Shown here piece after piece: positions 1 through 12,337 of a DNA stretch of 12,337 nucleotides (positions are counted from its first letter, which is position 1; each line of letters opens with the position of its first letter). This DNA comes from Flectobacillus sp. (lineage in GTDB: Bacteria; Bacteroidota; Bacteroidia; Cytophagales; Spirosomataceae). The DNA lies in NCBI GenBank assembly GCA_023255485.1, contig JALRIJ010000085.1, positions 1 to 12,337 on the forward strand, given 5' to 3'. Under the pieces are notes generated by a model that saw nothing but the letters and a program-made list of their open reading frames with translations, was not told where the DNA came from and searched no databases. Made by a program: the position numbers and the translations under genes.

Positions 1-625
1 AGAAGCATCTTCTGGTGGATATAAAGAGATTATCATGAACATTCAAGGAGAAGATGTTTATGGCAAAATGAAGTTTGAATCGGGTGTTCACCGTGTTCAG
101 CGTGTGCCAGCAACGGAATCTCAGGGTCGTATTCATACTTCTGCGGCAACGGTTGCGGTTTTGCCAGAGGTGGATGAAGTGGATGTTCAAATCAATATGA
201 ACGATATTCGTAAGGATACGTTCTGTTCATCTGGAGCGGGTGGACAGTCGGTAAACACGACGTACTCAGCCGTAAGGGTAACACACATCCCAACAGGCTT
301 GGTGGTTCAGTGTCAGGATGAACGTTCGCAAATTAAGAACTTTGACAAAGCCATGACCGTTTTGCGTTCTCGTTTGTATGAAATTGAACTTGCAAAACAA
401 CAAGCAGCGATTGCAGGTGATCGTAAATCAATGGTTGGATCGGGGGACCGTTCAGATAAAATCAGAACTTACAATTATCCGCAAGGGCGTGTAACCGACC
501 ACCGTATTGGTTATACGGTTTATAACCTTCCTGTGGTAATGGATGGCGAAATTGGTGATTTCATCGAACAACTACGTATCGCTGAAAATGCAGAAAAATT
601 GAAAGAAGGAAACAGTGCAATTTAA
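1..625 (+). CDS. prfA: Peptide chain release factor 1, 5'-truncated by the window edge. The frame is open from position 2 and stops with TAA at 623-625.
   Basis: The translation carries the RF1-specific tripeptide anticodon context [24 protein letters not shown] (PxT motif; RF2 would have SPF). It has the universal GGQ peptidyl-hydrolase motif ([11 protein letters not shown]) and the conserved C-terminal [24 protein letters not shown]. There is no in-frame stop between position 2 and the first ATG at 35, so the gene starts upstream of the window. Confidence 0.92.
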
Positions 626-654
626 GCATTGAAGTACCTTATTATCGTATAACA

Positions 655-692
655 AAAACGTCCTCGAAGATTATTTTCGAGGACGTTTTTGG
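655..692 (+). terminator. Rho-independent terminator of prfA
   Basis: Perfect 14-bp inverted repeat AAAACGTCCTCGAA / TTCGAGGACGTTTT around a 7-nt loop, followed by TTTTTGG. It lies 30 bp after the prfA stop. Confidence 0.7.
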
Positions 693-705
693 TTAATATT
701 CTCTC

Positions 706-781
706 CTATATTTTCTAGTATTTGATTCTTCACATTAATGACCTAATTGAGATATAGAATAATTCTATACTTCAACATGAT
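706..781. repeat. Copy A of a ~75-bp bipartite intergenic repeat. The left motif is CTATATTTTCTAGTATTTGATTCT and the right motif is AATTCTATACTTCAACAT.
   Basis: The 24-nt left end is identical to 1015-1038. The right-end motif AATTC(Y)(n)TACTTCAACAT is shared. The distance from TTTTCTAGTA to AATTC is exactly 50 bp in all three copies. The middle is diverged. Confidence 0.7.
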
Positions 782-792
782 ACCTGATAATT

Positions 793-850
793 TATATTTT
801 TTTCCTTTTAACAGGCGACTGAAGTCACCTGCTAAAAAGAAAAAATATAC
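793..850. repeat. Stem-loop element H1. The 14-bp outer stem (797-810 / 833-845) has one C·A mismatch, and the 22-nt core is ACAGGCGACTGAAGTCACCTGC.
   Basis: Inverted repeat TTTTTTTCCTTTTA / TAAAAAGAAAAAA. The core contains an inner stem GGCGAC/GTCACC closed by a TGAA tetraloop. The core is homologous to those at 943-966 (in reverse complement) and 9074-9095. Confidence 0.65.
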
Positions 851-923
851 TCGTTTTGAGTTCAACAATTAGTTTGTTGTCCAAATATCAACGATAGAAA
901 TTCAGTTACCATTTGGGGTATCC

Positions 924-985
924 TTGTTATTCTTTTCCATTTAGACGGCGACTTCAGTCGCTGGCGAAATGGAAAAGAATAACAA
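924..985. repeat. Stem-loop element H2. It has a perfect 19-bp outer stem (924-942 / 967-985) and a 24-nt core, AGACGGCGACTTCAGTCGCTGGCG, which is the reverse complement of the H1 core.
   Basis: TTGTTATTCTTTTCCATTT pairs perfectly with AAATGGAAAAGAATAACAA. The reverse complement of the core contains GCGACTGAAGTCGCC, an 11-nt identity to the H1 core at GCGACTGAAGTC. The flanks CCATTT...TAAATGG are identical to H3. Confidence 0.7.
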
Positions 986-1014
986 ATGATAAAATACTTG
1001 AGCTGAAGTACTCA

Positions 1015-1090
1015 CTATATTTTCTAGTATTTGATTCTCCAAGTTAATCTTCTGTTTGAAATAGAGAGAAATTCCATACTTCAACATAAT
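1015..1090. repeat. Copy B of the ~75-bp bipartite repeat, in direct orientation relative to copy A.
   Basis: CTATATTTTCTAGTATTTGATTCT is identical to 706-729, and ...AATTCCATACTTCAACATAAT matches the right end of copy A. It ends 14 bp before the stop codon of the minus-strand GH3 gene. Confidence 0.7.
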
Positions 1091-1103
1091 TTATAACTCT
1101 TCC

Positions 1104-2588
1104 CTACAACTTATCCGCAATCGCTCTATCATTAGATAAACGAGGTACTTTATTTTGTCCTCCCAATTTACCTTGCGACTTCATATAGTCAATAAATGCG
1201 TTCTTTTTCAGACTATTAATTTTCAACGGTTGAAGAATATTTCCCGTCATCAAATCGTCGTAATAGACATTCAGTTCAGCGAGTTTCGTATTTAAGTCGT
1301 GGGCAAAACTAGCTAAATTAGTGGGTTGTTGCGAAAATTCAATCAACCATTCATGATAAGGTAGTTCTCCATCTTCTGGTGTTACTTGTGGTGCAACGGT
1401 AAACTCAACGACTTCCGCCTCTGGGTGACGCTTAGTAGCATATTGCATGGCTTTTTCGACTTCTTCCCCAATCACGTGTTCTCCAAAAGCAGAGATAAAG
1501 TGCTTGATTCTGCCCGACACAATAATCCGATACGGACTTAACGAAACAAACTTTACCGTATCACCTAGTGAATAGCCCCACAAACCCGCATTGGTATTCA
1601 TAATGACAGCGTAGTTTACACCCAATTCTACTTCTCCAATGTGCAAACGACGGGGATTTTCTGAGAAATATTCATCCGCAGGAATAAATTCATAAAATAC
1701 ACCCGAATTTAAAAGCATTAACATTCCCTCTTCCGTTTGGGTATCTTGATACGCAATGAATCCTTCTGATGCAGGATAGGTTTCAATCGAGTCAATTTGC
1801 TTACCGATAGATTCAATCAATTTGGCACGATAAGGCGAAAAATTCACCCCACCATACACAAACAAGGAGAAGTTTTTAAACACGTCCTTAATTTTCTTAT
1901 CGGTACGATTTTGAATACGGTCGAAGTACATTTGTACCCACGGCGGAATTCCCGAAATCAACGACATATCTTCATTGATGGTTTCATCAATAATTTTATC
2001 CAGTTTACTTTCCCAATCTTCCATACAATTGGTTTCGTAACTTGGCATCTGATTCGAACGCAAATAACCTGGCACATGGTGATTGACAATTCCCGATAAA
2101 CGTCCTGTGAAAATGCCGTTCTTTTTATCCATTTCAGGCGAGCCAGAAAGGAATATTAATTTTTTGTCAAGAAATTGCGAATTACCCGTTTCGTGTACAT
2201 AACTTAATAACGCATCCCTTGCTCCATTGATATGGAAACCTATTGATTCTTTAGAAATCGGAATATATTTAACACCCGAAGTAGTCCCTGATGTTTTAGC
2301 AAAGTAGAGCGGTTTCCCTTTCCACAAAATATCAGGCTCTCCAGCCACAACCATTTCAATATAGGGCTTCAAAGACTCATAGTCTTTTACAGGAACGTTA
2401 TTTTTAAAAGACTGATAATCAATAATTTCATCAAAATGATGATCTTTTCCAAAAAGCGTGTGTGCTGCTTCCGAGACCAACGATTTCATAAGTAATAGTT
2501 GTGTTTCTACAGCATTTTTTTCCCATTTACGACGGGCATTTATAACGTAAGCGGCAAAAGGTTTTGCCAATAGTGAGCGGAATCCCAT
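1104..2588 (-). CDS. GH3 auxin-responsive-promoter family protein. This is an ANL-superfamily acyl-acid amido synthetase-like adenylating enzyme, a bacterial homologue of plant GH3/JAR1.
   Basis: The 494-aa ORF has a GH3-family N-terminus (LAKPFAAYVINARRKWEKNAVETQ). It has the adenylate-forming P-loop-like motif FAKTSGTTSGVKYIPISKES, the ...YGGVNFSPYR... segment and ASEGF, as in bacterial GH3 proteins. This length and domain order is a common annotation in Flavobacteriia/Cytophagia. Confidence 0.8.
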   Translation of the reverse strand: MGFRSLLAKPFAAYVINARRKWEKNAVETQLLLMKSLVSEAAHTLFGKDHHFDEIIDYQSFKNNVPVKDYESLKPYIEMVVAGEPDILWKGKPLYFAKTSGTTSGVKYIPISKESIGFHINGARDALLSYVHETGNSQFLDKKLIFLSGSPEMDKKNGIFTGRLSGIVNHHVPGYLRSNQMPSYETNCMEDWESKLDKIIDETINEDMSLISGIPPWVQMYFDRIQNRTDKKIKDVFKNFSLFVYGGVNFSPYRAKLIESIGKQIDSIETYPASEGFIAYQDTQTEEGMLMLLNSGVFYEFIPADEYFSENPRRLHIGEVELGVNYAVIMNTNAGLWGYSLGDTVKFVSLSPYRIIVSGRIKHFISAFGEHVIGEEVEKAMQYATKRHPEAEVVEFTVAPQVTPEDGELPYHEWLIEFSQQPTNLASFAHDLNTKLAELNVYYDDLMTGNILQPLKINSLKKNAFIDYMKSQGKLGGQNKVPRLSNDRAIADKL

Positions 2589-2631
2589 AATGATATTGAT
2601 TATTAATCTTTTCCAAAGTTAAAAAATAAAG

Positions 2632-3285
2632 CTACATTCTAAACGTCATCCGATGAAAAGGCGTGACTCCATGCTCTCGAATAGCCGCTTTATGTTTGGG
2701 CGTTGGATAACCAGCGTTATGTTCCCAACCATAATGTGGATATGTTAAGGCAAGAGTTTCCATCAACTCATCTCGATACGTTTTCGCTAAAATAGAGGCA
2801 GCTGCAATGCTCATAAATTTGGCATCTCCTTTAACAATACAGGTATGCGGGATAAGCGGATAATTAGGAAAGCGATTACCATCAATTAATAAGTGTTCAG
2901 GACGGACGTTCAGTTTGTCAACACAGAGATGCATGGCTTTCATGCTGGCTTTCAAGATATTTATTTCATCAATATCCTGATTAGATACCTCGGCAATCGT
3001 CCAAGCGATGGCATCTCGTTGAATATCCAAGCGAATAATATCTCGCTGTTTTTTAGTTAATTGTTTGGAATCGTTCAACAACTCATGCGAATAATCCTTA
3101 GGTAAAATCACCGCTGCCGCCACTACAGGCCCTGCCAAACAGCCTCTTCCTGCTTCGTCGAGACCTGCCTCAATCATGGATTCATTGTAAAAACTTTTAA
3201 GCATATCGTAAAAGGTCGTAATTTTATGTAAAGTTAGGGCAATTTTATGATTAGAAACATCCGCTTCAAAAACATCCCTTGGCAT
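2632..3285 (-). CDS. rnhB: Ribonuclease HII. The coordinates give the longest ORF. The true start is more likely the Met 27 codons downstream, at 3204, giving ~190 aa.
   Basis: RNase HII catalytic motifs are present: [24 protein letters not shown] (the DEAGRG metal-binding site), [19 protein letters not shown] and [14 protein letters not shown]. The 36-aa N-terminal extension of the long ORF has no counterpart in Bacteroides RnhB as I remember it, which starts about 9-12 residues before the IEAG motif. Confidence 0.9.
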
Positions 3286-3436
3286 GATTTATGCTTAGTT
3301 TCGACTGTTAGTTAGATTTCAAAAGACTAACATAGTTCATCTTACAGCCCAAACCTCTTCGTTTGTTCAGCTGTTTACAAAGGAGAATACCCTTTCATTA
3401 GTAGAATTTTCACCCTGATTTTAAGATACATAGACA

Positions 3437-5998
3437 ATGCCTAATCTAAGAACAATAGGACTGACATTTACGCTGGCTGTAACATTTTTTGTAAATGTGA
3501 ATGCACAACAAGAAACTAGCCCATCCTTAGCCGATGCAGTTAGGCACTTTGAGTTATTGAGCTATCCCACAGCCATTACAAAATTTGAGCGTATTCTCAA
3601 AGAGAATAGCACAAGCCTTTCAGAAACAGACAAAACGTCTATCTTATTGAAATTAGCGTATAGTTATAAAAAAACTAGCAATGATATCAATGCAGAGAAA
3701 TACTACCGAGAAGCCCTAAAAACAAGTCCTAAGTTAGTAGGTGACGACCTAAAAACATATTTATATTTTGCTCAGACACTTGCCGCTAATGGCAAATTCA
3801 AAGAAGCCCAGCAATATTATGACAAATACGAACTGGTTGCCCCTTCTCTGAAAAGTGATAAAATGAGTGCCAGTGTCAGTACCAATGCTAAACTAAATAG
3901 CGACGTTACTCGTCTGAAAACAGATAAAGCTAAATATATTGTAGAATACCTGACTTTTAATTCAGATAAGCCAGAATTCAGCCCAATTTATTATAAAAGT
4001 GGTTTAGTTTTCTGCTCTGGAAAATCGCAAGGAGCTCTTTCTGCCAATAAAAAAGGAGGCTTTTTAGACTTGTACTACCTCAGCGATTTATCAATGGTGA
4101 AAGGGAATGTAGTGGACGGCGATGAAGAAGTACAGACCAAACGCAAAACAGACAATACGCTGACAGCCTCTCTGGGCAATGACTATTATTCGCAGGTTAC
4201 TGCCAACGATTCAAAAACACTGAGCTTTTTCGGAGGTGTGGATAAATCACCTGTTATTAGCACCGACAAAGGACAAATTGCCGAATCCGATATTTTCAGT
4301 AAAACTTTGAATACCAAATTACACGAGGGGCCGACAACTTTTAGTAATGACTTTTCTAAAATTATTTTTACCAGAAATAACTTTAATGAAGGCGAACAAG
4401 GACGTAGCGAAGACAATGTTACGAAGTTAAAACTCTATACCGCCGACAACAGCAAAGGAGTTTGGTCAAATCCTGTAGAATTACCCTTCAATGGGGACGA
4501 TTTTTCTACGGCACACCCTAGCTTATCCAAAGACGGACGTTACTTATATTTTGCCTCAGACAGACCGAATGGTTTTGGAGGTATGGACTTATGGATGGTC
4601 GAAAATGTCAACGGTAAATGGACTGACCCTAAAAATTTAGGAAAAGAAATCAATACGAAATCAACGGATGCATTTCCATTTGTTGATGAAAATGGCAATT
4701 TATACTACGCCTCAGAAGGACTTGGTGGCGAAGGAGGCTTGGACATCTTTTTTGTGGAAATGAAAAAAGGAATGCCTGTAGGTAAACCTTTCAACATTGG
4801 AGAACCTTTCAACTCTGTTAATGATGATTTCGGCATCATTACCGATGGAGAACGCAGTGTTGGTTTTTTTAGCTCTGACCGTAGAAAAGGGGTTGACGAC
4901 GATATTTATCGTTTCAAAAGACAATCTTCGCTCTATGATTGTAAGGAATTAACGATTAGCGTTATTGACCCCGACAATCACAAAAAGCCTATCGAAGGAG
5001 CAACGATTTCATTAAGCAAAAAAGGAGATACTCCAACTACACAAGTAACCAATGCGGGAGGGCTTGTTAAAATTTGTACTGAAGAAAACATCAACTATCA
5101 AATTAAAGTAGGTAAAGATGGTTATATCAATAATATTGTAGGCTATTCAACTCGAGGAGAAATTGGGGATGCTCCTTCTATTATTGAGGTGCCATTATCA
5201 AAAATAACCATCATCGAGTCAGAGACAACCATTATTCAAAAGCTCCCTCAAGTTGAAATTCCCAAGGAACTATTGGCTCCCAAACCTAAGGTAAATGTTA
5301 TCAGAGGGATTATTACAGAAGGAGTAGATAAAACTCCTATCGAAGGTGTTCTCTTGACCATGCGTAATCTTTGCGATGGCTCTGTACAAAGCTATACAAC
5401 CGAATTAGATGGTAAATATGCGTTTCAGGTTTTGCCAGGGTGTAATTATGAAATGGACTTTGAGAAAGAAGGATATGCCAGCATTACAGATCCTGTTGAA
5501 CTAAAAGATGCCGATGCAGACCCCGACACAACCGCATCAGATACCAAACCAGTAACGGTTATCAAAGTTGACAAGCTCAAAAAAGGGAAACCAAAGGTAA
5601 TTTCTAAAAACGTAGATTTGGTAAAAGAAGGTAATCTCATTACGCTCAACAATATCTACTATAATCCCAATAGTGTACAACTCAAAAAAGAATCGTATAA
5701 AGAATTAAACAAACTCGTTGCCAGTCTTCGTAATTATCCTGAAATGGTCATCGAAATCGGTTCACATACAGACTCTCGTGGCGATGCACAGGATAACCTT
5801 ACCTTATCTCAAAAGAAAGCGGCTAGTGTTGTCGATTTTATCACGAGTAGAGGTATTGACCGTAGTCGTGTAATTCCAAGAGGTTATGGAGAAACCATGT
5901 TAGTAAATCAATGTAAAGATGGTGTTATCTGTACTGAACGAGAGCACGAACGCAATAGAAGAACAACAATCCGAATTTTGAAAATTCGTCAAAAATAA
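3437..5998 (+). CDS. Secreted multidomain OmpA-family protein. The domains run signal peptide, TPR repeats, TolB-like/WD40-like beta-propeller (PD40), two carboxypeptidase-regulatory-like (CarbopepD_reg) beta-sandwich domains, then a C-terminal OmpA peptidoglycan-binding domain.
   Basis: The N-terminus MPNLRTIGLTFTLAVTFFVNVNAQQ is a signal peptide. TPR-like helical repeats follow (YYREALKTSPK...GKFKEAQQYYDKY). PD40 repeats are present (SLSKDGRYLYFASDRPNGFGGMDLWMV; FPFVDENGNLYYASEG; GFFSSDRRKGVDDDIY). CarbopepD_reg-like segments are LTISVIDPDNHKKPIEGATISL and IRGIITEGVDKTPIEGVLLTM. The OmpA-C motifs are LNNIYYNPNSVQL, IEIGSHTDSRGD, NLTLSQKKAASVVDF and RGYGET. Confidence 0.88.
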   Translation: MPNLRTIGLTFTLAVTFFVNVNAQQETSPSLADAVRHFELLSYPTAITKFERILKENSTSLSETDKTSILLKLAYSYKKTSNDINAEKYYREALKTSPKLVGDDLKTYLYFAQTLAANGKFKEAQQYYDKYELVAPSLKSDKMSASVSTNAKLNSDVTRLKTDKAKYIVEYLTFNSDKPEFSPIYYKSGLVFCSGKSQGALSANKKGGFLDLYYLSDLSMVKGNVVDGDEEVQTKRKTDNTLTASLGNDYYSQVTANDSKTLSFFGGVDKSPVISTDKGQIAESDIFSKTLNTKLHEGPTTFSNDFSKIIFTRNNFNEGEQGRSEDNVTKLKLYTADNSKGVWSNPVELPFNGDDFSTAHPSLSKDGRYLYFASDRPNGFGGMDLWMVENVNGKWTDPKNLGKEINTKSTDAFPFVDENGNLYYASEGLGGEGGLDIFFVEMKKGMPVGKPFNIGEPFNSVNDDFGIITDGERSVGFFSSDRRKGVDDDIYRFKRQSSLYDCKELTISVIDPDNHKKPIEGATISLSKKGDTPTTQVTNAGGLVKICTEENINYQIKVGKDGYINNIVGYSTRGEIGDAPSIIEVPLSKITIIESETTIIQKLPQVEIPKELLAPKPKVNVIRGIITEGVDKTPIEGVLLTMRNLCDGSVQSYTTELDGKYAFQVLPGCNYEMDFEKEGYASITDPVELKDADADPDTTASDTKPVTVIKVDKLKKGKPKVISKNVDLVKEGNLITLNNIYYNPNSVQLKKESYKELNKLVASLRNYPEMVIEIGSHTDSRGDAQDNLTLSQKKAASVVDFITSRGIDRSRVIPRGYGETMLVNQCKDGVICTEREHERNRRTTIRILKIRQK

Positions 5999-6018
5999 AT
6001 ACCCATTACACTTCGCCA

Positions 6019-6056
6019 AAACGGCTTAATCGTGCTGATTAAGTCGTTTTTTTTTA
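6019..6056 (+). terminator. Rho-independent terminator of the OmpA-family gene
   Basis: ACGGCTTAATC (6021-6031) pairs with GATTAAGTCGT (6037-6047) with one G·U. The loop is GTGCT and the stem is followed by a T9 run. It lies 23 bp after the stop. Confidence 0.75.
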
Positions 6057-6074
6057 TTCAAGCTATAAAAGATG

Positions 6075-6082
6075 TATTTTTG
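6075..6082 (+). promoter_or_regulatory. Candidate Bacteroidota sigma-A -7 element (TATTTTTG = TAnnTTTG) for ruvB
   Basis: Perfect match to the phylum -7 consensus, 41 bp upstream of the ruvB ATG. No clean -33 TTTG sits at the expected spacing, because that position lies in the terminator T-run. Confidence 0.35.
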
Positions 6083-6122
6083 AAAAACCGAATTTTAGGT
6101 TATACAAAAAGAAGCTACAAAC

Positions 6123-7148
6123 ATGCGTGAAGATTATTTAAAAGGAGATAAAGAACCGCTATCTGGACCAGAAAAGGAGATTGAAAAAGCCTTACGTCCA
6201 CTATCTTTTGATGATTTTGCGGGTCAAGATAAAGTACTTGAAAATCTGAAAGTATTTGTTCAGGCAGCCAAACAGCGAGAAGAAGCCCTCGACCACGTGC
6301 TACTCCATGGCCCTCCAGGGTTAGGAAAGACAACACTTTCAAATATTGTAGCCAATGAGTTAGGGGCGAACATCAAAATCACCTCTGGCCCTGTGTTGGA
6401 TAAACCGTCTGATTTAGCGGGTCTATTAACCAATTTGCAGCCCTACGATGTGTTATTTATTGATGAGATTCACCGCTTGAATCCGATTGTAGAAGAGTAC
6501 CTCTACTCGGCCATGGAAGATTACAAAATTGACATCTTGCTAGACTCTGGGCCCAATGCTCGCAGTGTCCAAATTTCGTTGAATCCCTTTACCCTCATTG
6601 GAGCAACGACTCGTGCAGGAATGTTGACCTCTCCCCTACGAGCTCGTTTCGGAATCAATGCTCGTTTGGAATATTATGATGCCAAATTACTAACCTCTAT
6701 TGTTAAACGTTCTTGCCAAATTTTGAACACTCCCGTAGATGATGAAGGAGCTTACGAAATAGCAAGACGAAGTAGAGGTACGCCTCGTATCGCCAACAAT
6801 TTGTTAAGAAGAACTCGTGATTTTGCCCAAGTAAAAGGCGATGGACGTATTACAGTACACATTGCTGAAATAGCCCTTGCCGCATTGGACGTAGATCAAA
6901 ACGGATTGGACGAAATGGATAACCGTATCTTAACAACCATCATCGAAAAATTCAAAGGAGGCCCTGTCGGCTTATCTACCATTGCAACAGCATGTGGAGA
7001 AGAAGCCGAAACCATCGAAGAGGTTTATGAACCTTTCTTAATCCAAGAAGGCTTCCTAAAACGTACCTCTCGTGGACGAGAAGCCACAGAGCTCGCTTAT
7101 AAACATTTAGGAATTGTACCCAAATTTAGAGCAGGGGAACTTTTCTAA
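6123..7148 (+). CDS. ruvB: Holliday junction branch-migration ATPase RuvB
   Basis: The 341-aa ORF has a Walker A motif ([20 protein letters not shown]) and a Walker B motif ([11 protein letters not shown]). It has sensor 1 (LIGATTRAG), the arginine finger region (SPLRARFGI) and the winged-helix C-terminus typical of RuvB. Confidence 0.96.
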
Positions 7149-7193
7149 CATCCTTATTTAGTGCTTGACTAAATCCCCTTTCATTGCCACTAT

Positions 7194-7256
7194 AAACCGA
7201 TGAGGATTTGGGTGTAACACGTTCTATGGAAGAACAACCTAAATCCTTATCGGTTT
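7194..7256 (+). other. Long imperfect stem-loop in the ruvB 3' region. The stem is about 20 bp with three G·U wobbles that pair only on the + strand, around a 20-nt loop.
   Basis: AAACCGATGAGGATTTGGGTG (7194-7214) pairs with CAACCTAAATCCTTATCGGTTT (7235-7256). Every non-Watson-Crick position is G in the 5' arm opposite T in the 3' arm. That is G·U on the + transcript but C·A on the - transcript. No U-tract follows. Confidence 0.5.
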
Positions 7257-7271
7257 ACTAAAACACCTAGC

Positions 7272-7310
7272 TGCTACGATGTATCAATCCGCAAGTAGCA
7301 CTTCTTTATA
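7272..7310 (+). terminator. Possible intrinsic terminator for ruvB: a short hairpin followed by CTTCTTTAT. It overlaps the 3' end of the convergent small ORF.
   Basis: TGCTAC (7272-7277) pairs with GTAGCA (7295-7300) around a 17-nt loop, followed by a T-rich tract at 7301-7310. Confidence 0.3.
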
Positions 7311-7605
7311 AGTTAAAATCCTTCTCTGATAGCTCCATTGTTTTGGGCTTGTTAGATGCTCCCGTTACAAAAAAGTGACTTTGACAACTCATACAACGAT
7401 AATATTTTAGTCCTGAAAAATAGACCAAAAACAGACGCACCAAAATTGGTCTTCTCTTACGATCTCCATGGCCAGAGCCACATACAGGACATTTAGAAGA
7501 AGACGATTTTCTGGAAAAATAAAAGGCCAGCATGACAAGCTGAATCAGCAATAACCCTAGTATAATCTTCACAAAAAGACTATCTAATAATTGAGAAAAC
7601 ATCAT
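7306..7605 (-). CDS. Small hypothetical protein of 99 aa with an N-terminal transmembrane helix and a C-terminal CxxC-(31)-CxxC zinc-ribbon-like module.
   Basis: The ORF carries a hydrophobic segment IILGLLLIQLVMLAFYF, then CPVCGSGHGDRKRRP...YRCMSCQSHF. Amino-acid composition is protein-like, and the ORF is convergent with ruvB. There is no homology I can name. Confidence 0.5.
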   Translation of the reverse strand: MMFSQLLDSLFVKIILGLLLIQLVMLAFYFSRKSSSSKCPVCGSGHGDRKRRPILVRLFLVYFSGLKYYRCMSCQSHFFVTGASNKPKTMELSEKDFNL

Positions 7606-7742
7606 ACGTTTAGATTTTGTGTTATTAGTTTAAAATCATTATTACAAGTATGTTTACTAGTTTGTACGATGTCATACAACCCTAGTAATAAATTTAACAA
7701 AAAGTCCTATTATGGTAATTTTACTATCGAATAACCTGCAAG

Positions 7743-7817
7743 TGGTTTTCTAGTAAAATGATTGTGTCGTAACTATGTATAAAACTGCCCATATCAATTC
7801 CTACTGTCAAGGAACGC
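7743..7817. repeat. Degenerate third copy (C) of the ~75-bp bipartite repeat.
   Basis: TTTTCTAGTAaaaTGATT at 7746-7763 and AATTCCTACTgtCAA at 7796-7810 match the left and right motifs of copies A and B, with the same 50-bp spacing between them. A further partial left-motif TTTaCTAGTtTTTG lies at 7648-7661. Confidence 0.45.
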
Positions 7818-7964
7818 ATAACATTATAATACTAAGTTGTGTAGAGAATTAACAAGAAGATTCTTAAGCGAAGATTGAAGCCACCAAGGGCAAGTGATAG
7901 TTTTTTTATTTTGGTAGTTCAATTTACAGTTTTAAAACAAGATAAGAAAACTCCGACTTTACTA

Positions 7965-7996
7965 TTTGCTCCTAAAATGAGTGAACGGTATTTTTG
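7965..7996 (+). promoter_or_regulatory. Candidate sigma-A promoter for the membrane-protein gene: TTTG (7965-7968), then 20 bp, then TATTTTTG (7989-7996).
   Basis: Both halves of the Bacteroidota consensus (-33 TTTG / -7 TAnnTTTG) are present at canonical spacing. The implied TSS is near 8003, giving a ~235-nt leader before the ATG at 8238. Confidence 0.4.
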
Positions 7997-8072
7997 AAGG
8001 TATTTGAGATTTATAAACTAAAAAATAAGCTATTACAAGCTCTTTTTCTTTACTACTCCTAGAAGAATCTGC

Positions 8073-8129
8073 TTTGTCAAACATCCCAAATACCACTGAT
8101 ACTCCCTGTTTTTTGTCAAATCTCCCAAA
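8073..8129 (+). promoter_or_regulatory. Two tandem 18-nt direct repeats, TTTGTCAAAcaTCCCAAA (8073-8090) and TTTGTCAAAtcTCCCAAA (8112-8129), with starts 39 bp apart, in the leader/promoter region of the membrane-protein gene.
   Basis: 16 of 18 positions are identical. The repeats sit 109 bp upstream of the 8238 ATG and about 76 bp downstream of the -7 element at 7989-7996. The 39-bp phasing, close to four helical turns, is typical of direct-repeat operator sites. Confidence 0.4.
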
Positions 8130-8237
8130 AGGTTGTTCTATAGCCCTATTACTTGACTTAGCTCTTCTGACCTCCCTACCTTTGTCTCAGTCAACCAGTA
8201 AATACCTCCAACACAATTCAATATAACACTCAATATC

Positions 8238-8894
8238 ATGGACACATTCTTACATTACGTACTTTATTTACACATCCTTTCAGGCTTTACCGCTTTAGTT
8301 GTCGGACTCATTCCTATGTTTAGCCAGAAAGGCGGAAAGGCTCATATTCTATGGGGAAAAGTTTACTATTGGGCTATGTTTTTAGTAGCTCTTACGGCAT
8401 TACTCCGCTTCAAACCTGAAGTACGTCTAGTCTTTTTAGGTTGCATTGCCGTGTTTAGTTTTTACAATACCTTCACAGGAGTACGCCTTATCAAGTTAAA
8501 AAATCAAGTCACTCAAGCAGGGTGGCAAGACTGGTTAGGAGCCTACCTAGCCTTAGGATGTAGCCTGTTAATGGGAGCTTATGCCGTTTATGTAGTAGTG
8601 GCATATAGCAATGTCTTCTTTGGAATTTTATTCACCGTCTTTGGAGCTTTTTGTATGCTACTAGCCGTGACAGATTTGTTGGTTTTTTCGGGTAAAAAAA
8701 GCGTAGAAAAACTCCATTGGTTATATGGACACATCAGCAGAATGGGTGGGTCTTACATTGCTACGGTAACCGCTTTTTTGGTAGTAAACAACAAAGGACT
8801 AGTACCTGATTTGATGGCATGGATTGCCCCTGGAGTCATTGGTGGAATCATTATTGGAAGGGTAACAAAGGCCTATAAAAAGAAGGTGGCTTAA
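8238..8894 (+). CDS. Hypothetical integral membrane protein of 218 aa with about 6 predicted TM helices.
   Basis: Hydrophobic segments alternate with short loops (LHILSGFTALVVGLIPMF; YYWAMFLVALTALL; VFLGCIAVFSFYNTF; LGAYLALGCSLLMGAYAVYVVVAY; FGILFTVFGAFCMLLAV; SYIATVTAFLVV; IAPGVIGGIIIG). The C-terminal KAYKKKVA is positive-inside. I do not recognise the family. Confidence 0.65.
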   Translation: MDTFLHYVLYLHILSGFTALVVGLIPMFSQKGGKAHILWGKVYYWAMFLVALTALLRFKPEVRLVFLGCIAVFSFYNTFTGVRLIKLKNQVTQAGWQDWLGAYLALGCSLLMGAYAVYVVVAYSNVFFGILFTVFGAFCMLLAVTDLLVFSGKKSVEKLHWLYGHISRMGGSYIATVTAFLVVNNKGLVPDLMAWIAPGVIGGIIIGRVTKAYKKKVA

Positions 8895-9059
8895 CTATGG
8901 GGAGCTTCCTATTTTGACAATGGACTAACACCCATTGCTGAGACATATCGCCCTCACAGGGCTACCGAAGTCGTTTTACTTATAGTGAAATCCTAGGTAG
9001 CAACTAAGGATATTACCACAAAATTTGTCAGAGAATCAACTGTTTTTGTATAAAGAATA

Positions 9060-9109
9060 AACTATTCCATTTAACAGGTAAATGAATTCACCCGCTAAAT
9101 GGAATAGTT
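9060..9109. repeat. Stem-loop element H3. It has a perfect 14-bp outer stem (9060-9073 / 9096-9109) around a 22-nt core, ACAGGTAAATGAATTCACCCGC. A T-rich tract follows on the minus strand, so it may also terminate the flotillin gene.
   Basis: AACTATTCCATTTA pairs with TAAATGGAATAGTT. The core aligns with the H1 core: AACAGG...TGAA...CACCyGCTAA. The flanks CCATTT/AAATGG are identical to H2. On the minus strand the hairpin is followed by TTATTCTTTAT. Confidence 0.65.
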
Positions 9110-9213
9110 GGTCAGTTAAAGCTACTATTTCTGCACCAAGATGATGGTAACCTATTGACTTTGAACACCTCCTGATAACAGATATACTAATAACGTATTG
9201 TTGCTCAGAACTA

Positions 9214-11121
9214 TTAATTTGCACTTACATTTTCTCCACCCTCCTCTTTATCAACTTGCTTTTTCTTGGTCATTTCTTCCATTAAACGCAAGCCTAACAG
9301 ACCGCTCAAAGCACCATTTTGGTCATTATTTCCTCCTGTAATTAAAATATCTGGAATGACCTTGATTCGTTCTCTACCGATACTTTCCGTGATTTTCAGC
9401 TGCGTAAAGTTGTCTCCACCCATCGCAGAAACGGCCAATTGATATGCTTCGGCATCAGCTTTACCAATGGCTAAGATTTTCTCCGCTTCGGCAGCACCCG
9501 TCTTACTGATTTTTTCAGCTTCGGCATTAGCAAGTAACTTTATTCGTTCCGATTCGGCACTGGCTTGTAATTTCACCCGTTCTGCCTCTGCTCCTGCTTG
9601 TAGCTTCAAGCTTTGAGCCTCCCCTTGTGCTTTTTTCACGGCTGCATCAGCAACTCTTTCAGCAATAACAACTCCTTGATCGGCTTTCACAATATCCTTC
9701 TGAATTTCGGCAATGGCGGTTTCTTTCTCTAAAGCCTGACGAGTTTCTTGTGCCATTTTTTGCGTATCATAAGTTACCTTTTGCTCTTCGGCTAACTTAC
9801 GGTCAGTTAAGGTTTTCATCAACGATTCTGGCGGAACAATATCCCCTATCAGCGTATCTACGGCATTGACATTATATTGAGAAAGCACTTCGCCAATGTA
9901 TTTCCGAGCCGTTTCCTGACGTTGGGTACGAGAACCCAAGAACGAAATTACATCAGAGCCTTGTGCCGAGTTACGGAAATAGTTACCAATCGTCGGCTCT
10001 AACACCTGACTCACCAAATTGTGCATATTCCCGAAACGAGCAATCACTTTGGGAGCTTCGTAATTAGGAATGTGGATAATCTGCGACACGTCCAAATTAA
10101 AAGGGAATCCATCTTTTGAACGCACCGTAATGGTCGAAAGGTTTTTATCTAATTGGTGCGATTCTGATCTTGCACTCGCCCAGTTGAGTACCAAGTTGGT
10201 CGTTGGCACTAATTCAATTTTTTGAACAAAGGTATTCACTGGATATTTCCCAGGGCCAAGCGGTTCTGTCCACACCCCTTTGTACCCTTTTGAAACAATA
10301 TTTCCATGTTTAAATTCTGTTCCACTGATGTCTTCACCATCTTCGCCCACATACGAAATCACGACCCCCACATACCCAATCGGAATTTCGGTCATGTGGA
10401 TTTCTTCTACCTTCACAAACCACGGGTTTAAGTTATAAGACCCTGCCAAGACGACCTGCTGTTGAAGCCCTTTATTCCCTCCGCCATTCAAAAAAGCATC
10501 TACGTCTTGAAAATTATTGTGCCCATCAATTGACTTACCCGAAATTTGTCCTGCCTCAATAGAAGCACCGTCCAAGGTCGTCACAATCCCAACCATATTT
10601 TCTTGAATTTCTGTTAAATCCGTCAACTGTACTTCAAACAATAAGGTATTTATTCGGTACGAACCAGCCGTTATAATAGCCGTTTGTCGCCCTTTTCTAC
10701 CCCCATTTTTCAAGAATGCTTCCGTATCTTGAAAGCTATCACATTCGATTTTACGGCCTAGAATACGACCTGTTTCCAACTCTTTTCCATCACGTGCCAA
10801 GACCAGCCCAATTTTACCCGTAGGAATCACCGTCAGAGGCTGTAAGGTAATGTCATACTGCCAAATCCAATACCAGAAATAAATCCCAGGAGATAGCGGT
10901 TTTGCCTGATAACCCGCTTCGCCTTCGGTGGCAAAAATACGCCCATCGGGTAGTTCTTTTTTATCGCCAAACAAGACAAACTTCTTCGTTACCAGCCCAA
11001 TACGGTCTTCTGGAACGATGATAATACCCAATAAACGAAAGATAAATTTGTAAAAAATTAGGCAAAACAAGGGAACTGCAATGCCAATGATGGAAGTAAT
11101 AGAAAGGCTCATTTTCAACAA
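9214..11121 (-). CDS. SPFH-domain / flotillin-family membrane protein (band 7, YqiK/FloT-like). It has an N-terminal membrane anchor, an internally duplicated beta-rich segment and a C-terminal Ala/Glu-rich coiled coil.
   Basis: The 635-aa ORF begins with the hydrophobic N-terminus SIIGIAVPLFCLIFYKFIF. The SPFH core follows. The C-terminal region carries flotillin-type EA repeats (AEAERVKLQASAESERIKLLANAEAEKISKTGAAEAEKILAIGKADAEAYQ). Residues ~120-165 (ECDSFQDTEAFLKNGGRKG...) are repeated at ~200-245 (GHNNFQDVDAFLNGGGNKG...). Confidence 0.85.
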   Translation of the reverse strand: MLKMSLSITSIIGIAVPLFCLIFYKFIFRLLGIIIVPEDRIGLVTKKFVLFGDKKELPDGRIFATEGEAGYQAKPLSPGIYFWYWIWQYDITLQPLTVIPTGKIGLVLARDGKELETGRILGRKIECDSFQDTEAFLKNGGRKGRQTAIITAGSYRINTLLFEVQLTDLTEIQENMVGIVTTLDGASIEAGQISGKSIDGHNNFQDVDAFLNGGGNKGLQQQVVLAGSYNLNPWFVKVEEIHMTEIPIGYVGVVISYVGEDGEDISGTEFKHGNIVSKGYKGVWTEPLGPGKYPVNTFVQKIELVPTTNLVLNWASARSESHQLDKNLSTITVRSKDGFPFNLDVSQIIHIPNYEAPKVIARFGNMHNLVSQVLEPTIGNYFRNSAQGSDVISFLGSRTQRQETARKYIGEVLSQYNVNAVDTLIGDIVPPESLMKTLTDRKLAEEQKVTYDTQKMAQETRQALEKETAIAEIQKDIVKADQGVVIAERVADAAVKKAQGEAQSLKLQAGAEAERVKLQASAESERIKLLANAEAEKISKTGAAEAEKILAIGKADAEAYQLAVSAMGGDNFTQLKITESIGRERIKVIPDILITGGNNDQNGALSGLLGLRLMEEMTKKKQVDKEEGGENVSAN

Positions 11122-11353
11122 AAGGTTTTAGTTGTTTTTCGTTTCTCAAAGCGAGATTCGTGCCTCAAAGGTGTGCGAAAAGTAGGTTCATTATTCCGAA
11201 ATGTGAAGAGTGGTTTTGGAATGGGTTAAGTGGATTTTTTTGGATAAAAGTAGCATTTCAAAAGTGATTTTATAGAATCTTTGAAAGCAAATTTTGCAAG
11301 ACGAAAACATTCCATTTCCTTTGTACTTCAAAACTAAACTTAAATATCTACTC

Positions 11354-12337
11354 ATGTTTAAACGTCTATTACTCACCATCCTCACTTTGTTTCTATGTAA
11401 ATTAGTCGTTGGTCAAAGTATTTCGTCGAACTCACCACTTTGTTCAGATAACGCTCCTACCTTAGAACTAAAAGCAACGGGTGGCAACACCTACGCTTGG
11501 ACAGGCCCTAATGGATTTACCTCCTCCCTCCAAAACCCAAGCATTACCAAAGCTAGCACCTCTCAGGCAGGTACCTACACCTGTATCATTAATGGGAAAA
11601 CAACGCTAACTACCAATGTGAAAATTGGGTCTTATAATAGTAGTACAGGTATATCCTATTATACCTCCAACGCTCAGTTATTGGTCTATGCTTACAATAA
11701 TTCCATCGATATAAGTGGATTTTCCTTTGATTGGACAGGGCCTAACAATCTTAAAAATACCTCTAGTCGTGTTACAATCAATGGCTATGAGAAAACCAAT
11801 GCAGGGACTTATGCAGTTACAATCAAAGACGACTTTGGATGTAGTTATACAAAGTCAACTAATGTAACAATTAATGACTGTTCTTACAAGCCTTTTATTT
11901 ATTATGGCATTTCTGATAAAAGCGGAATAGAGGACAGGAGTGACAATACTGGCAATCCTCCAAACTTATATGTCTGTGACGGAGCCAGCGCTCGCTATCG
12001 TGTAGATACTACCTACTGGGGAAATAATGTAAAAATTCAATGGTTTAAAAATGGCCAGGCTATTGACAAGGCGACTGGTTTAACCTATACAAGTAGCGAG
12101 GCGGCTACCTTCTATGCCCAACTTACAAAAGGTAGTTGTGTTTACAAGACTCAAAAGTTATCCATTCAGAATGTTATTCCTAAACCTTCCGTTTATACGA
12201 ATGATAGCTTCTTAGGTTCTACTAGTATCTGTTCAAAAGGTGATACGATTACTCTATACGCATCAAATAGCGTTACGATACTTGCAGGCAGTCGCAGTTA
12301 TCAGTGGTTTAAGGATGGAAAAAAGATTTACGATGGC
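11354..12337 (+). CDS. Secreted surface protein made of tandem Ig-like (immunoglobulin-fold) repeats. It is 3'-truncated by the window edge, with 328 codons present. It is probably a large adhesin or gliding/T9SS-type cell-surface protein.
   Basis: The ATG at 11354 follows an in-frame TGA at 11282. The signal peptide is MFKRLLLTILTLFLCKLVVGQ. A repeated motif C..xxxL.AxGGxxYxWTGPNGF...AGTYTC recurs (…DWTGPNNLKN…AGTYAVTIKDDFGC…; …SRSYQWFKDGK…). The frame is open to the last base of the window. Confidence 0.75.
   Translation, partial: MFKRLLLTILTLFLCKLVVGQSISSNSPLCSDNAPTLELKATGGNTYAWTGPNGFTSSLQNPSITKASTSQAGTYTCIINGKTTLTTNVKIGSYNSSTGISYYTSNAQLLVYAYNNSIDISGFSFDWTGPNNLKNTSSRVTINGYEKTNAGTYAVTIKDDFGCSYTKSTNVTINDCSYKPFIYYGISDKSGIEDRSDNTGNPPNLYVCDGASARYRVDTTYWGNNVKIQWFKNGQAIDKATGLTYTSSEAATFYAQLTKGSCVYKTQKLSIQNVIPKPSVYTNDSFLGSTSICSKGDTITLYASNSVTILAGSRSYQWFKDGKKIYDG

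What the first reader, a model, noticed from the sequence alone, without database searches (positions are those of the whole stretch)
626..1103. Highly organised convergent spacer between prfA and the GH3 gene: terminator, DR-A, H1, spacer, H2 (inverted), DR-B
The 478-bp spacer between the prfA and GH3 stop codons is not random AT-rich DNA. It contains a canonical terminator at 655-692. A 76-bp element (706-781) is repeated directly at 1015-1090, with a 24-nt identical left end and a shared right end, 309 bp apart. Between the two copies, the two hairpin elements H1 and H2 sit in mutually inverted orientation. The octamer CTGAAGTC or its complement occurs three times in 230 bp (818-829, 949-960, 1002-1010). 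This layout is direct repeats bracketing an inverted pair of structured elements. It resembles a miniature composite insertion or a recombination site, not a simple terminator region. There is no ORF inside; the longest is 6 codons.
Basis: seen in the sequence. Interest (0 to 1): 0.6.

Follow-up and report, generated by a model that had tools for sequence, protein, structure and literature searches.

The report
Strain-variable spacer with palindromic repeat pair
The organised DNA between the prfA and GH3 genes is real: a pair of hairpin-forming repeats from a small dispersed family, bracketed by a duplicated local sequence, at a spot that other strains fill with one repeat copy or a toxin-antitoxin module.

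Summary
The spacer has a bidirectional terminator (653-691), a 76-nt direct repeat (706-781 and 1015-1090, 82% identical, really about 91 nt), and two related palindromes H1 and H2 in opposite orientation.

Two details are wrong. CTGAAGTC occurs exactly only twice. ORFs of 41-48 codons do exist, but indels break their frames in other strains.

Conspecific contigs (uncultured Spirosomataceae, GH3 96-99.6% identical) carry four alleles at this site:
- one solo repeat copy without the block (the predicted "empty site");
- this composite block (the commonest);
- an orphan higA antitoxin gene;
- a complete higBA module.

All alleles share 10 nt that match the last codons of higA. The composite therefore probably replaced a toxin-antitoxin cassette.

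H1 and H2 belong to a dispersed hairpin family. A third copy lies at 9060-9109. Further inverted pairs and singletons lie at three other loci, and a diverged copy occurs in Flectobacillus. Stems are kept by compensatory changes, and one strand folds better.

The direct repeat was not found clearly elsewhere. No transposase, integrase, promoter or Rfam match was found.

Best reading: a REP/BIME/REPIN-like palindrome dimer with duplicated flank, in a recombination-prone inversion junction. This is a new member of a known kind, of modest interest.

The parts
35..625 (+). 3' part of prfA (peptide chain release factor 1); stop codon at 623-625
   Evidence: Pfam PCRF and RF-1 domains. The full-length copy in L001 matches the NCBIfam prfA equivalogs above their cut-offs.
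653..691 (.). Canonical intrinsic terminator: an 18-bp stem with an A run before it and a T run after it, so it can act in both directions. Present in all four alleles.
   Evidence: (I4). Conserved in L002, L003, L007, L008, L096 and L097.
693..702 (-). TTAATATTCT, the last 10 nt shared by all alleles before they diverge. Its reverse complement is the final codons (E, Y, stop) of the higA gene that occupies this place in alleles C and D. It is read as a relic of higA.
   Evidence: Alignments. The higA family ends in EY with Y118 invariant. That it is a relic is an inference.
706..796 (+). DR-A, the left copy of the direct repeat (76-nt core 706-781, extended to about 796)
   Evidence: Of the 14 differences from DR-B, 12 fall in the middle 34 nt and 2 in the 42 end nt.
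798..845 (+). H1, a palindromic repeat of the hairpin family, with the family pattern on the + strand
   Evidence: 71 bits with model R1.
846..923 (.). Spacer between the two hairpins. CTCGTTTT (850-857) next to H1 is also present next to the H1-like copies in L091 and L093. The rest is conserved only among alleles of this locus and partly in L093.
924..985 (-). H2, a palindromic repeat of the same family, inverted relative to H1 (family pattern on the - strand). The longest stem: 27 of 30 positions paired.
   Evidence: The compensatory series A-T, G.T, G-C across strains is seen.
986..1014 (.). Linker ATGATAAAATACTTGAGCTGAAGTACTCA. It travels with H2-type hairpins and is conserved beside the H2-like copies in L091 and L094.
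1015..1100 (+). DR-B, the right copy of the direct repeat, ending 3 nt before the GH3 stop codon. In this window it lacks 10 nt that other strains keep. The solo copy in L007 is of this type.
1104..2588 (-). GH3-family gene (adenylate-forming enzyme family; OlsH-like match below cut-off), convergent with prfA
9060..9109 (+). H3, the third member of the hairpin family, between the convergent DUF2306 and Band_7 genes. A diverged hairpin sits at the orthologous position in two Flectobacillus genomes.

Best explanation
WHAT IT IS
The spacer is the commonest of at least four alleles of a non-coding filler. It sits at a lineage-specific inversion junction between prfA and the GH3-family gene in an uncultured Spirosomataceae species.

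After the shared bidirectional terminator and a 10-nt relic of a higA antitoxin gene, this allele holds an inverted dimer of a lineage-specific palindromic repeat: H1, a 78-nt spacer, H2 and a conserved linker. The layout is that of a REP dimer, also called BIME or REPIN. The dimer lies between two old, diverged copies of a 76-91-nt local sequence.

HOW IT LIKELY AROSE
The dimer was most likely added to a solo-DR allele by a duplicative event that copied adjacent flanking DNA with it. Such events are described for REP clusters. A cut-and-paste transposon with a short target duplication, or an integrase, is less likely.

The inferred series is: higBA, then higA alone, then solo DR, then the composite.

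HOW IT LIKELY WORKS
The block encodes nothing. The hairpins are kept as single-strand stem-loops, with one strand favoured. Any effect on the host is probably limited to structuring or insulating the 3' ends of the convergent transcripts.

SHOWN VERSUS INFERRED
- Shown: the anatomy, the allele series, the dispersed family, the covariation, and the strand bias in folding.
- Inferred: the order of events, the way the block was copied in, and any role in RNA.
For: ALLELES AT THIS SITE
- A: L007 has the terminator, a solo DR and no block.
- B: the window, L001, L003/L010, L004, L005, L006, L092 and L097-L101 carry the composite.
- C: L002, L008 and L009 carry a 118-aa higA-like gene.
- D: L096 carries higB (PF09907) plus higA.

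POLARITY
- All alleles share TTAATATTCT. This is the reverse complement of the E-Y-stop codons at the end of higA, and Y118 is invariant in the higA family.
- Alleles A and C share the GH3-side flank CCTAAACTTTATAAC. Allele B has CCTGATAATTTATAAC there, identical to the end of DR-A.

HAIRPIN FAMILY
- One 40-nt pattern fits H1 (+), H2 (-) and H3 (+).
- The metagenome scan found L091 (an inverted pair 26 nt apart, with the same linker), L093 (a pair with a partly conserved spacer) and L094 (linker plus hairpin).
- Model R1 also finds Flectobacillus copies at the position orthologous to H3.

STRUCTURE IS SELECTED
- 86.8% of cells are paired, against 34-48% when partners are slid. 10 of 22 pairs change on both sides.
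- One H2 stem pair runs A-T, G.T, G-C across strains.
- There are 17 G.U pairs on one strand against 3 on the other, and every copy folds better in the same orientation.

NON-CODING
- Frames are broken by indels in other strains.
- There is no Rfam match at E up to 1, apart from a meaningless one at E = 0.97.
- There is no Bacteroidetes -7 box, and sigma-70-like sites are no more frequent than in shuffles.

INVERSION JUNCTION
- Flectobacillus has GH3, then the 206-aa gene on the opposite strand, then prfA on the same strand as GH3.
- This species has GH3, then prfA on the opposite strand, then the 213-aa orthologue (56% identity) on the same strand as GH3.

LITERATURE
- REP-associated transposase subclasses with atypical hairpins occur in Bacteroidetes (PMC6006769).
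Against: - The copy number of the hairpin family in a whole genome is unknown. Only about 8 hairpins at 5 loci were seen, and whether L091, L093 and L094 come from the same species is not verified (same metagenome, similar G+C).
- The hairpins are longer (48-62 nt) than classical REPs and carry no GTAG or CGTC end tag.
- No REP-associated transposase was seen, but the genome could not be searched for one.
- A 76-91-nt flank duplication with 18% divergence is not explained by any demonstrated mechanism.
- The clustering of DR differences in the middle (Fisher p = 0.0008, segments chosen after seeing the data) hints at constraint or gene conversion at the DR ends. The model does not predict this.
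- A weak DR-B-like stretch follows the linker in L091 (empirical p about 0.005). The DR could therefore belong to the repeat unit instead of being local flank.
- The polarity rests on 10 shared nucleotides and on flank sharing in a recombining population.
Confidence: 0.55

Rival explanations
1. The composite allele is ancestral to the solo-DR allele. L007 arose by recombination or replication slippage between DR-A and DR-B within their nearly identical first 24 nt, deleting one 309-bp unit. On this reading nothing was inserted into a solo site. The nature of the hairpin dimer stays the same.
For: - A crossover in the shared 24 nt would leave exactly one DR of the B type next to the native left flank, as seen in L007.
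- The composite is the commonest allele and is found across the most diverged strains (GH3 96-99.6%).
- The two DRs are 18% apart, so the composite is old.
Against: - The solo DR in L007 differs from the window's DR-B at 5 of 73 aligned positions.
- L007 carries the GH3-side flank CCTAAACTTTATAAC, which it shares with the higA allele and not with any composite allele.
- It is therefore not a simple deletion product of any sampled composite. However, later recombination in the flank could explain this.
Confidence: 0.2
2. The 309-bp unit is a miniature non-autonomous integrative element. DR-A and DR-B are attL and attR, formed by site-specific recombination between a chromosomal site (the solo DR) and a similar site on a small circular element. 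An integrase encoded elsewhere in the genome would drive it.
For: - Direct repeats bracket the block, and an allele with a single repeat exists.
- There is an identical 24-nt core at the repeat start.
- The ends of the DR are much better conserved than its middle.
- A tyrosine integrase lies about 7 kb away in one strain (L008).
Against: - That integrase is in a strain with the higA allele and belongs to a separate island.
- No clear DR copy was found elsewhere.
- Hairpins of the family occur without a DR (H3 and L094).
- DR-A resembles DR-B over the whole 91 nt including both ends. That is not expected of a hybrid att site with a short core.
- The 18% divergence shows no recent activity.
Confidence: 0.1
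3. The block is a functional structured RNA element. It would be either a 3' UTR module that stabilises or insulates the convergent prfA and GH3 transcripts, or a small RNA gene. The repeats would reflect selection on RNA structure, not mobility.
For: - Compensatory changes keep the stems.
- Mismatches are G.U-compatible on one strand in every copy.
- The hairpin at the H3 position is retained downstream of the DUF2306 gene across genera.
- All copies lie outside genes, most next to gene 3' ends.
Against: - There is no promoter-like motif of either type and no Rfam family.
- The better-folding strand has no consistent relation to the direction of the nearest gene: three of the four cases examined give the weaker orientation in the sense transcript.
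- The stems have a U-rich 5' arm and an A-rich 3' arm, the reverse of a terminator.
- Strains do without the block (alleles A, C and D).
- G.T pairs would favour a DNA hairpin on the same strand equally well.
Confidence: 0.1

Closest known systems
REP dimers / BIMEs / REPINs (repetitive extragenic palindromes, proposed to be mobilised by REP-associated tyrosine transposases)
   Same: - Extragenic imperfect palindromes with a family consensus.
- Found as singletons and as inverted dimers 20-100 bp apart with partly conserved spacers.
- Often at gene 3' ends and between convergent genes.
- Present or absent between strains.
- Clusters can include duplicated flanking DNA (PMC3733652; PMC6006769).
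   Different: - The stems are longer (48-62 nt, against 20-40).
- The arms are AT-rich around a short GC core.
- There is no GTAG or CGTC end tag.
- Only a handful of copies were seen.
- No associated transposase was identified.
- The flanking duplication is unusually long and old.
MITEs (miniature inverted-repeat transposable elements)
   Same: A small non-coding unit of 115-190 bp with inverted ends (H1 and H2 are 78% complementary, I1). It is multi-copy, intergenic, and variable between strains.
   Different: - No short target-site duplication directly flanks the hairpin pair.
- Each "terminal repeat" is itself a palindrome that folds on its own.
- The conserved sequence extends beyond H2 into the linker.
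- No parent insertion sequence is known.
att-flanked cis-mobilisable or integrative elements (direct repeats as attL and attR)
   Same: Imperfect direct repeats bracket the block, and an allele with a single repeat exists.
   Different: - The unit is only 309 bp and has no genes.
- No integrase is linked to the composite allele.
- The repeat similarity spans 91 nt instead of a short core.
- No second site was found.
Chromosomal hot spots occupied alternatively by type II toxin-antitoxin modules (here higBA)
   Same: Other strains carry higB-higA, or higA alone, at exactly this position, sharing the left boundary to the nucleotide.
   Different: The window's allele holds no toxin-antitoxin gene, only a 10-nt trace of higA. 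The filler here is non-coding repeat DNA unrelated in sequence to the cassette.

Membership tests
REP / BIME / REPIN | Located outside protein-coding genes | tested here: met
   H1, H2 and H3 and the copies in L091, L093, L094 and L022 all lie between ORFs.
REP / BIME / REPIN | Imperfect palindrome able to form a stem-loop, with the stem kept across copies | tested here: met
   86.8% of cells are paired, 10 of 22 pairs change on both sides, and slid controls give 34-48%. The spacer fold has z = -9.4 and -10.9.
REP / BIME / REPIN | Many dispersed copies per genome sharing a consensus | tested here: inconclusive
   About 8 hairpins at 5 loci share a 40-nt pattern. No whole genome could be scanned, and the one metagenome scan used a strict pattern.
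REP / BIME / REPIN | Inverted dimers with a short spacer | tested here: met
   Window: H1 and H2, 78 nt apart. L091: 26 nt apart. L093: a pair cut off by the contig end.
REP / BIME / REPIN | Conserved GTAG or CGTC tetranucleotide at one end of the unit | tested here: not met
   No GTAG or CGTC lies at the ends of H1, H2 or H3. CGTC occurs only inside the stem of H2-type copies (alignment). The feature is as defined in PMC3733652.
REP / BIME / REPIN | Length of 20-40 nt | tested here: not met
   The hairpins span 48-62 nt.
REP / BIME / REPIN | A cognate REP-associated tyrosine transposase gene in the same genome, flanked by the repeats | not testable with these tools
No such gene appears in the gene tables of the held same-species loci. 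Bacteroidetes subclasses do exist (PMC6006769).
MITE | Short target-site duplication directly flanking terminal inverted repeats | tested here: not met
   The flanks of the H1-H2 pair (ATAATTTATA on the left, ATGATAAAAT on the right) are not direct repeats, and the right flank is conserved among copies, so it is part of the unit.
Integrative element with att repeats | Occupied site with two direct repeats, and an empty site with one | tested here: met
   Window compared with L007.
Integrative element with att repeats | A recombinase linked to the element, or further copies of the att sequence | tested here: not met
   There is no recombinase in allele-B contigs. No clear DR copy was found in 1.5 Mb of loci, and the one 20-nt match in viral contigs looks like chance. 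Only a weak DR-B-like stretch was found in L091 (p about 0.005).
Intrinsic (factor-independent) terminator | G+C-rich stem-loop followed directly by a T run | tested here: met
   Met by 653-691 only. H1, H2 and H3 do not meet it, because their stems are followed by A-rich sequence on both strands.
Known RNA families (Rfam 15) | Match at or near a family's gathering score | tested here: not met
   The only hit in the spacer is Phe_leader at 25.8 bits against a gathering score of 55, E = 0.97.

The most novel reading that the evidence does not exclude
The hairpin dimer is the working unit of an undescribed REPIN-like mobile system in Cytophagales. It would be a long AT-armed palindrome with a conserved GCGACTNAAGTCGC apex, recognised as single-stranded DNA on one strand by a Bacteroidetes-type Y1 transposase. 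It would spread by a copy mechanism that drags 80-90 nt of flank with it, and here it displaced a higBA addiction module.
Probability: 0.15. Interest if true: 0.5.

Novelty: new member of a known kind. Interest (0 to 1): 0.3.

Why it matters
The finding shows that an intergenic region which looks "designed" can be one allele of a small recombination hot spot. In a single species, the same few hundred bases are filled by a toxin-antitoxin module, by its orphan antitoxin, by one repeat copy, or by a palindromic repeat dimer.

It also documents a palindromic repeat family in Spirosomataceae that no search run here (Rfam, phage and plasmid collections, three literature searches) matched to anything already described. 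The family shows clear compensatory evolution and a strand bias in folding.

If a cognate transposase were found, this would extend REPIN-type systems to a poorly studied lineage and give a dated example of how such repeats enter a site.

As it stands, it is a well-characterised example of a known phenomenon, not a new kind of system.

Tried and rejected
SEARCHES THAT FOUND NOTHING USEFUL
- An exact look-up of the window's GH3 protein found nothing. Close homologues had to be used instead.
- A protein-word search with the 48-aa ORF that reads through DR-B, the linker and half of H2 was meant to catch paralogous DR copies called as spurious genes. It found no candidate.
- A viral-contig scan for the DR core gave one hit. 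Similarity does not extend beyond the seed, so it is taken as chance. The viral scan for the hairpin pattern gave none.
- BLASTN of 693-1103 against plasmids and phages gave no match.
- Rfam gave nothing credible.

IDEAS TESTED AND REJECTED
- DR as a promoter: there is no TAnnTTTG box on either strand, and sigma-70-like sites are at chance level.
- DR or block as a decayed higBA cassette: no nucleotide or translated similarity.
- DR homologous to the 110-nt filler of the higA-only allele: scores fall below the null mean.
- DR as a coding remnant: the DR-encoded peptides are interrupted by stop codons in the window's DR-A and in L007, and 14 nucleotide changes give 8 amino-acid changes, which is not distinguishable from random (own reading).
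- H1 and H2 as terminators: A-rich sequence, not T-rich, follows the stems on both strands.
- L007 as an assembly collapse of the two DRs: unlikely. The identical stretch (24 nt) is shorter than the k-mer I believe the Logan assembler uses (31, from memory). L007's DR also has its own substitutions and a flank shared with the higA allele.
- The long-range pairing of TTGAAGTA (629-636) with TACTTCAA (1077-1084) seen in the fold: an 8-mer match at about the chance expectation.
Full report
THE OBSERVATION

The window has a + strand ORF ending at 625 and a - strand ORF ending at 1104. The first is peptide chain release factor 1. Pfam finds PCRF and RF-1 domains, and the full-length copy in L001 passes both NCBIfam prfA equivalogs. 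The second is a GH3-family protein. The 478-bp spacer contains:
- One canonical terminator at 653-691: an 18-bp stem with an A run before it and a T run after it.
- A 76-nt direct repeat at 706-781 and 1015-1090. It is 82% identical, with the first 24 nt identical and a spacing of 309. No shuffle reproduces the 24-mer.
- Two long imperfect palindromes, H1 (798-845) and H2 (924-985).

Both strands of the spacer fold far better than shuffles.

Two details are wrong. CTGAAGTC occurs exactly only twice, and the third site is CTGAAGTA. ORFs of 41-48 codons do overlap the spacer, but indels in other strains break their frames.

ORGANISM AND NEIGHBOURHOOD

GH3 homologues at 96-100% identity come from uncultured Spirosomataceae (labelled "Flectobacillus sp." in one record). 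The next relatives, Arcicella and Flectobacillus, are at 81-86%.

Among 80 loci from species-representative genomes, prfA lies next to GH3 in the convergent arrangement only in this species. Flectobacillus rivi has GH3, then a 206-aa gene on the opposite strand, then prfA on the same strand as GH3. Here the order is GH3, then prfA on the opposite strand, then the 213-aa orthologue (56% identity) on the same strand as GH3. The spacer is therefore one junction of a two-gene inversion.

FOUR ALLELES IN ONE SPECIES

I recovered this spacer from 17 further contigs of conspecific strains.

- Allele B (the window's layout) is in L001, L003/L010, L004, L005, L006, L092 and L097-L101. These are 93-99.6% identical to the window across the spacer, with ordinary substitutions and small indels.
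- Allele A (L007, GH3 98.8%) has a 178-bp spacer: the same terminator, one DR copy of the DR-B type, and no hairpin block.
- Allele C (L002, L008, L009) replaces everything after GGTTAATATTCT with 460 bp that encode a 118-aa protein. The protein belongs to a large Bacteroidota HigA antitoxin family.
- Allele D (L096, GCA_029865665.1) has the complete pair: higB (PF09907) followed by higA.

Allele B's content has no similarity to the higBA cassette or to the filler of allele C.

POLARITY

All alleles are identical up to TTAATATTCT (693-702). On the other strand this is GAA TAT TAA, the last codons of higA. The family ends in EY, with the tyrosine invariant. Alleles A and B therefore most simply carry a 10-nt relic of higA.

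Alleles A and C also share the GH3-side flank CCTAAACTTTATAAC. In allele B that flank reads CCTGATAATTTATAAC, like the end of DR-A.

The most economical series is higBA, then higA, then solo DR, then the composite. This is an inference in a population whose flanking SNPs are not congruent with the alleles, which is a sign of recombination. The reverse step, from composite to solo by a crossover in the 24-nt identity, cannot be excluded.

THE DIRECT REPEAT

Other strains keep 10 nt in DR-B that the window lacks, so the repeat is about 91 nt.

The two copies differ at 14 of 76 positions. Twelve of these differences fall in the middle 34 nt and two in the 42 end positions (Fisher p = 0.0008; the segments were chosen after seeing the data). 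The spacer itself differs by only 0.4-7% between allele-B strains. The duplication is therefore much older than the strains.

I found no clear DR copy elsewhere:
- BLASTN of the DR against the 89 loci then held (about 1.5 Mb) matched only this same spacer.
- The viral-contig scan gave one match that looks like chance.
- The protein-word trick found nothing.

The only hint is a DR-B-like stretch directly after the linker of the paralogous element in L091 (empirical p about 0.005).

THE HAIRPINS ARE A DISPERSED FAMILY

The 12-kb window has only four long hairpins: the terminator, H1, H2 and H3. H3 lies at 9060-9109, between the convergent DUF2306 and Band_7 genes.

Two are these same loci at about 97% identity. 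Three are new:
- L091 has an H1-like and an inverted H2-like hairpin 26 nt apart, followed by the same linker (ATGATAAAAT.CTT). The pair lies between two genes on the same strand.
- L093 has an H2-like hairpin, a partly conserved spacer and an H1-like hairpin, next to a gene's stop codon.
- L094 has the linker plus an H2-like hairpin at a contig end.

A covariance model of ten copies also finds diverged hairpins in two Flectobacillus genomes. They lie downstream of the DUF2306 orthologue, the position orthologous to H3. They share the GCGACTNAAGTCGC apex but have different stems.

Stem pairing is maintained:
- 86.8% of cells are paired, against 34-48% in slid controls, and 10 of 22 pairs change on both sides.
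- One H2 pair runs A-T, G.T, G-C across strains.
- Mismatches are strand-biased. One orientation has 17 G.U pairs and the other has 3, and every copy folds better in that same orientation.

This fits a single-stranded form, but it does not tell RNA from DNA. The favoured strand has no consistent relation to the nearest gene's direction.

WHAT IT IS NOT

- It matches no Rfam family.
- It has no Bacteroidetes-type or sigma-70-type promoter signal above chance.
- It resembles no plasmid or phage sequence.
- H1, H2 and H3 are not terminators, because A-rich sequence follows their stems on both strands.
- No transposase or integrase gene appears in the gene tables of the allele-B contigs.
- The integrase in L008 belongs to a separate island in a strain with allele C.

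COMPARISON WITH KNOWN SYSTEMS

The closest match is the REP, BIME or REPIN class. These are extragenic palindromes with a consensus. They occur as singletons and as inverted dimers 20-100 bp apart, with partly conserved spacers. [quoted passage not shown] REP-associated transposase subclasses with atypical hairpins are reported in Bacteroidetes (PMC6006769).

Membership is not established:
- There is no GTAG or CGTC tag.
- The units are 48-62 nt, not 20-40.
- The copy number is unknown.
- The cognate transposase could not be sought.

A MITE reading fails on the target-site duplication. An att-site reading has the occupied-and-empty pair in its favour, but it lacks a recombinase and a second site.

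VERDICT

The block is best seen as an old REP-dimer-like filler with a duplicated flank, in a small recombination hot spot that once held a higBA module. It is not an active miniature transposon or a dedicated recombination site. It is a new member of a known kind, of modest interest.

Noticed in passing
window 9060-9109; L022 3241-3288; L023 3124-3171: The hairpin H3 lies downstream of the DUF2306 gene. A diverged palindrome with the same GCGACTNAAGTCGC apex but different stems sits at the orthologous position in two Flectobacillus genomes. A member of the family has therefore been kept at one gene end across genera.
   Followed up: partly
L096 4540-5202; L002 11612-11968; L008 11612-11968: Other strains of the same species carry a higB-higA toxin-antitoxin pair, or higA alone, at exactly the place of the repeat block. 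The orphan higA is full length (118 aa, as in most of the family).
   Followed up: yes
L003 (=L010) 11964-13042: In the MAG GCA_049241065.1, prfA is called as two ORFs (90 and 269 aa). This is a frameshift in an essential gene and is most likely an assembly or sequencing error.
   Followed up: no
window 7149-8237; L002 1982-4327; L003 2587-4334; L008 1989-4334: Between the RuvB and DUF2306 genes, some strains have a 781-aa CarboxypepD_reg/Plug (TonB-dependent receptor-like) gene. It is split into smaller ORFs in L003. The window, L001 and L007 lack it and have only short ORFs there. This is a second presence/absence polymorphism.
   Followed up: no
L001 14232-14487; L007 12763-16523; L003 14281-15193: The other end of the inverted prfA / 213-aa segment is also variable. 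Strains carry a glycoside hydrolase / beta-lactamase-domain gene (L001, L002, L008), a restriction-modification-like N6_Mtase/Eco57I gene with an HTH / S24 peptidase gene (L007), or an HNH gene (L003).
   Followed up: no
window 9214-11121 versus L003 1-1224 and L008 1-1003: The Band_7 gene next to H3 is replaced in some strains by an MFS / spermine-synthase fusion gene. In those strains a different palindrome (AAACTCTATCAAATCGTTTATAG...) stands downstream of DUF2306 instead of H3.
   Followed up: no
L094 585-650 and 1141-1200: A different repeat of about 65 nt (CACCGTACCATTGTGCGAAAG..AAT.CT.AGAAGTCAATTCCTATCAA.T.TGGTCGGGAGA) occurs twice in this 1.3-kb contig, once just before the H2-like hairpin. 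It may be another dispersed intergenic repeat of the same organism.
   Followed up: no
window 8918-8963: A weak match to the Rfam family Acido-Lenti-1 (24.6 bits against a gathering score of 37, E = 0.041) lies just after the DUF2306 stop codon. It is probably only a terminator-like pair of small hairpins.
   Followed up: no
L004 and L005 contig ends; start of L093: Several short-read contigs break in the centre of an H2-type hairpin. This shows how these palindromes fragment assemblies, and it may lead to their copy number being underestimated in metagenomes.
   Followed up: no

Follow-up and report, generated by a model that had tools for sequence, protein, structure and literature searches.

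Classical REPs are present in hundreds of copies. A REP-transposase gene that lies between its own REPs has been called a 'REPtron', and the REP/RAYT 'REPtron' work is reportedly that of Nunvar in 2010, Ton-Hoang in 2012, Bertels and Rainey, and Corneloup in 2021 (PMC8266576). Subclass 1.2 of the TnpA_Y1 proteins has been described as a low-copy group of about 148 residues that occurs in Bacteroidetes or Cyanobacteria hosts and does not share IS properties (Quentin et al. 2018, PMC6006769). The 2018 description presents it as IS200-like without being an IS, and associates no repeats with it (PMC6006769). RAYT subclasses 2.6 and 2.4 are accompanied by 'atypical secondary structures' (PMC6006769). 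Here we analysed a stretch of 12,337 nucleotides from Flectobacillus sp. (the window), which carries three related hairpins, H1 to H3. We consider it probable that these belong to a lineage-specific, REP/BIME-like family of elements that serve a domesticated IS200-like Y1 transposase as single-stranded DNA substrates. The initial annotation had proposed a REP-like recognition hairpin for a RAYT/IS200-like enzyme encoded elsewhere, and this proposal is supported by copies in relatives, by hairpins that flank Y1 genes, and by the lack of an Rfam match. The hairpin family belongs to Arcicella/Flectobacillus/Spirosoma-type bacteria and looks like a system of repeats with a domesticated transposase.

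The hairpins are located at 793-849 (H1), 924-985 (H2) and 9060-9109 (H3), and their relatedness is borne out. Pairing is far above chance, with folding z-scores of -5 to -10.5 against dinucleotide shuffles, and a single 30-nt pattern with 19 fixed bases fits all three where 0.00 matches are expected in shuffled windows. H1 is an A-type hairpin with its sense on the - strand and the core TTTAGCAGGTGAC TTCA GTCGCCTGTTAAA. H2 is a B-type hairpin with its sense on the + strand and the core TTTAGACGGCGAC TTCA GTCGCTGGCGAAA; as first noted, it is inverted relative to H1 and H3. H3 is a solo hairpin with its sense on the - strand and the core TTTAGCGGGTGAA TTCA TTTACCTGTTAAA. Both spacers that house the hairpins do lie between convergent genes, prfA and GH3 in one case and DUF2306 and Band_7 in the other. 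H1 folds at -29.4 kcal/mol on the - strand and -17.8 on the + strand (covariance-model scores of 82.9 and 49 bits), H3 at -30.4 on the - strand and -19.3 on the + strand (73.9 and 50.2 bits), and H2 at -36.2 on the + strand and -32.8 on the - strand (79.9 and 56 bits). The cores of H1(-), H3(-) and H2(+) pair almost completely through G·U/G·T wobbles. The 22-nt internal loop with a 5-6-bp inner stem that had been drawn for the family comes from the weaker strand; the opposite strand pairs the whole core. The conserved part is likewise longer than the 22 nt first assigned to it, at about 40 nt with the form TTCC(A/T)TTTAG-core-AAA(T/A)GGAA. Outer stems described as completely different turned out, once more copies were aligned, to share TTCC(A/T)TTTAG...AAA(T/A)GGAA in nearly all members, and only the outermost 5-10 bp differ.

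Compensatory covariation had been claimed from the outer stems of three copies; it is real in an alignment of 27 copies. Paired cells make up 94.5% of this alignment, and both-sided changes occur in 12 of its 21 pairs. The covariation score is 0.442, compared with 0.174 for shuffles, of which 0 of 500 reach the observed value, and at most 0.133 for slid registers. The pairing, the compensatory pairs and the shuffles together show that the hairpin structure is maintained. Wobbles are distributed asymmetrically, with 35 G.T against 4 A.C cells, and this strand asymmetry speaks for the REP reading. The model that chose the orientation of each copy had, however, been trained on copies with G.T pairs, and if only independent events are counted the bias shrinks to about 7 to 2. 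Loop orientation flips among near-identical loci and is unstable as a strand marker. These points count against the REP reading.

The two hairpins at 793-849 and 924-985 are genuine but are not free-standing. They are modules of a 384-bp composite at 703-1086 that carries 76-nt direct repeats. This BIME-like mosaic runs from the D2a box through hairpin A (H1), a conserved spacer, the opposed hairpin B (H2) and a tail to the D2b box, the D2 boxes forming its two ends. The D2a box, the left terminal direct repeat, occupies 706-781 and is 82% identical to 1015-1090, the D2b box or right terminal direct repeat, whose end lies 14 nt short of the GH3 stop codon. On the - strand the D2a box is the conserved 3' flank of hairpin A, and it is conserved beside A-type hairpins in L009, L050 and L028. 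The spacer between the hairpins (850-923), in which ACTCGTTTTGAGT adjoins hairpin A, aligns with spacers of L009, L050, L059, L060 and L015. The 3' tail of hairpin B (986-1014, + strand, beginning AAATGATAAAATACTTGAG) is common to L050, L066 and L028, and partly to the sequence beyond the L080 hairpin that lies downstream of Y1. The same module order is found at other loci, with 79% identity over 274 nt at L009 and 75% over 297 nt at L050. The arrangement A(-), spacer, B(+) with conserved spacer, tail and D2 modules is shared by the window, L009, L050, L052, L059, L060, L028 and L031, and thus shows the alternating REPs and conserved linker motifs that define a BIME.

The composite itself is present in the window and in the MAG LE_383543. 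A close relative, L087, has identical flanks and an unrelated stretch of about 450 nt between the same breakpoints, without the composite, so the composite is a discrete unit. The difference is a replacement and not a clean empty site and, given local mosaic relatedness, it can be read in either direction, which counts against the REP reading. A small structured ncRNA or small-protein gene family at 703-1086, unrelated to transposition, would account for the TAnnTTTG-like motif on the + strand of the D2 boxes, for short ORFs (MLKY...) on the - strand, and for the 97-99% identity of window and MAG over the region. We regard such a gene family as very improbable. The motif and the ATG are not kept in L009, L050 and L028, D2a contains an in-frame stop codon, the module order differs among loci, and no Rfam family is matched. 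The high identity is not element-specific, because the flanking coding blocks are equally identical.

The positions of the copies invite a reading in terms of RNA, namely that the hairpins are intrinsic terminators or 3'-UTR stabilisers selected for RNA folding, with the adjacency to Y1 incidental. All of the approximately 12-13 distinct sites, counted in fragmentary assemblies, are extragenic and lie at the 3' ends of genes, in most cases between a convergent pair, and the wobbles would be G.U on one strand. H3(-) begins 105 nt beyond the stop codon of Band_7, runs into a T-rich stretch (5 of the 8 nt that come next are T) and is detected by a terminator scan. It is alone in this: H1 and H2 have no U-tract and are A-rich on their 3' sides on both strands. 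In addition, prfA and the upstream genes in L009, L015 and L052 each end in a canonical terminator of their own before the element is reached, and L087 has the same two genes without the H1/H2 composite between them. Orientation relative to gene ends was another question raised at the outset, and for solo copies it does not follow the upstream gene, as in L015, where the copy is antisense to its sole adjacent gene. The same core flanks Y1 genes across genera, and the hairpins are accompanied by the conserved spacer, tail and D2 modules as they move. A search for a known Rfam family, which had been named as a possible refutation, yielded none that reaches threshold (best 22-26 bits, against thresholds of 37-113). 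A structured RNA or 3'-UTR terminator or stability module is therefore not supported as the primary function, and selection for RNA folding seems to us quite unlikely to explain the family.

Further copies, sought in a wider scan as the initial annotation had suggested, were found in related genomes. When 185,579 species genomes were scanned with a strict pattern, 5 matches had outer stems, and all of these came from a single Spirosomataceae MAG; another 5 were stemless, which equals the chance expectation. True copies in the metagenome scan were confined to JACCDQ/JACCDS contigs. Covariance model R1 matched only family loci in 305 kb of sequence that included about 200 kb of control DNA. The hairpin family is restricted to one Spirosomataceae clade. 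The H1 core recurs in L015, L009, L050, L052, L059 and L060, and the H2 core in L006, L009 and L066, with variants in L050 and L052. Orthologues of H3 in L024 and L087 are single point changes apart. There are about 12 sites in all, and the one MAG yields 5 strict matches, a low copy number that counts against the REP reading. So does the lack of dispersed copies in 20 kb of S. agri and in 38 kb of Arcicella DC2W sequence distant from Y1.

A search for Y1-transposase genes that adjoin copies, also suggested at the outset, was successful. In each of the seven Y1 lineages examined, family hairpins lie directly on either side of a PF01797 gene; six of these lineages share one gene neighbourhood, and the seventh, Spirosoma agri, has another. 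The ORF in L048 matches PF01797 at E=3e-27 and has a family hairpin on each side. Direct flanking by hairpins, the arrangement that defines a REPtron, is seen in L048, L076, L079, L080, L081, L082, L083 and L089. By analogy, the Y1 gene with its own hairpins resembles the published REPtrons. In L076-L083 and Arcicella sp. DC2W, covariance-model matches in up to 20 kb are confined to the Y1-adjoining hairpins. The best-preserved copies of the family are those that flank the Y1 gene, with near-perfect stems of 19-24 bp. The shared neighbourhood consists of 23S_rRNA_IVP, AP_endonuc_2, Y1, a 144-aa hypothetical gene and GT2, and is the same in all six lineages at 73-99% identity. The Spirosoma agri homologue is 55% identical, and its four flanking hairpins carry GCGGGCGAA TTAA TTCGCCCGC.

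Several matches link the window to these genes. In L080 the hairpin downstream of Y1 is a wobble-free version of the H1 core (core A) and scores 74 bits, inside the window-family range of 70-86 bits. Together with its tail it matches H2 and the H2 3' tail at E=5e-10. In L079, L081 and Spirosoma agri (L089) the hairpins beside the Y1 genes carry the canonical core GCGGGCGAA-TTAA-TTCGCCCGC, of which H3 is a transition-decayed copy. C-to-T changes have accumulated in this solo copy while G.T pairing on the sense strand was kept. The putative tie of the window hairpins to Y1 lies in their likeness to hairpins of related metagenomic lineages, which counts against the REP reading.

The Y1 protein has 141 aa, with the HUH motif and catalytic Tyr intact. 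The gene evolves with dN/dS of 0.06-0.12 at dS up to above 1.5, and each protein cluster occurs on 1-3 contigs. The Y1 gene is vertically inherited and under purifying selection; with its fixed neighbourhood, low dN/dS, intact motifs and 1-3 contigs per cluster it behaves as a domesticated gene. Its signatures WQ and YIFNQE(S/N/Q)HH fit the Y---Q--HH pattern (PMC6006769), and all the features that Table 1 and the text of PMC6006769 give for subclass 1.2 are present, with the motifs read in seven orthologues and S. agri. The NCBIfam RAYT model NF047646 reaches 30.8 bits, below its cut-off of 80, and the Y motif is YIFNQ..HH, so the protein falls outside the RAYT/TnpA_REP clade. The NCBIfam transpos_IS200 model is passed at 67.4 bits against a cut-off of 55, and among solved structures the closest are those of the IS608 and ISDra2 transposases and not that of the E. 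coli RAYT. No unpaired tag of the GTAG/CGTC type is conserved at the hairpin foot; the conserved TTAG pairs with CTAA/TTAA within the stem. The failed RAYT model, the passed IS200 model, the structural neighbours and the missing GTAG-type tag all count against the REP reading.

The IS200 model score and the structural neighbours would both be expected if the hairpins were MITE/PATE-type gene-less derivatives of a currently mobile IS200/IS605 element, with H1 and H2 as end hairpins left by internal deletion. Together with the hairpins on either side, the Y1 gene is about 600-700 bp long, as long as an IS200, and the doublet of A, spacer and B has the same outline as hairpin, gene and hairpin. 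An origin of this kind is nevertheless unlikely. The gene occupies one conserved chromosomal locus over lineages with dS above 1.5 at dN/dS of about 0.1, its clusters are limited to 1-3 contigs each, and it has the signature of a subclass that is low-copy and without IS properties (PMC6006769). No Y1 coding remnant was detectable in any spacer, including 850-923, and plasmid and phage collections contained no matches to the composite. The multi-copy occurrence at variable sites and same-strand end hairpins that mark IS200/IS605 elements or PATEs were not found.

Under the preferred reading, of a domesticated Y1 transposase with REP/BIME-like substrates, the analogy with IS200/IS605 TnpA and RAYT/TnpA_REP suggests that the enzyme would recognise one strand of the hairpin, folded as single-stranded DNA. 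It might then cut and rejoin DNA at the hairpin foot, and hairpins and hairpin doublets could thereby be copied or moved to tolerated sites just downstream of genes. The hairpins might also affect the host, for instance by protecting the 3' ends of transcripts. A broader proposal, to which we give an even chance, is that subclass 1.2 represents a second, independent, REPtron-like domestication of an IS200-type transposase, with the hairpin (T)TAGCGGGCGAA-TTAA-TTCGCCCGCTA(A) and with mosaics like 703-1086 as its progeny. If this is true, the recognition hairpin has been kept across Spirosomataceae genera since before the Arcicella/Spirosoma split, and its dispersed progeny are BIME-like mosaics such as that in the window. 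REP-like repeats would here occur with a transposase subclass reported in 2018 as having none.

The REP/BIME and RAYT REPtron systems of Enterobacteria, Pseudomonas and Stenotrophomonas are likewise built on short extragenic palindromes dispersed at gene 3' ends. As with REPs and BIMEs, copies of the window family occur as solos and as opposed doublets with conserved linkers. As in REPtrons, the best copies flank an HUH-Y1 gene that is vertically inherited, under purifying selection and single-copy (here 1-3 contigs per cluster), and hairpin and enzyme are conserved together across lineages. The enzyme differs in belonging to class 1, subclass 1.2, with Y---Q--HH, whereas RAYTs are class 2 with Y---NP. 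The hairpins are long (19-24 bp stems) and lack an unpaired GTAG or CGTC tag, and the copies observed number tens at most, not hundreds. With IS200/IS605 and PATEs the system shares a Y1 protein of about 140 aa between subterminal hairpins, an expected ssDNA substrate and the existence of hairpin-only derivatives. It differs in that Y1 is at a fixed locus with conserved neighbours and was not seen in multiple copies, that no TnpB gene or omega-RNA was seen, and that the doublet hairpins are opposed by covariance-model score, whereas the IS200/IS605 pair folds on the same strand. Bacteroidetes RAYT subclasses 2.6 and 2.4 (PMC6006769) come from the same phylum and also have unusual flanking hairpins with copies elsewhere in the genome, but subclass 2.6 has NH[LIV]H, YIH[QN]NP and about 179 aa in place of DHLH, YIFNQ..HH and 141 aa. 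TnpA_Y1 subclass 1.2 (PMC6006769) matches in length (about 141-148 aa), in DH(L/V)H, WQ and YIFNQE(S/N/Q)HH, in low copy number and in its Bacteroidetes host. The difference from that subclass as described is that strong hairpins flank all the genes examined in this Spirosomataceae clade, and that related hairpins are dispersed in the genome.

The three hairpins of the window, H1 (793-849), H2 (924-985) and H3 (9060-9109), are present as the initial annotation described and belong to one family. Each folds well beyond its dinucleotide shuffles (z-scores of -5.4 to -10.5). A single 30-nt pattern with 19 fixed positions, TTTAGNNGGNGANTTCANTNNCNNGNNAAA, fits all three and is read on the minus strand for H1 and H3 and on the plus strand for H2; its expected number of matches in shuffled windows is 0.00. 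Fold energies on these strands are -29.4 (H1), -30.4 (H3) and -36.2 kcal/mol (H2), versus -17.8, -19.3 and -32.8 kcal/mol, respectively, on the opposite strands. The 22-nt core was initially described as an internal loop plus inner stem, a description that stems from reading the weaker strand; the opposite strand pairs the core almost fully via G.U wobbles. The outer stems had been taken as unrelated in sequence, but TTCC(A/T)TTTAG...AAA(T/A)GGAA is common to nearly all aligned copies and the outermost 5-10 bp alone vary. An Rfam search at a permissive E-value gave sub-threshold matches only (Phe_leader, MIR807 and Acido-Lenti-1).

All three hairpins lie between convergent genes, again as first described. 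H1 and H2 occupy the spacer between the 3' end of prfA (35-625, plus strand) and GH3 (1104-2588, minus strand), while H3 separates DUF2306 (8238-8894, plus strand) from a Band_7/flotillin-like gene (9214-11121, minus strand). Two small hairpins at 8918-8963, just past the DUF2306 stop codon, score 24.6 bits for Acido-Lenti-1 against a gathering score of 37, and are probably the DUF2306 terminator region rather than a member of that family. Two further repeats were seen in the window: an inverted repeat downstream of ruvB (7193-7257; 21-nt arms, 90% complementary, 23 nt apart) that is unrelated to the hairpin family, and three 33-nt tandem-like repeats (9475-9559) towards the 3' end of Band_7, in the part of the gene that encodes an alanine/glutamate-rich C-terminal region.

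The family extends beyond the window and is confined to one clade. Across one genome per species (185,579 species), the strict pattern matched 10 stretches. Five have matching outer stems, all in the metagenome-derived genome (MAG) Spirosomataceae bacterium LE_383543, whose DNA is on average ~87% identical to the window over aligned parts; the remaining five are stemless and equal the number predicted by chance. In a metagenome collection, a slightly relaxed pattern found true copies in JACCDQ/JACCDS contigs only, alongside ~45 other stretches without stems. A covariance model, R1, built from 15 copies and run over 305 kb, matched family loci alone (H1, H2 and H3 only in the window) and gave no matches in ~200 kb of control DNA. 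With orthologous loci merged, the pattern and covariance-model scans together yield ~12-13 distinct sites, every one at a gene 3' end and the majority between convergent genes. Plasmid and phage collections contained no match to the composite element, described below, that holds H1 and H2. Few copies were observed, and counts taken from assemblies are minimum values because short-read assemblies break or scaffold repeatedly inside the hairpins. Breaks or N-gaps are seen in H3 (contigs L001/L002, at window 9073), inside H2 (L085/L086) and at 4806-4830 of the MAG locus L009, and the contigs L015, L052, L060 and L066 also end at these hairpins. MAGs probably contain fewer copies than the family really has, and the hairpins disrupt short-read assemblies of freshwater Spirosomataceae.

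Covariation of the stem, originally claimed from three copies, holds across the family. When 27 distinct copies are aligned without gaps, 94.5% of the cells of the 21-bp stem are paired and 12 of the 21 pairs show two-sided changes. The covariation score is 0.442; shuffles give 0.174, with none of 500 attaining the observed value, and slid registers give no more than 0.133. Non-Watson-Crick cells comprise 35 G.T and 4 A.C, or about 7 to 2 as independent events. Folding on one specific strand is thereby suggested but not proven, since many wobble cells are inherited and copies were oriented with a model trained on G.T-bearing copies. Two core subtypes recur, and H3 has a third variant. They are type A, AGCAGGTGAC-TTCA-GTCGCCTGTT, in H1 and at L015, L009, L050, L052, L059 and L060, and type B, AGACGGCGAC-TTCA-GTCGCTGGCG, in H2 and at L006, L009 and L066. 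Whether the loop reads TTCA or TGAA does not serve to mark the strand, because this flips between loci that are 98-99% identical. Such inversions of the 4-nt loop, with the stems unchanged, occur upstream of a transposase gene described below (L048 652-681 versus L076 5441-5470), and the same inversion distinguishes L080 6811-6850 from L083 1877-1916, loci otherwise 98-99% identical. This looks like recurrent loop inversion through arm-to-arm recombination or template switching.

H1 and H2 are not stand-alone hairpins, as they had been treated, but are enclosed by 76-nt direct repeats (D2 boxes; 706-781 and 1015-1090) that are 82% identical. The resulting composite (703-1086) comprises a D2 box, hairpin A on the minus strand, a spacer, hairpin B on the plus strand, a tail and a second D2 box. 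L009, a different locus of the MAG, aligns with window 704-976 (79% over 274 nt), and L050 with 712-1002 (75% over 297 nt). The arrangement A(-), spacer, B(+) is also seen in L009, L050, L052, L059, L060, L031 and L028, with A-to-B spacers of 0 to 80 nt and with the A-side flank, B-side tail and D2 boxes conserved. L052 carries a large palindrome (4418-4615) of A, spacer, B, inverted spacer and inverted A that reaches the contig end.

Close relatives differ in this composite, which is a discrete unit. In the closely related L087 (GH3 protein 97% identical), the flanks match the window exactly up to 702 and from 1087, and between these breakpoints lies ~450 nt of unrelated sequence. This insert (L087 11486-12035) contains a 118-aa ORF (11612-11968) with a weak HTH_3 match of 18.8 bits, below the cut-off. 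L087 has another insert where the window has the composite, a replacement that cannot serve as a clean empty site; no clean empty site was found. Because relatedness around the composite is mosaic, the change between L087 and the window may have run in either direction. L087 and L024 also carry H3, each copy differing by single point changes. An insertion hot spot may lie in the interval from the prfA terminator to the stop codon of GH3. Conservation of the spacer between window and MAG was discarded as a sign of function, since the adjoining coding blocks are equally conserved, a consequence of the mosaic relatedness along the region. Blocks of 95-100% identity sit beside blocks of 60-85% (window 1-5400 versus L008; L084 versus L087), and, where the window reaches only 84% identity to each of them, the MAG and L087 share 94%. 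These patterns suggest frequent recombination among these freshwater Spirosomataceae.

The hairpins can be mistaken for terminators or non-coding RNAs, and a role as RNA terminators or stabilizers was raised initially as a 3'-UTR stability or termination module. This reading is less well supported, and did not survive as an identity for H1 and H2. Neither has a U-tract, and the upstream genes own separate terminators. A terminator-like hairpin directly after prfA (653-691; 18 pairs, then GTTTTTG) ends 12 nt before the composite, and in the window, L009, L015 and L052 alike the element begins shortly after a canonical terminator hairpin. The L015 copy is antisense to its only neighbour gene, and L087 lacks the H1/H2 composite. 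That the composite might instead be a non-coding RNA or small-protein gene, for which a D2 box offers an ATG and a TAnnTTTG promoter-like motif, is also less well supported: neither ORF nor promoter is conserved in paralogous copies, and the first D2 box has an in-frame stop codon.

A REP-like family tied to a RAYT/IS200-like enzyme was the leading idea of the initial annotation, and it is supported by family hairpins that directly flank Y1 transposase genes in related lineages. L048, a 1,088-nt contig from the same metagenome project, carries a 141-aa ORF matching PF01797 Y1_Tnp (E=3e-27), with one family hairpin abutting the stop codon and a second 38 nt upstream of the start. Homologues with 73-99% identity were traced to six contigs, among them cultured Arcicella sp. 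DC2W. All six share one neighbourhood (23S_rRNA_IVP, AP_endonuc_2, Y1 and a hypothetical gene of 144 aa, followed by GT2 in opposite orientation), and every one has family hairpins on both flanks of Y1; these are the sole covariance-model matches within up to 20 kb of the gene. The 144-aa gene (L076 6002-6436; orthologues in L079, L080, L082 and L083) has no Pfam match, and always follows Y1 in the Arcicella-like clade but does not do so in Spirosoma agri.

The hairpin downstream of Y1 in L080, TTCCATTCCATTTAGCAGGCGAC-TTAA-GTCGCCTGCTAAATGGAATGGAA, scores 74 bits, within the 70-86 bits of the window family. It combines core A without wobble pairs with a B-type outer stem, and is followed by AAAATGATA, as in the H2 tail (blastn E=5e-10). 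The S. agri Y1 homologue is 55% identical; its neighbours differ (ILVD before it, adh_short after it), and the four hairpins that flank it have the core GCGGGCGAA-TTAA-TTCGCCCGC. The same core adjoins the Arcicella-clade Y1 genes, and H3 derives from it mainly via C-to-T transitions. A tblastn search of the spacers for Y1 coding remnants gave only matches with E above 0.1, and an 11-mer match at window 873-883 is no better than chance (E=0.88). Homology of the D2 boxes to the region downstream of Y1 in L080 and L083 is marginal (p~0.03 versus mononucleotide shuffles) and was not relied on.

The Y1 orthologues retain the HLH (HuH) motif and the RYIFNQ tyrosine, with dN/dS of 0.06-0.12 and dS reaching above 1.5. 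The protein passes NCBIfam transpos_IS200 (67.4 bits; cut-off 55) and fails REP_Tyr_transpos (30.8 bits; cut-off 80), and among solved structures the closest are those of the ISDra2 and IS608 TnpA transposases. An ordinary mobile IS200 with miniature derivatives is nonetheless less well supported, given a conserved Y1 locus and low copy number. The DHLH, WQ and YIFNQE(S/N/Q)HH motifs fit subclass 1.2 of Quentin et al. 2018 (PMC6006769), a low-copy subclass of Bacteroidetes and Cyanobacteria that was reported without such repeats. No later report tying subclass 1.2 to repeats was found in the literature searched.

The best-supported reading of these comparisons is that the H1-H3 family represents REP/BIME-like repeats cognate to a domesticated IS200-like Y1 transposase, identified in related lineages. 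By analogy with the HUH-Y1 family, the substrate would be the hairpin in single-stranded DNA, which the enzyme would bind and would cut and rejoin at the foot. The result would be a build-up of hairpins and doublets at sites that tolerate insertion, just past terminators at gene 3' ends.

The REP/RAYT system is the standard example of a host-kept transposase plus a population of non-autonomous repeats, and nearly all of its characterization concerns class 2 enzymes of Proteobacteria. Should an IS200-like class 1 subclass of Bacteroidetes have arrived at this arrangement independently, domestication would be a recurrent fate of single-strand DNA transposases. This system would lend itself readily to testing, with a 141-aa enzyme, a perfect conserved hairpin and the cultured hosts Arcicella sp. 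DC2W and Spirosoma agri, and would allow hairpin recognition to be compared between IS200 transposases and REP-associated enzymes. The element falls within the known class of repeats associated with a domesticated Y1 transposase; what is new is the enzyme subclass, formerly reported without such repeats. The mosaic organization of the composite is similar to that of BIMEs, and the Y1 gene flanked by hairpins has an arrangement similar to that of REPtrons (PMC8266576), in which a REP-transposase gene is flanked by its own REPs.

What the first reader, a model, noticed from the sequence alone, without database searches (positions are those of the whole stretch)
7606..8237. 632-bp ORF-free, AT-rich region upstream of a membrane-protein gene: consensus promoter, ~235-nt leader, tandem 18-nt direct repeats
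No ORF longer than ~25 codons occurs on either strand. Yet the region contains a textbook Bacteroidota promoter, TTTG-N20-TATTTTTG at 7965-7996, far upstream of the ATG at 8238. It also holds the degenerate repeat copy C and two near-identical 18-mers TTTGTCAAAnnTCCCAAA at 39-bp phasing inside the implied leader. Long structured leaders in front of small multi-TM proteins are often riboswitches or other cis-regulatory RNAs. The tandem repeats could be operator half-sites for a regulator, or repeated elements of an RNA leader. I could not match the leader to any riboswitch consensus from memory. The Mn2+, fluoride, preQ1 and guanidine riboswitches were considered and not recognised.
Basis: partly seen in the sequence, partly recalled or inferred. 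Interest (0 to 1): 0.5.

Follow-up and report, generated by a model that had tools for sequence, protein, structure and literature searches.

The report
Orphan LytTR-type operator array and promoter
The two 18-mers belong to a conserved row of about five 20-bp direct repeats just upstream of a typical Bacteroidota promoter, probably docking sites for a membrane-anchored LytTR transcription factor, and not part of an RNA leader or riboswitch.

Summary
The sequence facts are mostly right. The spacer is AT-rich, the two exact 18-mers sit at 8073 and 8112, and a consensus promoter match lies at 7965-7996. The riboswitch or long-leader reading is not supported. Rfam finds nothing, the implied leader folds no better than shuffles, and RNAalifold on 12 orthologous regions predicts no pairs.

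Comparison with 28 non-redundant related loci shows an array of about five units, TTTGTCAAAnnTCCC, at 19-20 bp phasing. The last unit's TTG serves as the -33 element of a conserved promoter. Its -7 box is TACCTTTG at 8177-8184, 61 nt before the ATG. The first repeat lies 102-104 nt before the -7 box in every independent locus where a -7 box was located.

A metagenome scan using only the DNA motif found the same array in distant Bacteroidota. It almost always precedes an operon containing a DUF2306 gene. It almost always follows directly after a gene for a four-helix membrane protein with a C-terminal LytTR DNA-binding domain, often preceded by a rhomboid protease gene.

In the window's lineage the regulator gene is not adjacent, so the array is an orphan operator. 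A TonB-dependent receptor gene present in close relatives is absent here. Binding and the transcription start remain untested.

The parts
8073..8090 (+). Repeat unit 1, TTTGTCAAACATCCCAAA (TTG 8074-8076, CCC 8085-8087). This is the strongest and most widely conserved unit.
   Evidence: Exact match, with 0 expected by chance. The identical 17-mer is found in Arcicella, in Cytophagales MAGs and in metagenome loci. Information-content peaks fall at -104..-102 and -92..-90 relative to the -7 box.
8093..8107 (+). Repeat unit 2, a weak unit (ccactgatactCCCt). It keeps the phased CCC at 8104-8106 but has no TTG.
   Evidence: In the gap-free register alignment the CCC at -73..-71 is conserved in 28 loci. 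Unit 2 has the lowest information content of the units, 7.7 bits.
8112..8129 (+). Repeat unit 3, TTTGTCAAATCTCCCAAA (TTG 8113-8115, CCC 8124-8126).
   Evidence: It has the highest unit information content, 14.0 bits.
8132..8146 (+). Repeat unit 4, gTTGttctatagCCC (TTG 8133-8135, CCC 8144-8146).
   Evidence: Phased 20 bp after unit 3. TTG at about -44 and CCC at about -33 are conserved across loci.
8152..8155 (+). Start of unit 5, cTTG. Proposed -33 element of promoter P1, with a 21-nt spacer to the -7 box.
   Evidence: TTG at -24..-22 is conserved in the register alignment. The geometry fits the Bacteroides promoter form TTTG/TGTA-19 bp-TAnnTTTG cited in PMC6193735, Table 3.
8177..8184 (+). 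-7 box of promoter P1, TACCTTTG (consensus TAnnTTTG).
   Evidence: Present 31-85 nt before the first start codon in 17 of the 21 array-bearing loci scanned, 151 nt before it in L029, with a 1-nt variant in two Flectobacillus loci and no match in L019. It lies 102-104 nt after unit 1 in 12 of the 15 metagenome loci tested. In L057 and L058 the pattern had matched one unit further along, so the box lies about 20 nt closer. The regex found none in L065. Mean information content is 1.49 bits per column, against 0.11-0.13 in the flanks.
8189..8237 (+). Predicted short, unstructured, G-poor 5' leader of the DUF2306 mRNA. The start site is inferred, not mapped.
   Evidence: The motif tCtCAtTCAAAA follows the -7 box and is conserved. 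The fold of 8190-8260 has MFE -1.1 kcal/mol and z +1.03. There is no consensus structure.
8238..8894 (+). DUF2306-family membrane protein gene (218 aa), the regulated gene.
   Evidence: Pfam PF10067, E 2.6e-06, below the gathering cut-off. 514 homologues, most carrying precomputed PF10067. A member of this orthogroup follows the array in 29 loci.
7965..7996 (+). It contains the genus-conserved box TGAGTGAACGGTAT (7978-7991) in its spacer. Possibly a secondary promoter or operator; function unknown.
   Evidence: One search confirms the match. Searches show the box TGA(G/T)T(G/A)AACGGTA is invariant in the window, L003, L004, L005 and L094. The -33 G and the -7 TTTG are not conserved in those loci.
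7606..7964 (.). AT-rich spacer with no conserved feature apart from its first ~57 bp, which adjoin the divergent 99-aa gene.
   Evidence: It is poorly alignable and indel-rich among the window, L003 and L005. There is no Rfam hit, and no LytTR or other protein remnant by tblastn at E<=1e-3.

Best explanation
Window 8073-8184 is a compound transcriptional control region that works as DNA. It holds four phased ~20-bp direct-repeat units, TTTGTCAAAnnTCCC, alternating strong and weak. A fifth unit's TTG doubles as the -33 element of a housekeeping-sigma Bacteroidota promoter, whose -7 box is TACCTTTG at 8177-8184. Transcription is predicted to start near 8189, giving a short unstructured leader of about 49 nt before the DUF2306 gene.

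The repeats are most likely the operator for a membrane-anchored one-component regulator with four N-terminal transmembrane helices and a C-terminal LytTR DNA-binding domain. Several copies would bind along one face of the helix and, most likely, recruit RNA polymerase to the abutting -33 element, that is, activate.

In most Bacteroidota that carry this array, the regulator gene ends 3-25 nt before unit 1 and is often preceded by a rhomboid protease gene. In the Arcicella, Flectobacillus and window clade the regulator gene has moved elsewhere. The window's array is therefore an orphan operator acting in trans. Close relatives also carry a TonB-dependent receptor gene between the promoter and DUF2306, and the window lacks it.

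Shown here: the array, its phasing, its fixed distance to the -7 box, its link to DUF2306 operons, and the adjacency of LytTR genes in other lineages.

Inferred: that this LytTR protein binds the array, that the effect is activation rather than repression, the position of the transcription start, and that the window's own genome encodes the regulator.
For: 1. The 18-mer pair is non-random: 0 matches in 200 shuffles.
2. Anchoring on the -7 box puts TTG and CCC in register with no gaps across Arcicella, Flectobacillus, Pseudarcicella, Emticicia, Cytophagales MAGs and metagenome loci. Mean information content is 0.56 bit per column in the array, against 0.11-0.13 in the flanks and promoter spacer.
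3. Unit 1 lies 102-104 nt before the TA of the -7 box in 12 of the 15 metagenome loci tested. L057 and L058 were matched one unit further along, and L065 has no -7 box by the regex.
4. A metagenome scan with the DNA pattern alone gave 49 loci, about 21 of them true arrays. Those with enough downstream DNA carry a DUF2306 gene in the downstream operon, at only 25-63% identity to the window's protein. One short contig, L048, has a GDSL lipase instead.
5. Neighbour clustering found a ~280-aa protein immediately upstream of the array in 14 loci, and a rhomboid in 8. Pfam gives LytTR PF04397 at E~1e-13 and Rhomboid PF01694 at E 1e-22. The protein has four hydrophobic segments.
6. An unlinked regulator and an orphan array occur in the same genome. 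MAG JAAFIU01 has the array in L020 and the TM-LytTR on another contig, L092. Arcicella rosea S00070 has both on one contig, far apart (L016, L086).
7. High PWM scores (>=18) occur essentially only inside the arrays; the exceptions are unrelated pattern hits with no -7 box, such as L038 and the 39-nt tandem repeat of L040/L049.
8. Published LytTR operators are 8-11 bp direct repeats spaced 10-13 bp apart, abutting or overlapping the -35. Membrane-bound LytTR regulators are documented: CoxC, and Bacteroides TM-LytTR proteins (PMC11347149 and PMC6193735).
Against: - No LytTR gene lies in the window. None lies within 10 kb beyond its left edge in a same-genus contig (L094). Whether the window's genome has the regulator is unknown.
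- The repeat core TTTGTCAAA does not fit the classical LytTR consensus [TA][AC][CA]GTTN[AG][TG]. That consensus is from my own knowledge and is known to be loose.
- The array has 4-5 units, where characterised LytTR operators have 2-3.
- Adjacency is association, not proof of binding.
- The metagenome pattern itself required units 1 and 3, so the sameness of the motif across those loci is partly imposed by the search. The gene neighbours were not imposed.
- No transcription-start data exist.
- Activation versus repression is open. CoxC, the closest membrane-bound example, is a repressor whose repeats overlap the -35.
Confidence: 0.6

Rival explanations
1. Transcription starts at the consensus promoter at 7965-7996, giving a leader of about 235 nt. 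The 18-mers are repeated elements of a structured cis-regulatory RNA or riboswitch that controls the membrane-protein gene.
For: The promoter consensus match at 7965-7996 is real and mildly enriched. A box within it is conserved in the genus. The region has no conserved ORF.
Against: There is no Rfam match. The fold z-score is -0.77. RNAalifold predicts 0 pairs on 12 orthologues. The sequence is G-poor (GC skew -0.38) and cannot pair with itself. The repeats are direct, phased at 20 bp, and locked to a downstream -7 box. In other lineages the array begins 3-25 nt after the stop codon of the preceding gene, which leaves no room for an upstream promoter of this kind.
Confidence: 0.04
2. The array is a real operator, but a different direct-repeat-binding activator binds it, for example an OmpR/PhoB-type response regulator (as at the 20-bp F1-F3 sites of ompF) or an AraC/XylS-type protein. 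The neighbouring LytTR gene would be merely co-regulated or co-inherited.
For: Contiguous 20-bp units abutting the -35 are also typical of OmpR and AraC/XylS/MelR promoters (my own knowledge). Each unit has two conserved blocks about one helical turn apart, TTGTCAAA and CCC, like a two-HTH AraC monomer site. The window clade keeps the array without an adjacent LytTR gene. L003 has an ECF sigma and a putative anti-sigma gene downstream.
Against: No OmpR or AraC gene recurs next to the array. The only recurrent DNA-binding neighbour is the TM-LytTR, in 14 loci. The ECF sigma is found in only one array locus.
Confidence: 0.2
3. In the window's own genome the array is a decaying relic. The TonB receptor gene has been deleted and the regulator may be lost, so the DUF2306 gene would run constitutively from P1 or from the upstream promoter.
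For: The TBDR is present in L003, L005 and L094 but absent in the window, L002 and L004. No LytTR gene was found nearby. The window has a perfect-consensus upstream promoter that its relatives lack.
Against: Units 1 and 3 are intact: unit 1 is identical to the cross-genus consensus 17-mer. All phased CCC and TTG positions and the -7 box are kept. The same TBDR-less layout is stable in Arcicella and Flectobacillus, where an unlinked LytTR orthologue exists.
Confidence: 0.1
4. The phased CCCAAA/TTTG units act mainly through DNA shape, as intrinsic curvature or an UP-element-like contact with RNA polymerase, with no dedicated regulator.
For: A-tracts recur in helical phase, every two turns, upstream of the -33. 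The region is AT-rich.
Against: Conservation is base-specific, in TTGTCAAAC and CCC, and is not just a matter of composition. It persists across lineages in which the neighbouring protein has diverged to 25-40% identity. It is also tightly tied to one gene family and to a DNA-binding protein gene.
Confidence: 0.05

Closest known systems
CoxC / PcoxB of Afipia carboxidovorans (membrane-bound single-component LytTR regulator; PMC11347149)
   Same: Both have a transmembrane N-terminal domain fused to a C-terminal LytTR domain. In both, the operator is made of more than two direct repeats at LytTR-type spacing and reaches the -35 region of the target promoter. In both, the regulator acts on an adjacent operon.
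   Different: CoxC has a 7-TM MHYT domain that senses CO with copper and acts as a repressor. The family here has an unrelated 4-TM domain with no Pfam match, and its signal is unknown. The repeat sequence differs from the RcoM1 motif TTCNNGCA quoted in that paper. This array has 4-5 units extending about 80 bp upstream, which suggests activation. In the window the regulator gene is not adjacent.
LytTR Regulatory Systems and Bacteroides 'LRS-like' operons (PMC6193735)
   Same: Both have direct repeats just upstream of the promoter at a period of about 20-22 bp. The Bacteroides examples have LytTR proteins with several transmembrane segments and a TGTA-19 bp-TATCTTTG type promoter.
   Different: LRS repeats come as a pair, lie upstream of the regulator's own operon (autoregulation), and are partnered by a DUF2154/NfeD inhibitor protein. 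Here the array lies downstream of the regulator gene, no high-scoring site precedes the regulator, the partner is a rhomboid protease, and the motif is different.
AgrA P2/P3, ComE and PlnC type LytTR response-regulator operators (my own knowledge, plus the summary in PMC11347149)
   Same: These are 9-bp direct repeats spaced 12-13 bp apart, sit immediately upstream of the -35, and activate.
   Different: Those regulators are phosphorylated soluble response regulators. Their consensus [TA][AC][CA]GTTN[AG][TG] is not matched here, and they use two repeats, not five units.
OmpR F1-F2-F3 / C1-C2-C3 sites at ompF and ompC (my own knowledge)
   Same: Contiguous 20-bp units tile roughly -100 to -40 and abut the -35.
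   Different: This is a different protein family (winged helix). No OmpR-type gene is associated with the array.
Bacteroidota housekeeping promoter, -33 TTTG / -7 TAnnTTTG (Bayley et al. 2000, as cited in PMC6193735)
   Same: P1 has TACCTTTG and a TTG 21 nt upstream. The -7 box is conserved in all array loci.
   Different: The -33 in the window is CTTG, not TTTG, and it forms part of the repeat array.

Membership tests
Riboswitch or structured cis-regulatory RNA leader | Match to a curated RNA family | tested here: not met
   Rfam 15 finds nothing in the whole window at gathering thresholds. At E<=10 over 7500-8350 the only hit is a snoRNA at 15.7 bits against a 52-bit cut-off.
Riboswitch or structured cis-regulatory RNA leader | Conserved secondary structure with covariation among orthologues | tested here: not met
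   RNAalifold on 12 orthologous array-to-ATG regions gives 0 predicted pairs and 0 kcal/mol.
Riboswitch or structured cis-regulatory RNA leader | Folding stability beyond composition | tested here: not met
   7997-8250 has z -0.77. 8190-8260 has MFE -1.1 kcal/mol and z +1.03.
Riboswitch or structured cis-regulatory RNA leader | The element lies within the transcribed 5' UTR | not testable with these tools
   There are no transcription-start data. The conserved -7 box downstream of the repeats predicts that they are not transcribed from P1.
LytTR-family operator | Direct (not inverted) repeats of about 9-11 bp separated by about 10-13 bp (period 19-22 bp) | tested here: met
   TTG falls at 8074, 8113, 8133 and 8153. 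CCC falls at 8085, 8104, 8124 and 8144. The 19-20 bp period is conserved in 28 loci. The criterion is from PMC11347149 and PMC6193735.
LytTR-family operator | Position immediately upstream of, or overlapping, the -35/-33 element | tested here: met
   Unit 5's TTG is the -33 element, 21 nt before the -7 box. The geometry is fixed in all loci.
LytTR-family operator | A cognate LytTR-domain protein is encoded with it | tested here: inconclusive
   Met in 14 related loci and in Emticicia (PF04397). Met in trans in two genomes with orphan arrays. Not met in the window, nor within 10 kb in same-genus L094.
LytTR-family operator | Repeat matches the classical LytTR consensus [TA][AC][CA]GTTN[AG][TG] | tested here: not met
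   By inspection neither strand of TTTGTCAAACATCCC fits; only a GTT core is present on the reverse strand. PMC6193735 notes that functional LytTR repeats often diverge from this consensus.
LytTR-family operator | Sequence-specific binding by the LytTR domain | not testable with these tools
   This needs EMSA or footprinting.
Bacteroidota sigma-A promoter (-33 TTTG / -7 TAnnTTTG), P1 at 8152-8184 | -7 TAnnTTTG with a TTG 19-21 nt upstream, conserved among orthologues | tested here: met
   TACCTTTG lies at 8177-8184 and TTG at 8153-8155. The -7 box averages 1.49 bits per column over 28 loci.
Bacteroidota sigma-A promoter (-33 TTTG / -7 TAnnTTTG), P1 at 8152-8184 | Mapped transcription start about 5-7 nt downstream of the -7 box | not testable with these tools
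   No RNA data are available.
   The window has a perfect match. Relatives have TAcaTTTT, TAtgTTTC, TAtaTTTC or TAtcTCTA, and TTTT or TTTA at -33. The spacer box is better conserved than the promoter elements.

The most novel reading that the evidence does not exclude
The array is the cis-acting end of an undescribed, widely distributed Bacteroidota signalling module. In this module a four-helix membrane-tethered LytTR transcription factor is usually encoded together with a rhomboid intramembrane protease. The protease could release or inactivate the factor by regulated intramembrane proteolysis. The factor drives, through a five-unit phased operator fused to the -33 element, an envelope operon built around a DUF2306 protein. 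DUF2306 is predicted to bind haem, and it is joined by a variable outer-membrane partner: a TonB receptor, a ~430-aa protein with no Pfam match, or DUF2141. The window would then show that the operator survives unchanged after the regulator gene has moved away and the outer-membrane partner gene has been lost.
Probability: 0.35. Interest if true: 0.65.

Novelty: new variant of a known kind. Interest (0 to 1): 0.45.

Why it matters
The work replaces a speculative riboswitch call with a concrete, testable regulatory architecture. It also gives a sequence signature, TTGTCAAAYNTCCC phased at 20 bp and 102-104 nt before a TAnnTTTG box. That signature finds a conserved, uncharacterised regulon across Cytophagales and other Bacteroidota.

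Membrane-bound one-component LytTR regulators have only one characterised prototype, CoxC. This family has a different sensor domain, a rhomboid partner and an unusually long operator. Its target family, DUF2306, has just begun to be de-orphaned (PMC12895699, bioRxiv 10.64898/2025.12.11.692455).

For genome annotation, the result shows that long 'empty' spacers in these genomes can hold orphan operators whose regulator is encoded elsewhere.

Tried and rejected
- **Rfam.** Gathering and permissive scans found nothing.
- **Sigma-70 and terminator scan.** Nothing above the shuffle level in the region. The tool does not model Bacteroidota promoters.
- **'Copy C'.** Sensitive blastn of the spacer against the rest of the window gave only 10-12 nt chance matches.
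- **Pseudogene remnant in 7606-8072.** tblastn with the LytTR, rhomboid, TBDR and ECF proteins gave no hit in the window spacer at E<=1e-3.
- **ECF sigma promoter idea.** This was prompted by the ECF and putative anti-sigma genes downstream in L003. The ECF gene is absent from the other array loci, and the repeats have no -35/-10 ECF-like pairing, so I dropped it.
- **Autoregulation.** The PWM scan found no high-scoring unit upstream of the rhomboid or LytTR genes.
- **Locating the regulator in the window's own genome.** Exact look-up of the window's GH3 protein failed. A 109-kb same-genus contig (L094) shows no LytTR within 10 kb to the left of the window. A related contig (L093, prfA 94% identical) does have prfA-82aa-206aa-LytTR, but that synteny is not kept in L094.
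- **Literature.** Searches for LytTR with rhomboid, LytTR with DUF2141, and LytTR in Flavobacterium or Cytophaga found no description of this module in the searchable library.
Full report
**Setting.** The window comes from a Spirosomataceae bacterium (Cytophagales) close to Arcicella and Flectobacillus. Evidence for this:
- The DUF2306 protein is 54-63% identical to those genera.
- RuvB is about 90-92% identical.
- Near-identical metagenome contigs exist (L001, L002, L044).

Gene order around the finding is RuvB (6123-7148 +), a 99-aa membrane/zinc-ribbon-like ORF (7306-7605 -), the 632-bp spacer, a 218-aa DUF2306 membrane protein (8238-8894 +), and a flotillin/Band 7 gene (9214-11121 -).

**Checking the observation.**
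- The spacer is AT-rich, with GC 0.29-0.35.
- The consensus promoter match TTTG-N20-TATTTTTG is at 7965-7996, one of 2 matches in the window against 0.38 expected.
- TTTGTCAAAnnTCCCAAA occurs exactly twice, at 8073 and 8112, with no match in any of 200 shuffles.
- The claim of no ORF above ~25 codons is loose. ORFs of 50, 47, 44 and 40 aa exist with TTG/GTG starts, and one of 31 aa with ATG. None looks coding.
- 'Copy C' is a 10-nt chance-level identity at 7746-7755.

**The RNA interpretation fails every test I could run.**
- Rfam gives nothing.
- The implied 235-nt leader folds no better than shuffles, z -0.77.
- The region is strongly G-poor, with GC skew -0.38.
- RNAalifold on 12 orthologous regions predicts no base pair at all.

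**What comparison shows.** Close relatives gave the first clue. In L003 (DUF2306 89% identical), the same small ORF and the same 18-mers are present, but a 783-aa TonB-dependent receptor gene lies between them and DUF2306, 34 bp from the latter. L005 and L094 have the same layout. L004 and L002 look like the window.

A scan of GTDB genomes with a DUF2306 alignment showed that the 17-mer TTGTCAAACATCCCAAA is kept across genera. It always lies about 120-160 bp before the first gene of the unit, whether that gene is DUF2306 or the receptor.

Printing the upstream regions and anchoring them without gaps on a TAnnTTTG motif revealed the real structure. It is an array of units, each with TTG followed 11 nt later by CCC, repeated every 19-20 bp. 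Units 1 and 3 are strong, and units 2 and 4 are weaker.

In the window:
- TTG lies at 8074, 8113, 8133 and 8153.
- CCC lies at 8085, 8104, 8124 and 8144.
- The last TTG (8153-8155) sits 21 nt before TACCTTTG (8177-8184). That is the -33/-7 geometry of Bacteroidota housekeeping promoters, the form quoted for Bacteroides in PMC6193735.

On 28 loci dereplicated at 85% identity:
- Mean information content is 0.56 bit per column across the array.
- It is 1.49 in the -7 box.
- It is only 0.11-0.13 upstream of the array and in the promoter spacer.

The -7 box is 61 nt from the window's ATG. The segment after it (tCtCAtTCAAAA...) is conserved and unstructured. The promoter that evolution has preserved is therefore P1 at 8152-8184, with a leader of about 49 nt. 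The 18-mers lie upstream of it, so they work as DNA.

**Who binds.** I scanned the metagenome collection with a pattern that specifies only units 1 and 3. Of 49 hits, about 21 have the full architecture. The -7 box lies 102-104 nt after unit 1 in 12 of the 15 tested. In L057 and L058 the pattern had matched one unit further along. The regex found no box in L065. The other hits are chance matches with no -7 box.

Nothing about genes was imposed on this search, yet two associations emerged:
- The downstream operon contains a DUF2306 gene, at only 25-63% identity to the window's protein. It is preceded by a variable envelope gene: a TonB receptor, DUF2141, or a ~430-aa protein with no Pfam match.
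- Clustering all neighbouring ORFs showed a ~280-aa protein encoded immediately upstream in 14 loci, with its stop codon 3-25 nt before unit 1. In two loci it is divergent. In 8 loci a ~205-aa protein precedes it.

Pfam identifies these as a LytTR DNA-binding domain (PF04397, E~1e-13) behind four hydrophobic helices, and a rhomboid protease (PF01694, E 1e-22). Emticicia shows the full cluster: rhomboid, TM-LytTR, array, DUF2141, then a 251-aa protein in the DUF2306 position that has no Pfam hit and was not tested here.

LytTR domains bind direct repeats of 8-11 bp spaced 10-13 bp apart, just upstream of or overlapping the -35. Membrane-bound single-component LytTR regulators are documented: CoxC, and Bacteroides LRS-like proteins (PMC11347149, PMC6193735). 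Period, orientation and position of the array all fit this. The repeat sequence does not fit the classical AgrA-type consensus, which is loose.

**The window's special situation.** In the Arcicella, Flectobacillus and window clade the regulator gene is not next to the array. It still exists elsewhere in at least two genomes with orphan arrays:
- Arcicella rosea S00070 has both on the same contig, far apart (L016 and L086).
- MAG JAAFIU01 has the array in L020 and the regulator on another contig, L092.

For the window's own genus I could not locate it. A 109-kb same-genus contig has no LytTR within 10 kb to the left of the window. So 'acts in trans' is an inference for this genome.

Within the genus the receptor gene is present in L003, L005 and L094 and absent in the window, L002 and L004. 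The array and P1 are retained intact in both forms.

**What remains unexplained.**
It is invariant in five genus members while the promoter hexamers drift. It may be an operator or part of a secondary promoter. I have no test for it.
- The rest of the spacer (7663-7964) is poorly conserved.

**Verdict.** The feature is real and conserved, but it is a DNA operator plus promoter, not an RNA element. It is best described as a new variant of a known kind: a LytTR-type direct-repeat operator that is unusually long, fused to the -33 element, and here orphaned from its regulator.

My confidence that the array is a functional DNA-level control element of P1 is high, about 0.85. My confidence that the TM-LytTR family binds it is about 0.6. 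The idea that the rhomboid partner processes the regulator is speculation from gene adjacency only.

I found no paper describing this module in the searchable library. That does not prove none exists.

Noticed in passing
window 7978-7991: The box TGAGTGAACGGTAT is invariant or nearly so in five genus-level relatives (window, L003, L004, L005, L094). Its function is unknown. It could be an operator or part of a secondary promoter.
   Followed up: partly
window 8130-8240 versus L003 998-3383, L005 3839-6000, L094 1982-4327: A ~780-aa TonB-dependent receptor gene (CarboxypepD_reg + Plug) lies between the promoter and DUF2306 in some members of the genus. It is cleanly absent in the window, L002 and L004. 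In L005 the tblastn match is split (residues 18-585 and 691-783), so that copy may be damaged or partly masked.
   Followed up: partly
L045, L050, L055-L058, L061, L074, L088 (upstream of the array): A rhomboid protease gene directly precedes the TM-LytTR gene in at least 8 loci. This suggests the membrane-tethered regulator might be controlled by intramembrane proteolysis. I found no literature on this pairing.
   Followed up: partly
L040 about 750-5200 and L049 about 200-2030: A very long tandem array (dozens of copies) of a 39-nt unit, ttTTGtcaaatgtCCCCaagaataatttagacatgtcaatt, happens to contain the same 14-mer core. It has no -7 box and no DUF2306 context, so it looks like an unrelated satellite or iteron-like repeat.
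   Followed up: no
window 653-691, 787-841, 920-985, 9050-9109: A family of palindromic ~50-nt elements (core TTCCATTTAACAGG...CCTGCTAAATGGAA) sits in intergenic regions after prfA and after DUF2306. A perfect 19-bp hairpin at 653-691 is probably the prfA terminator. They resemble REP-like or terminator hairpins.
   Followed up: no
window 706-781 and 1015-1090: Two 76-nt direct repeats, 82% identical and 309 bp apart, bracket the palindromic elements in the prfA-GH3 spacer. This may be a small mobile element or a duplication. In the same-genus contig L094, a 118-aa ORF is called in this spacer.
   Followed up: no
L003 4195-5318: In one close relative an ECF sigma factor gene (171 aa) and an overlapping 202-aa membrane protein gene (a putative anti-sigma factor) follow DUF2306. 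They are absent from the window and from the other array loci.
   Followed up: partly
L048 (reoriented: array at 316; ORFs 452-1141 and 1251-1718): This is the only true-looking array not followed by DUF2306 within the contig. It precedes a GDSL-family lipase gene and a second ORF of 155 aa that was not scanned against any family library. The contig is only 1.7 kb, so a DUF2306 gene further downstream cannot be excluded. It may be an additional regulon member.
   Followed up: no
L006, L011, L017, L018, L021, L022, L028, L030-L036: DUF2306 paralogues in the same genera, sometimes in the same MAG as an array-bearing copy (for example JAAFJL01: L006 versus L009), have no array. The operator is therefore specific to one DUF2306 orthogroup.
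   Followed up: partly
window 9446-9559: 33-nt periodic direct repeats (GCTTCGGCA...) lie inside the flotillin/Band 7 gene. They correspond to its alanine/glutamate-rich repeat near the C-terminus and are an ordinary coding repeat.
   Followed up: no
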